A program made the translations under genes and the position numbers. From a virus (Duplodnaviria > Caudoviricetes): a DNA stretch of 64,000 bases. This document shows positions 1-64,000 of the stretch, in pieces (position 1 is the stretch's first letter; every line of letters begins with the position of its first letter). The stretch lies in IMG/VR virus record IMGVR_UViG_3300032295_004079, positions 1 through 64,000 of that record; one strand, 5' to 3'. A model generated the notes under the pieces. The model saw only the letters and a program-made list of their open reading frames with translations, searched no databases and was not told where the DNA came from.

Positions 1-3000
1 GACAATATAGCAATAGGATATCGTGCTCTTAGATATAACACAACAGGTAATAATAATGTCGCAATAGGATCTCGTGCACTATTTTGCAATCTTGTAGACA
101 ACAACACAGCAGTTGGTTTCTGTTCTTTAAGAAGTAATACTACTGGTACATACAATACAGCACTAGGACGTAGCGCCCTAGCTGCAAACACAACAGGTAA
201 TGGTAATACCGCCGCTGGTTTTTCTTCTCTAGGTTCAAATACAACAGGTGCTAGAAATACAGCAGTAGGATACTATTCATCTAGAGCAAATACCGTTGGC
301 ACAAACAACACCAGTATAGGTTGGGGCAGTATGTGTTGTAATACAGCATCTGGTAATACTGCTATAGGCACATACGCATTAAGAAGTAATACTACTGGTT
401 GTTCTAACGTTGCTGTAGGTAGAAGCGCATTAAGATCAAGTACTGCTAGATACTTAACAGCAGTAGGTGACAGAGCACTATATTCAAACACATCAGGCAC
501 AGGTAATTCTGCCTTTGGTAGAACAGCTTTATTTGCCAACACTACAGGCGCATTTAATACAGCAATTGGCTACTCAGCACTCCAGCAAAATACTGCAGGC
601 TCTAACAATACTGCTATAGGTACAAATGCTTTGTTATATAACGTAGCATCAAACAATACTGCCATAGGCATGAATGCCTTAGTAAATAATACTACAGGTA
701 CATATAACACAGCAGTTGGGGTTGTAGCATTAAGATATAACACAGCCTCAAACAACACAGCAATTGGTTCTTTTTCTCAAAGACTTACTACAACTGGTGC
801 TAGTAACACTTCAATGGGTGCTAGTAGTTTATTTAATAATACTACTGGATGTGGAAACGTAGCTATAGGAGTTGATACTTTATGTTTAAATACAGCCGGT
901 ACTAACAACACTGCTTTAGGTACATTTGCTTTAGTATCAAACACAGCATCAAACAACACAGCAGTAGGTTTCTGTTCTTTAAGAGCTAATACAACAGGAA
1001 TCAGTAACACTGCTGTAGGTGTACAATCATTAACTTGCAACACAGTAGGAGTAAATAACGCGGCATTCGGTCACGGAGCTCTTTTTAACAATACTACAGG
1101 ATATAACAATAATGCTTTTGGTAATTCAACCTTAGCAAATAATACAGCAGGCGCAAATAACGTAGCTGTTGGGCAAACTGCATTATATAAAAATACTACA
1201 GGTACTAACAACGTAGCTGTAGGTAGAGAAGCACTCGCACAAAATTTAGTTGGACAATCTAATACTGCTCTTGGAACAAGAGCTCTTGAATGCAACTTAG
1301 CATCAAACAACGTAGCAGTTGGTTTCTGTGCATTAAGAAGTAATACTACGGGTCCCTACAACACTGCTTTAGGTCATGCATCTTTAAGTGCAAACACAAC
1401 AGGTGCTAGAAATACAGCTGTTGGTAGAGCATCTTTAGCAGGTAATACTGTGGGTAGTGAAAACGTGTCTTTAGGATTTTACTCTCTACTTTATAATACT
1501 ACAGGCAACAACAACACTGCACTTGGTTCTCAAGCTCTTAGAGTAAACACAGCATCAAACAACACAGCAGTAGGTTTCTGTGCATTAAGAAATAATACTA
1601 CTGGTACTAGAAATGTTGCTTTAGGTTATATAGCTTTAGCAGCAAATACCACAGCTGTTGACAACACAGCTGTAGGATTTAGATCATTAAAATCAAATAC
1701 TACAGGTACAAGAAATACAGGAATTGGTGGATATGCTCTTGATGTTAATACAACAGGAGGCAGCAATACTGCACTTGGTTGGGCATCTCTTCTATCAAAT
1801 TCTACAGGTGGCAGTAATACAGCTCTAGGAGCAGATGCTTTAAGATATAATACAGCATCAAACAACACAGCAGTTGGTTTCTGTGCATTAAGAAGTAATA
1901 CTACGGGTGCATATAACACCGCTGTAGGTCTTACAGCCTTAAGTGGTAACTCTACAGGTATTAGAAATACAGCTTTAGGTAGTTGTGCCTTATTTACAAA
2001 TACAACAGGAGGATTTAACATAGCTTTAGGTTTTAGTGCACTAAGGCAAAATGCTACCGGTACCGCTAATATAGCAATTGGAGCTTGTTCTCTAATAAAT
2101 AATCTTGCGGGAAGCAATGTAGCTATTGGCCATCAAGCAGGCTTCTATAGTACAACAGCAACAAATAATACAATAGTTGGAACAGATGCTCTACAGAAAA
2201 ACGTAACAGGTAATAATAATACAGCTGTTGGAATGAATGCTTTATTCTCAAACCTAGCATCAAACAACACAGCAGTTGGTTTTTATTCTTTAAGAGCTAA
2301 TACTACTGGTACAGCAAACACAGCTCTAGGTAAAGAAACATTAAGAGCAAACACAATAGGAGGCTGTAACACCGCTATTGGGGACGGCGCTTTATTCTCT
2401 AACACAACAGGTGCACAAAATACAGCAGTCGGTCACTATGCTTTAGGCCAAAATGTAGTAGGTGCTAATAATACAGCTATAGGAAAATATTCACTAGCTG
2501 CTAACACAGCATCAAACAACACAGCAGTTGGTTTCTGTGCATTAAGAAGTAATACAACAGGTACCTTAAACACATCAGTTGGTGCTTTTGGTTTAAAATC
2601 CAATACAATAGGTAATAGAAATATAGCTGTCGGTAATGGTACATTATCTAACAATACTACAGGAAATGATAATATAGCAATAGGAGTAGCAGCTCTTTAT
2701 TACAATGTTGTAGGTACCAATAATACCGCAATAGGTAGACTTGCACTATATTGCAACACAGCATCAAACAACACAGCAGTTGGTTTCTGCGCATTAAGAA
2801 GTAATACAACTGGTACATTAAACACAGCACTAGGTGTATATTCTTTACAATCAAACACCACAGGCGTTTGTAATGTAGCTATAGGACACCAATCATTATG
2901 TTCAAATACAACTGGTACAGAAAACACCGCAGTTGGTTTAGGATCTCTTAGATTTAACACAATAGGTAACTCCAACACAGCTATTGGTAGAGGATCAATG

Positions 3001-6000
3001 TTCTGCAACACAACAGGAGTAAATAACGTAGCAGTAGGACATAGTAGTTTACAGTATAATACCGTAGGCACTAATAATACATCTTTAGGTTTCCAATCCC
3101 TATTTTGCAACACAGCATCAAACAACACAGCAGTTGGTTTCTGCGCATTAAGATTTAATACTACTGGCACACAAAACGTATCTGTTGGTACAACATCACT
3201 AACATCAAATACTGCGGGTTCATATAATGCAGCTTTAGGATTTAATGCCCTAAGAAATAATATCATTGGTACAAGAAATGTTGCTATTGGACACTCTGCT
3301 CTTTATGCTAATACAGCATCTGCTAATACAGCTGTAGGTTTTTATGCACTTCGACAAAGTACAGGTGGTGCTAACACAGGATTAGGATATCGTTCATTAA
3401 GAAGCAATACAACAGGAGCTTATAATACTGCAGTTGGTTCTGGTACCTTGGCCAATAACACTACTGCTCGCTACAACGTAGCAATGGGTCTTAACTCATT
3501 GTATGCTAATACAACAGGATGCAGGAATGTTGCTATGGGTACTGGAACACTACAATGTAATACTGCAGGTGTAAACAATACAGCAGTAGGTAATGGTGCT
3601 TTATTTAGTAATACTACAGGAGCATATAATGTCGCAATTGGATCTAGTGCTTTAGGTTCTAATACAACCGCTCGTTATAATATTGGAATAGGATTAAACG
3701 CATTAAGATGTAACACTACAGGATTTGAAAACATAGCTATTGGAGCCGGTGCTTTATTTAGTAATACAGTAGGATGCAGAAATACTAGTATTGGTTTAAA
3801 TTCTCTATTATCTAACGTATCTGGTAACTATAATGTTGCTTTAGGATGGTATTCATTACGTAACAACACAGCATCAAACAACACAGCAGTTGGTTTCTGT
3901 GCATTAAGAAGTAATACAACAGGTACAGCAAATACGGCTTTAGGTTTAGGGGCATTAAGAAGTAACACTACAGGAGGTTCTAATACTGCAGTAGGACAAT
4001 GTTCTTTAACTTCAAATACAACAGGAAAATACAATACTGCTATTGGATATGGCAGTATGAGATTAAATGTTGTTGGAGTTAACAATACTGCTTTAGGGTA
4101 CCAGTCTTTATTTTTCAACACAGCATCAAACAACACAGCAGTTGGTTTCTATGCATTAAGAAGTAATACTACTGGTACATACAATACAGCGCTTGGGCAT
4201 ACAACTTTAAGAAGTAATACAACAGGAGCTCGTAATATTGCTATAGGTTACAATTCTTCACGTTCAAATACAGTAGGTAGCAATAATGTATCTATAGGTT
4301 ATCAATCATTATTTTCTAATATATTAGGTGATAACAATATTTCAATTGGATTGTGTGCTTTATTTTCAAATACAGCATCAAACAACACAGCAGTTGGTGC
4401 AAGTGCATTAAAAGTTAATACTACTGGTACAGATAACGTAGCTGTTGGCTTTAATGCTTTAACAGCCAATACTGTTGGATTTAGAAATACAGCAGTAGGT
4501 AAAAGTGCTCTAGAAAGTAACGTAACAGGAAACCGTCTTGTAGCTATAGGTGAAAGAGCATTAAGAGCTAACACCGCTAATAATAATACAGGAGTAGGAG
4601 CTTATGCTTTATATTCCAATACTTCAGGTACTTACAATTCAGCATTAGGATTAAATTCTTTATTCTGCAATAGAACAGGTATTAATAATACAGCAGTTGG
4701 ACATTCTGCTTTAGAACAAAATATTGCAGGTAATAATAATACTGCTATAGGATTCCATTCCCTACTGGTAAACACAGCATCAAGCAATACATCAGTAGGT
4801 TTCTGCGCATTAAGAAGTAATACTACGGGTGCAACAAATACAGCAGTTGGTTCAGAAGCATTAAGATGTAATACAATAGGTGATCTCAATACAGCACTTG
4901 GTTCTAGTGCTTTAGAACAAAATACAACAGGTAGAGCAAATGTAGCTGTGGGGGTAAATGCATTAGCTTGTAATACTACAGGTAAGTATAACACAGCTCA
5001 TGGTTTGGCTGCTTTAAGACTTAACACAATAGGAGGGGGCAATACTGGTATAGGATTTTATGCCTTAAGAGCCAACACCGCATCAAACAACACAGCAGTT
5101 GGATTAAATGCTTTAGTAGCGAATACAACAGGTGCATATAACGTAGCAGTTGGGGCGGGTGCATTATCATCCAATACCGTAGGTCAACAAAATATTGCTA
5201 TGGGTAATAGTGCTTTAGCATGTAATACCGCAGGCATATTTAACGTATCTATAGGCACATCAGCACTTCAAACAAACAGTACAGGTAACAATAACGTTGC
5301 ACTTGGACATCAATCTTTATTTAGCAATACAGCAGGTAATAACACAGCAGTAGGAACATATGCTCTTCGCCAAAATACAGCAGCTAATAACACAGCAGTT
5401 GGTTTCTGTGCATTAAGAGCTAATACTACTGGTACACTAAACACTGCAATTGGCTTATGCGCTTTAGCAGCTAACACAAATGCTTCTCTTACTACCGCTA
5501 TTGGAGCTTATGCTTTACGTTCCAATTGTGCCTTGTCCCTATCCTGTGACAATTTTGGCAATACCGCAGTAGGATCTAGATCCTTATGTTCAAATACAGT
5601 TGGACAACTTAATACCGCAGTAGGTGTAGATGCACTTTGCACTAACACATCAGGATGTTGGAACACAGCATTAGGTCAATCTGCAATGGGTGGTAACACA
5701 ACAGGAGGATGCAATACCGCAGTGGGTGGAAGAGCACTTAATGCTAACACAATAGGAATAAACAACACCGCGGTAGGTCAAGAAACACTTTGTTCTAATA
5801 CAACAGGTATTAATAATACTGCAATAGGTGCATGTTCACTTTTCTCCAATGTATCAGGAGCATGTAACACCGCAGTAGGTGAAGAAGCACTAAGAAATAA
5901 TGCTGTAGGTAATTTTAATACTGCTTTAGGATATCAAGCGCTATTCTGTAATATAGCATCATGTAACACAGCAGTTGGATTCTGTTCCCTAAGATGTAAC

Positions 6001-6645
6001 ACATCAGGATTTTGGAATACAGCATTAGGTTGGTGTTCTTTACCACTTAATAGCACAGGATGTTTTAATACCGCAATAGGTGTAAATGCTCTTGCAGCTA
6101 ATACAACAGGTTTAGCTAATATTGCAATTGGTGTTGGCGCTCAATGTTCTTTAGGACAAGGTATAAATGATACAATAGCTGTAGGATGTGGAGCTCTAAC
6201 TTCCTCAACAACTGGTCATACTGTTTGGGGAACTGCAGGTGTTAATTGTCGTTGTAACTGTGTTTACGTAGCATGGTCTCTCGCTTCTGACTGCCGTGAC
6301 AAAACCAACATTCAAACATTATCCCCTAAAATGGGTCTTGATTTGATCAAGAAACTACGTCCTGTAGCCTTCAATTGGGACTATAGAGATACTTATGTTC
6401 GTGAGTGTAGCTATGAGTATGGAAAAAAAGATGGCACATTAACTGGTACAAAAGAACATTACGGTTTAATTGCACAAGAATTAAAGCAAACGCTAGATGA
6501 ACTAAACGTTAAATTCGATGGTTTAGGTCATGATCCCGAAAAAGATGCGTATCGAATAACATACGAGGAACTAATCGCCCCAATCATCAAAGCAATACAA
6601 GAATTAAACACTAGATTAGAAGTAGTAGAAGAAAAGGTTGGATAA
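1..6645 (+). CDS. Giant repeat-rich tail fibre/adhesin with C-terminal intramolecular chaperone (peptidase S74-like); 5' end lies upstream of the window
   Basis: Frame +1 is open from base 1 (DNIAIGYRALRYNTTG...), so 331 is not the true start. Built of 17-aa N-x-A-x-G-x-x-A-L-x-x-N-T-T-G units. Ends with SDCRDK (nt 6286) ... GLIAQE ... coiled coil, typical of S74 chaperones. Confidence 0.9.
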   Translation, partial: DNIAIGYRALRYNTTGNNNVAIGSRALFCNLVDNNTAVGFCSLRSNTTGTYNTALGRSALAANTTGNGNTAAGFSSLGSNTTGARNTAVGYYSSRANTVGTNNTSIGWGSMCCNTASGNTAIGTYALRSNTTGCSNVAVGRSALRSSTARYLTAVGDRALYSNTSGTGNSAFGRTALFANTTGAFNTAIGYSALQQNTAGSNNTAIGTNALLYNVASNNTAIGMNALVNNTTGTYNTAVGVVALRYNTASNNTAIGSFSQRLTTTGASNTSMGASSLFNNTTGCGNVAIGVDTLCLNTAGTNNTALGTFALVSNTASNNTAVGFCSLRANTTGISNTAVGVQSLTCNTVGVNNAAFGHGALFNNTTGYNNNAFGNSTLANNTAGANNVAVGQTALYKNTTGTNNVAVGREALAQNLVGQSNTALGTRALECNLASNNVAVGFCALRSNTTGPYNTALGHASLSANTTGARNTAVGRASLAGNTVGSENVSLGFYSLLYNTTGNNNTALGSQALRVNTASNNTAVGFCALRNNTTGTRNVALGYIALAANTTAVDNTAVGFRSLKSNTTGTRNTGIGGYALDVNTTGGSNTALGWASLLSNSTGGSNTALGADALRYNTASNNTAVGFCALRSNTTGAYNTAVGLTALSGNSTGIRNTALGSCALFTNTTGGFNIALGFSALRQNATGTANIAIGACSLINNLAGSNVAIGHQAGFYSTTATNNTIVGTDALQKNVTGNNNTAVGMNALFSNLASNNTAVGFYSLRANTTGTANTALGKETLRANTIGGCNTAIGDGALFSNTTGAQNTAVGHYALGQNVVGANNTAIGKYSLAANTASNNTAVGFCALRSNTTGTLNTSVGAFGLKSNTIGNRNIAVGNGTLSNNTTGNDNIAIGVAALYYNVVGTNNTAIGRLALYCNTASNNTAVGFCALRSNTTGTLNTALGVYSLQSNTTGVCNVAIGHQSLCSNTTGTENTAVGLGSLRFNTIGNSNTAIGRGSMFCNTTGVNNVAVGHSSLQYNTVGTNNTSLGFQSLFCNTASNNTAVGFCALRFNTTGTQNVSVGTTSLTSNTAGSYNAALGFNALRNNIIGTRNVAIGHSALYANTASANTAVGFYALRQSTGGANTGLGYRSLRSNTTGAYNTAVGSGTLANNTTARYNVAMGLNSLYANTTGCRNVAMGTGTLQCNTAGVNNTAVGNGALFSNTTGAYNVAIGSSALGSNTTARYNIGIGLNALRCNTTGFENIAIGAGALFSNTVGCRNTSIGLNSLLSNVSGNYNVALGWYSLRNNTASNNTAVGFCALRSNTTGTANTALGLGALRSNTTGGSNTAVGQCSLTSNTTGKYNTAIGYGSMRLNVVGVNNTALGYQSLFFNTASNNTAVGFYALRSNTTGTYNTALGHTTLRSNTTGARNIAIGYNSSRSNTVGSNNVSIGYQSLFSNILGDNNISIGLCALFSNTASNNTAVGASALKVNTTGTDNVAVGFNALTANTVGFRNTAVGKSALESNVTGNRLVAIGERALRANTANNNTGVGAYALYSNTSGTYNSALGLNSLFCNRTGINNTAVGHSALEQNIAGNNNTAIGFHSLLVNTASSNTSVGFCALRSNTTGATNTAVGSEALRCNTIGDLNTALGSSALEQNTTGRANVAVGVNALACNTTGKYNTAHGLAALRLNTIGGGNTGIGFYALRANTASNNTAVGLNALVANTTGAYNVAVGAGALSSNTVGQQNIAMGNSALACNTAGIFNVSIGTSALQTNSTGNNNVALGHQSLFSNTAGNNTAVGTYALRQNTAANNTAVGFCALRANTTGTLNTAIGLCALAANTNASLTTAIGAYALRSNCALSLSCDNFGNTAVGSRSLCSNTVGQLNTAVGVDALCTNTSGCWNTALGQSAMGGNTTGGCNTAVGGRALNANTIGINNTAVGQETLCSNTTGINNTAIGACSLFSNVSGACNTAVGEEALRNNAVGNFNTALGYQALFCNIASCNTAVGFCSLRCNTSGFWNTALGWCSLPLNSTGCFNTAIGVNALAANTTGLANIAIGVGAQCSLGQGINDTIAVGCGALTSSTTGHTVWGTAGVNCRCNCVYVAWSLASDCRDKTNIQTLSPKMGLDLIKKLRPVAFNWDYRDTYVRECSYEYGKKDGTLTGTKEHYGLIAQELKQTLDELNVKFDGLGHDPEKDAYRITYEELIAPIIKAIQELNTRLEVVEEKVG
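940..5130 (+). repeat. Dispersed near-identical DNA repeat inside the tail fibre (NTASNNTAVGFCALRSNT block)
   Basis: aacacagcatcaaacaacacagcagttggtttctgYgcattaagaagtaatac-like copies start at 940, 1294, 1546, 1849, 2251, 2503, 2755, 3109, 3865, 4117, 4369, 4771 and 5074. Confidence 0.9.
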
Positions 6646-6668
6646 CCAAAAAAAATATATTACATTTA
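6638..6668 (+). promoter_or_regulatory. Promoter TTG-N20-TACATTTA (Bacteroidota -33/-7 type)
   Basis: TTG at 6638-6640, 20-nt spacer, TACATTTA at 6661-6668. The same geometry recurs across the window. Confidence 0.65.
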
Positions 6669-6672
6669 AGTT

Positions 6673-7329
6673 ATGCGAAGAGTTCTAATAGGTACACCAT
6701 CATACGATGGTAGAATTGATGTGTGGTTTGCTAACTCCTTAGTTAGCACTGTAAAAATAGCCGAGAAAAAAGGTATATTTGTACATGCAATCTACACCTC
6801 ATACGATTCATTAATACAACGTGCACGAAATAGTCTATTCCGCCTTGCTTTGCAAGGTGGATATGATGATCTATTTTTTATCGATTCAGATTGTGAGTGG
6901 GAACCAGAATGGTTCTTTAACCTGCTGGATCGGCCAGAACCAATTGTAGGTGGGGCACTAATCAAAAAATCCGAAAAAGAAGGCTATACCGTAAAGCTAA
7001 CAGACAAACAATTAAAATATTCCCAAGACAAAAAATTAATAGAGGTTGATGGTGTAGGCACAGGCTTCATGAAAGTATCTAGATTTGCACTAGAAAAATT
7101 ATGGGATATGTCCGATCCATACATGTCTGAAGGTGAAGAACATAGGATGATATGTGATATTAAAGTTGAAAACGGAGATTTGATATCCGAGGACTACGTA
7201 ATAGCAAACAAATGGAAATCACTAGGCTACAAAATATGGCTAGATCCCACAATTACACTCAACCATATAGGCGTTAAAAAATATACAGGCGATTTTGCCA
7301 AATTCATTAAAAATATAGGATATGAATGA
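6673..7329 (+). CDS. GT-A fold glycosyltransferase-like protein
   Basis: IGTPSY start, RARN, FIDSD (DxD), GTGFM, SEDY and IWLDP...H motifs. Confidence 0.75.
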   Translation: MRRVLIGTPSYDGRIDVWFANSLVSTVKIAEKKGIFVHAIYTSYDSLIQRARNSLFRLALQGGYDDLFFIDSDCEWEPEWFFNLLDRPEPIVGGALIKKSEKEGYTVKLTDKQLKYSQDKKLIEVDGVGTGFMKVSRFALEKLWDMSDPYMSEGEEHRMICDIKVENGDLISEDYVIANKWKSLGYKIWLDPTITLNHIGVKKYTGDFAKFIKNIGYE

Positions 7330-8311
7330 TAAACCAATGGGCGGAACAGAGTTGATGTATGAGGAGTTAATGAAACACCTTCCTCAAGAATACAAAGACA
7401 AATTCTCTATATACAACTATCCAGCATACGCTGATGAAACCAAACATAACATATATTGGAACCAATTATCGTACGATCAAAATATAGTTCAATTTTTAAA
7501 GGAACCGTCCAACGTAGATAAAATCGACAATTTTGTGTTTGTATCACATTGGCAATCCGAGCAGTTCCGTAAAATATATAACGTCCCGGGCTACAAAACC
7601 CAAGTAATGAAAAACGCGTGCATTGACGTGAAACAACGAAAAGCAGGTCCTAGAGAAAAAGTAAAACTATACTATGCCTCTACACCTTGGAGAGGATTGG
7701 ACGTGCTATTGCAAGCATGGGAATTAGCAAATACTACAGATTGTGAACTACACGTATTTTCTAGTACAAAAATATACGGTAAAGATTTTGCAGTCAACAA
7801 CGAAAACTACTACCAAGAATTATATGACAAATGCGAGGCACTAGAAGGGGTAGTGTACAGAGGTACAGTATCAAACGAGGAACTTCGCAACGAGCTTCCA
7901 ACATTTGATATACTAGCCTACCCAAACACATTTGAGGAAACCTCGTGCATAGCAGTAATTGAGGCATTATCCGCTGGTTTAAGAGTTGTGTGTCCAAATC
8001 TAGGAGCACTACCCGAAACTACAGAAGGATGGGCTCGAATGTATCCATATTTAGCAAACCCAAAGCTACATGCTTTGTATTTTGCAGATATATTGGAAGA
8101 GGAAATAAACAAAATTAAAAGCGGAGAGCTAGATGCACATCTAGAGCTTCAAAAACAAGTATATGCTCCACGGTGGAGCTGGAGCCAAAGGATAAACGAA
8201 TGGATAAGCTATTTAAGTACATTAACCCCGAAAAAGCAATTGACGTTGGAGCCAATATCGGAGATTTTACAAGACAACTTACCAACCGAAATCCCAACTG
8301 CAGGGTTGTAA
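7322..8311 (+). CDS. GT-B (family 4-like) glycosyltransferase
   Basis: GGTE N-terminus, STPWRGL, FEETSCIAVIEA (E-x7-E) and GALPET motifs. Confidence 0.8.
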   Translation: MNDKPMGGTELMYEELMKHLPQEYKDKFSIYNYPAYADETKHNIYWNQLSYDQNIVQFLKEPSNVDKIDNFVFVSHWQSEQFRKIYNVPGYKTQVMKNACIDVKQRKAGPREKVKLYYASTPWRGLDVLLQAWELANTTDCELHVFSSTKIYGKDFAVNNENYYQELYDKCEALEGVVYRGTVSNEELRNELPTFDILAYPNTFEETSCIAVIEALSAGLRVVCPNLGALPETTEGWARMYPYLANPKLHALYFADILEEEINKIKSGELDAHLELQKQVYAPRWSWSQRINEWISYLSTLTPKKQLTLEPISEILQDNLPTEIPTAGL

Positions 8312-8799
8312 TGGTTGAAGCCAATCCTAGTTGTGAATCCCATCTAAGATTGTTAAATAGACCGTACGAAATAGTAGCACTATCCGATAAAGAAGGATAC
8401 GCTGATTTATATGTTGAAACTATTAATCCCATAGCAACCGGTGCTTCTTTATACAAAGAAAACACAGAGTGGTATGGAGAAGGAAAATATAAAACTATAA
8501 AAGTACCAACCTCAACATTGGATGCTAAAAATTATTTCCCCAACCAATCTATAGATCTACTCAAATTAGACACTCAGGGAGCAGAATTAGATATATTAAA
8601 CGGAGGACAAGAAACATTAAAACGTACACAATATGCTTTAATAGAAACTTCACTAGCAGAATACAATCAAGGTGCTCCTATGATCGATAAAATAGTAGAT
8701 AAAATGAACGAATGTGGATTTCATATAATTGATATAATAGAGTACCATATTTATAATGGATTAATTTTCCAACTAGACATTCTATTTAAGAAAAACTAA
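8200..8799 (+). CDS. FkbM-family SAM-dependent methyltransferase
   Basis: IDVGANIG, VEAN and LKLDTQGAEL motifs. ATG at 8200 preferred over the GTG at 8173. Confidence 0.85.
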   Translation: MDKLFKYINPEKAIDVGANIGDFTRQLTNRNPNCRVVMVEANPSCESHLRLLNRPYEIVALSDKEGYADLYVETINPIATGASLYKENTEWYGEGKYKTIKVPTSTLDAKNYFPNQSIDLLKLDTQGAELDILNGGQETLKRTQYALIETSLAEYNQGAPMIDKIVDKMNECGFHIIDIIEYHIYNGLIFQLDILFKKN

Positions 8800-8832
8800 T
8801 ATTTATAATAAACCTTTAAACACAATAAAACT

Positions 8833-9177
8833 ATGATCTTTGGTCAAATCAATCCTGTACTTAGCATGGTTAAACAGGATACTCTATTTAACCCAACACC
8901 AGAATTTATCACTGGTTCTTACATGACTGCCGTTGCAAACCAATATGCCTTAGGTGCTCATCAAGTAAATTTCCGCGTAATGTACGGAGAATGTATCTTT
9001 GAAAGCGGAAGCGTAGTAGACTTTAAAGTTATCCATGCAGACAATGTAGTACTTTCTGGTAGCGCTATTGAAACTTGGGGAACAGATGATTCTATTATTT
9101 TAGAAGCTATTGCTGAAGAGCAAGGAACTACTGTTGATGCTATTGTATCTGGTAGCATGAAGAACGGTATGTTCTAA
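8833..9177 (+). CDS. Hypothetical, probably virion-associated protein
   Basis: Preceded by ATATTTATAA (8799). Four [S/T]GS triplets in 114 aa. Confidence 0.6.
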   Translation: MIFGQINPVLSMVKQDTLFNPTPEFITGSYMTAVANQYALGAHQVNFRVMYGECIFESGSVVDFKVIHADNVVLSGSAIETWGTDDSIILEAIAEEQGTTVDAIVSGSMKNGMF

Positions 9178-9206
9178 TATAATTTACAAACTATTTATAC
9201 AAAGTT

Positions 9207-10028
9207 ATGCTTAAAAAAGTGTTTTATAATAGCTCTTTACCAAGAGCAGGTTCTACTTTAATCCAAAATATACTAGGACAGAATCCAGACATCCATACAA
9301 CCCCAACATCGGGGTTGTTTGAGATGATGACTACATGCCGAACATTGTTTTCAAATGGACTTGAATTTAAAGCTCAAGATGAAAAACAAATGGAAAACGG
9401 CTTTAAAGGATTCTTGAAAGAAGGTATTTACGGATTTTACAACAATATCACAGACAAACCCTACGTTGTAGATAAATCTAGGGGTTGGGGAATGGAACGC
9501 GACTTTATAAACGCGTACGACCCCAACCCCAAAATTATCTGCATGGTGCGAGATCTTAGAGCCATCTATGCTTCTTTAGAAAAGAAATACAGAAGCAATC
9601 CACTAGTAGAAACCAACATTGCAAATTGGGGAGATTTAACAGGAACTACTACAGACAAACGTATGCTAGTTTGGGCTAATAATCCACCAATAGGTCCTTC
9701 AATGGACAGACTATACCAAACATTGGTAGCAGGAACCCACCAACATATTCTATTCGTTAAATTTGAAGAACTATGTATAGATCCAGAATCTCAAATGAAA
9801 CGTATCTACGATTATCTAGAAATTCCATATTTCAAACACGACTTTGACAATATTGAACAAGTAACCTATGAAGACGACAAATGGTATGGTATATTTGGGG
9901 ATCACGTTATTAGAGGTAAATTGAAGCCTGTTAAAAACGATTTCTACGAGGTACTAGGGCCAAATGCATGTAGAATAATTGAAGAAAACAATAGATGGTT
10001 CTTTAACGATTTCGGATATCAAATATAA
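9207..10028 (+). CDS. PAPS-dependent sulfotransferase family protein
   Basis: SLPRAGSTL (5'-PSB loop), RDLRAIYAS (3'-PB) and FEEL..DP....RI..YL motifs. Confidence 0.85.
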   Translation: MLKKVFYNSSLPRAGSTLIQNILGQNPDIHTTPTSGLFEMMTTCRTLFSNGLEFKAQDEKQMENGFKGFLKEGIYGFYNNITDKPYVVDKSRGWGMERDFINAYDPNPKIICMVRDLRAIYASLEKKYRSNPLVETNIANWGDLTGTTTDKRMLVWANNPPIGPSMDRLYQTLVAGTHQHILFVKFEELCIDPESQMKRIYDYLEIPYFKHDFDNIEQVTYEDDKWYGIFGDHVIRGKLKPVKNDFYEVLGPNACRIIEENNRWFFNDFGYQI

Positions 10029-10034
10029 AAAAAA

Positions 10035-10997
10035 ATGAATATAGGTTACAAGACAGAAACAGATCTCTTAAAAGAAGAAAAATTGGCGGTTCTAGAAGAC
10101 AAATCAAGCAATAGCACCAAATATGTTGTATGGCATATTGAAGGTGGATTAGGTAAAAATGTAGCAGCTACAGCTCTTATCTCTTCAATAAAACAAAAAC
10201 ACCCAGATAGAAAATTAATCCTTGTGGTATCTTACCCAGAAGTATTTCTAAATCACCCAGATATTCACAGGGTGTATAGAGTAGGTATGACCACGTATTT
10301 TTACGATGATTATATTAAAGATAAAGATACAATTGTGTTTAAACACGAACCGTATTTTCAATCTGATCACATAATGCGTAAAAAGCATTTGATCGAAAAC
10401 TGGTGCGATCTGTTAGGAGTTAAATTCGAAAAACAATTGCCTATTTTGTATCCAAACATGATACAAAAAGATATGGCATATGGTTGGAAACGGGATAAAC
10501 CTACTATGATTTTGCATACCAATGGAGGTCCGCTTCAACAAAACTCACTATATTCTTGGACTCGAGATATGCCATATGGTGTAGCCCAAGCTATTGCTGA
10601 AAAATACTCAAACAAATATCACATTATCCAAATAGGTAGAGATGAAAGACAAGCAGTACCTGGAGTAGAGTTTGTAAATGTTCAAATGACCAACCACGAG
10701 CTATTCAGCATGCTAGTTTTATCGGACAAACGCGTATTAATCGATTCAAGTTTACAACATGCGGCTGCCGCAATGCAATTAAAATCAACAGTATTGTGGG
10801 TAGGCACATCTCCTAAAAACTTTGGATACGAAATGCACTCCAATATTGTAGCTAATCCACCTAAAGGTAATGTAAAGATGATTGATTCTTATTTGTTTGA
10901 TTACTCTTTTGATGGTATAATACATGAATGTCCTTATATGGATATAAATGAAATGTTTAATATTAACGATATCTTTAAATCAATAGATAAACAATGA
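10035..10997 (+). CDS. GT9-like (heptosyltransferase-type) glycosyltransferase
   Basis: GGLGK near the N-terminus and IDSSLQHAAAA...VLW motif. Confidence 0.7.
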   Translation: MNIGYKTETDLLKEEKLAVLEDKSSNSTKYVVWHIEGGLGKNVAATALISSIKQKHPDRKLILVVSYPEVFLNHPDIHRVYRVGMTTYFYDDYIKDKDTIVFKHEPYFQSDHIMRKKHLIENWCDLLGVKFEKQLPILYPNMIQKDMAYGWKRDKPTMILHTNGGPLQQNSLYSWTRDMPYGVAQAIAEKYSNKYHIIQIGRDERQAVPGVEFVNVQMTNHELFSMLVLSDKRVLIDSSLQHAAAAMQLKSTVLWVGTSPKNFGYEMHSNIVANPPKGNVKMIDSYLFDYSFDGIIHECPYMDINEMFNINDIFKSIDKQ

Positions 10998-11410
10998 TAA
11001 CAGTTTTGTTTGGTCAACCCCATTCCGGAAAGTCTACTTTAGCTAATGAGCTAAAAGGACACAATATAGACGGAGACAAATTAAGAGAATTATTTAAAAA
11101 CAAAAACTTCACTCGTGAAGGTCGTATACAAAACCTAAACAGAGCCAGCGATATAGCTCACTACTTAAATAGTACAGGAACAGATGTGGTTTTGTCTTTA
11201 GTATACCCATATAAAGAAGCAAGAGATTACTTAAGAAGTTTGACTAGCGAAGTAAAGTTTGTACATTTAACTTACGAGGTAGATAGAGGTAGAGAACAAT
11301 ATCACGTATCGGATTTTGAATATCCACAAGATGAAGATGTATTGCATTTAAATACCGAATGGTTAGAAATAAACGATTGTATAAAACAAATTTTAGAATA
11401 TGTGGGATAA
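10994..11410 (+). CDS. Adenylyl-sulfate (APS) kinase-like P-loop kinase
   Basis: GQPHSGKST, IDGDKLR, FTREGRIQNL..A and FEYP motifs resemble CysC. Confidence 0.75.
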   Translation: MITVLFGQPHSGKSTLANELKGHNIDGDKLRELFKNKNFTREGRIQNLNRASDIAHYLNSTGTDVVLSLVYPYKEARDYLRSLTSEVKFVHLTYEVDRGREQYHVSDFEYPQDEDVLHLNTEWLEINDCIKQILEYVG

Positions 11411-11798
11411 AAAATTACACGTTAAATCATCATTGACCAAAAAACCCAACCAATGGTCTTTGTTTATAGGCAGATGGCAACCTTTACATGAAGGACACAA
11501 ACAATTGTTCCGTCAAGTAATTGATGAAGGTGGTAAAGTATGTGTTGCTATTAGAGAGGTAGAAATAGACGATAAAAATCCGTTTACCTCTCACGATATA
11601 ATGCTTAATATTGCTAGAGAAATGCAAACCGAAATCCGAGCCGGCAAACTAAAAGTAATCACTATACCAGATATCTGTTCAGTTGAATTTGGTAGAGGAG
11701 TAGGATACGATATAGTAGAACATATCCCACCACAAGAAATAGCTGAAATATCTGCTACTAAAATAAGAGAAGATCTACGTACAAATGGTAAGCTTTAA
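11400..11798 (+). CDS. HxGH nucleotidyltransferase (cytidylyltransferase-like; candidate minimal ATP sulfurylase)
   Basis: GRWQPLHEGH, NPF and ISATKIR motifs. Adjacent to the APS kinase-like gene. Confidence 0.7.
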   Translation: MWDKKLHVKSSLTKKPNQWSLFIGRWQPLHEGHKQLFRQVIDEGGKVCVAIREVEIDDKNPFTSHDIMLNIAREMQTEIRAGKLKVITIPDICSVEFGRGVGYDIVEHIPPQEIAEISATKIREDLRTNGKL

Positions 11799-11994
11799 AA
11801 GACACATAGCTAAAACAGTATCTTATAGAATAATAAGTACAGGTATTGGGTTTGCTACAATGTGGGCAGTTACAGGTTCTATTAAAATGGGAGCCGCTTT
11901 TAGCATTGTAGAGTTACTCTGGAAACCCATCCAATACTACATACACGAAAGAGTATGGTACAAATGGGTTAAATATGGAATAAAGAATGAATAA
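11785..11994 (+). CDS. DUF2061-like small membrane protein
   Basis: RHIAKTVSYR...YYIHERVW pattern. Confidence 0.75.
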   Translation: MVSFKRHIAKTVSYRIISTGIGFATMWAVTGSIKMGAAFSIVELLWKPIQYYIHERVWYKWVKYGIKNE

Positions 11995-12038
11995 CCTTAT
12001 ATATTTATAATCACACAAAATTAAATTACAAATTATTT

Positions 12039-12299
12039 ATGCAAACCACAGAAAAAATTCAATTAACTCCTGAGGAGTTATCCAAACTACAAGAAGGAAA
12101 CAACAAAGTAGCAGACATTGTAGCATCCTTAGGTCAAATTGAGATACAAATGTCTCTTCTACAAAAAAACAAAGAGTCTTTATTGGCTACTTTTGCTCAA
12201 ACTCAACAAGATCAAAACCAATTAGGCGCAGAATTGACCCAAAAGTATGGGGATGGTGTAATAGATATCTCTTCCGGAGAGTTCACTAAGGCAGAATAG
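12039..12299 (+). CDS. Hypothetical coiled-coil protein
   Basis: Heptad-rich, ends KYGDGVIDISSGEF. Preceded by ATATTTATAA at 12001. Confidence 0.6.
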   Translation: MQTTEKIQLTPEELSKLQEGNNKVADIVASLGQIEIQMSLLQKNKESLLATFAQTQQDQNQLGAELTQKYGDGVIDISSGEFTKAE

Positions 12300-12355
12300 T
12301 TTTTTAAAAGGGTTTCTCATATTTATAACAAAACAATATAAAATAACTTAATAAA

Positions 12356-14080
12356 ATGGCAGAAACTCTATTATCTCCCGGTGTATTAGCAAGAGAGAAC
12401 GATCAATCTTTTATACAAGGACAGCCACTTGAAAGAGGAGCAGCTATAATTGGACCTGCAGTAAAAGGACCAGTTGAAATCCCAACATTAGTAGGTTCGT
12501 TCAGCGAATATACTGCTATATTTGGTGGAGCTGTTGAAAGTGGATCTAACGTATATTCTTACCTTACTTCAATTGCAGCTAACAACTATTTCCAAAATGG
12601 TGGTACTTCTTTATTAGTGACTAGAGTAGTCTCTGGTTCTTTCACCTCCGCAACTAGCTCATTGATGCCAACAGGATCAGGTGGGCCAACCAGTGGTTTA
12701 TCTCCATTTGTACTTGAAACAATTTCTGAAGGTATTATCATGAATAGTACTAGTACTGAAATTTCAGGTTCCTTACCTTCAGGTTCAAGCGATAACGTTA
12801 GATGGGAAATCCCAACTGTTAACACTGCTTCTGGAACATTCAGTTTATTAATCAGAAGAGGTGATGACAATAACGTACAAAAAATAGTACTTGAATCTTA
12901 CAATAACTTATCACTAGATCCATATGCTTCTAATTACATTTCTAAAGTAATAGGTGATGTGAATTTCAACTTAGTTAGTGATAGTGGTGATTATTTTATC
13001 CAACAATCTGGTTCTTATTCTAACATTTCCAAATATGTAAGAGTAAAGCAAGTAAACTTCAATACACCAAAATACTTTGATAACAACGGTAATGCAAAAC
13101 CTGCTTTCACAGGATCTCTACCAGCTGTAAGTTCAGGTTCATTTGGTTCTGCCGTTGGGTCTAACATACCCGCAGGTAGAGCAGCTAACTTCTATGAAAG
13201 CATTAATGCCACGGATAGCCAAGGATTATCAGGATCTAACTACAATAACGCAATTGCATTATTATCAAATGTAGATGAGTACAAATATAATGTAATATCT
13301 ATTCCTGGTCTATTAGCTTCAACCCACGCTACTCAAACCACAGCTTTAGTAAATAATACAATTGGAAGAGGTGATGCTATTGCAATTATAGACTTGGTAG
13401 GATATAACTCACAAGTAAACGCAGTAATAAACCAAGCATCTGGATTTGATTCTAGCTATGCTGCTACATACTGGCCTTGGTTACAAACTATCGATCCTAA
13501 TACAGGTGAGGCAGTTTGGGTACCAGCTTCTACAATGATCCCAGGTGTATATGCATTTACTGATGCTTCAAGTGATCCATGGTTTGCTCCCGCAGGTATT
13601 ACTCGTGGTGCATTGGGCCAAGTAATTAGAGCTGAAAGAAAATTAACCGCTGGAAATAGAGATGATATATATGAGGCAAATGTTAACCCAATTGCTACAT
13701 TCCCTGGAAGTGGAGTAACAGTATTTGGCCAAAAAACACTTCAGAAACGTGCTTCTGCACTTGATAGAGTAAACGTACGAAGATTGTTAATTGCTCTTAA
13801 GGGCTTTATCGGTCAAGTAGCAGAAGGATTAGTATTTGAACAAAATACAGCCGCTACTAGAAATAACTTCTTAAGCCAAGTAAATCCATACTTAGAATCT
13901 GTACAACAAAGACAAGGTTTATATGCATTTAAAGTAGTAATGGATGAAACTAACAACACACCTGATGTAGTAGATAGAAACGAGCTAGTAGGTCAAATAT
14001 TCCTACAACCAACTCGTACTGCTGAATTCATTGTGTTGGATTTCAACGTGTTGCCAACTGGTGCAGTTTTCCCTGCATAA
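12356..14080 (+). CDS. Contractile tail sheath protein
   Basis: SPGV..RE N-terminus, PWFAPAG..RG, VNPI, GQKT, RVNVRRL and FEQN motifs. Confidence 0.95.
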   Translation: MAETLLSPGVLARENDQSFIQGQPLERGAAIIGPAVKGPVEIPTLVGSFSEYTAIFGGAVESGSNVYSYLTSIAANNYFQNGGTSLLVTRVVSGSFTSATSSLMPTGSGGPTSGLSPFVLETISEGIIMNSTSTEISGSLPSGSSDNVRWEIPTVNTASGTFSLLIRRGDDNNVQKIVLESYNNLSLDPYASNYISKVIGDVNFNLVSDSGDYFIQQSGSYSNISKYVRVKQVNFNTPKYFDNNGNAKPAFTGSLPAVSSGSFGSAVGSNIPAGRAANFYESINATDSQGLSGSNYNNAIALLSNVDEYKYNVISIPGLLASTHATQTTALVNNTIGRGDAIAIIDLVGYNSQVNAVINQASGFDSSYAATYWPWLQTIDPNTGEAVWVPASTMIPGVYAFTDASSDPWFAPAGITRGALGQVIRAERKLTAGNRDDIYEANVNPIATFPGSGVTVFGQKTLQKRASALDRVNVRRLLIALKGFIGQVAEGLVFEQNTAATRNNFLSQVNPYLESVQQRQGLYAFKVVMDETNNTPDVVDRNELVGQIFLQPTRTAEFIVLDFNVLPTGAVFPA

Positions 14081-14125
14081 GGAGTTAAAATTTAGATATT
14101 TATAATAAAATAAAGCACATATAAA

Positions 14126-14614
14126 ATGGCAGTATTAGATCCAAACGAAATATTCTTCACAGCTTTTGAACCAAAGCAGGCGAATAGATTTATAATGTAT
14201 ATAGATGGAATCCCCTCCTATACCGTAAAAGGTATGGGAGCGGTAACATTAACTCAAGGAACAGTAGCTCTTAACCATATCAACGTACAACGTTTTGTTA
14301 AAGGCAAATCTACTTGGGGACAAATTCAATTTACCCTATTTGATCCAATCACTCCTTCTGGAGCACAATCTGTGATGGAATGGGTTAGATTGCACCACGA
14401 ATCTGTAACTGGTAGAGATGGATACTCTGATTTCTACAAGAAAGATTTAACATTCAACGTATTAGGCCCAGTTGGAGATGTAGTATCTGAGTGGATTATC
14501 AAGGGTGCTTTGATTGTTGAAGCTAATTTTGGTGATTATGGTTGGGATACAGAAAATACAGCCATTAACTTAACAATGACTGTTCAGCCAGATTACTGTG
14601 TATTGAACTTCTAA
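14126..14614 (+). CDS. Tail tube protein (T4 gp19-like)
   Basis: 162 aa directly after the sheath. FEPKQANRF, KGK..W and YKKD motifs. Confidence 0.85.
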   Translation: MAVLDPNEIFFTAFEPKQANRFIMYIDGIPSYTVKGMGAVTLTQGTVALNHINVQRFVKGKSTWGQIQFTLFDPITPSGAQSVMEWVRLHHESVTGRDGYSDFYKKDLTFNVLGPVGDVVSEWIIKGALIVEANFGDYGWDTENTAINLTMTVQPDYCVLNF

Positions 14615-14638
14615 TTAAATTTTTTATATAAATTTTTT

Positions 14639-14668
14639 AACCTACCCCATATCGGGGTAGGTTTTTTT
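14639..14668 (+). terminator. Intrinsic terminator after the tail tube gene
   Basis: AACCTACCCC-atatc-GGGGTAGGTT followed by a T run. Confidence 0.85.
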
Positions 14669-14755
14669 ATATATTAAAAAAATAGTTTGGATTCGTAAAA
14701 ATTTTTTATTACCTTCATATTTATCATAGAACAAAAGTTATTTTAAAACAAGTAT

Positions 14756-15484
14756 ATGGCCGAATTTAAGTTACCTACCGAAACAATTGAATTACCCTCC
14801 AAAGGCTTATTGTATCCTTCCGACAGTCCACTTGCTAGTGGTACTATTGAAATGAAATACATGACCGCTAAAGAAGAGGATATCTTAACCAACCAATCTT
14901 ATATTCAAAACGGAACAGTATTGGACAAATTGCTCCAATCCCTAATCGTTACTAAAGTTAGTTACGATGATTTGCTAATTGGAGACAAAAACGCAATTAT
15001 GATTGCTGCCCGTATTCTAGGATATGGTAAAGATTACAAATTCATGTATCGTGGAGAAGAAGAAACAGTTGATTTAACTCAAATAGAAAATGCTCCATTA
15101 CACGAGGAGGTACAAAAAGCTAAATCTAACGAATTTGCTTTTACACTTCCAGGTTCAGGCAACGTGGTTACTTTTAAACTATTAACTCATGGTGATGAGA
15201 AAAAAATAGAGCAGGAAATGAAGGGTTTAAGTAAAATAAACAAAAACAATTCCTCTACCATTACCACCAGATTAAAACACCAAATTCTTTCCGTTAACGG
15301 GGAAACAGAAAAACCCAAAATTCGAGAATTTGTAGATAATTACCTCTTAGCTCAAGATTCAAGAGCATTAAGAGAAAGAATAAAAGAATTAAGTCCGGAT
15401 GTAGATTTAACTTTTTTTCCCGAAAATGGGGACAACCGAGTCGACATTCCAATTGGACTTAACTTTTTTTGGCCTGACCTCTAA
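14756..15484 (+). CDS. Tail assembly chaperone / baseplate hub assembly (gp26-like) protein
   Basis: IELPSKG..Y and MTAKEEDIL motifs, ends FFWPDL. Lies between tube and tape measure genes. Confidence 0.7.
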   Translation: MAEFKLPTETIELPSKGLLYPSDSPLASGTIEMKYMTAKEEDILTNQSYIQNGTVLDKLLQSLIVTKVSYDDLLIGDKNAIMIAARILGYGKDYKFMYRGEEETVDLTQIENAPLHEEVQKAKSNEFAFTLPGSGNVVTFKLLTHGDEKKIEQEMKGLSKINKNNSSTITTRLKHQILSVNGETEKPKIREFVDNYLLAQDSRALRERIKELSPDVDLTFFPENGDNRVDIPIGLNFFWPDL

Positions 15485-15764
15485 TACAGCGCCTGAATTT
15501 CGATTAACAGTATTTAAACAGATTCATGAAATCGTATTCCACGGACAAGGTGGATACGATTGGAATACTGTTTACAATATGCCGTTATGGCTCCGTAAAT
15601 ATACGTTTAATGAAATTCGCACATACTATGAACAGCAAAGTGAGACCATTAAAAAACAACAGTCATCTAACGCTAAAAGCCTAGTTAGTCCTGATGGTAC
15701 GGTAAATACTCCTGAATTCATGAAAGTATCCAAAGAATATAAAGGTAAAACAAACTATAAATAA
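15426..15764 (+). CDS. Overlapping ORF, probable frameshift extension of the tail chaperone
   Basis: Overlaps the upstream gene across a T7 run (15464-15470). Frame is open from 15411. Confidence 0.6.
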   Translation: MGTTESTFQLDLTFFGLTSNTAPEFRLTVFKQIHEIVFHGQGGYDWNTVYNMPLWLRKYTFNEIRTYYEQQSETIKKQQSSNAKSLVSPDGTVNTPEFMKVSKEYKGKTNYK

Positions 15765-15794
15765 TCATATTTATAACATATACCTTAATAATAT

Positions 15795-17915
15795 ATGTCT
15801 ACCCAGCAAGAATTAGAATACCAAAGAAGACTCAGGGAAGAAATAGAAGAAACCTTATTTCTCCAACGTAGTTTTACAGATGAAGCATTAAGAGCAGCTA
15901 GAGCCGTATTAGGTACAAGTGAAAATGCCACAAGAACTTCTCAAGCTTTTAGACAAGTTTCAAATTTAACAACTCGTATTGCCAACGAGATGAAAGATGT
16001 AGTTCAGGGAAATAGAAATATAGAAACCCTCCAAAGAGCTCAGCAAAAACGTTTAGAAGCTATAAACAAACTATCTACAGAATTTAACCTTACAGCTGGT
16101 CAAATATTTAATACTAACCAAAGTATAGCTAACTTATTGACCGAACAAGTTAGTGCCCAAGAAAAACAACAAAGAATATATGATGTTCTTAATGACCAAA
16201 CCCTCACTTTAAGTGATGAAGAAAGAACTCTTCTTGATTTATACGCTAATCAATATGAAACTTTAGCGAAACAAGAAGAAGAAATGAAAAAAATCCAACA
16301 ACAAGCCGAGGAAATGAAAAAAGTTACTGGTGGGATGTTTGGAATAGCTGAAGGAGCAGATGAGATATTAAAAAAATTAGGTGGAAATAAATTTAGTGAA
16401 GCTTTAGGTATTAATGATGCTATTGGTAAAAGTAAAGAATATGCCCAATCTTTGTTAGATGCAAATGGAGGGGTTGCTCAAGCCGGAGATAAATTTAAGG
16501 TTATGGGTAACTTAGTTGGAAATTTAGGTAAAAATCTATTTAAATCCCTTAGTCCATTAGCAGCAATAACAATGTTTGTTCAAGCTTTAGGACAAGCAGA
16601 TAAAGAAACTACCGAACTTCAAAAATCCATGGCTTTGACCAAAACCGAAGCTGTAGGAGTTAGAATGGGCTTAACAGAAGCTGCCAACCAATCAGGTAAT
16701 ATAAACATAACTGCTACTAAATTATTAAAGACATTTGGTGACTTAAATAAACAATTTGGTTTTATAACTAATTTCTCTAATGATACTTTGGTTACAATGA
16801 CTAAATTAACTGAAGTAGTAGGAGTTAGTTCTACATCTGCAGGAAATTTAGCTGCTGCTTCCGAAGTTACAGGAACAAGTTTTGAATCTAACTATAAAGA
16901 TGTACTAGCTACAAGCTATGAGCTCCAAAGACAATCTGGGGTTCAAATGGATTTAAGAGATATTGTAGAACAAACTGGTAAAGTAACAGGTACTGTTAGA
17001 GCTAATTTAGGTGCTAATCCTTCATTAATATCTGCAGCAGTTACACAAGCTAAATTATTTGGTGCTTCTTTAGAACAAGTAGCAAATGCCGGAAAACAGA
17101 TGCTTGATTTTGAATCTTCTATTACCGCTGAACTAGAAGCAGAGTTGTTATTAGGTAGAGACATAAATCTTGAAAGAGCAAGAGCAGCAGCTTTAGCAGG
17201 TGATCAAGTTACATTAGCACAAGAATTACAAAAAGAAGCTGGTAACTTCTCCGATTTTACCAAAATGAATGTTATCCAGCAAGAAGCATTAGCTAAAGCT
17301 ATGGGAATGACCTCAGACCAACTAGCTGATATTTTGTTTCAACAAGAAGTACAAGGTAAATCTGCTAAAGAATTACGAGCATTAGGTAAAGATGAATTAG
17401 CCGATAGATTAGAAGCTCAAGATCTTCAAACTAAATTTAATGCTACTGTAGAAAAATTAAAAGCTATTTTCGTAGATGTAGCTACAGCATTAACTCCTAT
17501 ATTAAGTGTATTAGGAGATGTTTTTAGCATAGTAGGGAAAATATTTGAATTTTTAAGCCCTATAATGGGAACCTTAACAGGTATTGCAACTGGATTTGCA
17601 GTTGGTAATGTTCCGGGTGCTATAATAGGAGGTATTTTAGGAGCAACTGGAGATATTAGTAAAGCTACCTCAACCGCTGATGATGCTGTAATACCTGCAG
17701 GTTATGGTAATACTGTAATTAAGAAAGGTAAAGATACTATAGCATTAAACAACAGCGATACAGTTGTGGCAGGTACAAATTTAGGAGGTGGAAACCAAGA
17801 AGCAAAACGCACCAACCAATTACTAGAAAGATTACTAAACCAACCTGCAGTATTTAAAATTGGAACAGATGAATTCTATACAGCTACCTCAAAATATAGC
17901 TATCAAGTTCAATAA
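15795..17915 (+). CDS. Tape measure protein
   Basis: Ala/Gln/Leu-rich helical 706-aa protein with Gly-rich hydrophobic segments, in the canonical position. Confidence 0.8.
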   Translation: MSTQQELEYQRRLREEIEETLFLQRSFTDEALRAARAVLGTSENATRTSQAFRQVSNLTTRIANEMKDVVQGNRNIETLQRAQQKRLEAINKLSTEFNLTAGQIFNTNQSIANLLTEQVSAQEKQQRIYDVLNDQTLTLSDEERTLLDLYANQYETLAKQEEEMKKIQQQAEEMKKVTGGMFGIAEGADEILKKLGGNKFSEALGINDAIGKSKEYAQSLLDANGGVAQAGDKFKVMGNLVGNLGKNLFKSLSPLAAITMFVQALGQADKETTELQKSMALTKTEAVGVRMGLTEAANQSGNINITATKLLKTFGDLNKQFGFITNFSNDTLVTMTKLTEVVGVSSTSAGNLAAASEVTGTSFESNYKDVLATSYELQRQSGVQMDLRDIVEQTGKVTGTVRANLGANPSLISAAVTQAKLFGASLEQVANAGKQMLDFESSITAELEAELLLGRDINLERARAAALAGDQVTLAQELQKEAGNFSDFTKMNVIQQEALAKAMGMTSDQLADILFQQEVQGKSAKELRALGKDELADRLEAQDLQTKFNATVEKLKAIFVDVATALTPILSVLGDVFSIVGKIFEFLSPIMGTLTGIATGFAVGNVPGAIIGGILGATGDISKATSTADDAVIPAGYGNTVIKKGKDTIALNNSDTVVAGTNLGGGNQEAKRTNQLLERLLNQPAVFKIGTDEFYTATSKYSYQVQ

Positions 17916-17951
17916 TATTTAATATTTATAATAAATTAAACCTCACACACA

Positions 17952-18131
17952 ATGGCATTATTAGATAAATTACAAAAAGACGGTACAGTATTAACCCCTT
18001 TAAGAGGTACTAGACCAACAGCCACTCTAGTAAAAGATGTAATTCAAGTAAATAACACATTCTCTAAAGGACAATATCAGAATTACGTTGTTAACACTTC
18101 TAGAGCTCAGGATCTTACAGGTAACAAGTAA
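17952..18131 (+). CDS. Small hypothetical protein (59 aa, below the ORF-track cutoff)
   Basis: ATG 17952 to TAA 18131 (MALLDKLQKDG...). Preceded by ATATTTATAA at 17922. Confidence 0.65.
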   Translation: MALLDKLQKDGTVLTPLRGTRPTATLVKDVIQVNNTFSKGQYQNYVVNTSRAQDLTGNK

Positions 18132-18137
18132 TATTAA

Positions 18138-20204
18138 ATGGCGTTAATAAGCCGAAATACAGACCTAAAATCTTTACGGTACGGAAAGGATCGAGTAGGT
18201 GGTGGGAACAGTAATCAACCTTACATCAAATCCCCTATCCCCGAAAATAGAAACCAACTAGACCGTAGTGGGGGAATTGACTTTCTCTTACGTGGTGGAA
18301 CGTTAACCCCTTCTAGGGCTGCTGAGGATGTATCTAGGTTAACTAAAATGTTTTTTGACTTTAAGTCCCCGAACGGGGTACTTTTTACTGCCAAGCAAAA
18401 TTTATTATCTAGAACAGGTGTAAAAACACAAGCTAGTGGAATTTTAAATGAAGGTGCTTATTTACCCACCTCTACTATTTTGCAAGCTGGTGGAAATGCT
18501 TTTGGACTTCATTTAAATAAACAAGGTATAAATCCATTTAGAAATACCTCCCCCGATAATGGTACAGGTAATCTATTTGGGTTAAGAGATCCTTTAGGGT
18601 TAAATGTATATGCCCAAGTTATAAAAAATACTCAAGATAAAAAAGATAATAGATTAGTTCAACTAGCAAACAGAAAACTTAATGTATCTGTTAATGATAC
18701 TACTGCTCCAACATCTTTTTCACCTTTGGGGGCAATTATAGGTGTAGTTTCTAATATTTTATCTACTTCTCCACAAATTTCTTCCAACCCTAATGAAATT
18801 TTAAATTATGGAGGTGGACCTGGATCTATTTTAGGTGTAGGGAAAACATCTATAAAAAGATATAGTTTTACAGATGAAGGGAAAACTAAAGCTGCTACTG
18901 CTCCTAAATCCACAAAAAATGCATACGGTAAAACATTTTTCCCAACTATAACTCCTACACAAACTAGTAAAGATGGAGTATTTACTTTAAGAAATTCATA
19001 TTTGTATACTAATACAAATGATGGATTAAATTTTGACAAAGTAGGAAACAGTATTTTTAAAGGAAGATATTATGTTTTAGATGCTAAAACTATATTTAAT
19101 AAAACCACTTCCAAAAATGATACCCAAATATCAGATTTTAGAGAAGCTATTCCTGCTTCTCAAGTTTTCTCTGGAGGAAAACAAAATATATTATCTAATG
19201 CCCCAGATTATAGAACTAAAAATATTGAAAATAGGGTTAATTTAGGAGATCCTGGTAAAAGAAATAAAAATGTCTCTAGCTATACTAATGGGTTAACTCG
19301 ACCTGATGGAACAAAATATGGTGCTTTAGATTCAATTACGGCCATGCCCTTGTATCAATCAGATAAAGGAAATCATGGTGGAAAAAGAAACGATCTAGTT
19401 AAGTTTAGTATAGGCATTATAGATAATGACTCTCCTAGTAATAGAACATACATCCATTTCCGTGCATTTTTAGATTCAATGGATGATCAATACACTGCAG
19501 AATGGAATCCTTTTAAATACATGGGTAGAGGTGAAAACTTCTACAGATATAATGGATTTACACGTAACATAAATTTAAGTTGGACAGTAGCAGCTCAATC
19601 TAAAGAAGAATTGATACCAATGTATCAAAAATTAAACTTCTTAGCCTCATCCTTAACTCCAGATTTTTCAGCAAATGGTTACATGAGAGGTAACTTAGCT
19701 GTGCTTACAGTTGGAGGGTATTTATTTGAACAACCTGGTATAATAACAAATATAAACTATTCAGTCCCTACTGAATCTCCATGGGAAATTGGAATAAGTG
19801 ATACTGCAGGATTTGATAATACTGTTAAAGAATTACCTCATATTATTAGAGTAACAGGATTTAACTTTATACCAATTCATACATTTGTGCCTAAACTCCA
19901 GAAAAATACTTATGAAGGATTTTATGGAGATACTAATGGAGGAATAGATAAAGCAATTAGTGGATTTGGAAAAGAAAGATTTATAGCTTTATCTAAAGAT
20001 ACTTCTCTCGAAGCAGATACTACAAACTATAATCAACCTAATGACTATACTTTTGGAGGCCCTAACACTTCAGCTAGACGTCAAGCATCACAAGATCTAG
20101 TACAGGCGAATATACTTAAAAAAATATCTAATAAAGATCGTACCCCTTCCTTTTCTATAGGCTCAAATACCCCAGAATCCCCAATTTTACCATCAAGGCC
20201 CTAA
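18138..20204 (+). CDS. Putative baseplate / tail-tube initiator-like protein
   Basis: FRAFLDS..D.Y.AEW...Y.GRGE.FY.Y.GF.R domain. Position after the tape measure. Confidence 0.55.
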   Translation: MALISRNTDLKSLRYGKDRVGGGNSNQPYIKSPIPENRNQLDRSGGIDFLLRGGTLTPSRAAEDVSRLTKMFFDFKSPNGVLFTAKQNLLSRTGVKTQASGILNEGAYLPTSTILQAGGNAFGLHLNKQGINPFRNTSPDNGTGNLFGLRDPLGLNVYAQVIKNTQDKKDNRLVQLANRKLNVSVNDTTAPTSFSPLGAIIGVVSNILSTSPQISSNPNEILNYGGGPGSILGVGKTSIKRYSFTDEGKTKAATAPKSTKNAYGKTFFPTITPTQTSKDGVFTLRNSYLYTNTNDGLNFDKVGNSIFKGRYYVLDAKTIFNKTTSKNDTQISDFREAIPASQVFSGGKQNILSNAPDYRTKNIENRVNLGDPGKRNKNVSSYTNGLTRPDGTKYGALDSITAMPLYQSDKGNHGGKRNDLVKFSIGIIDNDSPSNRTYIHFRAFLDSMDDQYTAEWNPFKYMGRGENFYRYNGFTRNINLSWTVAAQSKEELIPMYQKLNFLASSLTPDFSANGYMRGNLAVLTVGGYLFEQPGIITNINYSVPTESPWEIGISDTAGFDNTVKELPHIIRVTGFNFIPIHTFVPKLQKNTYEGFYGDTNGGIDKAISGFGKERFIALSKDTSLEADTTNYNQPNDYTFGGPNTSARRQASQDLVQANILKKISNKDRTPSFSIGSNTPESPILPSRP

Positions 20205-20225
20205 ATCTTTTCATAAAAACATAAT

Positions 20226-20528
20226 ATGAATCGTTACAAAAATATACCTATATTTAAAAACCAAACCGGAAAACGATATTATGGTACAACCAAATATCCT
20301 GATATTCCTTTGGATTTTAATGACATTTATGTATATTCAACTGTAGGTGATAGATTTGATTTATTAGCACTTCAATACTATAGTGATTCTACTTTATGGT
20401 GGGTAATTTCAATAGCAAATGTTAACTTAACACAAGGTTCATATTACATACCTGAAGGATCCCAAATTAGAATACCGGCTAATATAAGCAGAATTATGGC
20501 TCAATACGATGCATTAAACCAAATTTAA
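20226..20528 (+). CDS. LysM-like baseplate wedge protein (gp53/tail X-like)
   Basis: GDRFDLLA..YY.D..LWWVI..AN...G.QIRIP pattern. Confidence 0.75.
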   Translation: MNRYKNIPIFKNQTGKRYYGTTKYPDIPLDFNDIYVYSTVGDRFDLLALQYYSDSTLWWVISIANVNLTQGSYYIPEGSQIRIPANISRIMAQYDALNQI

Positions 20529-20532
20529 AGTT

Positions 20533-23500
20533 ATGACTGGAAATGTAGTAGGAGAACCGATTGAAGACTTTGTAGATCTACAAATTAGAACTAGACAATC
20601 TGCTCAATTTGGTGGATATGGAACTTCTCTTAGAACTGATGATCAAATCCAATACCTTAATAACAGAAATGCTTGGGTAAAACTAGCTTCTTCTGTTAAT
20701 ATATTAGCTGATGTTATCGTTCCTTCTACTCCTGAAGAATCTGTAGCACAAAGATATGGATTGGAATTTACAGGTACAACAATACCTCTAGGAGAATCTA
20801 AACTTATAAATATAGGCGTAAAAGATACTTCAAATTATTTAGGTACTAAACTTGCAGAAAAAGCAGTACTATTTAATACCGTTTCGCAATACACCCCTGA
20901 TGGTACTTTAAGTAACAATAGAGCGGGTGTTACTAATACCAATGATTTGTGGAATGATAGTTTTATTTATGGTATAGGTGGAACAGAATTTGGCATACAA
21001 TCACCTCCAGGTATTATAGGAATTACTATTGATTCTATTAATAGAGGTTCTATTAGAAAAGCAAATATAACACTCAAGGCCCATAACAAATTTCAATTTG
21101 ATATTATTGAATTACTCTATTTAAGATTAGGGTTTACAATGATGTTAGAATGGGGGTGGGATAAATACCTTGATAATAATGGTGAAATCCAACAAGTTCG
21201 TAATACTATAATTGAAGATGAATGGTTTAAAACTAATGGAACTACTCAACTTCAAATGTTGAAGTCTATTCAGAAAAAAAGAAGAGATTATCAAGGCAAC
21301 TATGATGGGTTTTTTGGTAAGGTATCTAACTTTACTTGGAATTTTAATCCTGATGGCTCATATGACATTTTAATTGATTTAATTACACTTGGGGATGTTA
21401 TTGAATCCTTAAAAGTTAACACCGCAGTTAAAGAAAAATTTTATCCTGATGGAGGTCTTTTTGAAGATATCAAGTTTCCAGAAGATAAAAGTAATACTAA
21501 TATAGCTAAAGTTGCTACTTTAAATACCTTAGGTTATTTTCTTTTTAGTAAAATAAAAGAAATTACAAATAACTTTACTTACAAACGTGATGAAAATGTA
21601 AATACTAATTACCCCAATTATATATCATTTTTTACAACAAATAAGACTTCATATAAAAGTCCCCAATATTATGTAAGACTGGGTGAGTTTTTAACCCAAT
21701 TAGAAGGTTTGATAGTACCTAAAATACAAAATAATAATTCTGATAAATTTTCTCAAATTTCTTTTGAAAAAACAGGGTGTTTGCTTTCATATTTTCCTAA
21801 TCAAATACCTTTAGATCCTAGAGTTTGTATTTTTAAACCTTCTTTAAATTCTTATGGTGATATAAAGGGTATAATTAATCCTTCTTATTTTAACCTTATT
21901 CCAATCCCTTATCTAGTTTCTATTGATGGAAATATATATGGGTCACTTATGGACTTGTATATAAATTTTGAATTTATTGCAGGATTACTAGTAGCAAACG
22001 GAGGCCCAGACCAAGAATTATCTTTGTTTAAATTCTTACAGGATTTATGTAATGGAATAAATACTGCTTTAGGGGGAGTTAATAAATTAGAACCTGTTAT
22101 AAAAGAGGATTATACAATTACTATAATAGACCAAACCCTCTCATCACCTGAGGTTGAAGATACAGTTAGTTTAGAAGTATATGGATACAACCCTTCAGAT
22201 CTTAATAATCCCGTTTCTAACTTTGTAAAAGATGTAAAATTTGTATCTAAAATTACACCCCAATTAGCCTCCATGGTTAGTATTGGGGCTACAGCTACAG
22301 GAGTCTCAACTTCTGAAATAGATGGGACAGCATTTTCAAAATGGAGCGAAGGATTAGTAGATAGATTTACTGAAAAAATATCAGAACCTGCAGGACTTAA
22401 TCTTCTTACAGATAATCAAGAAAATGGGCAAAAATCTGTAGAAGAATACAAAGCAATATTTGAAAGATTTGATTATGCCGATGATACTATTTCATCACTC
22501 AGATCATTCCAGTATGCTTTAGCAAGATTGGGAAGTAATCTTAACCCCGGGGGTCTAAGTACAACAATACTGCGAAATTTAGAAAAAGAAGAAGAAACTA
22601 AAAAAAGAATAGTAAGAAATAACCCTAGATATAAAGATTTAGAAAATAGTGTTATGACCTTTTCTGAATTTTATACCGCAGCTTCCCAAATAGATATAAA
22701 TAAAAGATTACAAGGCATTAGAGGTGAAACTGAAATTAATGAATTAGCTTCTAGTAATTATATTGTATACTTAATTAAAGCTTTTGGGGGTATTTCAAAT
22801 GAAATCAAAGTTGAGTACGCAAATTATGGTACGGAGGGAACAGGTCTTCTTACTGCTATCTTCTTAAGGGTCACTAATACTCCAACTTCTCTAACCTTAC
22901 AAAATTTACAAGTAGACCCCAACCAAAGTCGTTATTTAGAATTTGATGATGTTTTTATCTCCCAAGGTAAATCTGCCTATAAAACTTATATAAATACTTT
23001 AAATAACAATAGATATAAAACAAATAATATCCCTTCTAGTGAAATAGGTTTCATTCCCTTATCTTTTGAACTAGTACTAGATGGAATATCTGGTGTAAAA
23101 ATATACAATAAACTAAAAATTAATAATAAATTTTTACCTTCAAACTACCCTGAATCCTTAAAGTTTATTATAACTAAAGTTAATCATACTATATCAAATA
23201 ATAGTTGGGATACTTCATTATCCACTATATCTATACCTAAAACAGAACCATATCCTAACCAACTTCCTAATACTGTATCATCCCCTAGTGATACAACCCT
23301 AAATGTTACAGGCCCACAACCTGATAATGGATCTCAATTCTTAATTTTAGATAATAGAAACAATCGAGCTATTATGACTGTAGATAGTTTACTATCAGAA
23401 TTAGATCCTATAGCACGTCCTTCATTTAGAAAATTCTTTGGAATTTTAACAGAAAGATATAGTGGTTATAAAGCTATAGTTAATGATGTTAGACGTACAT

Positions 23501-23919
23501 GGGAAAAATCCTACAATCTTAAATACACCCCTGGTACTCCAAGTTATAATCCAACTAACGCTGAACCAGGAAGATCCCGACATAGTTATGGGTTAGCTAT
23601 TGATATAAACATTGAAACTCCTGCTAGTACTACTAGAAGAACATTATTAAAAAGTAATAAAACTCCATGGATAGAAGAAGGTATAGATAAAGTAGCAACA
23701 GATGCAGGTTTAACATGGGGAGGAAATTTTACAGGCTATGTTGATGCTGTTCATTTTGAATTCAATTACAATACTTCTACAGCCTATGCTCAAGTATTGG
23801 CTCAAGCCAAAGCCATAGATCCAACTATTGTCCCTCCATTTACACCATTTGCAAATGGATTAGTAAAATGTAGAAAAATAGATAACTTAATTAAACAAGG
23901 TAAAATAAAATTAGCATAA
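20533..23919 (+). CDS. Baseplate hub-like protein with C-terminal M15 zinc peptidase
   Basis: C-terminal SRHSYGLAID and WGG.F...DAVHFE motifs. LEWGW and YDGFFG.V.NF in the N-terminal hub-like part. Confidence 0.7.
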   Translation: MTGNVVGEPIEDFVDLQIRTRQSAQFGGYGTSLRTDDQIQYLNNRNAWVKLASSVNILADVIVPSTPEESVAQRYGLEFTGTTIPLGESKLINIGVKDTSNYLGTKLAEKAVLFNTVSQYTPDGTLSNNRAGVTNTNDLWNDSFIYGIGGTEFGIQSPPGIIGITIDSINRGSIRKANITLKAHNKFQFDIIELLYLRLGFTMMLEWGWDKYLDNNGEIQQVRNTIIEDEWFKTNGTTQLQMLKSIQKKRRDYQGNYDGFFGKVSNFTWNFNPDGSYDILIDLITLGDVIESLKVNTAVKEKFYPDGGLFEDIKFPEDKSNTNIAKVATLNTLGYFLFSKIKEITNNFTYKRDENVNTNYPNYISFFTTNKTSYKSPQYYVRLGEFLTQLEGLIVPKIQNNNSDKFSQISFEKTGCLLSYFPNQIPLDPRVCIFKPSLNSYGDIKGIINPSYFNLIPIPYLVSIDGNIYGSLMDLYINFEFIAGLLVANGGPDQELSLFKFLQDLCNGINTALGGVNKLEPVIKEDYTITIIDQTLSSPEVEDTVSLEVYGYNPSDLNNPVSNFVKDVKFVSKITPQLASMVSIGATATGVSTSEIDGTAFSKWSEGLVDRFTEKISEPAGLNLLTDNQENGQKSVEEYKAIFERFDYADDTISSLRSFQYALARLGSNLNPGGLSTTILRNLEKEEETKKRIVRNNPRYKDLENSVMTFSEFYTAASQIDINKRLQGIRGETEINELASSNYIVYLIKAFGGISNEIKVEYANYGTEGTGLLTAIFLRVTNTPTSLTLQNLQVDPNQSRYLEFDDVFISQGKSAYKTYINTLNNNRYKTNNIPSSEIGFIPLSFELVLDGISGVKIYNKLKINNKFLPSNYPESLKFIITKVNHTISNNSWDTSLSTISIPKTEPYPNQLPNTVSSPSDTTLNVTGPQPDNGSQFLILDNRNNRAIMTVDSLLSELDPIARPSFRKFFGILTERYSGYKAIVNDVRRTWEKSYNLKYTPGTPSYNPTNAEPGRSRHSYGLAIDINIETPASTTRRTLLKSNKTPWIEEGIDKVATDAGLTWGGNFTGYVDAVHFEFNYNTSTAYAQVLAQAKAIDPTIVPPFTPFANGLVKCRKIDNLIKQGKIKLA

Positions 23920-24536
23920 TGTATTACCCTAAATCACAAGTTAAAACTAATTTATACACTAACGGGGGAGATTTTATTTTATTAAATAATTCTACCCCAT
24001 ATAAAGGATATTACTATACAACCTCTAACGGTAGATATTTTACAGGTAAAACCCCAAATGAATCCCCTTCATTTGAGATAGTTAAAATTAATCAAAACGA
24101 ACCCACTACAAATTTACCCCCAAGTTTACAAATTGAAGATATTCCTTTAGATAATTTATATATAATAGAGAACGGGTATGCTAATTCTACACGTTTAAAT
24201 TTTAATCAAATACCCCCATCTCCACCAAAACAATCCTATCCTGTTGTAACCGACAACGATTATAAACTAGGAGAATTTCAAAGATATTTTGTTAAAAAAG
24301 GCAACGAAACTAAATTCCTAGAAATATCTTTAGAAGATTATAGAAAATATATAAGCCGAGATAAAGATGTAATGTTTGAGCTCTACACCCCAATCCAAAT
24401 AAATTGGATATTAACAGGGGAAGAAAAACAAGTTTATCAAGTAAACCAAAGCATAGTAGCTAGAGCCGAACGCGAACAAAACCTACCAGGATTTACACAA
24501 TATTTTAGAGGTAAATTTACTCAATTTTACAAGTAA
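23919..24536 (+). CDS. Hypothetical baseplate-region protein
   Basis: Translationally coupled (TAATG). Tyr-rich. Confidence 0.55.
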   Translation: MYYPKSQVKTNLYTNGGDFILLNNSTPYKGYYYTTSNGRYFTGKTPNESPSFEIVKINQNEPTTNLPPSLQIEDIPLDNLYIIENGYANSTRLNFNQIPPSPPKQSYPVVTDNDYKLGEFQRYFVKKGNETKFLEISLEDYRKYISRDKDVMFELYTPIQINWILTGEEKQVYQVNQSIVARAEREQNLPGFTQYFRGKFTQFYK

Positions 24537-25093
24537 TGGAAGATATAAGAAAACTAATTGATGGGTTAAGAAACTTTAATGAAAATATTAATGTTAAAGA
24601 TGGTGTTGATTCTTTATTTAAAGAATATCCTGAACTAGCAGATATTGGAACACAAGAACAATATTCTCAATATTTAGATACAATCTTTCCAAACAGTAAA
24701 GTAAAGGATATTGTCTACCATGCAAGTCCAAATAAATTTACAAAATTTAAAGATCCTTCAAGTTCGGGATTAAGCCATATTTGGTTTTCCGAAAAACCAC
24801 TAAGTAGTCAATTTGGATCAAATACTTACTATGTACTTGTAAATCTACAAAACCCATTAATCCAATCTAATCCCGATTACGATAAAGAACTTAGATCCTT
24901 TGAATCCCCAACCAACCCAGACTGGATAAACAATTACCATAAAACTGGAGAACTACCAAAATTTAAATACGACGGTACTATACGTTCTTCAAGCGTAGAT
25001 AAAGGCAAAAGTATAACAATTAGAAACCCAGAACAAGCTCATATATTGGGTTCCAAAGAAGATATTGAGGGATTTACTCAATTTGTAAAATAA
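24536..25093 (+). CDS. Hypothetical protein with possible ADP-ribosyltransferase-like domain
   Basis: VYHAS..KF..F...IWFS...FG..Y.V.VNLQNP...YDG resembles phage polyvalent-protein ART domains. Confidence 0.4.
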   Translation: MEDIRKLIDGLRNFNENINVKDGVDSLFKEYPELADIGTQEQYSQYLDTIFPNSKVKDIVYHASPNKFTKFKDPSSSGLSHIWFSEKPLSSQFGSNTYYVLVNLQNPLIQSNPDYDKELRSFESPTNPDWINNYHKTGELPKFKYDGTIRSSSVDKGKSITIRNPEQAHILGSKEDIEGFTQFVK

Positions 25094-25094
25094 C

Positions 25095-25125
25095 TAGGCT
25101 CTATAACGGAGCCTTTTTATATTTA
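25095..25125 (+). terminator. Terminator hairpin overlapping a promoter-like element
   Basis: AGGCTC-tataacg-GAGCCT plus T run, running into TATATTTA (25118). TAG instead of TTG sits 20 nt upstream. Confidence 0.6.
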
Positions 25126-25144
25126 CACAAATAAAGGTTACGCA

Positions 25145-26422
25145 ATGTACTGGCTAATAGAAGATACAGAACAACTTAAAAATTTCTATAATTTAGGATA
25201 CAAGGAAGCATTCATAGAGGTAATACCCTCAAATGATAAAATTCACCCAATTCAAAACACTGTATCTTTGGTGTATATTCGCCCGCTTTTAGCAACTAAA
25301 GGCTTTATGCTAGGGGTGTCCCACAGCGAAACGCTAAACGAAATATCGCAACACATTACCGCAATTCTACAAAAATTTGATGTGTTGTATTGTAGGGATA
25401 AGAAGGAAATATTACATTATTTTCCAATTAAGCATTTGCTTGACATAACACCCCCTCCTCATCCGTATATACGCCCATCTACCACAACACACGATCTATT
25501 TTATAGAAACCACGGCTCAAACATAGATGTAAACAAAATTATCCCTATTGTTAAACACTATGAGGTATGCGAACAAATATATAATGATTTGCTACCAAAC
25601 ATGTGTGAGCCTAAAACACAATATCACAAGTTTTTTAATAATAAAGCAACAGTAGTGTTTAATGCTATTGAACAAAACGGCCTACACATCAATAAACCCG
25701 AATTTGAAAATTATTTTACCAAAACAAATTCGGATTTTGTCTATACACAATACAATTTAAAAACAACAACAACAAGACCATCAAACACATTTGGAGGAAT
25801 TAACTATGCGGCACTTAATAAAGAAAATGGTTGTAGAAAAAGCTTTATACCACGTAACGATAAATTTGTTGAAATTGATATTTCTGCTTACCATCCTAGC
25901 TTGGCTGCTCGTCTCATTGATTATGTTTTTCCCGTTGATGATATTCATGCTCATTTTGCTTCCTTATATAAAGTGGACTACGCAAAGGCAAAAGAACTCA
26001 CATTCAAACAGTTATATGGAGGAGTTTTTGAATCTTACAAAAATATTGATTTCTTTAAGAAAAGCCAGGTATATATTGAGAAAAACTGGGAGCAATTTGA
26101 AAACGAGGGAAGTATAGAGGTGCCAATCTCTGGATATAAAATTGAAAAAAATAATGTGGGGGAGATGAACCCACAAAAATTGTTTAATTATTTGCTACAA
26201 GGATACGAAACAGCTCAGAATATCTTGATATTGTGGGATATGTTGCGTATCTTAATGGGAAAGAATACGAAATTGGTTCTGTACACATATGATTCGTTTT
26301 TGTTGGATTGGGATGAACGGGAACAGAATGAAATGCTAGAAATACAAAATATATTTAAAAAATACAAACTAAACACAAAAGAAAAAACAGGTTATGACTA
26401 CGATTTTGGAAAGAGCAACTAA
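25145..26422 (+). CDS. Short family-A DNA polymerase-like protein
   Basis: TTTTRPS, EIDISAYHP (motif A), AKELTFKQLYG (motif B), NYLLQG and YTYDSF (motif C). Confidence 0.75.
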   Translation: MYWLIEDTEQLKNFYNLGYKEAFIEVIPSNDKIHPIQNTVSLVYIRPLLATKGFMLGVSHSETLNEISQHITAILQKFDVLYCRDKKEILHYFPIKHLLDITPPPHPYIRPSTTTHDLFYRNHGSNIDVNKIIPIVKHYEVCEQIYNDLLPNMCEPKTQYHKFFNNKATVVFNAIEQNGLHINKPEFENYFTKTNSDFVYTQYNLKTTTTRPSNTFGGINYAALNKENGCRKSFIPRNDKFVEIDISAYHPSLAARLIDYVFPVDDIHAHFASLYKVDYAKAKELTFKQLYGGVFESYKNIDFFKKSQVYIEKNWEQFENEGSIEVPISGYKIEKNNVGEMNPQKLFNYLLQGYETAQNILILWDMLRILMGKNTKLVLYTYDSFLLDWDEREQNEMLEIQNIFKKYKLNTKEKTGYDYDFGKSN

Positions 26423-26423
26423 T

Positions 26424-26861
26424 ATGTATAATCCGCAATATGATGTTATCACGGATTTAAATACAATAAAAGATTTGAATAATAAGCTATTTTGTACATT
26501 TACAGACCCAAAAAATCTAGATGTACTAATTGAGGATATAAAAGCAAAATACAGCATTATATATAATAAAATGTTTGTTTTGGAAATTATAGGTAAAGAG
26601 GAGTACGTTATTACCTACAATGTAGAACATGCAAACGTAAGTTATATACCTGAAAATACTATTTTGGTTCATAGAAAGAAGGAATCAAACACACTATATA
26701 CAATTAATGCTTTGAATGAGCTAATTAAAAAATTGAATGGTGGTGTAGTTGATACCAAATTTGCTATTAATTGGAACCACTACAAGAATTGTATCTTGCT
26801 TACTCAGCACAATGAGTTAAACCAACTAAACACAAAAATCTTTAAGATTATAGAAATTTAA
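26424..26861 (+). CDS. Hypothetical phage protein
   Basis: KLFCTF...TYN...VHRKK.SNTLYTINALN. ATG 26424 avoids overlap with the upstream gene. Confidence 0.6.
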   Translation: MYNPQYDVITDLNTIKDLNNKLFCTFTDPKNLDVLIEDIKAKYSIIYNKMFVLEIIGKEEYVITYNVEHANVSYIPENTILVHRKKESNTLYTINALNELIKKLNGGVVDTKFAINWNHYKNCILLTQHNELNQLNTKIFKIIEI

Positions 26862-26864
26862 AAA

Positions 26865-27503
26865 ATGAAAAAATTAATTTTACTTTTAGCGGTAGTATTA
26901 GTTGGTTGCCAACCAGAACCCCAATCAGAAAAAGTATTAAGCATCCAAGTTGGTCAATTTGCATTTTGTGGTGCGTCCGCGGGTGTCCCAACTGGAAAGA
27001 AAATAACTATTCAAGGTAAAGAATTCGATGAGGCATGTGCAATTTGCCCTGTATTAGAAGGACCTGCAATTTACAGTGCAGCAATGTATGGTGAAGGAGG
27101 AACTTATGGTAAATTTAGTGCTAAAGATAATATTACAACACCAGATGGGACCGATAAAACAACATGGTCTTTATTTTGGTATTTCTCCCCTTCAGACACA
27201 ATCCCCCAGTTTAATACCGAAACTAAACAGTGGGAAATGATGGCACCTGTAAATCGCAAATTCATTATTGATATGAGTTCTCCATCTACAAGTGAGAGTG
27301 ATATGTTCCAAATGCCTTGTGAAATTTGGAAAACAGAAAATGGTATTTTACTATCCAAATGCTATGGGCCAATTAATCACATGGCAATCCCATTACGTAA
27401 ACCACATTCAACTGAAAACGGGCAAACATCAGTAACTGCTGCTCCCGAAGGATCTCCATATCCTGTTGGAACACCAATCCCATCAAATACAGTTAAAAAA
27501 TAA
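26865..27503 (+). CDS. Cys-containing lipoprotein of unknown function
   Basis: Signal peptide with LVGC lipobox and five further Cys. Confidence 0.65.
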   Translation: MKKLILLLAVVLVGCQPEPQSEKVLSIQVGQFAFCGASAGVPTGKKITIQGKEFDEACAICPVLEGPAIYSAAMYGEGGTYGKFSAKDNITTPDGTDKTTWSLFWYFSPSDTIPQFNTETKQWEMMAPVNRKFIIDMSSPSTSESDMFQMPCEIWKTENGILLSKCYGPINHMAIPLRKPHSTENGQTSVTAAPEGSPYPVGTPIPSNTVKK

Positions 27504-27507
27504 AAAT

Positions 27508-27533
27508 AAAGCTCTCGAAAGAGAGCTTTTTTT
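27508..27533 (+). terminator. Intrinsic terminator
   Basis: AAAGCTCTC-GAAA-GAGAGCTTT followed by a T run. Confidence 0.85.
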
Positions 27534-27536
27534 GAC

Positions 27537-27567
27537 TTGCTTTCCCCAAATAAAGTTATTATATTTA
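27537..27567 (+). promoter_or_regulatory. Promoter TTG-N20-TATATTTA
   Basis: Exact 20-nt spacer, upstream of the SSB gene. Confidence 0.65.
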
Positions 27568-27594
27568 CAGTTACAAACATAAACAGTTATATCT

Positions 27595-28458
27595 ATGGAT
27601 TTATCACTATTGAAAAAGAAGTTAGATGGTCTTCAACAAAAATCATCACCTAAGGAAAAAACCGATTACTCTAAAATTTATTGGTCCCCTAAGGTAGGAA
27701 AACAACAAATCCGTATTGTTCCTTCTGCTTTCAACAAAGCAAACCCGTTCACGGAACTTAAAATTTATTACGGTATTACAAACAAAGTTATGATTTCTCC
27801 TACAAATTTTGGAGAAAAGGATCCGATTGCTCTATTTGCCGCAAAACTTAGAGGCGAATACAACAAGGAAAATTTCGTATTAGCTAAAAAACTTGATCCT
27901 AAAGCTCGTATTTTTGCTCCCGTAATTGTACGTGGTGAAGAAGATATGGGTGTTAGATTGTGGCAGTTTGGAAAGCAAGTATACGAGGAATTGCTAAGCT
28001 TAGCCATGGATGAAGAAATCGGTGACTATACCGATATTGTAAATGGTAGAGACATTACAGTTGAAACTGTAGGACCTGAGTCAACAGGAACCAAATACAA
28101 TAAATCTTCAGTACGTGTTAAGTTGAAAACCTCCCCATTGAGTGAAAATAAAGCTCAAGTAGAAAGTTGGTTGACCGAACAACCTAACCCAACAGATTCA
28201 TTTAAGAAATATACGTTTGATGAAATGAAGTCTGCTTTGGAAAAATGGTTGTCTCCTGAAGATGAGGCTGAAGAAGGTGATATTATCGATGAGGCTAATG
28301 ATGGCTTTGAAGATGAAGCTCCTGCTCTTAAATTGCCTTGGGAAGAAGAACCAGAAACACAACCTAAAAAGCAAGCTAACTATAGCTTAAATACTGCTAA
28401 AGTAAAACAATCTAAAGGAGATCAATTCAACGCCTTGTTTGAGGAGGATGAAGATTAA
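27595..28458 (+). CDS. Single-stranded DNA-binding protein (gp32-like)
   Basis: W.PK.GKQ.IRIVP, WQFGK and GDYTD..NGRDI motifs with an acidic C-terminal tail. Precedes the recombinase. Confidence 0.75.
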   Translation: MDLSLLKKKLDGLQQKSSPKEKTDYSKIYWSPKVGKQQIRIVPSAFNKANPFTELKIYYGITNKVMISPTNFGEKDPIALFAAKLRGEYNKENFVLAKKLDPKARIFAPVIVRGEEDMGVRLWQFGKQVYEELLSLAMDEEIGDYTDIVNGRDITVETVGPESTGTKYNKSSVRVKLKTSPLSENKAQVESWLTEQPNPTDSFKKYTFDEMKSALEKWLSPEDEAEEGDIIDEANDGFEDEAPALKLPWEEEPETQPKKQANYSLNTAKVKQSKGDQFNALFEEDED

Positions 28459-28463
28459 CATTT

Positions 28464-29543
28464 ATGGCTAAAAAAAGAAACACATCACTTTCCGCGGCAG
28501 TGTCCGCGGAAATTAAATCTAACTTTGATCTAAGTAAATTTAAAACCAAGAAAGGCTTAGATAAAAACGTTAAATTTAAAGATCAACAGTGGATTCCTTT
28601 ATCTCCTGCTTTTCAAGAAGTTAGCTCTATTCCCGGAATTCCTATGGGTCATATTGTTATGCTCCGAGGACATTCAGATACAGGTAAAACAACTGCAATG
28701 ATTGAAGCAGCTGTATCAGCCCAAACCAATGGTATTCTTCCCGTATTCATTATTACAGAAATGAAGTGGAACTGGGACCATGCCGTGCAAATGGGACTAG
28801 ATATTAACATTACTCGAGATCCAGAAACAAAAGAAATTATCGATTATGAAGGTAATTTTATTTACGTTGATCGAGAAACGTTAAATTCTATTGAAGATGT
28901 TGCAGCATTTATTCTAGATTTGTTGGATGAGCAGAAGAAAGGTAATCTACCGTATGATCTGTTGTTTTTGTGGGACAGTATTGGTTCTATTCCTTGCGAT
29001 CTATCAATTCGTTCTAACAAAAATAACAATGAATGGAATGCAGGTGCTATGTCAACTCAATTTGGCAATAACGTAAACCAAAAGATTGTAATGTCTCGTA
29101 AAGAATCATCACCTTATACTAACACACTTGTGGTAGTAAACAAGGTATGGACTTTAAAACCCGAATCACCAATGGGTCAGCCCAAATTGATGAATAAAGG
29201 TGGATATGCAATGTGGTACGATGCAACATTTGTAATTACATTTGGAAACATTATGTCTGCTGGTACTTCTAAAATTAAAGCCATTAAAAATGGTAAAGAA
29301 GTAGAGTTTGCTAAACGTACAAACCTCCAAATTGATAAAAACCACGTTAATGGTGTTACTACCCGAGGTAAAATTGTAATGACTCCACACGGTTTCATTA
29401 TGGATGATGATAAAGCCATCAAGGAATACAAAAACATGTATGCCGAGGAATGGGCTCGCATTTTAGGTGGTGGAGATTTCTCAATCATTGAGGAAAACGA
29501 GGAAGCAAGCGTTGTATCCCAATTCGAACAAGAACCAGAATAA
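28464..29543 (+). CDS. RecA/UvsX-like recombinase
   Basis: GIPMG, GHSDTGKTT (Walker A), WDSIG (Walker B), VNK and KGG.A motifs. Confidence 0.85.
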   Translation: MAKKRNTSLSAAVSAEIKSNFDLSKFKTKKGLDKNVKFKDQQWIPLSPAFQEVSSIPGIPMGHIVMLRGHSDTGKTTAMIEAAVSAQTNGILPVFIITEMKWNWDHAVQMGLDINITRDPETKEIIDYEGNFIYVDRETLNSIEDVAAFILDLLDEQKKGNLPYDLLFLWDSIGSIPCDLSIRSNKNNNEWNAGAMSTQFGNNVNQKIVMSRKESSPYTNTLVVVNKVWTLKPESPMGQPKLMNKGGYAMWYDATFVITFGNIMSAGTSKIKAIKNGKEVEFAKRTNLQIDKNHVNGVTTRGKIVMTPHGFIMDDDKAIKEYKNMYAEEWARILGGGDFSIIEENEEASVVSQFEQEPE

Positions 29544-29544
29544 C

Positions 29545-30588
29545 ATGAAACACAAAGAACTATTTAAACTTCTTGATGATATCAAGGAGGAGGGGAATGA
29601 ATCCTTACCTAAAAGACACGATAGAGTTTTATTGATAGATGGGTTAAATCTATTCTTTAGAAACTTTGCAATGTTAAACATGGTAAACCCCGATGGAGTT
29701 CATGTTGGAGGATTAGGTGGGTTCCTCCGTTCACTAGGTTCTTTAGTTAAACAAATCCAACCCACCGCTGTTTATGTTGTATTCGATGGGGCAGGGTCTT
29801 CTAGCAATAGAAAGAACCTTGTCCCCGAGTACAAATCTGAACGGCATACTCAAAGGGTAACTAACTGGGAAATATTTGATAATTTAGATGATGAGCATGA
29901 TTCTAAAATTGATCAGATTGTACGTTTAATCCAGTATTTAAAGCAATTACCTGTTAAAACCCTAGCTATTGATAAGGTAGAAGCCGATGATATAATTGCG
30001 GTGTTATCCATGGATTTAGTTAAAAAATACAATTCCACAGTATTCATAGTTTCCTCAGATAAGGATTTTATTCAACTAGTAAATGATAAAGTTGTAGTAT
30101 ATCGTCCAATGGAAAAGGAATACTACAGCCCAAAAACAGTAACAGAAAAATTTGATGTACTAGCTGAAAATTTTATTCTGTATAAAACACTACTTGGGGA
30201 TGCTTCTGATAAAGTACAAGGAGTTAAAGGATTGGGTCAAAAAGGTATATTTAAAAAATTCCCTGAGCTAAAAACTCAACCACTTACCTTAGATGATATA
30301 TTTGAAATTTCAACTAGGAAATTTAAAGACCATGTAGTATATTCAAGAATATTACAAGATCAAAGACGATTAGAAACCAATTACAAGATTATGGATTTGT
30401 CAAAACCAATGGTAGATGAACGAGACATAGCTTATATTAACAATATGGTTGAATCTGATCTACCTGAGCTTAATTCTAAGAACTTTACTATAATGTATGA
30501 AGAAGATAAGTTGGGTGGAATGATCAAAAACGTAGATTATTGGTTGAAGGATAATTTCTTACATTTTAAAGGTTACAAAAATAAATGA
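29545..30588 (+). CDS. 5'-3' exonuclease / flap endonuclease
   Basis: LIDGLN, VFDG, YK..R, EADD, SSDKDF and GD.SD...GV.GLG motifs. Confidence 0.9.
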   Translation: MKHKELFKLLDDIKEEGNESLPKRHDRVLLIDGLNLFFRNFAMLNMVNPDGVHVGGLGGFLRSLGSLVKQIQPTAVYVVFDGAGSSSNRKNLVPEYKSERHTQRVTNWEIFDNLDDEHDSKIDQIVRLIQYLKQLPVKTLAIDKVEADDIIAVLSMDLVKKYNSTVFIVSSDKDFIQLVNDKVVVYRPMEKEYYSPKTVTEKFDVLAENFILYKTLLGDASDKVQGVKGLGQKGIFKKFPELKTQPLTLDDIFEISTRKFKDHVVYSRILQDQRRLETNYKIMDLSKPMVDERDIAYINNMVESDLPELNSKNFTIMYEEDKLGGMIKNVDYWLKDNFLHFKGYKNK

Positions 30589-31952
30589 CGTTAAATTCTC
30601 TTAGTGCTTACGGACACGATTTTCAAATTAAAGTATTATCTTCGCTTCTAACACATAAAGAATTCTTAATAAACATCCACGATATTATCTCGGATGAATA
30701 TTTTGACAATCAAGCTGTAAAATGGTGTGTTGGTGAGATTTTAAATTACTTTGATAAGTACCATACCGTTCCTACTCTAGAAATTCTTAAAATTGAATTG
30801 CAAAAAGTAGAAAATGAGGTACTACAGATATCGATCAAAGATCAACTTAAACAAGCATATATTTCTTCAGACGCAGATTTACAATATGTACAAGAAGAGT
30901 TTACAAATTTCTGTAAAAATCAACAATTAAAGAAAGCACTATTAACATCTGTTGATTTACTTAAGGCTGGGGATTTTGACGGTATTAGAAATTTAGTAGA
31001 CAATGCTTTAAAAGCAGGTAACGATAAAAATTTAGGACACGAATATGTTAAAGATATTGAAGATCGCTATAGAGAAGACTCAAGAGCTGTTATACCTACG
31101 CCTTGGGAACTTATTAACAATCTACTCCAGGGTGGACTGGGAAATGGAGATTTTGGCCTTATATTTGGCAATCCAGGAGGTGGAAAATCTTGGTCTCTAG
31201 TAGCCCTAGGAGGCTATGCTGTAAAGTTAGGATATAATGTTTTACATTATACTCTAGAACTAGGAGAAAATTACGTTGGTAAACGATACGATGCATTTTT
31301 CTCTAAAATTTCGGTTACCAAAATTGATAGTTTTAAGCACAAAATAGAGGAATTAATTCCCCAATTGCCAGGACAACTTATTATAAAAGAATTTCCTACT
31401 GGTAAAGCTACGATTTCCACAATTGAATCCCATATTAGCAAATGTTCAGATTTAGGTGTTAAACCAGATCTTATTATAATAGATTATGTGGATTTGTTGT
31501 CTTCCAAGAAAAAGAATCGTGAGCGTAAGGAAGAAATCGATGATATTTATCAAAGCACCAAAGGATTGGCCCGCCAATTAAACATACCAATTTGGTCTGT
31601 TTCACAAGTCAATAGATCTGGCGCGCAAGATAAAATTATTGAGGGGGATAAAGCAGCAGGATCATATGATAAAATGATGATTGCTGACTTTGCAATGTCT
31701 CTTTCGAGAAAGAAAGAAGACAAAGTAAATGGAACAGGACGGTTCCATATTATGAAAAATAGATACGGGACAGATGGTTTGACATTCATGGTTAATGCCG
31801 ATACTTCAACTGGGCATTTTGAGGTAACAGAATACCACGACCAAGATGAAGAAGACAGACCATCTCCCAAATCTAAATCTAATTCTTTTGATGATGTAGA
31901 TGACTACGATAAAGAATTATTAAGGAAGAAATTCTTTGAACTAAACGACTAA
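30585..31952 (+). CDS. DnaB-like replicative helicase
   Basis: GNPGGGKS, TLEL, IIDYVD, SQVNR and KNRYG motifs. Confidence 0.9.
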   Translation: MTLNSLSAYGHDFQIKVLSSLLTHKEFLINIHDIISDEYFDNQAVKWCVGEILNYFDKYHTVPTLEILKIELQKVENEVLQISIKDQLKQAYISSDADLQYVQEEFTNFCKNQQLKKALLTSVDLLKAGDFDGIRNLVDNALKAGNDKNLGHEYVKDIEDRYREDSRAVIPTPWELINNLLQGGLGNGDFGLIFGNPGGGKSWSLVALGGYAVKLGYNVLHYTLELGENYVGKRYDAFFSKISVTKIDSFKHKIEELIPQLPGQLIIKEFPTGKATISTIESHISKCSDLGVKPDLIIIDYVDLLSSKKKNRERKEEIDDIYQSTKGLARQLNIPIWSVSQVNRSGAQDKIIEGDKAAGSYDKMMIADFAMSLSRKKEDKVNGTGRFHIMKNRYGTDGLTFMVNADTSTGHFEVTEYHDQDEEDRPSPKSKSNSFDDVDDYDKELLRKKFFELND

Positions 31953-31966
31953 ACAATATATTAAAT

Positions 31967-32923
31967 ATGAGCAAACTTACAGAACCCCGTCATTTTTATA
32001 AGCCATTTGAATACCAACAAGCATTTGAGTTCTATAAGAACCAACATAGAGCACACTGGCTTGCAGATGAGGTGCCATTAGCTTCAGATTTGAACGACTG
32101 GAGATTGAATTTGAATGAAAGTGAAAAAAACCTAATTGGAAACATTTTAAAAAGTTTTGCTCAAACAGAAGTACACGTAAATGATTATTGGTCTGGTAAA
32201 ATTTCACAATGGTTTCCAAAACCTGAAATTGTTGCTATGGCAGGTTCATTTGGTGCATTTGAAGCAATTCACGCTGAAGCATATGCTAGATTGAACGATG
32301 AATTAGGTTTGGATGATTTTCAGGCATTTATGGAAGATGAAGCATCTCGTAACAAAATTGAAAGATTGCTTGAAACCCCTTCCGATACACTAGAGGAAAA
32401 AGCATTGGCTCTAGCTATTTTTTCTGCTTTTACTGAAGGTGTAAACTTGTTTTCCTCTTTTGCTATCTTAATGTCTTTCCAACTACGTAATTTGCTTAAA
32501 GGAACAGGTCAAATCGTTGAGTGGTCCGTGCGAGATGAATCGCTACACTCACAAGCAGGCTGTTGGCTATTCCGTACATTGATGCAGGAAAATCCCGAGC
32601 TAGATACCGTAGAAATGCGAAATAACGTAATTGAGGCATGTAACTTATCTGTTAAACTTGAATTTGATTTTATCGACAAAGCATTTGAAATGGGTGAAAT
32701 TGAAGGTTTAAATAAAGAGCAACTCAAGAACTTTATTAAAGCAAGAGCAAACGATAAGATGAAAGAACTTGGATACAACCCAGTTTATAATGATATTGAC
32801 CCCGCACTATTAAAACAAATGGAATGGTTTGGTCACTTAACATCTGGAAAAACACACCAAGATTTCTTTGCAAATCGAGTTACAGACTATTCAAAGTCAA
32901 CAGGAGATTGGTCCGATCTATAA
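31967..32923 (+). CDS. nrdB: Ribonucleotide reductase class Ia beta subunit
   Basis: EAIHAEAY, EGV.LFSSF, RDESLH and DFF..RVTDY motifs. Confidence 0.95.
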   Translation: MSKLTEPRHFYKPFEYQQAFEFYKNQHRAHWLADEVPLASDLNDWRLNLNESEKNLIGNILKSFAQTEVHVNDYWSGKISQWFPKPEIVAMAGSFGAFEAIHAEAYARLNDELGLDDFQAFMEDEASRNKIERLLETPSDTLEEKALALAIFSAFTEGVNLFSSFAILMSFQLRNLLKGTGQIVEWSVRDESLHSQAGCWLFRTLMQENPELDTVEMRNNVIEACNLSVKLEFDFIDKAFEMGEIEGLNKEQLKNFIKARANDKMKELGYNPVYNDIDPALLKQMEWFGHLTSGKTHQDFFANRVTDYSKSTGDWSDL

Positions 32924-32944
32924 TTTATTAATTAACACTAAAAT

Positions 32945-34669
32945 ATGAGCACACAAGTAGATACCAGCAAATGGGTAAAGGGTAAAAATTTTCCAAATTG
33001 GATGGACGATATTGCAGTTAGCATTATCTCTAAAGGATACCTTATACCAGGTGAAGACGTTTATAAGGCTTTTACTCGAGTAAGTAAAGCAGCCGCAAGA
33101 CGACTTCGTAAACGAGAACTCCAACCTCTATTCTATGAGGCAATTGAAAAAAACTGGCTATGTTTAGCATCTCCAGTATTATCTAACTTAGGTACTGAAC
33201 GCGGAATGCCTATTTCTTGTTTCGGTATTGATGTAGAAGATTCTATTGAGGGAATCGCAGGGTCAAATTCCGAACTAATGAGATTATCTTCTCAAGGTGG
33301 GGGAGTTGGTATTGGAGTATCTCGTATTAGAGGTAGAGGTAAAGCCATTAAGGATAATGGTGTATCTGAAGGTGTAGTTCCTTGGGCTAAGATTTTTGAT
33401 TCAACTATTTTAGCAACCAACCAAGGTTCAGTAAGAAGAGGTGCTGCTTCTGTAAACCTATCAATTCACCACCCAGATATTGAAGAGTTTTTGGGTATTA
33501 GGCGTCCAAAAGGTGATGTTAACAGACAATGTTTGAATCTACATCAATGCGTTGTAATTGATGATAAGTTTATGAACGATGTTGAAAACAAAGAACCTAA
33601 AGCATTAAAATTGTGGGGCGAAATTCTAAAAACTCGACTTGAAACTGGTGAACCCTACATTATGTACGAAGATAATGTAAATAATGCTAATCCTGAGGCG
33701 TACAAGCAAAACAATTTAAAGGTTTCAATGACCAACATTTGTAGCGAAATTTCCTTGTACACAGATGAATTGCATTCCTTCATTTGCTGTCTATCTTCTT
33801 TAAACGTGGCACGTTGGGATGAATGGAAAGACTACAGGTTTGAAAATGGTATGTCGTTGCCTGAGCTTACCACTTGGTTCTTGGATGGTGTATTGCAAGA
33901 GTTTATTGACCGCGCTAAGGGTATGAAATTCATGGAAAATACCGTTAGATCTGCTATTAAAGGCCGAGCAATTGGTATTGGGGTGCTAGGATGGCATACA
34001 TTATTACAAACTAAAGAATTACCGTTTATTAGCGTTGCTTCTTCTGCTTTACGTAAACAAATCTCTAAGTTTATTTACGAGGAAGCAATTAAAGCTTCCA
34101 AAGCACAAGCAATTGAATTGGGTGAACCTGAATGGTGTAAAGGAACTGGCTTAAGACATTCCCACCACATTGCAATTGCTCCAACTGTAAGTAATGCTCA
34201 CATTTCAGGTGGTGTATCTCCTTCAGTAGAACCGATTCCAGCAAATGTTTACAACCTTAAAACCGCTAAAGGAGTGTTTATCAAGAAAAACCGAATTCTT
34301 GAAGAACTACTAGAGACTAAAGGCTACAACATTGATAGTGTTTGGGATCAAATCCTAAAAGATCAAGGATCTGTACTAGGATTGCCTGATTATATCTTGA
34401 CACAAGAGGAAAAAGAAGTATTCTTAACATTTAAAGAAATCAACCAGTTAGGTATTATCCAACAAACTGCTGTTTCTTATCCTTACGTTGACCAAGCTAT
34501 TTCTCTTAATTTAAATTTTGATCCAAATGACTCACCAAAGTGGATTTCTCAGGTGCACAAAGAAGCCCATAGATTAGGTATCAAGACTTTATATTACATG
34601 AGAACAGAATCAGTTTTACGAGGTGATACACTCTCCAGAATGGATGACTGTATTGCATGTCACGCTTAA
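32945..34669 (+). CDS. nrdA: Ribonucleotide reductase class Ia alpha subunit
   Basis: SCF, TNICSEI, CCLSS, IAPT, KTLYY and C-terminal CIAC motifs. Confidence 0.95.
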   Translation: MSTQVDTSKWVKGKNFPNWMDDIAVSIISKGYLIPGEDVYKAFTRVSKAAARRLRKRELQPLFYEAIEKNWLCLASPVLSNLGTERGMPISCFGIDVEDSIEGIAGSNSELMRLSSQGGGVGIGVSRIRGRGKAIKDNGVSEGVVPWAKIFDSTILATNQGSVRRGAASVNLSIHHPDIEEFLGIRRPKGDVNRQCLNLHQCVVIDDKFMNDVENKEPKALKLWGEILKTRLETGEPYIMYEDNVNNANPEAYKQNNLKVSMTNICSEISLYTDELHSFICCLSSLNVARWDEWKDYRFENGMSLPELTTWFLDGVLQEFIDRAKGMKFMENTVRSAIKGRAIGIGVLGWHTLLQTKELPFISVASSALRKQISKFIYEEAIKASKAQAIELGEPEWCKGTGLRHSHHIAIAPTVSNAHISGGVSPSVEPIPANVYNLKTAKGVFIKKNRILEELLETKGYNIDSVWDQILKDQGSVLGLPDYILTQEEKEVFLTFKEINQLGIIQQTAVSYPYVDQAISLNLNFDPNDSPKWISQVHKEAHRLGIKTLYYMRTESVLRGDTLSRMDDCIACHA

Positions 34670-34695
34670 TTATATTTTTTATATTACATTTTTTT

Positions 34696-34722
34696 GAGGG
34701 GCGCAAAGCGCCCCTCTTTTTT
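34696..34722 (+). terminator. Intrinsic terminator after nrdA
   Basis: GAGGGGCGC-aaa-GCGCCCCTC followed by T6. Confidence 0.9.
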
Positions 34723-34794
34723 ATATTTATAAACAAATCCCACGTTTTTCCTATTGTTATATAATGGTTGTTTTAACTTTAAACCCAAGTTAGA

Positions 34795-35268
34795 ATGAGA
34801 TTATTATATTTGTTTTTTGCTTTGTTATTAAGCATGAACCTCTATGGCCAAGAAGCTGTACGAATCGAAAATGTAACTAATAATATTGTACTAGGCCCAT
34901 TTGCTAACAATAGAGATTTGGCTTTTGGTGTTAAAAATCTTTTAGAAGAAGTAATACAAGATAAAGGATTTGATTTAGATAACACCTCTACTAAAAGCAT
35001 TAAAGTAGAACTACTTTATTTTGATGTATTAAAAAATAATGTACAATTGGGTGCATTTGGTAAAAACACAAGTGTTACCACAATTATAGCTAAAGCCTAT
35101 TTAATCGAAAATGGTAAAGTAATTAAAACAACTGAGGCAAAAGGTCAAGCTAAAGACATCTCCACTGCAACTTTAATTATAGATCAGGGAGGTAAGTTTT
35201 CACAAGCAGGGGTTTCAACAGCGCTTAAAAAGGTTTGTGAACAACTTATTGATAACTTACTTCTATGA
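34795..35268 (+). CDS. Exported protein, possibly CsgG/FlgT-related alpha/beta fold
   Basis: Signal peptide (..LYG|Q). Pattern resembles a shortened version of ORF 41429. Confidence 0.45.
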   Translation: MRLLYLFFALLLSMNLYGQEAVRIENVTNNIVLGPFANNRDLAFGVKNLLEEVIQDKGFDLDNTSTKSIKVELLYFDVLKNNVQLGAFGKNTSVTTIIAKAYLIENGKVIKTTEAKGQAKDISTATLIIDQGGKFSQAGVSTALKKVCEQLIDNLLL

Positions 35269-36887
35269 AAAAACTATTAATTCTTTTACTGCTATTACCA
35301 ACACTTTCTTTTGGTCAAATTACTATTAACCAACAGATTGTTGAAGCTCCTCCTTATAAAGTAGGAGATGTAATTACTATAAGATATAATGTTAATACAG
35401 GAACCCAATCCCCAAGATATTTGTGGGTACGATACCAATACAACAATAAAATTCTAACTCCTGTAGCTAACAGTACTATCTACTCACAAGGAACTTCAGT
35501 ACAAACCTTTAGCACTGAATGGGCTAACTTTAGATTTACTCCAAATCCAACAAAACCTTCTACATCTTTATACGAACAATATCAGTTAACACCTTGGAAT
35601 TATGCCTCAAATTCAGATTGGAATTCAGGACAATTAACCATTCAAAGAACTGATGCTAAAATTGATGGGGATTTTGTTACACAAAAATTTACTATAAAGG
35701 ATAATATAGTATACGATAACATACATCAAATATCCCTAGCTTATGCTATTGGGTCTAACTCCCAATTTATTTCCCCTGTAACAACTTCTGGCACTTCCAT
35801 ATCTTTAGGTACAGTAACAGGTGGATCTTCTTCATTTAAAGTAAAAGTAGCATTCCCTTCTAATTATGCTAGTATTGTTCACCACAATGTTCAAATAATG
35901 AAATTGAAAGTAGATGGAACAATTGATTTCTCACAACAACCTATTGCACAATTACCATTAGATGCAGCAGGAGAGGCAATATTTACCCAATTAAAAATAG
36001 GGGATGAAGTAGGTGTATTTGTTTCTCCTACTTTGCAAAAACCATTTATGAGTGATATCATAACTGTTTCAGATGCCTATAAAGCATTTTTAGGTCATTC
36101 ACAAACTGATATTAATGGTAATAATACATTTTTTACGTATCCTAATTTGGAAAAAAGAGTAGGTAATGTATCTAAAAATGATGAAATATTCAATGAAACT
36201 GATTCTTATTATATATTTGCTTATGTAATGGGAATTGATGTATCCTCCCTTGCTTCTATTCCAACCCCAACTGCAACTTCGGTAGGATGGAATAGTGGAT
36301 TATTAAATCAAAAATGGTTAGATGGAACCCCTACACATAAAGTAGTAATAACATCCAACAATCAAGTTGCAAATGCTGTATTTGCATGGGGTGGTGACTT
36401 GAACTGGTCTCATTCAACTGATCCCGCTGTAGTAGCACAAAATGTGCAAAACAATACTAACGTAACTAACAGAACTACAGCTCCTATTCAAATTGTAGGG
36501 TCATACCAACCTAAACAATACGAACAAGTTAATCTAAATGTTAGCTCTAAAATAGAAGCTGGTAAAGTAATATTATCAACTAATCTCCAAAAAGATGGAT
36601 TAGCAGGTCTAGAATTAATCATGAAGTATGACGATACTCGACTCCAATTAGATAGAGTAGAATTTGATACGGGCAATACAATGACCAACTTCTGGACTAA
36701 TGATAATGGAAGATTAACATTTGGTTCAATAGATCAACTTAAAACTGCTAGAATTAAAAAAGGCACTCCATACAGATTAATATTCACACCTAAAGTTCAA
36801 TTAACAAATACTGCAGGACTATTCTATTTTGTGTTAACAGATGCCGTAGATGCCGCGGGTAACAAAATAAACTTAATAGTTGAATAA
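35265..36887 (+). CDS. Exported protein with cohesin-like and dockerin-like segments
   Basis: Signal (SFG|Q). KVGDVITI...YQYNNKIL, ITVSDA...FNETD, GDLNWSHS and C-terminal GLEL.MKYD..RL segments. Confidence 0.55.
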   Translation: MKKLLILLLLLPTLSFGQITINQQIVEAPPYKVGDVITIRYNVNTGTQSPRYLWVRYQYNNKILTPVANSTIYSQGTSVQTFSTEWANFRFTPNPTKPSTSLYEQYQLTPWNYASNSDWNSGQLTIQRTDAKIDGDFVTQKFTIKDNIVYDNIHQISLAYAIGSNSQFISPVTTSGTSISLGTVTGGSSSFKVKVAFPSNYASIVHHNVQIMKLKVDGTIDFSQQPIAQLPLDAAGEAIFTQLKIGDEVGVFVSPTLQKPFMSDIITVSDAYKAFLGHSQTDINGNNTFFTYPNLEKRVGNVSKNDEIFNETDSYYIFAYVMGIDVSSLASIPTPTATSVGWNSGLLNQKWLDGTPTHKVVITSNNQVANAVFAWGGDLNWSHSTDPAVVAQNVQNNTNVTNRTTAPIQIVGSYQPKQYEQVNLNVSSKIEAGKVILSTNLQKDGLAGLELIMKYDDTRLQLDRVEFDTGNTMTNFWTNDNGRLTFGSIDQLKTARIKKGTPYRLIFTPKVQLTNTAGLFYFVLTDAVDAAGNKINLIVE

Positions 36888-39133
36888 TGAAATTTCTACT
36901 AGTTATATCATTTTTACTAATATCAACTTTAGGGTTCGGACAGAGTGTATCTGCTCCGGACTCTAAATCTTTTTTACAATCAACAAATGGGCAAGATGGT
37001 AGTGGATTTGTATTAAATGGGTTTAGTTCAACAGCAACTGTATTAGCATCAATCAGTTTAGTTAATCCACCAACAGGTACTACATTTAATTTAACCACAA
37101 CAACAGGTCTAACCGCAGCTAGTGGATTCACTTTAGCAGGTAATAAAACTCGTTTAGTAGTAACAGGAACTATGGCCAATATTAACAATGCTTTAGCTTC
37201 CTTAAAAGTAAATACAGGCTCAATAAAAGGTAATATTCAAATATCAGTTGCTGCTACAATAAATCCAACTGGATTTTTTTATAATGGAACAAACGGACAC
37301 TTTTATAGACCAATATCACAAGGGACAACTTATACAAATGCTAGAGCTGCAGCTTTAAACACAACATTTAAAGGTCAACAAGGATATTTAGTAACAATTA
37401 CTTCAGCGGATGAAGATGCATTTATTTTTAATAATGTACCACAAGGTAATATTTGGTTTGCATTAACCGATGAAGCAAGTGAAGCAAGATGGACAATTGA
37501 TGCAGGACCTGAAGCAGGAACTTTAATTAAAATCAATAATGGTCAATTAAATGGAAACATTCCTGGTCAATACAATAACTGGGCACCGGGTGAACCAAAC
37601 AATAGTGGTAACGAAGACTATGCGGTAACAAAATGGGGTGGGGGTTCACAGTGGAACGATTTGCCAAATGGGTTTAATTGTGCTTACGTAATTGAATACG
37701 GAACTTGGACAAATCCAGATGATGCTATATTTACAGAGTTTTACACTAATAGTGTAACACATTCAAACGGAGAAATATTAAGAGCCCAATTTAATTTTAA
37801 TTTTGGTGGTAATGTAGATGAAACTAGATTCACAACAAAATTGCTAGCACAATCCAATAACCAATATCTTCCAACTACAAATACTAACCGAACATTAAAT
37901 GGGTTAGGCAAAGTAGAAATGACAAGTGATTTAGATACTGCTAAAATATCAAACGGTAAAAAAGGAACTATTGTTGCAGGAGGAGTAGAATGGTCCTATG
38001 TGAATATTTCAAATGGGGTAACAACACTTTATATTGATTTAAGAAAATTTGATCAAAATACACAACCAACTGATGTTAAAAAAGTTTCCATTTTAGATGC
38101 ATACGATGGAGATGTAATATATCAACAAACCTCTTTGTATTGGGCACATTATATAGTTCCATCAACTCTCACAAAAATTACTGATGGGAGTTCGTCATTT
38201 GTAGGGAGCATAAGAAATTCTGGATATGATAACTGGGCATTTGCTTGTGAAATATCATTTAATAACATTAATGTATATAAACCCCATCAAGTTGAACTAA
38301 ATACAACAAACCTATCTTCACTCTATAATAATGTAATAACAGTATCAGATGTATTTTTAGCATTTAAGGAGGTATCAAATGGTGGAATATTTGGAAATGA
38401 AAGTGGACTAGAATTTACAAATGGCATTCAATTTATGAACGCGGATGTAGATGGCAATGGAATGTTCAATGAAATTGATACATACAAACTTTTACAACAT
38501 TTAACGGGTGTAGAAACTATTAATAATGGTTCAACCAATTTATCTGATTATGTAAAGATGTATTTAAAATCTGAATATGATGCTATTACAAAATTAAATT
38601 GGAATACTCAAAATAATAACACAAGAAATTTACTACCCTTTACTTTAAGCAATACTACCCTTAATAACATTTACAATATAAATGTAACTTGGAAAGGAGA
38701 TGTAAACCTCTCCCATTCAGCTCAACAAACTCAATCTGCTAACAGAACTAATTCAGTTTTAAACGAAATTAATGCTTCGTTAATGGGAGAAATAATTGAG
38801 GGTAAAGTAGTTGTAACATTATCGTTAGACCCACTACAACAAGAAGTTGTAGGTACACAATTTCAAGTAAATTATGACAATACTAGGTTAAAGTTTGAAA
38901 AAGTAGAATTTATCACTAAAGGTAATCCAACTAATTTTGCAACCAACAGAGGTTCGTTTATAACATTAGGTTCATTAATAACAGATGGGTCAACCATATT
39001 AGATAAAACCACTGAATATAAAATTATATTTAACTTCGTAAATACTACAACAGATATATTAGGGTTAACTTCTATATCCTTAACAGATGCAGTTAATAAA
39101 GAGGGTAAACAGTTAAAGATAAAAATAAACTAA
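36887..39133 (+). CDS. Exported protein with C-type lectin-like, dockerin-like and cohesin-like domains
   Basis: Signal (GFG|Q). GYLVTITS..E, YNNWAPGEPNN..NEDY and WND lectin motifs. DVDGNG.FNEID Ca loop. C-terminus parallels ORF 35265. Confidence 0.65.
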   Translation: MKFLLVISFLLISTLGFGQSVSAPDSKSFLQSTNGQDGSGFVLNGFSSTATVLASISLVNPPTGTTFNLTTTTGLTAASGFTLAGNKTRLVVTGTMANINNALASLKVNTGSIKGNIQISVAATINPTGFFYNGTNGHFYRPISQGTTYTNARAAALNTTFKGQQGYLVTITSADEDAFIFNNVPQGNIWFALTDEASEARWTIDAGPEAGTLIKINNGQLNGNIPGQYNNWAPGEPNNSGNEDYAVTKWGGGSQWNDLPNGFNCAYVIEYGTWTNPDDAIFTEFYTNSVTHSNGEILRAQFNFNFGGNVDETRFTTKLLAQSNNQYLPTTNTNRTLNGLGKVEMTSDLDTAKISNGKKGTIVAGGVEWSYVNISNGVTTLYIDLRKFDQNTQPTDVKKVSILDAYDGDVIYQQTSLYWAHYIVPSTLTKITDGSSSFVGSIRNSGYDNWAFACEISFNNINVYKPHQVELNTTNLSSLYNNVITVSDVFLAFKEVSNGGIFGNESGLEFTNGIQFMNADVDGNGMFNEIDTYKLLQHLTGVETINNGSTNLSDYVKMYLKSEYDAITKLNWNTQNNNTRNLLPFTLSNTTLNNIYNINVTWKGDVNLSHSAQQTQSANRTNSVLNEINASLMGEIIEGKVVVTLSLDPLQQEVVGTQFQVNYDNTRLKFEKVEFITKGNPTNFATNRGSFITLGSLITDGSTILDKTTEYKIIFNFVNTTTDILGLTSISLTDAVNKEGKQLKIKIN

Positions 39134-39474
39134 TGAAAAAGTTAATAATACTGTGTTTTTTAATTTTTACCTCTTGTGTTGAAGAGATAATAGAACCCCC
39201 ACCACCTCCCATTACGAATATATTTGACGTTAAAGAAAGTAAAGTAACTGATGGGCAAACTATAAATTTTGTACTCCCCTCAGCTGGAGTTTACACTTTA
39301 ACATTGATAGATAAAGAAACTAACCAAGTTGTAAGTAGAGAAAAATTTAATGGCACAGTTGGCAAAAATAATAAAAAAATCTATACTAGTTCGATACAAT
39401 CTCAATATTTATACGTGTTATTAGAAAATGTTGCTAAAACTGAAATCGGTAAAACAACTATAATAACAAAATAA
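39133..39474 (+). CDS. Lipoprotein, small beta-sandwich (T9SS CTD-like)
   Basis: FTSC lipobox with acidic residues after Cys. Paralog of 39483. Confidence 0.55.
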   Translation: MKKLIILCFLIFTSCVEEIIEPPPPPITNIFDVKESKVTDGQTINFVLPSAGVYTLTLIDKETNQVVSREKFNGTVGKNNKKIYTSSIQSQYLYVLLENVAKTEIGKTTIITK

Positions 39475-39482
39475 GGCAACCT

Positions 39483-39860
39483 ATGAAAAATTTCTTAATA
39501 ATTTTAGCGGCATCTTTTATGCTAACTTCATGCTATGATGAAGTTGTAAATCCTGAAGTTCCTGTAACCGAAGTTAAGGATGTACTGAAAATAAATGGCC
39601 TATATGGCATAAAATTAGAAAATACATTTGTAACTGATGAGGTCTCTATAAATGTAAAACTCGATACCCCCGATAAGGTTTTAATTAGAATTTTTGATAT
39701 TAACAATAGAGTAATTTCAAAAGAGGAAATTAGCGTAAAAGCAGGTAACAACATTTTAAAAGTATACACTGCTGCTTTACCTTCTTCCGCTTATCAAATT
39801 GCTTTATATAAGTCAAATGGAGTTATGTTAGGTATAACAGATTTTAATAAAATAAACTAA
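39483..39860 (+). CDS. Lipoprotein, small beta-sandwich (T9SS CTD-like)
   Basis: LTSC lipobox. IRIFDIN.R.I...G.N......LPS..Y pattern. Confidence 0.55.
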   Translation: MKNFLIILAASFMLTSCYDEVVNPEVPVTEVKDVLKINGLYGIKLENTFVTDEVSINVKLDTPDKVLIRIFDINNRVISKEEISVKAGNNILKVYTAALPSSAYQIALYKSNGVMLGITDFNKIN

Positions 39861-39866
39861 ACAGCT

Positions 39867-40202
39867 ATGAGCGAAGAACAAGAACAAGGTGGTGGATTCT
39901 TTTCCAACCTAAAAAATCAAATTATTACTGGAGCAGGAGCAATCCTTGCTACAATTGGAACTGTCTTTATAGACGAAATCAAATCTATAGTTGGTATTGA
40001 AGATGAGACTGAGCAAGTACAAGGTACCCAACAAAACAACCAACAACAGCAAAATGTTGTAATTAACATTCCAGAACAAAAAGCTGCAGAAACCAAAACT
40101 GTGGTTATTAAGGAACAAGCAGCTGCAGCCCCTGTGGAGAAAAAAGCTCCACCTAAAAAGACTGAAACAGAAAAACGTAAAGAAGAGGGGCTAGATTGGT
40201 AA
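39867..40202 (+). CDS. Single-pass membrane protein with Gln/Lys-rich tail
   Basis: Hydrophobic IITGAGAILATIGTVFI followed by low-complexity sequence. Confidence 0.6.
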   Translation: MSEEQEQGGGFFSNLKNQIITGAGAILATIGTVFIDEIKSIVGIEDETEQVQGTQQNNQQQQNVVINIPEQKAAETKTVVIKEQAAAAPVEKKAPPKKTETEKRKEEGLDW

Positions 40203-40522
40203 TGGAAAATAATACACAACAAACAGGGTTTAAGCAACTGCTAAACTCTATGATGCAAAGAAGATGGTTAATGACCTTAATTGTCTTGATTACTTTTATG
40301 TTTACAACATTCGGTATTATGATTTCTATTCACATGGACACTACAGTAGGACAGGAATGGAAAGAGTTACTACTATTGTTATTGGGTGCATTTATCGGTT
40401 CTTATGGTAAAATCATTGACTACTGGTTCTCTGATACAGATAAAGATAAAATGTTAGTCCAGAAAATGGACGAAGAAGATGGAGTTTCTTTATCAAACAC
40501 AAGTTCAACAGAAGAAAAATGA
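40196..40522 (+). CDS. Two-TM membrane protein
   Basis: Two hydrophobic helices, then an acidic tail. Confidence 0.6.
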   Translation: MVMENNTQQTGFKQLLNSMMQRRWLMTLIVLITFMFTTFGIMISIHMDTTVGQEWKELLLLLLGAFIGSYGKIIDYWFSDTDKDKMLVQKMDEEDGVSLSNTSSTEEK

Positions 40523-40616
40523 CAAACCGCGAAACAAAAGACAAAAACAGAAAAGCAATGGCTAAAGCCACTATTAAGGCTCAACAAAAATCTGGACTGT
40601 ATAAAAAGAAAATGTA

Positions 40617-41228
40617 ATGAGACTTACACTACTTTTTTTCATTTTAGCAATACAATCTCTCTTGGCACAAACCAAGAGGGATTCTGTTTTAGTAGAGACA
40701 CCTGTTTTTACAGTAATGTATTCTGAAACTTTAGAGCAACCTCTTTGGATCAAATACAGATCTACAAACCGTCCTACAAATGTAAATAGAGGTCACATGA
40801 ATTTCTATAAAGAAAAGAATATCCTTACCTCTGATGATGCCGACTATAAGGCAAATGTATATGATAAAGGACATGGAGCACCAGCTGCAACATTTTCCGA
40901 TAATGAGGTAAATTTAAAGCAAACATTTTCGTACTTAAACTCTATAATGCAAGATCAATATCTCAACAGAGGTAGTTGGAGATTGTTAGAGGAACAAGAA
41001 CGAAAGTGGGACGATGAAGAACCATTGACTGTAATAATCAAAACTTATTTTGATAAACCTGCAAAAAGAGTAGCAACAGGAGCAGCAATTCCCTCTTATA
41101 TAGAAAAACATATTCATTTTGAAAAATCCAAGCAATGGAGATGTTACGTATTTTTAAATCAAAAACCTGAATACGAATTTGAACGAGCAGGTATGTTATG
41201 TAAACCAGAAAAACATAAACTCAAATAA
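40617..41228 (+). CDS. Exported DNA/RNA non-specific endonuclease (NucA-type)
   Basis: Signal peptide, YDKGH.AP, TF...N and Q...LNRG.W..LE motifs. Confidence 0.85.
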   Translation: MRLTLLFFILAIQSLLAQTKRDSVLVETPVFTVMYSETLEQPLWIKYRSTNRPTNVNRGHMNFYKEKNILTSDDADYKANVYDKGHGAPAATFSDNEVNLKQTFSYLNSIMQDQYLNRGSWRLLEEQERKWDDEEPLTVIIKTYFDKPAKRVATGAAIPSYIEKHIHFEKSKQWRCYVFLNQKPEYEFERAGMLCKPEKHKLK

Positions 41229-41231
41229 TCT

Positions 41232-41435
41232 ATGAAAAATTTATTCAGTTTCTTAACATTAATCACTGTTATATTCATTTCTCCTGCAATCGGTGTATAT
41301 TTTGCTCTTAACAGTGCCCACCCCGAAATTATATTTCTATCCTTTTTTACATTAAGTATAGTTTTATGGTTTAGCTTACGTAAAGTTTTTGGTTGGAAAA
41401 TTGATGAACAAACAAGAAAAACTCACTCATGGTAA
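41232..41435 (+). CDS. Small two-TM membrane protein
   Basis: Two hydrophobic stretches in 67 aa. Confidence 0.55.
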   Translation: MKNLFSFLTLITVIFISPAIGVYFALNSAHPEIIFLSFFTLSIVLWFSLRKVFGWKIDEQTRKTHSW

Positions 41436-42148
41436 AATATCTTTTAAGTATTCCATTCTTTTTCCTATCTACTACTTTGTTTGGACAAGTAATAGGAAAA
41501 ACCTCAACTGAAAGCTATCAAGCTGAATTTGAGAAATCTGCTTCTATATATTCTATTCCAGAATATAATGGTAAGCCTGTACCTGTTGCTTTATTAACAA
41601 TTGGTATAAGCGATGAAGTACTAGCTCAATACCCAGAATTAGGTGACTATAGAGTAGGATTAGGTCTAGCTAACATTGTAGTAGCATTTATGGACGAAAC
41701 TTTTAGATTTGAATTTGTAGAAACAAAGGATGAAATAAAGGATCGTATGATTGCTCAAATGAAAGCCTCAGACAAAGGTATTTCTGCAAATAAAATAGAG
41801 GTAAAAGGTAATATTGTACTAGCTAAATATTTAGGCTATGTTGAAGTATACGATTTCTCTATTTCCGAAGACGAAACTATAAACCTAAAAGATGGTGTAA
41901 AAAATACACTAGTAACTAGATTAGGCTTACAATTAAAGCTAGTAGATGCAGAAACTGGATTATATATGACTGGTTCAGGATTAGGTACCGCTACTACTAC
42001 TCGTGAATTAACTTTATTAAGTGATCAAAATTTAGAGGAAGTAGCATTTAACCAATCCTCTATTGGTACTTCTACCAAAAAAGCTCTAGAAACTGCAGTA
42101 GCAAAGGTTGTAAAAAGAATGATACAAAAGGGTGTGTTTGATCACTAA
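41429..42148 (+). CDS. CsgG/HfaB-like exported protein
   Basis: Signal (LFG|Q). G.GL.N.......RF..VE, LKLVDAETG....G.G.A and IG..T.KAL..AV patterns. Confidence 0.65.
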   Translation: MVKYLLSIPFFFLSTTLFGQVIGKTSTESYQAEFEKSASIYSIPEYNGKPVPVALLTIGISDEVLAQYPELGDYRVGLGLANIVVAFMDETFRFEFVETKDEIKDRMIAQMKASDKGISANKIEVKGNIVLAKYLGYVEVYDFSISEDETINLKDGVKNTLVTRLGLQLKLVDAETGLYMTGSGLGTATTTRELTLLSDQNLEEVAFNQSSIGTSTKKALETAVAKVVKRMIQKGVFDH

Positions 42149-43421
42149 CCTAATGAAATATTTTCTTTTTATATTACTACTATGGGGGAATGTGGTCTTG
42201 GCCCAATCCCCCATTATCATGCAAACATACACCGATAGATGTACGGGAGAAACATTTACATTCTCTGTACCCGCAAACGGGCAAACTGTAGTAATGTTTT
42301 ACAATAAATCACGTGTATTTACCGCAAATGATTTTACAAGTGGTGTGTTACGTGCCTGGCTAGAAGAAACATATACTTGGTGGAGAAACCTAAGTCCATG
42401 TTCTGCAGCTCAAACAACTACAACTGTAGCACAACAAACCGCTCAACAAGCAGCAAGTTCAGCTGCATCAGCAGCTACTAATATACCCACTCCTCCCTCA
42501 CCACCACCTTCAAATCCACCACCTAGTTCAGGATCTTCTTCTAGTAGCTCTTCTAGTTCAAGCAGCTCTTCTAGTTCTAGCAGTTCTTCTTCCCAAGAAA
42601 AAAGTGGAGGCGAAACAGAAAAAAGTGGTGGTAGTACCGAAGAAAAAAGTGGTGGATCTGAGGAAAGTAGTAGTTCCGAAGAAAGTAGTAGTGAATCTGA
42701 ATCTTCAGATAGTGAAGAAAGCTCTTCAGAAGAAAAAAAAGAGGAGAAAAAAGATGACAAGAAAAAATCCACAACTCCTCCTATAGTAGTTGCAAACGTA
42801 GCATCAATACAAGGTTTAGATGGTAAATGGGCTAGTGCTCTATCTTTGGGTGTAAGTAAGTCTTCTTTACTTGGAGACAAATCTTATGGGGTAAACAGTA
42901 TGATATGGTCCAATATGAAACAATTTTTGGTTGTTGGAAACTATTCAAAAACACATATAGTAAAAGGTGAAGTAGACATGATTAGTTCTACTACTGTAGG
43001 TGCAGCTAAAATGTATTCAACCTATTTATTTTCTATAGGCCACAGCAAAGTATTTCCAGGTAGAGATGGGTCTGTATTTGGATTTAACTTTGCCAATAAC
43101 ATGATGTCTATAGAATTAAGTCCTATAAAACGTGAATTATCTGGATCCTTTAATACAGTATTTTTTTATACTAAACCATTTAACTTTACTAGACTATCTA
43201 TAGCTCCATTAGCGGCTTTAGCCTCAAATTTGGTTACCTATAATTTTAGTACCCGAACTATGGATATGCCCCATTCACATATTTTATTAACCGGAAATAA
43301 TTTCAACTACGCTATAACACAAAGATTTGTAGCTAACTTAGGTATAATGGCTACTTCATCTTTATCTAATGAATTTCCAACCACCTACGCTGTAACTATT
43401 GGTTCTAGATTTCAATTTTGA
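42132..43421 (+). CDS. Exported protein with Pro/Ser/Glu linker and C-terminal beta-barrel-like domain
   Basis: Signal peptide (probable start 42153), Cys pair, PPSPPP/poly-Ser/EEKK linker, alternating beta-strands and terminal Phe (GSRFQF). Confidence 0.6.
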   Translation: MCLITNLMKYFLFILLLWGNVVLAQSPIIMQTYTDRCTGETFTFSVPANGQTVVMFYNKSRVFTANDFTSGVLRAWLEETYTWWRNLSPCSAAQTTTTVAQQTAQQAASSAASAATNIPTPPSPPPSNPPPSSGSSSSSSSSSSSSSSSSSSSSQEKSGGETEKSGGSTEEKSGGSEESSSSEESSSESESSDSEESSSEEKKEEKKDDKKKSTTPPIVVANVASIQGLDGKWASALSLGVSKSSLLGDKSYGVNSMIWSNMKQFLVVGNYSKTHIVKGEVDMISSTTVGAAKMYSTYLFSIGHSKVFPGRDGSVFGFNFANNMMSIELSPIKRELSGSFNTVFFYTKPFNFTRLSIAPLAALASNLVTYNFSTRTMDMPHSHILLTGNNFNYAITQRFVANLGIMATSSLSNEFPTTYAVTIGSRFQF

Positions 43422-43466
43422 TATGTATAATAGATAAAATAATGTTTTACTCAAATATGTTGTGCC

Positions 43467-43736
43467 ATGTTTAACTATTTAAAAAATAAATGGATGGCTT
43501 TCAAGGACATTTTTAAAGACAACAACTCTTACAACGAAAAAAACATCGTAGGATTTGGATCATTTGCGGTAATGGCAGTATTTGCGGCCGCAGACATTGT
43601 AACTGGTATATTAGGTATGCCGTTAGAAATTACCGATATCATTTTCAACTCATTTGTAATCATTACATTGGGTTCTTTTGGTATTGATGGAGTAACTAAA
43701 ATCTTTAGTAAAGACAAAAAAGAAGAAGAACTATGA
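43467..43736 (+). CDS. Holin-like two-TM membrane protein
   Basis: Two TM helices and a charged C-terminus, coupled to the endolysin. Preceded by ATATGTATAA (43421). Confidence 0.55.
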   Translation: MFNYLKNKWMAFKDIFKDNNSYNEKNIVGFGSFAVMAVFAAADIVTGILGMPLEITDIIFNSFVIITLGSFGIDGVTKIFSKDKKEEEL

Positions 43737-44347
43737 GCTTAAAATCCTTACAAGCTAAAATTGGAGTTGCTGCAGACGGTGCATTTGGACCTGGTACTTT
43801 AAAAGCAGCTATGGCGTATTACAAAATGACTCCTGAAAGAGCAGCACATTTCTTTGCTCAAACTGCTCACGAAAGTGGAAACTTTAAGGCATTTGCCGAA
43901 AACTTAAACTATGGTGCTTCAGGTTTAACTACTACTTTCAAGAAGTATTTCCCAACTACAGAAAAAGCATTACTTTATGAGCGCAAGCCTGAAAAAATTG
44001 CTAACCTAGTTTATGGTAACCGTATGGGAAATGGAGATGAAGCATCAGGTGATGGATTCAAATTCAGAGGTAGAGGTGCTCTACAATTGACTGGTAAAGA
44101 TAACTACAAAGTATTCTCTGAATACTTGAAAAAACCAGAAATCATGACTAATCCTGATTTAGTAGCAACTGAGTATGCTTTCGAATCTGCAATTTTCTTC
44201 TTTGACAGAAACAAGCTATGGGACATCTGCGATAAAGGTGTAAACAAAGACACAATCTTAGCTCTCACTAAGAGAATCAACGGTGGAACTCACGGATTAG
44301 CTGATAGAGAAGAAAAAACACTTAAGTATTACGGCTTCCTAAAATAA
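43733..44347 (+). CDS. Endolysin, glycoside hydrolase family 19, with short PG-binding-like N-terminus
   Basis: ADGAFGPGT, FFAQTAHESG, ENLNY, FRGRG.LQLTG..NY and TKRINGG motifs. Confidence 0.9.
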   Translation: MSLKSLQAKIGVAADGAFGPGTLKAAMAYYKMTPERAAHFFAQTAHESGNFKAFAENLNYGASGLTTTFKKYFPTTEKALLYERKPEKIANLVYGNRMGNGDEASGDGFKFRGRGALQLTGKDNYKVFSEYLKKPEIMTNPDLVATEYAFESAIFFFDRNKLWDICDKGVNKDTILALTKRINGGTHGLADREEKTLKYYGFLK

Positions 44348-44356
44348 TATTTTAGA

Positions 44357-44776
44357 ATGAAATCCAGCTTAAGTTTAATTGTATCTTCTATTAGCATGAC
44401 TACAGCTTTTGTATGCTCATATTTTATGGAAATTACAATGCAAAACGCCGAACAATATTTAGCTATTACAGCTCTAATATTTGCTGATGGATTTTTTGGA
44501 GTAATTGCGGGAGTAAAGAGAGAGGGATTCAAAACTTACAAAGCAGTTAAAATATTAAAAAATTTATTATTTTGGATTATATTTTTAACTGTAATACTAG
44601 GAATTGAAGCTAATTTTAGTGGAACATTTTGGTTAAGTGAAACTATAATTACCCCTCTAATCATATTTCAGCTAATAAGTGCTTTAAAGAACGCATCAAT
44701 GGCAGGGTTTGTTAAAATAGATGAATTAAACAAGATACTGGATAAAATAGATAAACATAAAGGGGAGCGATCCTAA
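44357..44776 (+). CDS. Holin (phage holin family 4-like)
   Basis: Three TM segments, D.F.GV.AG and S.LKN...G patterns, directly after the endolysin. Confidence 0.65.
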   Translation: MKSSLSLIVSSISMTTAFVCSYFMEITMQNAEQYLAITALIFADGFFGVIAGVKREGFKTYKAVKILKNLLFWIIFLTVILGIEANFSGTFWLSETIITPLIIFQLISALKNASMAGFVKIDELNKILDKIDKHKGERS

Positions 44777-44817
44777 AAAAATAAGGTTGGATTTTATCCA
44801 ACCTTATTTTATATTTA
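44777..44817 (+). promoter_or_regulatory. Terminator hairpin containing a TTG-N20-TATATTTA promoter
   Basis: AAAATAAGGTTGGAT-ttt-ATCCAACCTTATTTT, with TTG at 44787 and TATATTTA at 44810. Confidence 0.7.
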
Positions 44818-44822
44818 TGACT

Positions 44823-45839
44823 ATGTTAAAAAATCTAAAACAAAGTATATTTCCATTTATTATAGCATTTTCTGCACTATCTGTTAGTGCTTCTGCTGCT
44901 TTCTATTCTATAAGTGGGTTAAGCAAACTATTTGCAGGGGCTTCATTTGAAGTAGTAATCATGGCTAGTTCTTTAGAAATATCTAAACTAGTAATTGCCT
45001 CTTTACTGTATCAATATTGGAATACTATAAATAAAGTATTACGTACCTATCTAATGGTAGCCACAGTAATATTAATTCTTATCACCTCTATGGGTATTTA
45101 TGGTTTTTTATCTGCTGCTTATCAAGAAACAGTTAATAAAGCGGGCAATATAGATGCCCAAATATCTTTGGTAGAAGTCAAGCGAGATAACATTAAAGAA
45201 CAACTTACAGTATACACGCTCGAAAAAGAAAATATCACTAAAGCCATTGCCGATCTACGGGCAGGACTAGCTAATAACATTATACAATACAAAGACAAGG
45301 ATGGTAATATGGTCACCTCTACCTCTTCAGCTACACGCAATGCTTTAGAAAAACAATTAGATCAAGCAGTAAGCAGACAAACTGACGTTAATCTTAAGGT
45401 TGATGAACTAAACACTCAACTCTTTGAATACGAAACCCAAATTGTAGAAATTAAAACTGGAAGTGATCTGGCTGGAGAACTAGGACCTTTAAAATACCTT
45501 TCAGGTCTTACGGGTGTAGCTATGGATAAAATAATAAATGTACTACTTTTAGTTATTATATTTGTGTTTGACCCACTAGCAATTTCTCTAGTAATAGCTG
45601 CTAACTTTGCATTTGCTCAAATAAATCCCATAAAAGAAGAACAACAGTACGATCCATTAGATTTAAATAAAGATGGGATTGTAGATGAAAATGAAGCTTT
45701 AGCTGCTAAAAAGCAAATAGAAGAAATTGAAACTAGAATGCAAAATCCACTATCAGGTTGGAGATTAAAAAAATTAATGAATCAAATTAGTTCCTTAAAA
45801 TCTAAAATTGGAGAAGAAGACGAAATAAAAACATACTAA
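44823..45839 (+). CDS. Membrane protein with long coiled coil and C-terminal EF-hand-like loop
   Basis: Three N-terminal TMs, coiled coil, IIFVFDPLA TM and DLNKDGIVDENE. The ORF-track TTG start lies within the promoter. Confidence 0.65.
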   Translation: MLKNLKQSIFPFIIAFSALSVSASAAFYSISGLSKLFAGASFEVVIMASSLEISKLVIASLLYQYWNTINKVLRTYLMVATVILILITSMGIYGFLSAAYQETVNKAGNIDAQISLVEVKRDNIKEQLTVYTLEKENITKAIADLRAGLANNIIQYKDKDGNMVTSTSSATRNALEKQLDQAVSRQTDVNLKVDELNTQLFEYETQIVEIKTGSDLAGELGPLKYLSGLTGVAMDKIINVLLLVIIFVFDPLAISLVIAANFAFAQINPIKEEQQYDPLDLNKDGIVDENEALAAKKQIEEIETRMQNPLSGWRLKKLMNQISSLKSKIGEEDEIKTY

Positions 45840-45842
45840 AGC

Positions 45843-45873
45843 TTGGCTTCCCTAAATATAGTTTGTACATTTA
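45843..45873 (+). promoter_or_regulatory. Promoter TTG-N20-TACATTTA
   Basis: Exact geometry, upstream of 45889 and the DpdA-like gene. Confidence 0.65.
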
Positions 45874-45888
45874 TATCAAATAAAAGTT

Positions 45889-46392
45889 ATGATTTACTCT
45901 CCGACATTTCCAAAACCGTACATTCAAGAAAAGCTTTCCAAGCTTCGCAAACTAAAATACAACCAATTTAGATGGTGGAGAATGTACGACAATCCTGTTT
46001 TACCTTTGCCAAATAAGGCACCATTGATTGATAAAATCTTGAATGGTGATTTTGATTACCCACACTATAAACTCCAGGCTGAACTAGTAGAACACGAGCT
46101 AAACGAATTAGCTCAAAAGTGTGGGGGCAACAATGAAAAATTTGGAGAAAAAAGTGCGCTATTACGTGCTAAAAGAAAAAGATTGCTTGATGACTTTGAA
46201 AAAGAAGAAAATGATAAGCTAGATAGAATATTTAAAGAGTTTATTAAAAACTTTGCTTTAACCAAAGAACAAATTGAGGAAGAAATGCTAAGATTTGTTG
46301 GTAATTTAGGAGAATTTTATTATTATATGGGAGTTAGATACCAAAAAGTACAAAACCCAAACAGACGCGGACGTAAAAAGAAAAATATATGA
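45889..46392 (+). CDS. Hypothetical protein
   Basis: Intact 167-aa ORF with AAGTTATG start, coupled to the next gene. Confidence 0.6.
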   Translation: MIYSPTFPKPYIQEKLSKLRKLKYNQFRWWRMYDNPVLPLPNKAPLIDKILNGDFDYPHYKLQAELVEHELNELAQKCGGNNEKFGEKSALLRAKRKRLLDDFEKEENDKLDRIFKEFIKNFALTKEQIEEEMLRFVGNLGEFYYYMGVRYQKVQNPNRRGRKKKNI

Positions 46393-47177
46393 TCAAAGTT
46401 TCACACGAAGTACCTAGATGTTTATTAAAAGCATCCCTTGAATTTAATGATTACCAGTATTGTCTACCCCATTTGCTAGATCAGGATACAGCTTATAGAA
46501 AGCACTTCTATGATTTTAAAAAATCAGGTGGGTATATTATAATGGACAATTCGTTACATGAACTAGGAGAGGCATATGACCACGAACGTTTAATGTTCTG
46601 GGTAAATGAGCTTGAACCTGATGAATTTATTGTACCTGATGCTTGGATGGATATTGATACTACTCTTAAAAATGCTGAAGAGTGGATTAAACTTAAATAC
46701 CCTTCAAACACTACACCAGTAGCAGTAGTACAAAGTAGAAGTTTTAAAGATGCAGAAGAATGTTATCTTACGTTAAAAAAACTAGGATATAAAAAAATCG
46801 CATTCTCGTATGGAGCGGATTGGTACATGGATAAATTCCACGGTATTCACGTAGATAAAGCAAAAATGCTAGGCCGAATATCAGCTGTAAAGCAAATGTT
46901 CCATAATGGTACTATCCAGAAAAATGATAGAGTACACCTCCTAGGATGTTCTTTACCACAAGAATTTGGATGGTACGAAAATTGTTCGTACATTGAGTCA
47001 ATCGATACTTCAAATCCAATTATGGCTGCTTTAGAAGGTATTAGGTATGATGAGTTTGGTTTGGTAACAAAACCAAAGGCAAACATGAACGATTATTTTA
47101 ACATTGATGTTAAAAATGTAAATTTAAAATTAGTATTATACAACGTAGAAACATTTAAAAAAATTAACGAGTTATGA
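46389..47177 (+). CDS. DpdA/TGT-like transglycosylase (putative 7-deazaguanine insertion)
   Basis: IMDNS, IVPD, VAVVQ, VHLLG and SIDTS motifs of the TGT barrel. Close to queC. Confidence 0.65.
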   Translation: MIKVSHEVPRCLLKASLEFNDYQYCLPHLLDQDTAYRKHFYDFKKSGGYIIMDNSLHELGEAYDHERLMFWVNELEPDEFIVPDAWMDIDTTLKNAEEWIKLKYPSNTTPVAVVQSRSFKDAEECYLTLKKLGYKKIAFSYGADWYMDKFHGIHVDKAKMLGRISAVKQMFHNGTIQKNDRVHLLGCSLPQEFGWYENCSYIESIDTSNPIMAALEGIRYDEFGLVTKPKANMNDYFNIDVKNVNLKLVLYNVETFKKINEL

Positions 47178-47371
47178 TTTCACTATATGATTATTTAGGA
47201 AAAGCCGCAGGTAGAGAACTTGGGGGAAAAGTTTGGCAATATTCTCTTATTAGAGGAGTAGTTTCTGGATTTAGAACAATAGAAAATCCAATGTACAAAG
47301 GAATAGTTGCCTTGTATCCTAAAGAGTTTTTGGATGAGTTTTTTCTAGTGCAAAAAATATTTGATAAATAA
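47174..47371 (+). CDS. Hypothetical protein
   Basis: SLYDYLG.AAG..LG..V...Y.G.V.LYP..FL pattern. Coupled to its neighbours. Confidence 0.6.
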   Translation: MISLYDYLGKAAGRELGGKVWQYSLIRGVVSGFRTIENPMYKGIVALYPKEFLDEFFLVQKIFDK

Positions 47372-47372
47372 T

Positions 47373-47549
47373 ATGGGACTGTACTTAAAAGGTGCTTTAG
47401 ACATGGGAGTTAAATTCCCATCCAACCTAAACGAAGGTATCACTTCTAGTCAAGAAGATTTGAAGGAAATGCTTGCTAAAGTTTGGAACAACCAAAATAA
47501 CTTGACAAAAGAGGATATTAAAACTCTAGAGTATTTATCTAAAAAATAA
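47373..47549 (+). CDS. Small hypothetical protein
   Basis: ATG at 47373 fills the gap before queC. Confidence 0.45.
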   Translation: MGLYLKGALDMGVKFPSNLNEGITSSQEDLKEMLAKVWNNQNNLTKEDIKTLEYLSKK

Positions 47550-47601
47550 CGTTTGCCTATACGTTTAAAATACCTGGTAAAATTAAAAATTATACAAACA
47601 A

Positions 47602-48474
47602 ATGAAAAGCGTAGTAGTATCACTAAGCGGAGGAATGGATTCCTCAACATTATTATTAAGAGCATTATCTGAATATGATAACGTAATTGCAGTATCTTTT
47701 GACTATGGTCAGAAACATAGGGTGGAGCTTGAACGAGCTCAAGAGTTAATAAATTATTTAAATACTTGTGTAAATTGCTCATCATTTGAACCTATCAAAA
47801 TCATTTACCAAATAATTAAACTTGATGGTTTAACTCCACTACTTAACTCTGCTCTTGTAACTGGTGGAGCGGAAGTGCCAGAAGGCCATTACGAGCAAGA
47901 TAACATGAAAGCTACAGTTGTTCCTAACCGTAACAAAATCTTTAGCTCAATTGTACAAGCTATTGCTTTGTCTACTGCTAACCAAAACGAATCTACTTGC
48001 GATATTGCACTAGGTATTCACGCAGGAGACCATGCAATTTATCCAGACTGTAGACAAGAATGGAGAGATGCAGACGATCAAGCATTTAGAGTTGGAAATT
48101 GGGATGTTGGAAGAGTTGGACACTTTACACCTTACCTACACACAGACAAATTTGGTATCTTACAAGATGGAGAACGATTGTGTAAGAAATTAGGTTTGCC
48201 CTTTGACGAGATTTACTCAAGAACAAACACATCTTACAAACCAATTCAACACCTAGTAGAAAAGAAAATTAGTGTATTGGCTAATCTTTCCGAGATGCAA
48301 CAAATTCCAGTATGGTTTAGCGACTATAAAAGTGCAAGTAGCGTGGAGAGGATAGAAGCCTTTATTAAATTAGGTAAACCTGATCCAGTTGCTTATGCAG
48401 ACGAAACCGGACCTGTAAGTTGGGAAGTAGCTAAAGCCCATGTAGAGCAAATATTAGCTCAACATCAAGCTTAA
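47602..48474 (+). CDS. queC: 7-cyano-7-deazaguanine synthase
   Basis: SLSGGMDS, FDYGQKH..E, TVVPNRN, H.GDH..YPDCR and SSVER..AF motifs. Confidence 0.92.
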   Translation: MKSVVVSLSGGMDSSTLLLRALSEYDNVIAVSFDYGQKHRVELERAQELINYLNTCVNCSSFEPIKIIYQIIKLDGLTPLLNSALVTGGAEVPEGHYEQDNMKATVVPNRNKIFSSIVQAIALSTANQNESTCDIALGIHAGDHAIYPDCRQEWRDADDQAFRVGNWDVGRVGHFTPYLHTDKFGILQDGERLCKKLGLPFDEIYSRTNTSYKPIQHLVEKKISVLANLSEMQQIPVWFSDYKSASSVERIEAFIKLGKPDPVAYADETGPVSWEVAKAHVEQILAQHQA

Positions 48475-48486
48475 GCTATTGATGAT

Positions 48487-48557
48487 TGTCCTATGGTGTA
48501 ACGGTAGCACAAGTGGTTTTGGTCCACTTAGACGAGGTTCGAATCCTTGTAGGATAA
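48487..48557 (+). tRNA. tRNA-Gln(TTG)
   Basis: Acceptor TGTCCTA/TAGGATA, anticodon arm AGTGG-tt TTG gt-CCACT, T loop TTCGAAT. Confidence 0.9.
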
Positions 48558-48562
48558 CATAC

Positions 48563-48636
48563 GGGCCTTTAGCTCATTCGGTTAGAGCAGAACACTCATA
48601 ATGTTAAGGTGGCAGGTTCGATTCCTGCAAGGCCCA
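48563..48636 (+). tRNA. tRNA with CAT anticodon, probably Ile2 (lysidine type) rather than Met
   Basis: Acceptor GGGCCTT/AAGGCCC-A and loop CTCATAA. Body resembles bacterial Ile2 tRNAs. Confidence 0.85.
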
Positions 48637-48665
48637 CAAAAAATAAATTTATAAACTAAAAAAAT

Positions 48666-48890
48666 ATGGAAATAGTATATTTTACCTTAGGTGCCGCTAC
48701 AGTTTTATTAGTAATTGGAGTTGCAATTATGATTAGGATAGGTATTCTAGTAAGAACATTACAAGAAGATCTAAGAGATCATGAAAGAGGAACTCATGAT
48801 GTGGCAGTTGATTTACATCGTAGAATTGATAATGAATTAAGAGATTTACAATCTCAATTAGATTCAAGATTGAGTAAACTTGAAGATTAA
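48666..48890 (+). CDS. Small membrane-anchored coiled-coil protein
   Basis: N-terminal TM helix, then DSRL..L coiled coil. Confidence 0.6.
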   Translation: MEIVYFTLGAATVLLVIGVAIMIRIGILVRTLQEDLRDHERGTHDVAVDLHRRIDNELRDLQSQLDSRLSKLED

Positions 48891-48912
48891 AATAGTTCTT
48901 TGATATGTATAT

Positions 48913-49067
48913 TGTAGAGTGTTGAAATTGGCAGACATGCCCACCTGTCTCGTGGGCGGGGGTAACGAAATAAAGTAAGGATATTGGGGTAGACCACCGG
49001 CTTGCAAGCGCTATTTGTCCTTTACCTAATTGCCCCGTGGATGGTTCGAATCCTCCCTCTACAGCCA
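48913..49067 (+). ncRNA. 155-nt tRNA-like RNA with GTC (Asp) anticodon and a giant branched variable arm
   Basis: Acceptor TGTAGAG/CTCTACA-G-CCA, Leu-type D loop, CCCAC-CTGTCTC-GTGGG anticodon arm, about 80-nt extra arm, GGTTCGAATCC T arm. Confidence 0.75.
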
Positions 49068-49071
49068 TTAT

Positions 49072-49145
49072 TCCTCCTTAGCTCAGCTGGTTAGAGCACA
49101 TGACTGTTAATCATGGGGTCCTTGGTTCGAGCCCAAGAGGAGGAG
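49072..49145 (+). tRNA. tRNA-Asn(GTT)
   Basis: Acceptor TCCTCCT/AGGAGGA-G, anticodon arm CATGA-ct GTT aa-TCATG. Confidence 0.95.
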
Positions 49146-49150
49146 CACCA

Positions 49151-49222
49151 GCTCCTAAAGCATTGCTGGCGATGCGCATGACTTGTAATCATGATAACTT
49201 GGTTCGATTCCGAGTGGGAGCT
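49151..49222 (+). tRNA. tRNA-Thr(TGT)
   Basis: Acceptor GCTCCTA/TGGGAGC, anticodon arm CATGA-ct TGT aa-TCATG. Confidence 0.9.
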
Positions 49223-49433
49223 CAACAGTACCTCGATACTTCTCATAAGAACAGTTCTGAGGTCTTATTGTGATATAAGTGAATAGCCCAAGGCATAAGC
49301 TAGAATCACACCCCTAACCACTATTCAAATGACGATTTGATTATGTTAGGGTTTTAACAACACCCTATGACGAAGGAACTCAATTGAGAACTAGAAGTAA
49401 GGGCACTATGCACATAGGGTGTTTTTTATATTT

Positions 49434-49505
49434 GCTCGGTTCGTCTAGGGGTTAGGACGTATCCCTTTCACGGATAAAACACGGGTTCGATTCCCGTATC
49501 GAGTA
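49434..49505 (+). tRNA. tRNA-Glu(TTC)
   Basis: Acceptor GCTCGGT/ATCGAGT, anticodon arm TATCC-ct TTC ac-GGATA. Confidence 0.9.
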
Positions 49506-49655
49506 CAAGATTGTAACGATTCGAAAGAATGACGGAACGGACGCTATGAATGAAATGGTAATCTTTGAAACTGTAGAAAGGAGTATAAGAGAAACAAACC
49601 GTACAGACGTTACAATCTCCCTCTTTAAAGGAGTATAGAAAGTTATTTGAAATAT

Positions 49656-50032
49656 GGGGTTGAAAGGTATAGATTGGCAATGTAAATGAAGTAGATGATG
49701 CAAGCCGGGTTAGATGGAAATCCGTAAATACCTATCGAACAATAAGAGGCGAAGAGAAATCTTCATTCACCTTCGAAGATGCTTTGGCATTCGTAGGTGC
49801 TGATTACGCTGTAGCAGCCTAATCTTTCCCGCACACATCGTGGGGTGTTAAAAAGAATGTGTACCAAGGTGGAAAAGTGATTGAACCCGAAATCGAATCA
49901 CCCATTGGTTGTCAGGTTTACGATGGTGAAGAACAAACCGACTATTTTGTTTATTAAGAAAAATAAACTAAGCTTGTGAATGAGTCCTTTAGTTAGTTGA
50001 GCAAGACGGCGGTTCGATTCCGCCCAACTCCA
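49656..50032 (+). ncRNA. ssrA: tmRNA
   Basis: Acceptor GGGGTTG/CAACTCC-A with G3.U70, T arm GGCGG-TTCGATT-CCGCC. Tag ORF 49748-49822 reads GEEKSSFTFEDALAFVGADYAVAA*. Confidence 0.92.
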
Positions 50033-50050
50033 CTTTTATTATTAAAAATT

Positions 50051-50227
50051 ATGGCACTATTTAAAGATTTAAAAGAATTACAAGAAGAATTGCAATACTG
50101 GAAAGAATACGAGCCTGTAAACAATATGGGAAAATGGTATGTAAGTGTCAGAATTGATAAAATAAAAAGAAAAATTAAAGCAGTTGAAGAAGAGTTAAAG
50201 AAAAGAAAAAATAGATTGGCTACTTAA
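50051..50227 (+). CDS. Small basic hypothetical protein
   Basis: ATG at 50051. The ORF-track start lies inside the tmRNA. Confidence 0.55.
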   Translation: MALFKDLKELQEELQYWKEYEPVNNMGKWYVSVRIDKIKRKIKAVEEELKKRKNRLAT

Positions 50228-50246
50228 ATCTCATTTCGTACCTTTA
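50216..50246 (+). promoter_or_regulatory. Promoter TTG-N20-TACCTTTA upstream of tRNA-Leu
   Basis: Exact 20-nt spacer. Confidence 0.65.
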
Positions 50247-50259
50247 TATTATATTAAAT

Positions 50260-50343
50260 GCCGGGATGGTGGAATAGGTAGACACGCAAGACTTAAAATC
50301 TTGTTCGCCAACGCGAGTGCGGGTTCGATTCCCGCTCCTGGTA
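50260..50343 (+). tRNA. tRNA-Leu(TAA)
   Basis: Acceptor GCCGGGA/TCCTGGT-A, anticodon arm CAAGA-ct TAA aa-TCTTG, class II variable arm. Confidence 0.95.
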
Positions 50344-50393
50344 CTATTAATAAACATATTTATATTTATAACAAACAAAAACAAACAAACAAA

Positions 50394-50570
50394 ATGAAAA
50401 AAGTAACAATGATTTTCGCTGCAGCAGTAATGTTTGCTGTAGCATCTTGTGGAGCTAAGAAAACTGAAGAAGTGGTAGTTGACTCTGTAGCAGTTGAAGC
50501 TGACACTACTGCTGTTGATAGCGCTGCTGTTGTAGTTGCTGACAGCGCTGCTGTTGAAGCTGCTCTCTAA
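50394..50570 (+). CDS. Small Ala/Val/Asp-rich lipoprotein
   Basis: MKK...VASC lipobox, with its own ATATTTATAA (50362) and terminator. Confidence 0.75.
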   Translation: MKKVTMIFAAAVMFAVASCGAKKTEEVVVDSVAVEADTTAVDSAAVVVADSAAVEAAL

Positions 50571-50596
50571 TAAAGCAGTTCACAAGATGAATTAAG

Positions 50597-50631
50597 GAGC
50601 TTGGAGACCCAAGCTCTTTTTTTTACCTTTA
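50597..50631 (+). terminator. Terminator hairpin containing a TTG-N20-TACCTTTA promoter
   Basis: GAGCTTGG-agac-CCAAGCTC plus T8, with TTG at 50601 and TACCTTTA at 50624. Confidence 0.8.
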
Positions 50632-50647
50632 TATAAAATAAAATGTT

Positions 50648-51145
50648 ATGATAAAAGATATTAAATATTTCTTCAAAAGAAAATACCAACAGGTAGAACG
50701 AGTAATTGACTTCCTACCAATTATTTGGAATGGGTTCGATTTCGATTATAGCTATTCAATAGAACTGTTCAAAAAACAACTAGAAAGACAGGCTAAACTA
50801 TTTGAATCAGATCCACTAAATCCAGACAGATCAAAACAAAACGCTTCACGAATTAGAACTGCAATTCAACTGATGGATAAAGTTTATAATGAGGACTACA
50901 GTATGGAATGGATAGATACCATTGAAGTAAAATATGGTTCAGAAGTATTAGACTTTTGGTTTGAAGATGCAGGTGAAGGTGATGGTTCATCTTTTTTGAG
51001 GTTAGAATATGAGAAATGGGATAATTCAAAAGAAATTGAAAAAGTTCAGAAAAAATTATTATTAGAATCAAGAGAAAAACAAAAACGAGCACATAAGTTA
51101 CTTTGGGATTTTATAGAACATAATATTCAATATTGGTGGGACTAA
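50648..51145 (+). CDS. Hypothetical protein
   Basis: Intact 165-aa ORF ending WWD. Confidence 0.6.
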   Translation: MIKDIKYFFKRKYQQVERVIDFLPIIWNGFDFDYSYSIELFKKQLERQAKLFESDPLNPDRSKQNASRIRTAIQLMDKVYNEDYSMEWIDTIEVKYGSEVLDFWFEDAGEGDGSSFLRLEYEKWDNSKEIEKVQKKLLLESREKQKRAHKLLWDFIEHNIQYWWD

Positions 51146-51146
51146 T

Positions 51147-51380
51147 ATGAAACAGACAGCAATACAACAAGCCATTGTAATAGTTAGAAGTAGAATAGAG
51201 TCAATAGACGAGACTTTAATGGGTAAACATACCGCTCATCATCTTCAGCAGATTGAAAGAGTTTTATATGATTTGCTTGAGGCAGAGAAGGAGCAGATAA
51301 TTGAATCTTGGTGGGATGGTTGTCAAAATTGGGATAATGAAAAAGAAGCAGAACAATACTATAATGAAACATACAAATAA
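51147..51380 (+). CDS. Small hypothetical protein (KQTA...YYNETY family)
   Basis: Similar to the following ORF. Confidence 0.6.
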   Translation: MKQTAIQQAIVIVRSRIESIDETLMGKHTAHHLQQIERVLYDLLEAEKEQIIESWWDGCQNWDNEKEAEQYYNETYK

Positions 51381-51381
51381 A

Positions 51382-51672
51382 ATGGTAAATATTGAATCTA
51401 ACCCATTAAATGGTAATAGTTTTATGAATGATTTAAGAAATAAATATATGGAAAAGCAAACCGCAGTAGAATATTTATTTGAACAGTTATGGGATACTCC
51501 AAAGGATAAGTTGACTTGGTACAGTATTTTATCAAAAGCTAAAGAAATGGAAGAAACCCAAACAATTAAATTTGCTTATAGTTTTTTAGATAACTGTTTT
51601 ACAAAAGATGGAATTATACAAAAATCAGCGGGTGAATACTACAACGAAACCTTTAATACTAAAGAGAAATGA
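51382..51672 (+). CDS. Small hypothetical protein (KQTAV...YYNETF family)
   Basis: Paralog of 51147. Start at 51382 or later. Confidence 0.55.
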   Translation: MVNIESNPLNGNSFMNDLRNKYMEKQTAVEYLFEQLWDTPKDKLTWYSILSKAKEMEETQTIKFAYSFLDNCFTKDGIIQKSAGEYYNETFNTKEK

Positions 51673-52390
51673 AAACCACAGAAGAAATAGTAAATGAAAT
51701 GATGGAACAAACTGATGAGATGTTAGTTGAAATCCATAAAAATCTTAGTGAGAAAATTGGAGAAGCATCCGCAGATAAATGGGTTGAGATGCTTAAAAAA
51801 ATTAGAGAAAAAGAAATCGAAAGACAAACAAAATGAAACTATCAATCAACGAAGTATGGGGTCAAGTTTACTTTCTCCCGTTTATAAAACTAACACACAC
51901 ACGCCAATTAAATGGTGATTTAGAATTAATTATTGGTTATCTAAAATGGGAACTAGTAATAGGAATGTAAAAGCTACAGAACAGGGGTACCAATACTGTT
52001 CTAAATGTCAAAAAGAAACTTGGCATACTCCCAAACTAGGACTGGTACGTGAAAATAGTAGAAAATGTGATGTGTGTAATAGTGTAAACCAAATAGAAAA
52101 ATAATATATGGGAACTTTAGTTGCAATTGGAGTTATTTTAGTATTTACAGGTATGATATCTGTTCTCTGGGTACGAGGAATTAATTATATGGATAAAAAC
52201 CACCCAGATTATAAAGGTTATGATTTGTTTGACGAAGAAGAAGATGGCAAAGTATCTTAAAACCGCATTCATAAGGGATTTAGAAATTCAACTCCATAAT
52301 GAAGAAATATCTTATGGTCGAATGCTAGAGCTAATACAAGAAGAAGTAATTAAAAATTACAAACAAGATATAAAACAAAATAAATTATAA
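51669..52390 (+). other. Run of five small coupled ORFs (51669-51836, 51833-51970, 51946-52104 CxxC/CxxC zinc ribbon, 52108-52260 TM protein, 52244-52390)
   Basis: Translated by hand. They tile the region with ATGA-type or short overlaps. Confidence 0.55.
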
Positions 52391-52394
52391 GGTT

Positions 52395-52682
52395 ATGGCA
52401 AAAAGATTAACACTAGCAGAAAAACAAAATTTATTCGTTGAAAATGCAATCAACAAAATGTTTGAAATTGCAGGACATGATGTCACTTACAATGATATAA
52501 AAGGTAGACAAGACAATTGGTATGCCCAATGGACTATGACCATGGATCAAAGCGAGGAGTGGAGAAAATGGGGTGTAGCTGAAATTAAAAAACAGTTCAA
52601 ATACAGTACTGTAATGGCTGAAAGAGAAATGGGAATGGTTTCTCTAATGTGGGGGTTAAAATTTAGCGATTTTAATAAATAA
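52395..52682 (+). CDS. Hypothetical protein
   Basis: Intact Trp-rich ORF with GGTTATG start. Confidence 0.6.
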   Translation: MAKRLTLAEKQNLFVENAINKMFEIAGHDVTYNDIKGRQDNWYAQWTMTMDQSEEWRKWGVAEIKKQFKYSTVMAEREMGMVSLMWGLKFSDFNK

Positions 52683-52715
52683 GCTTGGAATTCCAAGCTT
52701 TTTTTCTTACATTTA
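52681..52715 (+). terminator. Perfect 20-bp palindrome/terminator containing a TTG-N20-TACATTTA promoter
   Basis: AAGCTTGGAATTCCAAGCTT plus T run, with TTG at 52685 and TACATTTA at 52708. Confidence 0.75.
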
Positions 52716-52719
52716 TATC

Positions 52720-53118
52720 ATGGAAAAAGAAACATACAAAAACAGGTACGGAGACATTTACACATTCACTCCCACAAGTGATGGTAATATCCTATGGGAA
52801 GGTAGTTTTAGCTATACACGATTTGCATGGCCCAATGACTACACAGCAGCTTACAATGCCTACCTTGAGCAAGGTGGAACTATGCCTCTAAATGAATTCA
52901 AAAAGAAGATTCATGAATGGGATGAAGAGAAAAAAGAATATGTTATGGGTAGAGATTTGGTAAAACTGATTAAATCAGATTTATCTAAAATTGATATGGT
53001 TGATCCTTCAGGCGGACCTTATATAGGTACAGGAATGGAATGGATGGGAAAAATTATAGTAGGTATTAAACCCCAAGAAAGTGGGTATTTGCTTATAACT
53101 GAAGATATTGAAAAATAA
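52720..53118 (+). CDS. Hypothetical protein
   Basis: NRYGD...VDPSGGPYI pattern. Confidence 0.6.
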   Translation: MEKETYKNRYGDIYTFTPTSDGNILWEGSFSYTRFAWPNDYTAAYNAYLEQGGTMPLNEFKKKIHEWDEEKKEYVMGRDLVKLIKSDLSKIDMVDPSGGPYIGTGMEWMGKIIVGIKPQESGYLLITEDIEK

Positions 53119-53121
53119 GTT

Positions 53122-53355
53122 ATGATAGATGTAAAAATCAGATGGAATACTAAATGTCAAGATAATCATTCCTATTGGCGTATTTTAATTGATGGAGTTG
53201 AACATATTTGCTCAGATGTTATAATTGAAGTCCCAACATATACTACTCAGGATGAAGTGTGGGATAGTTTAAGAGATCAAGAAGTTATAAAACACCATAT
53301 TAGCTGTAAAGCTAACGAAATTATTTGGAAAGGTAGTATTGTAGTTGTAAAATAA
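53122..53355 (+). CDS. Hypothetical protein
   Basis: Intact ORF with AAGTTATG start. Confidence 0.55.
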   Translation: MIDVKIRWNTKCQDNHSYWRILIDGVEHICSDVIIEVPTYTTQDEVWDSLRDQEVIKHHISCKANEIIWKGSIVVVK

Positions 53356-53362
53356 ACAAAAT

Positions 53363-53506
53363 ATGCTAGAAATTGTAAGACACACTTTTGGGTTGTGTGG
53401 AGAACACTCTCACCCAAATCTTTTCACTTTATTTGCAAGTGGAGTTGGATTTACGGGTATTTATTCGTACATTAAATACAAATATTTTACTAAAAACAAA
53501 CAATAA
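53363..53506 (+). CDS. Small membrane protein (H..GLCGEH.HP)
   Basis: 47-aa ORF translated by hand, fills the gap before thioredoxin. Confidence 0.5.
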   Translation: MLEIVRHTFGLCGEHSHPNLFTLFASGVGFTGIYSYIKYKYFTKNKQ

Positions 53507-53509
53507 TTT

Positions 53510-53755
53510 ATGAAACAAATTCTTTATTTCACCGCTTCATGGTGTCAACCTTGCCGTATGCTAGGTCCTATTATGGAATCTGTAAAAGGACAAGTTAACT
53601 ATTCAAAACTAGATATTGATGCTGAACAAGATTTAGCTATTAAATACAAAGTTAGAAGTGTACCTACTTTGGTTTTGGTTGAAAACGGTGTTGAAAAAAA
53701 CAGATTAGTAGGAGTACACCAATCACCTGAAATTCTAAAATTTTATAACAGCTAA
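53510..53755 (+). CDS. Thioredoxin
   Basis: WCQPC active site and VRSVPTL motif. Confidence 0.9.
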   Translation: MKQILYFTASWCQPCRMLGPIMESVKGQVNYSKLDIDAEQDLAIKYKVRSVPTLVLVENGVEKNRLVGVHQSPEILKFYNS

Positions 53756-53761
53756 TTAGTT

Positions 53762-54226
53762 ATGGGAACATTTCAATCAAGTAAGTTATTTGACGGTTAT
53801 TCTACCGTCTTTAGACAATGGAAAGCAGATACTACACACTGTAAATTTTTACATGGTTATGCAGTATCCTTTAGAGTATGGTTTGAAGGTGAACTAGATG
53901 AGAGAAATTGGGTATGGGATTTTGGTGGTATGAAAAGAGCCAAAAATACAATTCAAGGTAAATCTCCTAAAGATTTTTTCACCTGGTTATTGGATCATAC
54001 TATGATTATAGCTGAAGATGATCCATTTCTGGAATCATTTAAACGAATGGATGAAGCAGGAGTAGTACAACTAAGAATTTTACCTGCTACAGGATGTGAA
54101 AAGTTTGCAGAATACCTGTATAATGTTATTAATGAATTTCTAGCAGTAGAAACTGATGGTAGAGTTAAAGCATCAAAAGTAGAAGTATATGAAAACAAAA
54201 GAAATGCAGCGAGTTATGGCAAATAG
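53762..54226 (+). CDS. queD: 6-carboxy-5,6,7,8-tetrahydropterin synthase
   Basis: C.FLHGY, WDFG, LDH, E.FA and V.VYE...N.A motifs. Confidence 0.85.
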   Translation: MGTFQSSKLFDGYSTVFRQWKADTTHCKFLHGYAVSFRVWFEGELDERNWVWDFGGMKRAKNTIQGKSPKDFFTWLLDHTMIIAEDDPFLESFKRMDEAGVVQLRILPATGCEKFAEYLYNVINEFLAVETDGRVKASKVEVYENKRNAASYGK

Positions 54227-54473
54227 AAAAAGTACAATAGCAGAGGTTGAACAGGAACTATATGAAGTACGTCAAAGACAATCATTAAATAAACCAAAAA
54301 ATATTCCTGATCCCGTAAAACACCCTGATCCTAAAAAACATCAACAAATTTCATTTGTTAAATCTGGAGTTAGGATTGTAGCATGTCTTTTAGGATTTGC
54401 TGGGATGTACGAAATAGGTTTTCTAGGCTTATTTTTAGCTGAATTAATTGGGGTTTACGAGGAATTGGTTTAA
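54216..54473 (+). CDS. Small membrane protein
   Basis: H.QISFVKS..RI followed by two TM segments ending EELV. Confidence 0.55.
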   Translation: MANRKSTIAEVEQELYEVRQRQSLNKPKNIPDPVKHPDPKKHQQISFVKSGVRIVACLLGFAGMYEIGFLGLFLAELIGVYEELV

Positions 54474-54484
54474 ATTAAAAATAC

Positions 54485-55339
54485 ATGAACAAATTAGGTA
54501 GAATTGAAGACTACAATAAGGTATTACCTATTGTAGAACTATATACAGCGGTTCAATCCGAAGGAAGTAGAGCAGGTTATCCAACTATTATTATCCGAAC
54601 CACAGGTTGTACTCACAGATGTTTCTTTGGAGAAGGAGGATGGTGCGACAGCTGGTATACAAGTATCCATCCAGAAAAAGGTACATTTACCTTTAATGAC
54701 ATCATCAAAATGTATGACGCTAATCCCCACATTTCAGAAATGATGTTAACAGGCGGTGCTCCAACTATGCACCCTGCTTTAGTAAACGAACTAACACATT
54801 TCGCAAATGAAAGAAACATATTCATCACCATTGAAACTGAGGGATCGCATTTTCTCCCTACCGATTATCCTATTAATCTCGTTAGTATTTCTCCTAAGTT
54901 TGCTAATAGTGTCCCCGTTCTTGGGGCTGTTACGCCGCAAGGAAAAGTAGCAGATCAAAAGATGATCGATCAACACAACAAACTTAGATTGAATTATGCT
55001 TCAATCGCTAGAATGATTGCATACCATGATAGCTACCATCTAAAACCAGTTATTGACAAGAATTTAGCTATTATTCCCGAATACGAGGAATTTTTAGATG
55101 CACTAGCTGTAGAACTACAGAGCATAAGAGATGTACAAGATGCTTTCTTCTATACAGTATCTGATGTAGATGACATTCGAGACATGTTAAAGTTTAATAC
55201 CTGGATGATGCCTGCAGGAGATGATAGACCTGCACTATTTGAATCTTATCCTGTTGTAATGAACTACTGTAGAGATAATGGCTACAAGTTTACAGGTAGA
55301 GAACATATTATGGCTTTTGGTACTGAAAGATGTGTTTAA
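54485..55339 (+). CDS. queE: 7-carboxy-7-deazaguanine synthase (radical SAM)
   Basis: E.Y..VQ.EG...G.P.I.IRT.GC...C.......CDS, LTGG.P, IETEG, SISPK and R.H motifs. Confidence 0.9.
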   Translation: MNKLGRIEDYNKVLPIVELYTAVQSEGSRAGYPTIIIRTTGCTHRCFFGEGGWCDSWYTSIHPEKGTFTFNDIIKMYDANPHISEMMLTGGAPTMHPALVNELTHFANERNIFITIETEGSHFLPTDYPINLVSISPKFANSVPVLGAVTPQGKVADQKMIDQHNKLRLNYASIARMIAYHDSYHLKPVIDKNLAIIPEYEEFLDALAVELQSIRDVQDAFFYTVSDVDDIRDMLKFNTWMMPAGDDRPALFESYPVVMNYCRDNGYKFTGREHIMAFGTERCV

Positions 55340-55340
55340 T

Positions 55341-55371
55341 TTGGGATCCCAAATCAGGATTCGTATATTTA
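55341..55371 (+). promoter_or_regulatory. Promoter TTG-N20-TATATTTA upstream of folE
   Basis: Exact 20-nt spacer. TTG lies in the palindrome ATTTGGGATCCCAAAT. Confidence 0.65.
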
Positions 55372-55389
55372 CAAAAAATAAGATAGTTA

Positions 55390-56118
55390 ATGGAAAATAA
55401 TAGAAAGAAAAAACACACAAATTTAGAGGTAGTACCCGTAGGGTTTGCAAATGGTATTTCAACTCAATTAGCTGCTAAACGTGCTTTGTTTGGAGAAGCA
55501 ACTGAGCTAACTGAAACAGAAAAAAATGATATCATCCAAAAAGCTACTAAAGCATATGGAGAATTTTTAACTGCACTAGGTTGTGATTGGGAAAACGATC
55601 CCAATTCAGCTGATACTCCTAAACGAGTAGCTAAAGCATATGTTAATGATTTGTGGAAAGGTAGATTTTCTCCAATGTCTGAAATTACATCTTTCCCAAG
55701 TGATGGATACGATGGAATTGTAATTGAAAGAAATATTCCACTTACTTCAATGTGTTCACACCACCACCAAACAATTGGAGGAGTAGTTCATATTGGTTAC
55801 GTGGTAGGTTTGGAAGGTAGAGTGATTGGTCTTTCCAAACTAAACCGAATTGTAGAACACTTTGGTCGTAGAGGGGCAATTCAAGAACAACTTACCTCTG
55901 CAATTCACCAAGCAGTAGATAAAATTACTGAAAATAATAAAGGTGTAATTGTTACAGTTGTAGGAACACACAATTGTGTTTCATGTCGAGGTGTTAAACA
56001 TCAAGGTGCATCTATGGTGACAACAAAAGCTTCTGGCGTATTTATGGACAATAGCAACCAAGCACGCAAAGAATTTTTTGACAGCATCAAAATCAATAAT
56101 GGAAACCACCCGGTATAA
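55390..56118 (+). CDS. folE: GTP cyclohydrolase I
   Basis: TPKRVAK, SMCSHH, GLSKL.R, IQE.LT and H.C..CRGV motifs. Confidence 0.95.
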   Translation: MENNRKKKHTNLEVVPVGFANGISTQLAAKRALFGEATELTETEKNDIIQKATKAYGEFLTALGCDWENDPNSADTPKRVAKAYVNDLWKGRFSPMSEITSFPSDGYDGIVIERNIPLTSMCSHHHQTIGGVVHIGYVVGLEGRVIGLSKLNRIVEHFGRRGAIQEQLTSAIHQAVDKITENNKGVIVTVVGTHNCVSCRGVKHQGASMVTTKASGVFMDNSNQARKEFFDSIKINNGNHPV

Positions 56119-56119
56119 A

Positions 56120-56515
56120 ATGTTAAAAGTAGGAAATAAAATTATATTAAATTGGGAAAATGTAGGTAGTCTTGTAAATAAGATTTGTGCTACAATTTTA
56201 AAAGATTTTCCTAATATTGACTCAATTCATGGTATCAAACGGGGGGGATTAATTCCCTCTGTTATGATATCCCATCAATTAAATTTACCGTGGACTTACG
56301 AAATATTTCCTAATACTTTAGTAGTTGACGATATCTGTGATAGTGGTGAGACATTAACAAATTATGCAGGAGTTTACACTGCAGTTCTGGTTTACAAACC
56401 ACACACATCCACTTTTAAACCTAACATATATGCCCGAGTTCATAGTGGAGATGAGTGGATTATCTACCCTTGGGAAAGTGAAAAAGCAAAACCAATTCAA
56501 GACTATAAGCTATGA
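56120..56515 (+). CDS. Type I phosphoribosyltransferase (xanthine/guanine PRT-like)
   Basis: GIKRGGL, LVVDDICDSGET (PRPP loop) and WIIYPWE motifs. Confidence 0.85.
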   Translation: MLKVGNKIILNWENVGSLVNKICATILKDFPNIDSIHGIKRGGLIPSVMISHQLNLPWTYEIFPNTLVVDDICDSGETLTNYAGVYTAVLVYKPHTSTFKPNIYARVHSGDEWIIYPWESEKAKPIQDYKL

Positions 56516-56655
56516 AATTAGGGGATTGGTTGGAAAAGCTAATTTCTATTATTACCTTTAATCAAGGTAAAAAGATCGCAACTTACATAGCTAAACTGTT
56601 AGGTAAAGAAGATTGTGGGTGCGAGCGAAGAAAACAAAAATTAAATAATCTATAA
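56512..56655 (+). CDS. Small protein with DCGC motif
   Basis: MKLGD..EK.I...DCGCERRK.KLN, 47 aa, translated by hand. Confidence 0.55.
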   Translation: MKLGDWLEKLISIITFNQGKKIATYIAKLLGKEDCGCERRKQKLNNL

Positions 56656-56672
56656 ACTAAAAATTAAAAGTT

Positions 56673-56879
56673 ATGATGTACTGGCAAGTAGATGTAAAAC
56701 TCGAGTTTACAAATGATCGAGGTAAAGTTCAAAAAGTTACCGAAAAATATCTAGTAGAAGCATTTTCTGCAACTGAAGCAGAAGCTGTTATCTATAAAGA
56801 ATTTGAAGGTGAAAGTAATTTTACAGTTGAAAAAGTAGCTAAGTCTAGAATTCTAAAAGTAATTAACATTGAACAATAA
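56673..56879 (+). CDS. DUF4494-like protein
   Basis: KVTEKYLVEA.S.TEAEA pattern known from Bacteroidota proteins. Confidence 0.65.
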   Translation: MMYWQVDVKLEFTNDRGKVQKVTEKYLVEAFSATEAEAVIYKEFEGESNFTVEKVAKSRILKVINIEQ

Positions 56880-57576
56880 TAATCTAAAGTATCTATACTG
56901 TATCCAGTATAAAACTATTGATGGTCAAGCCCACACTTTGCACCCTTGGTTTGAAACTCACCCAGATGATAGTGTAATTAAAAAAGAAATTCATAAAGTT
57001 GAAAAACTATCTAGAACTGAACCTGATTTTGTTTATTACATGGTTTATGATAAGTCTCAAGAAGTACCATTTGTAGATGAAGTAGAAAAATTTAATGCTA
57101 CATTTGGTAAACCTAATAATTATAAACCTAATATTCCAAGTAGAAACGAGTGGGAGTTTGTTTACAACTTTGTTTTAGAGGAACTAGAAGAGTATAAAGA
57201 AGCATGCGAAAGTGGAGATATCGTTGGAGTTTTAGATGCTCTTTGTGATATTACGTATGTTTCTTTAGGTAATGGAGTTATGTTGCATGGGCTTAGACGC
57301 AAAATCTTACCAGCGTATGCTGAAGTTCAAGCCTCAAACATGTCAAAATCTTGTTTAACCGAAGAAGAAGCAAGACAAACCGTAGAATTGCGCTCTAAAG
57401 AACAAGGTGAACCGTGCCATTACGAGGAAAAAGGTGATTACTATGTAGTTTATCGTACACGCGATCGCAAAGTAATGAAATCTATTAATTATTTTAAACC
57501 TGATTTAACGCAATTCTTTAGTGTTACTGAAATGAAAGATTGCGAAACAAAACATGATTCAGATACTATAATTTAA
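56869..57576 (+). CDS. MazG-like / PRA-PH all-alpha NTP pyrophosphohydrolase
   Basis: EEL.EY, DAL.DI.YV, EV..SNMSK and KV.KS..Y.KPDL motifs. Start uncertain. Confidence 0.8.
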   Translation: MNNNNLKYLYCIQYKTIDGQAHTLHPWFETHPDDSVIKKEIHKVEKLSRTEPDFVYYMVYDKSQEVPFVDEVEKFNATFGKPNNYKPNIPSRNEWEFVYNFVLEELEEYKEACESGDIVGVLDALCDITYVSLGNGVMLHGLRRKILPAYAEVQASNMSKSCLTEEEARQTVELRSKEQGEPCHYEEKGDYYVVYRTRDRKVMKSINYFKPDLTQFFSVTEMKDCETKHDSDTII

Positions 57577-57587
57577 AAAAAAATGTT

Positions 57588-57797
57588 ATGTTCTTAAAAT
57601 GTACTAAAGGCCACCCAGGAATTCTAGAAGAAGGACAAATATATGAAGCATATATGGTCACTGAAAATGGGCATTTTCTATTACTAGGAGTTGATCCTCC
57701 TTCACCTCATACTTGCTTTAACAAAGAAAGGTTCGTACCTATCGATATTGATGATATTAATATTGAAGAGGTATTTGAACTTACTATGGAGCTATGA
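57588..57797 (+). CDS. Hypothetical protein
   Basis: Intact ORF coupled to the polymerase. Confidence 0.5.
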   Translation: MFLKCTKGHPGILEEGQIYEAYMVTENGHFLLLGVDPPSPHTCFNKERFVPIDIDDINIEEVFELTMEL

Positions 57798-59500
57798 GTT
57801 ATAAAAAATGTTATGCTACTCGATTAGGTGGAAATAAATATAAAATTCACCTATGGGATGAAGCTGGTTATGATGAGATTGAGTGGTCTAATGCAGCTTA
57901 TCAAGAATGTGATGAAAGTGAATCCGAATTTAGGGGCTTGAATTATGAGCCCCTAAAACGGGTTTACAAATGGGATAAAAATACTACCCATTTGCATTTT
58001 CATGACATGAAACCTCACCAAAAATTTCTTATTGAAAGATATAAGACAGACGATACTCCATCCAAAGGACATAGAGAACTATTTTTCGATATAGAGTGCG
58101 AAATTGGAGGTGCTTTAACTGAAGAATACATTGAAAAGGCTCCTATGCCTATTACCTCTATAGCGTATTGGGATAAAACACCAAACAAATGGGTGATTTT
58201 AATTTTGGATAAACAAAGCCAACTACAACCCTTTAAATCCGAAGATAAAGAAATTATTCCTATTGCTACCGAAAGGCAATTGCTTACTAAATTTATTGAA
58301 CATTTTAGATCAATTGACCCAGACATACTAATAGGATATAACAGTGATTTCTTTGATATTCCTTACCTATACTACCGAATGTGTAATGTTTTAGGTAGTG
58401 AAGTAGCTAGTTATTTGTCTCCAATTAACCAAATAACATGCAAAAAAGGTAATGACTATTGGTATGTTGAAAACCAGTACGTTCAAATTGTAGGAGTTGA
58501 ATCTTTAGACTATATGCGCTTGCATAAAAAATATAGTTGGAAAGATGAGCCATCCTGGAAACTAGATGCTATTGGAGAAAAATATGCAGGGTTAAATAAA
58601 ATTGAATTTGATGGAAATTTGGATCAATTATTTGCCACTGACATTCACAAGTTTATAGAATATAACTTTCGTGACGTTGAAATTCTTAAAGCGTTAGATG
58701 AAAAACTCCAATACATTGGTTTAACAAAAAACTTGGCTCATAAAGGAAAACACAACTACAGTGAAGTATACCAAAACAGTGTAACTCAAGATGGAGCAAT
58801 TTCAGCTTATTTATTAGGAAATGGTATTATCCCACCTCGTAGAGATCCAAATCCACAAAGTAAAAAGGGATATGCTGGTGGATATTTGTTCTGCCCTAAA
58901 GCAGGTTTGTACAAGTATATGTTTGATGAAGATTTAACTTCACTATATCCTTCAATTATTATATCTTTAAACATTGGTAAAGAAACATATACTGGAAGAA
59001 TTTTAGATGCTGATGATAGAAACAATAGATTAGGTCTTGGAGATCTAAAGCAAATGGATCCAAACGAAACAGTACTGGTTGAAAATCCTAAAGGTAAGCA
59101 AGCTCGAGTAGAGATAGAAAAACTTATTAACATTATAGAAACCCAAAAATGGACTATTTCAGCTAATGGTTCTATGTTCAATACCAACCGTGAATCTACT
59201 TTAGCAACTATATTGAAAAAGTGGTTCCAAGAACGAGTTGACTATAAAAACTTGATGAAAAAAGCATACAAATCAGGAGATAAAGAAAAAGGTGAATATT
59301 ATCATTTGATGCAATACACAATGAAAATTCTACTTAACTCACTCTATGGTGCTACTGCTTTACCTTCATTTAGATATGGAATGAGCTTTTCTATCTTAAG
59401 TGAAGCTATTACATTGAGTGGATGGAGAATTATTCAAGAATCTGCTTTAGCAGCAAATCGTCACATGAACAAGGTAATTAAAGGGCAAATAACGCTATGA
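57794..59500 (+). CDS. Family B DNA polymerase, N-terminal part (3'-5' exonuclease, motifs A and B)
   Basis: FDIE, GYNS..FDIPY, YN.RDV, DLTSLYPS and KILLNSLYG motifs. Confidence 0.92.
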   Translation: MSYKKCYATRLGGNKYKIHLWDEAGYDEIEWSNAAYQECDESESEFRGLNYEPLKRVYKWDKNTTHLHFHDMKPHQKFLIERYKTDDTPSKGHRELFFDIECEIGGALTEEYIEKAPMPITSIAYWDKTPNKWVILILDKQSQLQPFKSEDKEIIPIATERQLLTKFIEHFRSIDPDILIGYNSDFFDIPYLYYRMCNVLGSEVASYLSPINQITCKKGNDYWYVENQYVQIVGVESLDYMRLHKKYSWKDEPSWKLDAIGEKYAGLNKIEFDGNLDQLFATDIHKFIEYNFRDVEILKALDEKLQYIGLTKNLAHKGKHNYSEVYQNSVTQDGAISAYLLGNGIIPPRRDPNPQSKKGYAGGYLFCPKAGLYKYMFDEDLTSLYPSIIISLNIGKETYTGRILDADDRNNRLGLGDLKQMDPNETVLVENPKGKQARVEIEKLINIIETQKWTISANGSMFNTNRESTLATILKKWFQERVDYKNLMKKAYKSGDKEKGEYYHLMQYTMKILLNSLYGATALPSFRYGMSFSILSEAITLSGWRIIQESALAANRHMNKVIKGQITL

Positions 59501-60456
59501 AACATTTAGAGGAAACACCTTGGTTTGTTTGTGATGAAGGAGATACTAACTTTTGTGCCTACATTGACACCGATTCTAATTACTTTAATGCTGAACCACT
59601 TCTAAAATATCTGTACCCTGATTTTGAATCTTTTGATGATAGCAAAAAAGATGAAATACTAGAGGAAATAGCACTTAAATATCAAAATATTATAACTGAA
59701 CATTATAATGTTTTAGCTAAAGAATGTTTTAATGTACCTGACTTTATTGGAGAGGAAGAACATAAACACCGTTTAGAAATGAAAACTGAGTGCGTTATCC
59801 GCTCAGCTTATTTTAGAGCCACAAGACGATACGCTCAGTGGATTACTAAAAAGGAAGGTATTACTAAAGAGGAACTAGACATTAAAGGTCTAGAGTTTAT
59901 GAAAGCTAATTTCCCTCCTATCTTTGGAGAGTTCTTTAATAGCATATTAGAACAAGTACTAAAAGGTGCACAACATAAAGATATTTTAGATCAAATTAAA
60001 ACCTTTAAAAAGCAGGTACTTAACGGAGAAATACCTATTAATAAACTAGGTAACCCTACTTCAGTTAAAAAGCTAGAAAAATACACAACCAAAAAACCTA
60101 GAGCAGGGGAAGTATTTACGCAAATAGAAAAAGGAGCACCTGCTCCTGTTCGAGCCGCAACGCGATACAATGACTTATTAAGATTATGGGGTTTAGATAA
60201 AAAACACAATTTAATAACCATGTCTGATAAAGTTAAATGGATCTATCTAAAAGATAATTCATACAAAATAGAGGCTCTAGCATTTCTAGATTATGATATG
60301 CCAGATAAAATTAAACAATTCCTTGATGCTTACGCTGATAAGCAACAAGTGTTTGATAGCATCCTGTTAAATAAACTTGAAGGTTTCTTTTCTGACTTAG
60401 GGTGGTCTTTAGATTTGAATCCCCATCTAAATTCATTATCTTCATTTGAAATTTAA
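59497..60456 (+). CDS. Family B DNA polymerase, C-terminal part (motif C and thumb)
   Basis: YIDTDS, RRYA and IKGLE motifs. ATGA overlap with the upstream half. Confidence 0.9.
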   Translation: MKHLEETPWFVCDEGDTNFCAYIDTDSNYFNAEPLLKYLYPDFESFDDSKKDEILEEIALKYQNIITEHYNVLAKECFNVPDFIGEEEHKHRLEMKTECVIRSAYFRATRRYAQWITKKEGITKEELDIKGLEFMKANFPPIFGEFFNSILEQVLKGAQHKDILDQIKTFKKQVLNGEIPINKLGNPTSVKKLEKYTTKKPRAGEVFTQIEKGAPAPVRAATRYNDLLRLWGLDKKHNLITMSDKVKWIYLKDNSYKIEALAFLDYDMPDKIKQFLDAYADKQQVFDSILLNKLEGFFSDLGWSLDLNPHLNSLSSFEI

Positions 60457-60461
60457 AATAT

Positions 60462-61187
60462 ATGATACACAAAAATAAGTTACTAAGTTTTATCTCTAAG
60501 TATTATCTTAATGGTTTAAATAACCAAGTCAAATGGAGAATTAAGGACAGTAAACTAATAGTTTACGGAGGAACAGCAGGTAGAGTTTGTAAGGTTGAAC
60601 TAGACAATTTTCCACTAGAGGATGGAGAACTAGGGATATTTGATACCCACAAACTAAGTAAGTTAGTTTCAATCACTAGTGGTGAATTAATGATTTTAAC
60701 TGAAAAAATTAAATCTATATTTACTAAACTACACCTTCAGGATGCAAATTTTAATTTAACGTATTCTTTAGCTGATGTTTTAATCTTAGGAAAAAACACT
60801 TACTATAATGATCCTGAAAAGTGGATTGTAGAAATTGATTTGGCAACTGAAGATGTTGATAATTTAATTAAAGCTAAAAATGCGTTAGCTGATGTAGATA
60901 ACATGTTAATTGCCACTAACAAGGATTTGGATGGCAATTATACGTGTGAATTTATCTTTGGAGATAACACGGGATTCTCAAATAAAATCACGTATCAAAT
61001 TACGTTAGGTTCAAACCCAATTGAAGAATTTCAAATCCCATTTGATTCAAATGTTTTAAGAGATATTTTATCTGCTAACAAAGATCAAGACAGATGTACA
61101 CTAAAGTTATCTCCTGAAGGTATTTTAAAACTAAACTTCTATTCAGATGATCTAAACAGTGAATACTTTGTAGCAAGAAACGAGTAG
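60462..61187 (+). CDS. Putative sliding clamp (gp45-like)
   Basis: 241 aa directly after PolB, with clamp-like pattern (GIFD..KL ... Y.VA). Confidence 0.5.
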   Translation: MIHKNKLLSFISKYYLNGLNNQVKWRIKDSKLIVYGGTAGRVCKVELDNFPLEDGELGIFDTHKLSKLVSITSGELMILTEKIKSIFTKLHLQDANFNLTYSLADVLILGKNTYYNDPEKWIVEIDLATEDVDNLIKAKNALADVDNMLIATNKDLDGNYTCEFIFGDNTGFSNKITYQITLGSNPIEEFQIPFDSNVLRDILSANKDQDRCTLKLSPEGILKLNFYSDDLNSEYFVARNE

Positions 61188-61197
61188 GCACTATATG

Positions 61198-61720
61198 TAT
61201 AATAAAGTAATACAGCTGGAGCGTATTAAATTTATGTTAAACCGAGGATCCTAGGACCTCACAAACCCGTATATCTTATGAGTACTTTATTTAATGAATT
61301 CGACATCCTATTTCACAACTTCTTCCACCCATCGAGTGGATTTCTCTCTGCCTCAACGGCAAAACAACCCCACCCTTTAAATATCTTTTATACCGAAGAC
61401 AAACTTCATTTTGAAGTTGCGTGCACCGGTCTTGCAAAAGAAGATGTAAACGTGAATATCGAAGACGATATTCTCAAAATCAGTTACAAGAAACCAGAAG
61501 AAGAAGAAACACTTCATCCTGGTACAATTTACAGAGGCTTAGCAAAACGTTCATTCGATCTAGGCTATAAAATCTCAGCAAAATATGATTTAAGTAAAGC
61601 AGAAGCCAAACTTGAAAATGGCTTGCTTGAGATTTCTATCCCAGTATCTGAAAAAGCTAAGTCAAAAGTTTTAAAGATAAAGTAAAAAACCCCTTTGCTC
61701 CAGCGTATTACTTTATTATA
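61198..61720. repeat. 25/24-nt inverted repeat bracketing hsp20
   Basis: TATAATAAAGTAATACAGCTGGAGC (61198-61222) and GCTCCAGCGTATTACTTTATTATA (61697-61720) are reverse complements with one indel. Confidence 0.85.
61278..61685 (+). CDS. Small heat shock protein (Hsp20 / alpha-crystallin domain)
   Basis: P.NI, G..KEDV.V, RSF, A.LENGLL.I.IP and terminal LKI motifs. Confidence 0.92.
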   Translation: MSTLFNEFDILFHNFFHPSSGFLSASTAKQPHPLNIFYTEDKLHFEVACTGLAKEDVNVNIEDDILKISYKKPEEEETLHPGTIYRGLAKRSFDLGYKISAKYDLSKAEAKLENGLLEISIPVSEKAKSKVLKIK

Positions 61721-61748
61721 TTTAGGTTATATCTAAAAATAAGTTATA

Positions 61749-62066
61749 ATGATTCGAAAACGAAAAACAAATCAAACTCTTACGGATTCAAAACTAGATC
61801 CCTTTTTTATTACTGTAGACGACTATTGTTTTACAATAAAAGAAAAAGTAACTCCAGATACTACCCACTTTAAATCAAATGGTGGAACTAAAGTATATGA
61901 ACGATCTTTATTCTATTATCCTAGCTTAGATACAGCTTTAGTTAAAATCTCTGAATTAAAGGCAGGTATGGGGGATTTTAATTCTCTGGATGAATATTTA
62001 AAAAATTATGAAACTATTAAAAACGAAATAAAAGAATACACACATGAACTTAGAAGCATTATTTGA
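61749..62066 (+). CDS. Hypothetical protein
   Basis: Intact 105-aa ORF downstream of TTG-N19-TATATTTA (61695-61724). Confidence 0.55.
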   Translation: MIRKRKTNQTLTDSKLDPFFITVDDYCFTIKEKVTPDTTHFKSNGGTKVYERSLFYYPSLDTALVKISELKAGMGDFNSLDEYLKNYETIKNEIKEYTHELRSII

Positions 62067-62340
62067 TGCCGTTATAGTTAAACCACAGGAAACTGAGGAA
62101 ACTACATTTGGAAACATCATTGTACCAGATTTGGGTAAAGAAAAAAACGAAACTGCTATTGTTGTAGCTGCAGGACCAGGTAAGTATTCAGTTACAGGTA
62201 ATTTTATCCCTAGCACTGTAAAAGTGGGAGATATAGTAGTATTGCCTACTATGGGATTTACAAAATTCCCATTTGATAACGAAGAATATTATGTAGGACC
62301 AGAAAGTCAAATTTTAGCAAGAATTAAAACTGAAGGATAA
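62044..62340 (+). CDS. groES: Co-chaperonin GroES
   Basis: L.D.VIVKP, T.GNIIVPD..KEK, VVA.GPG, VKVGD.V and ILA motifs. Confidence 0.9.
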   Translation: MNLEALFDAVIVKPQETEETTFGNIIVPDLGKEKNETAIVVAAGPGKYSVTGNFIPSTVKVGDIVVLPTMGFTKFPFDNEEYYVGPESQILARIKTEG

Positions 62341-63950
62341 TGGGAAAAGAAATAAATTTTGGAAACACAGCTCGTACCGAGCTAATGAAAGGAATTGATA
62401 TTTTAGCGGATGCGGTTGTAACTACTTTAGGTCCTAACGGACGAAATGTTGTAATTGCTAACAATGGTATTCCACAATCTACTAAAGATGGTGTTACTGT
62501 AGCTAAATCTATTACTCTTAAAAATGCTACTCAAGAAGTAGGTGTACAACTAGTTAAACAGGCTGCTATTAAAACCGCAGAAAAAGCAGGAGACGGTACA
62601 ACTACCTCTACTCTTTTAGCTAGAGAAATGGTTAGAGCAGGTTTGCAAGCTCTAAACAATGGAGAAAACGCTGTTGAAATCAAAAGAGAAATTGATAAAG
62701 CAGTTGACGCTATCGTAAAAAACCTAAGAGAAAATATCTCCGAAGATATTTCCTCTGAAGAACAACTAGAACAAATTGCTACTATTTCCTCTAACAACGA
62801 TCCTGAAACCGGAAAATTGATTGCAACCGCAATTGAAAAAGTAGGTATGGAAGGAGTAGTTCATATTGAAGAATCTAGAACTGGAGAAACATATCTTGAA
62901 ACTGTAGAAGGTATGCAGTTTGACAGAGGATACAAATCTCCATATTTTGTAACCAACAACAATAACATGACTGCAGTTTTGGAAAATGCTGTAGTGTTGA
63001 TTGCAGATCAAAAATTTACACAAGTAAAAGAATTGTTACCTATTCTAGAGGCAGTATCTTCACAAGGTAAATCACTTTTGATTATTGCAGAAGATGTGGA
63101 TGGTGAAGCGTTAGCTACTCTCATTGTAAACAAAATGAGAGGTATCATGAAAGTATGTGCTGTTAAAGCACCTGACTTTGGAGACAGAAGAAAATTAATT
63201 TTAGAAGACATTGCAGTTACAACTGGTGGTCAAGTATTCTCTAAAGAAAAAGGAATGAAACTTGAGAAATTTAGTTGGGACTGGTTCGGAGAAGCAAGAA
63301 CAATAACTATAGATAAAGAAACAACCACAATTGTCGATGGAAAAGGAAGAACTGAATCAATTGAAGCACGTATTGAAGAGCTACAACAACAAATCAACAA
63401 AGCACAAACCCCGTTTGAAATTGAAAAACTCCAAGAAAGACTGGCAAAGTTCGTCGGAGGAGTAGCTATCATTCACGTAGGTGGAGCTACTGAAACAGAA
63501 ATGAAGGAACTTAAGGATAGGGTAGATGATGCACTACACGCAACAAAAGCCGCTATTGAAGAAGGTATTGTACCAGGTGGTGGAGCTGCCCTATGGTATG
63601 CACGAGAAGCTCTCATGTACCCTAGTACAACAGGAGCAAAAATCGTTTACAAAGCATGTGGTAAACCATTTGAGCAAATTCTAGTAAATGCTGGATTCAG
63701 TTCAACTGAAGCCCAAATGGTAGGTTTACAACTTGATCCTTCTAACACCTGGTTAGGCTATAACATTAAGGAAGAAAAATGTGTAGACATGAAAGAAGCA
63801 GGTATCATCGATCCTACTAAAGTAACTAGAACAGCTCTACAAAACGCAGCTTCAGTTGCGGGTACTATTCTCTTAACTGAATGTACAGTTGTAGATGAAC
63901 CAGAAGAAGAAAAATCAAACCATATGGACCCTATGATGGGCATGATGTAA
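62340..63950 (+). CDS. groEL: Chaperonin GroEL
   Basis: TLGP.GRNV, TKDGVTVAK, AGDGTTT, FDRGY.SPYF, KAP.FGDRRK and GIVPGGG motifs with a Met/Gly tail. Confidence 0.97.
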   Translation: MGKEINFGNTARTELMKGIDILADAVVTTLGPNGRNVVIANNGIPQSTKDGVTVAKSITLKNATQEVGVQLVKQAAIKTAEKAGDGTTTSTLLAREMVRAGLQALNNGENAVEIKREIDKAVDAIVKNLRENISEDISSEEQLEQIATISSNNDPETGKLIATAIEKVGMEGVVHIEESRTGETYLETVEGMQFDRGYKSPYFVTNNNNMTAVLENAVVLIADQKFTQVKELLPILEAVSSQGKSLLIIAEDVDGEALATLIVNKMRGIMKVCAVKAPDFGDRRKLILEDIAVTTGGQVFSKEKGMKLEKFSWDWFGEARTITIDKETTTIVDGKGRTESIEARIEELQQQINKAQTPFEIEKLQERLAKFVGGVAIIHVGGATETEMKELKDRVDDALHATKAAIEEGIVPGGGAALWYAREALMYPSTTGAKIVYKACGKPFEQILVNAGFSSTEAQMVGLQLDPSNTWLGYNIKEEKCVDMKEAGIIDPTKVTRTALQNAASVAGTILLTECTVVDEPEEEKSNHMDPMMGMM

Positions 63951-64000
63951 GTTATGGAAAAAAAGGTTGTTGAAAAAAACATCAGAATCGCTCGGAGAAT

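Follow-up and report, generated by a model that had tools for sequence, protein, structure and literature searches.

Is the element at position 48,913 of a phage genome fragment a tRNA gene in decay, a tRNA that still decodes, or an RNA with a function of its own? The window analyzed here is a stretch of 64,000 nucleotides from a virus of the Caudoviricetes (IMG/VR record IMGVR_UViG_3300032295_004079, positions 1 to 64,000), and the element, which we call X, lies in its RNA island. An initial annotation described X as a chimeric tRNA-like RNA with a branched arm of about 80 nt and took it for a structured, conserved RNA rather than a decayed tRNA. Both parts of this description are borne out: X measures 152 nt up to G73 with an arm of 79 nt, and it has homologs that carry compensatory changes.

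Standard tools are silent about this element. ARAGORN makes no call for X in the window, nothing in Rfam overlaps it there even at E <= 10, and the models RF00023, RF04321 and RF02553, for mimics of the tmRNA and YrlA type, give no match over X, whose anticodon arm is intact. At the Pedobacter locus the sole overlapping Rfam match is a chance-level tRNA-Sec of 15 bits. The phage isolate database holds no close relative, generic tRNA parts alone producing matches; a 25-nt stretch spanning T arm and acceptor stem has no exact match in viral contigs; and literature searches found no description of the family to which X belongs. Furthermore, the sequence taken singly is predicted to fold no more stably than its shuffles (z = +0.34), so that the case for X rests on its homologs.

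Architecture of the element

The fold of X is a complete tRNA cloverleaf from which a branched variable arm of 79 nt extends (Table 1). The 7-bp acceptor stem with its G discriminator, the Leu-type D loop, the GUC anticodon followed by U37, and the inner stem and two small hairpins of the arm were all located as first described. The outer helix of the arm is different from the continuous GGGGTAA/TTGCCCC pairing that had been drawn, since covariation gives instead GGGG/CCCC, a 4-nt bulge and CGA/UUG. The bulged T stem is real in the window, where one U is bulged, but a bulge occurs in just 33 of the 187 parsed copies. Similarly, the encoded CCA does follow X, but it is not a feature of the gene: it is a by-product of a tRNA-Asn insertion and is not kept in relatives. 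Two copies that are 99% and 97% identical to X (L003 and L006) read G-CACCA-tRNAThr after it, and the CCA appears in the window because the tRNA-Asn gene was inserted exactly there, making GCCA. Since the tRNA core is complete, X should be excised from the array in the same way as the neighbouring tRNAs. The phage's true tmRNA lies at 49656-50033.

Table 1. Parts of element X and adjoining features in the window
Feature	Position	Strand	Comment
X, whole, from position 1 to discriminator G73	48913-49064	+	152 nt; homologs align end to end
Acceptor stem, 5' strand UGUAGAG	48913-48919	+	7 bp with 49057-49063; U1:A72, G2:C71
D arm, 3-bp stem and Leu-type loop AAAUUGGCAGA	48922-48938	+	Pairs 10:26 and 11:25 covary
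Anticodon arm, 5-bp stem and loop CUGUCUC (48945-48951)	48940-48956	+	Stem covaries
Anticodon GUC	48947-48949	+	U37 at 48950
Variable arm, 79 nt	48958-49036	+	P1, P1b and P2 all covary
P1, GGGG/CCCC	48958-48961 with 49033-49036	+	Outer arm helix
4-nt 5' bulge of arm	48962-48965	+	
P1b, CGA/UUG	48966-48968 with 49030-49032	+	
A-rich internal loop of arm (AUAAA/CUAA)	48969-48974 and 49026-49029	+	A60, A116 and A117 invariant
P2, inner stem GUAAGGA(UA)/(U)GUCCUUUAC	48975-48983 with 49016-49025	+	
P3, hairpin UGG-GGUAGA-CCA	48985-48996	+	Invariant GACCAC at 48992-48997
P4, hairpin GCU-UGCA-AGC, perfect palindrome GCUUGCAAGC	49000-49009	+	Hairpin or possible kissing site
T arm, GGA(U)GG/UUCGAAU/CCUCC	49039-49056	+	G49:C65, G50:C64, A51:U63; bulged U at 49042
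Acceptor stem, 3' strand CUCUACA, and discriminator G73	49057-49064	+	G73 at 49064
CCA after X	49065-49067	+	Outside the conserved gene; junction of tRNA-Asn insertion
Inserted tRNA-Asn gene	49072-49146		Starts just 3' of X

A family shared by Bacteroidota and phages

The collection assembled here comprises 189 unique copies of the family, on about 80 viral contigs and in over 120 genomes of Bacteroidota (Sphingobacteriales, Cytophagales, Saprospirales and Chitinophagales); the family is conserved and matches no catalogued one. A covariance model, R1, was built from 81 diverse copies, the window sequence among them, and it scores the window at 142.1 bits (E = 5.7e-40, model positions 1-146); its only other match there is a tRNA-Leu at 44.5 bits. 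Relatives at 76-87% identity to the window copy score 119-160 bits. X is the phage version of a large uncatalogued Bacteroidota family of tRNA-shaped RNAs, that is, a host RNA family carried by phages. On the tree, viral and bacterial labels change 6 times, against about 50 with the labels shuffled, and so fall into few clades.

Covariation among homologs, which the initial annotation had named as a check, is present throughout the fold. Of the 37 base pairs in the 81-copy alignment, 29 have compensatory changes, and none of 500 shuffles attains the observed values; paired cells amount to 96.8%, compared with 79% in shuffled and 46-60% in slid controls. The acceptor stem covaries at 6 of its 7 pairs and the T stem at 4 of 5 (81 sequences). 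Given this pattern, we conclude that X is a functional tRNA-like RNA gene of the phage.

It had been suggested that GUC and G73 act as Asp identity elements, and the family agrees: GUC, G73, C38 and G2:C71, which are read by AspRS, are its most conserved positions. G73 is found in 194 of the 194 copies collected, G2:C71 in 81/81 and U1:A72 in 80/81. The anticodon loop reads NNGUCUC in all 147 long-form copies, with the anticodon GUC in every one; U37 is nearly invariant across the family, and U35, C36 and C38 are invariant even in copies with variable 33 and 34, some members carrying C33, or G33 together with A34 or U34. G10, an element of E. coli AspRS recognition, is not conserved (81 sequences) and is absent in the window. 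In the T stem, G49:C65 occurs in 175 and A51:U63 in 147 of 187 copies. A Leu-type D arm likewise belongs to the conserved features of the family.

The variable arm ranges from 45 to 95 nt across the family and is conserved and structured, its structure being under purifying selection and more than tolerated. The window copy has the arm layout of the family, with P1, a bulge on the 5' side, P1b, the A-rich internal loop AUAAA/CUAA, P2 and the GACCAC hairpin. GACCAC is present in 147 of the 189 unique copies, the long forms, and changes at positions 33, 34 and 37 are confined to copies that do not have it (8/42 versus 0/147). The two G:C pairs of P3 never vary, so that covariation is mute on this hairpin, for or against. 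At the P4 site 45 of 51 viral long forms have a perfect, GC-rich palindrome of 6 nt or more (shuffled mean 19), which is missing from most bacterial copies.

Genomic context

In bacteria X has a recurrent neighbour. In 98 of 127 bacterial loci a divergently oriented AsnC-like gene is situated upstream of X, and such a gene is found in 16/16 X-positive versus 17/135 X-negative genomes; the regulator can be called only AsnC-like, its 177 bits falling under the 227-bit cut-off. Phage copies, the window's included, stand in tRNA arrays or alone and have no adjoining AsnC-type regulator. X is often the sole tRNA-like gene of a phage locus and, in arrays, is often found directly 3' of tRNA-Ser. No protein neighbour is common across the clades of phage X in about 50 viral loci; ThyX and Tad2-like neighbours are limited to one subclade, no AspRS-class enzyme was found in five phage records, the phage of the window itself encoding none, and an Asn-synthase-like gene was found in a single jumbo phage. 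Canonical tRNA-Asp, which has A37 in these same hosts and phages, coexists with X in 6 phage loci and in 5/5 host genomes, and is missing from the tRNA array in the window's clade.

Host enzymes were profiled in a sample of 151 Bacteroidota genomes, 16 of them X-positive. GatB is present in 16/16 X-positive genomes (126/151 overall) and GlnRS in 14/16, and AsnRS was found in 5 of the 5 X-positive genomes checked; GatCAB is therefore not needed for translation in these hosts. An AsnB-type asparagine synthetase occurs in 3-4 of 5 X-positive genomes, and X is therefore not required for making asparagine there. GatB and GlnRS, although enriched in X-positive genomes, are not specific, the two occurring together in about 28 X-negative genomes as well. 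Absence of AsnA proved uninformative as a correlate, since few genomes anywhere in the phylum sample have AsnA (4/151). The distributions of GatB, GlnRS and AsnA are thus permissive and not specific.

Relation to known RNAs

A close parallel is bacterial tRNA-Asn of the indirect pathway, which uses AspRS and GatCAB in the transamidosome. X shares with it U1:A72, G49:C65, A51:U63, G73, a GUN-type anticodon loop with U35 and C38, and the presence of GatB in the host genomes. It differs in having the Asp-type C36, so that even a discriminating AspRS could charge it, and in its U37, Leu-type D arm and structured 79-nt variable arm; furthermore, its anticodon is GUC instead of GUU (codons AAY), and the product could not serve Asn codons. 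Compared with elongator tRNA-Asp, X does not have the purine at position 37, the short variable loop of 4-5 nt or the tight EF-Tu T stem (G49:U65, G51:C63).

X also resembles class II tRNAs (RF00005), especially tRNA-Leu, the next-best match of R1, with which it has in common the 7/5 acceptor and T stems, a 3-bp D stem with the loop AAAUUGGNAGA and an arm that emerges at positions 44-48. X, however, has G73 in place of A73 and an Asp-type anticodon loop; its arm, 3-6 times longer, contains a bulge and a conserved internal loop and branches at the tip; and X escapes both RF00005 and ARAGORN. Allo-tRNAs and similar irregular long-arm tRNAs (PMC5389517) likewise occur in metagenomes, bacteria and phages and combine a long variable arm and G73 with an anticodon that does not match a class II body. 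The allo-tRNAs, however, are of the 8/4 or 9/3 type with varied decoding anticodons; X, of the 7/5 type, keeps a single loop sequence and has a much bigger structured arm.

The non-proteinogenic tRNA-Gly that staphylococci use in cell-wall synthesis is similar in being an extra tRNA-like gene beside the normal isoacceptor, with a presumed role off the ribosome and T-stem pairs that weaken EF-Tu binding (PMC1904265); it is of ordinary size and has a known transferase, while X has a giant arm and no transferase was found for it. Phage T4 stable RNAs C and D (species 1 and 2) are also unexplained stable RNAs inside a T4-type tRNA array, and rnaC combines a T arm with a closing stem that resembles an acceptor stem. 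Nevertheless, rnaC is devoid of D and anticodon arms, whereas X is a full cloverleaf with cellular homologs. Homology to rnaC and rnaD was rejected, rnaC having no sequence similarity to X.

A possible carrier of aspartate and asparagine

The explanation that we favour, while giving it somewhat less than an even chance, is that host AspRS charges X, that X stays off the ribosome, that GatCAB amidates its aspartate to asparagine, and that the phage copy escapes AsnC control. After CCA addition, AspRS of the host would load X with aspartate by reading U35, C36, C38, G73 and G2:C71. Its Asn-type T stem, with weak EF-Tu binding, its U37 and its bulky arm would hold Asp-X off the ribosome. GatCAB, which would recognise U1:A72 and be indifferent to position 36, would turn Asp into Asn on X, and the labile ester would then free asparagine or pass it to an acceptor. 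In cells X would serve as an RNA carrier in the supply of asparagine, controlled by AsnC, and the AT-rich phage, with a regulator-less copy of its own, would keep asparagine supply going during infection. A role as aminoacyl donor or carrier was among the options first proposed, and of these it best fits the evidence, namely the AsnC-type regulator beside the gene, the U1:A72 pair, a T stem of the Asn type and the GatB found in all host genomes sampled.

Published work on amidation and on EF-Tu bears on these steps. U1-A72 is the bacterial amidation determinant, and tRNA-Asn with C36 is amidated just about 2-fold worse (PMC1635274), while the combination of G49:C65 and A51:U63 stops Asp-tRNA-Asn from binding EF-Tu (PMC1904265). 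When the ddG contributions of each T-stem pair were summed with the values of PMC3239215, the median for X was +0.7 kcal/mol, as it was for the window copy, which has G49:C65 and A51:U63, compared with -1.1 to -0.5 for canonical tRNA-Asp from the same genomes; the binding of X to EF-Tu is predicted to be weaker by 1.2-3.2 kcal/mol than that of the cognate tRNA-Asp. RNAs of the family look unfit for decoding.

Some observations speak against a carrier. The same Asn-type T stem predicts that Asn-X could be bound by EF-Tu, and then something else must prevent misreading of Asp codons. The ATP cost would be above that of AsnB, and we know of no deacylase or acceptor for such a route. Finally, the bacterial amidotransferase is sensitive to D-loop size (PMC1635274), and the large Leu-type D loop of X may be an antideterminant for GatCAB.

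Alternative explanations

Next in order, though unlikely in our estimate, is that X works uncharged, as a tRNA-shaped scaffold to which a protein binds through the arm and the UCUC loop, and serves as sensor, sponge or decoy; AspRS, GatCAB, a stress or stringent factor and a tRNA-targeting toxin are proposed partners, and phages would carry X to maintain or subvert that control. The top conserved features outside the tRNA core fit this idea, being the single-stranded AUAAA/CUAA, GACCAC and the UCUC of the anticodon loop, and the confinement of changes at 33, 34 and 37 to GACCAC-less copies suggests that both sites cooperate. Palindromic loops in phage long forms would suit dimerising, and X is frequently a lone gene. 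An uncharged RNA, however, would have no need of a strict G73, a perfect 7-bp acceptor stem and the AspRS marker set, and the tuning of the T stem to the Asn type makes sense solely for an aminoacylated RNA. X is, moreover, a chromosomal gene in over 120 bacterial genomes and is placed beside a metabolic regulator, which speaks against a primary role as defence decoy, including the anticodon-nuclease decoy suggested in the initial annotation.

AspRS markers and weak predicted EF-Tu binding are equally consistent with X as a donor of aspartyl, or another aminoacyl group, to a non-ribosomal transferase acting on the envelope, a metabolite or phage DNA, a reading that we hold to be more doubtful still. 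Its models are the non-proteinogenic tRNA-Gly of staphylococci and the Gly-tRNA used by phage Mu Mom; a phage enzyme with tRNA-dependent DNA hypermodification provides a precedent (PMC13219725), and DNA-modification genes flank the RNA island of the window. No transferase gene is conserved beside X in the 127 bacterial and about 50 viral loci, however, 7-deazaguanine genes do not accompany it, and a donor role leaves both the conservation of U1:A72 and the AsnC-type regulator unexplained.

That X is a working elongator tRNA-Asp which tolerates a large insertion and supplies phage GAY codons appears improbable, despite the complete cloverleaf, the GUC anticodon, G73, C38 and the want of a canonical tRNA-Asp in the array of the window's clade. 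Decoding tRNAs have a purine where X has its near-invariant U37, some members carry C33 or G33, the Asn-type T stem predicts weaker EF-Tu binding than that of the cognate tRNA-Asp, canonical tRNA-Asp is already present in hosts and several phages, and the arm structure is under purifying selection.

Equally improbable is a self-closing form of the carrier, in which the anticodon would be masked in cis, phage copies would dimerise, and asparagine would be made off the ribosome. Here the invariant U(A/U)GAC of the arm loop would be a built-in Asp codon that pairs with the RNA's own G34-U35-C36(-U37) and hides the anticodon from the ribosome, perhaps once AspRS has read it, and phage X would pair through HIV-DIS-like palindromic loops (GCGCGC, GUGCAC, GCUUGCAAGC). 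The changes at 33, 34 and 37 in GACCAC-less copies, which represent roughly four independent events, and the palindromes in 45 of 51 viral long forms lend thin support to this form. Masking conflicts with the reading of these bases by AspRS, and covariation cannot test the pairing.

Charging by SerRS or LeuRS, in the manner of allo-tRNAs and with Ser-X used for recoding or as a carrier, would explain the long arm, G73 and the invariant G2:C71, all of them SerRS elements in E. coli, and we judge it quite improbable. X often comes directly after tRNA-Ser in phage arrays, and its D arm is Leu-like. G73 and a long arm are described as SerRS elements (PMC7609411). Yet SerRS and LeuRS ignore the anticodon, which leaves the invariant UCUC loop unexplained; the A73 that LeuRS requires is never present; and a branched arm with bulge and internal loop is unlike the simple arm of tRNA-Ser. 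A link to a phage SerRS is not supported, the gene occurring in 1 of 50 X-bearing viral records, with no X within the 3.3-kb locus around it.

Very improbable is that X is a substrate or trap for TGT, of which the initial annotation had suggested a substrate, or for a phage DpdA-like enzyme, and is tied in this way to the neighbouring 7-deazaguanine genes. The window does have the U33-G34-U35 motif, and QueC-like, QueE-like and GTP cyclohydrolase genes and a TGT-like ORF flank its RNA island, but the motif is missing from members in which position 33 is C or in which G33 is combined with A34 or U34. QueC is present in 2 of 9 X-bearing large phage records, with one further weak match below the cut-off, and was not found in complete X-bearing phage genomes of 130, 245 and 326 kb; bacterial X loci have no que-gene neighbourhood. 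A link to 7-deazaguanine genes was consequently rejected, as such genes do not travel with X. A decayed or insertion-disrupted tRNA gene, which the silence of ARAGORN and Rfam and a fold energy like that of shuffles might suggest, is refuted by 189 unique copies with compensatory substitutions in every helix, the arm included.

Implications

Standard annotation overlooks a widespread RNA gene, present in four Bacteroidota orders and many large aquatic phages. Under any mechanism X is a natural case of a tRNA core that has received a large functional domain by grafting, and the question of its role is testable in culturable hosts, Pedobacter, Spirosoma and Chitinophaga. The retention of GatCAB has been noted as a puzzle for Bacteroidetes (PMC4206432). 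If X is indeed an Asp-to-Asn carrier, it would explain why GatCAB is kept by bacteria that already have AsnRS and GlnRS, it would be the first non-decoding RNA to serve as a dedicated scaffold in amino-acid biosynthesis, and its phage copies would be the first phage-borne RNA 'auxiliary metabolic gene'.

Structure and genomic setting of X

The window comes from a 113-kb IMG/VR viral record, about 69% complete, and has a GC content of about 33%. Because its family-B DNA polymerase is only 33% identical to the best isolate match, the phage is, by this measure of sequence relatedness, an uncultured and distantly T4-like one. The window has an RNA island (Table) in the order tRNA-Gln, tRNA-Met, 74-aa ORF, X, tRNA-Asn, tRNA-Thr, tRNA-Glu, tmRNA and tRNA-Leu, in which the tRNA-like RNA X itself was called in the window neither by ARAGORN nor by Rfam, even at E <= 10. 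Direct reading of the window confirmed each part of the structure that the initial annotation had described for X. Folded alone, the X sequence has an energy no better than that of shuffles, so homologs must decide whether this structure is real.

An encoded CCA had also been taken as a feature of X, and this did not hold among relatives. The tRNA-Asn(GUU) gene between X and tRNA-Thr is found in the window's phage only; the copies in contigs L003 (99% identical) and L006 (97%) lack it and read G-CACCA-tRNAThr after X, so that the apparent CCA results from insertion of the tRNA-Asn gene exactly at that junction. The protein of the 74-aa ORF matched no PHROG family and has relatives in L082 (97%) and L083 (68%); L003 and L004 lack the ORF, and about 25 nt and about 10 nt, respectively, separate tRNA-Met from X in them. 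The tmRNA tag is compatible with a Bacteroidota host; L003, L129 and L112 have an identical or similar one. Neither of the two ORF-free spacers in the tRNA array had a meaningful Rfam match.

Features of X, its surroundings and selected relatives
Feature	Location	Description
X	window 48913-49064	152 nt
Acceptor stem of X		7 bp, then U8, G9; read from the window sequence
D arm of X		3-bp stem, Leu-type loop AAAUUGGCAGA
Anticodon arm of X		5-bp stem, loop CUGUCUC
Variable arm of X		79 nt
T arm of X		one bulged U
3' end of X		G73, then CCA
Arm P1		4 bp
Arm bulge		4-5 nt, 5' side, after P1
Arm P1b		3 bp
Arm internal loop		asymmetric, 5'-AUAAA / 5'-CUAA, three invariant A residues
Arm P2		6-9 bp
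Arm hairpin, long forms		UGG-N(0-2)U(U/A)GA-CCA, contains invariant GACCAC
Arm fourth element		variable
Perfect palindrome GCTTGCAAGC	window 49000-49009	tip of variable arm
RNA island	window 48487-50344	
74-aa ORF	window 48666-48890	between tRNA-Met and X; hydrophobic N-terminal stretch
tRNA-Asn(GUU)	window 49072-49146	between X and tRNA-Thr
ORF-free spacers	window 49224-49433; 49507-49655	about 200 nt; about 150 nt
tmRNA	window 49656-50033	24-residue tag, YAVAA at end
TGT/DpdA-like ORF (PHROG of unknown function), QueC-like, QueE-like and GTP cyclohydrolase genes	window 46389-48474 and 54485-56118	flank RNA island
Short and long tandem, Pedobacter zeae	L195:5197-5310 and L195:5386-5530	
Short forms with loop CGAUCUC or CGUUCUC	L203:4017-4134; L231:6709-6824; L217:836-949; L250:5161-5275; L244:5461-5579	G33 with A34 or U34
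Asn-synthase-family (PP-loop) protein	G004:C1:204352-205047	504 aa; 288-kb jumbo phage with X (holds L095)

Covariation in the X family

The hand-made structure was tested on an alignment of 81 diverse copies (A3). Standard pairs fill 96.8% of its cells, compared with 79% in shuffled and 46-60% in slid controls, and none of 500 shuffles reached the observed values. Both sides changed in 29 of the 37 pairs. The GACCAC hairpin of the long forms never varies, and covariation therefore neither supports nor refutes it. With R1, the covariance model built from this alignment, X of the window scores 142 bits, and the sole other match in the window is tRNA-Leu at 44.5 bits. We regard it as practically certain that X is a real, functional RNA gene. 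The family has no Rfam entry, and we found no published description of it in the literature.

Copies of X in phages

The first syntenic relatives, four X-bearing contigs, were reached through homologs of the neighbouring QueC-like gene, and show compensatory substitutions in the anticodon stem and in both arm helices; L004 and L083 carry a short form of 115-117 nt with a simple hairpin in place of the branched tip. Pattern scans of viral contigs gave 55 loci with the anticodon fixed and 35 new loci with the anticodon free, 28 of these being members. Combined, the scans yield about 65 distinct copies from viruses; these measure 110-161 nt, and their contigs range from 4 kb to 326 kb. The loop is NNGUCUC in all long forms, with C33 in a few. 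X is the sole tRNA-like gene in about twenty phage loci, a canonical tRNA-Asp lies beside it in six, and tRNA-Ser is often found directly 5' of it. The Asn-synthase-family protein of the jumbo phage record G004 had no counterpart in any of the four further phage records searched.

In 45 of 51 viral long forms the arm tip carries a perfect, GC-rich palindrome of 6 nt or more (for example GCCGGCCGGC, GCGCGC and GTGCAC); shuffled sequences give a mean of 19, and most bacterial copies have none there. Since these tips resemble the HIV-1 dimerisation loop, the phage copies may, by analogy, dimerise via their palindromic loops.

Copies of X in Bacteroidota

Scanning of species-representative genomes gave at least 120 bacterial loci. 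Among the matches listed, all named organisms are Bacteroidota, including Pedobacter isolates, Spirosoma, Larkinella, Aquirufa, Chitinophaga skermanii, Saprospiraceae, Cyclobacteriaceae and Cytophagaceae, and by this distribution X is a cellular RNA family that phages carry too. In a tree built from 189 unique copies the viral or bacterial label changes 6 times, compared with about 50 when labels are shuffled, which argues for few transfers between viruses and bacteria and for long persistence within phage lineages. The bacterial copies nearest to X of the window, among the matches listed, are from Cyclobacteriaceae MAGs, at about 78% identity. Two 'bacterial' MAG contigs, L179 and L181, hold copies identical to viral L174/L161 and L164; contigs of this type are likely to be prophages, or phage contigs placed in MAGs by binning.

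In many bacteria a short copy (107-119 nt) lies 75-100 nt upstream of a long one on the same strand, an arrangement seen, among the matches listed, in dozens of loci of Pedobacter, Cyclobacteriaceae and Ohtaekwangia. The tandem of Pedobacter zeae is divergent from an AsnC-like gene, and is preceded by a TACATTTG box (TAnnTTTG-type) and followed by a hairpin that has a T run. Short forms with loop CGAUCUC or CGUUCUC share only U35-C36-U37-C38 of the loop with long forms, which leaves U35-C36-(U37)-C38 as the strictly invariant loop segment. Positions 33, 34 or 37 deviate in 8 of 42 copies without GACCAC and in 0 of 147 with it; as they represent roughly four independent events, this gives only a hint, from sequence comparison, that GACCAC is linked to an unvarying anticodon loop.

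In 98 of the 127 bacterial loci listed, X has an Lrp/AsnC-family regulator of 157 aa in divergent orientation about 180 nt upstream; this regulator matches E. coli-type AsnC best, with a score of 177 bits that falls under the 227-bit cut-off. The remaining neighbours are lineage-specific housekeeping genes (SufB, SufC, FadD, FeoB, PyrH, RRF). In a phylum sample of 151 genomes, 16 with X and 135 without, the regulator was present in all 16 X-positive genomes (adjacent in 10) versus 17 of the 135 X-negative ones. GatB, a subunit of the amidotransferase GatCAB, was likewise found in 16/16, but also in 126/151 of the whole sample, and GlnRS in 14/16 versus 67/151 overall. AsnA was absent from X-positive genomes and rare throughout the sample (4/151). 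The five X-positive genomes examined for them all have AsnRS and a canonical tRNA-Asp, and three or four of them have AsnB, none being found in Spirosoma luteum.

Possible function of X

The reading that best accommodates these observations, which we hold as possible though somewhat less than even in likelihood, is that X is a non-decoding carrier for the conversion of Asp to Asn; we infer the whole mechanism and each of its enzymatic steps. It is preferred because of the AspRS identity set, U1:A72, the T stem, U37 and position 33, the AsnC-type regulator and a GatCAB dispensable for translation. The never-changing positions of X are U35, C36, C38, G73 and G2:C71; with the exception of G10, which the family does not conserve, they make up the identity set of E. 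coli AspRS. U37 and the variability of position 33 speak against decoding by X, and GatCAB of X-positive hosts is not needed for translation. The determinant of bacterial GatCAB is U1:A72, position 36 barely affecting amidation (PMC1635274). The T stem has G49:C65 and A51:U63, the combination that prevents EF-Tu from binding Asp-tRNA-Asn (PMC1904265), and predicted EF-Tu binding of X is 1.2-3.2 kcal/mol weaker than that of the same genomes' canonical tRNA-Asp (increments of PMC3239215). Asn-tRNA in its free form is unstable (half-life about 7 min in the PMC1904265 assay), so release of Asn from X may need no dedicated enzyme.

The carrier reading is weakened by the presence of AsnB in most X-positive genomes and by enzyme profiles that are not X-specific; furthermore, GatCAB and AspRS could be impeded by the large D loop and by the arm, and Asn-X might bind EF-Tu.

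Other readings fared worse. The genes flanking the RNA island point, by their similarities, to 7-deazaguanine DNA modification, and the initial annotation had proposed X as a TGT substrate; other phages do not carry these genes together with X, and a queuosine/TGT role was rejected, QueC being missing from complete X-bearing phage genomes and the U33-G34-U35 motif not universal. A link to SerRS was discarded as well: among 50 records a single one has a phage SerRS gene, and the 3.3-kb locus fetched around that gene contains no X. The sampled phages encode no AspRS-class enzyme. T4 rnaC and rnaD proved unrelated to X.

Under the carrier reading, Asp bound to X would be converted to Asn away from decoding. 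Low GC content tends to give Asn-rich proteins, and a phage of 33% GC would, if its proteins are Asn-rich, gain a supply of Asn free of AsnC control.
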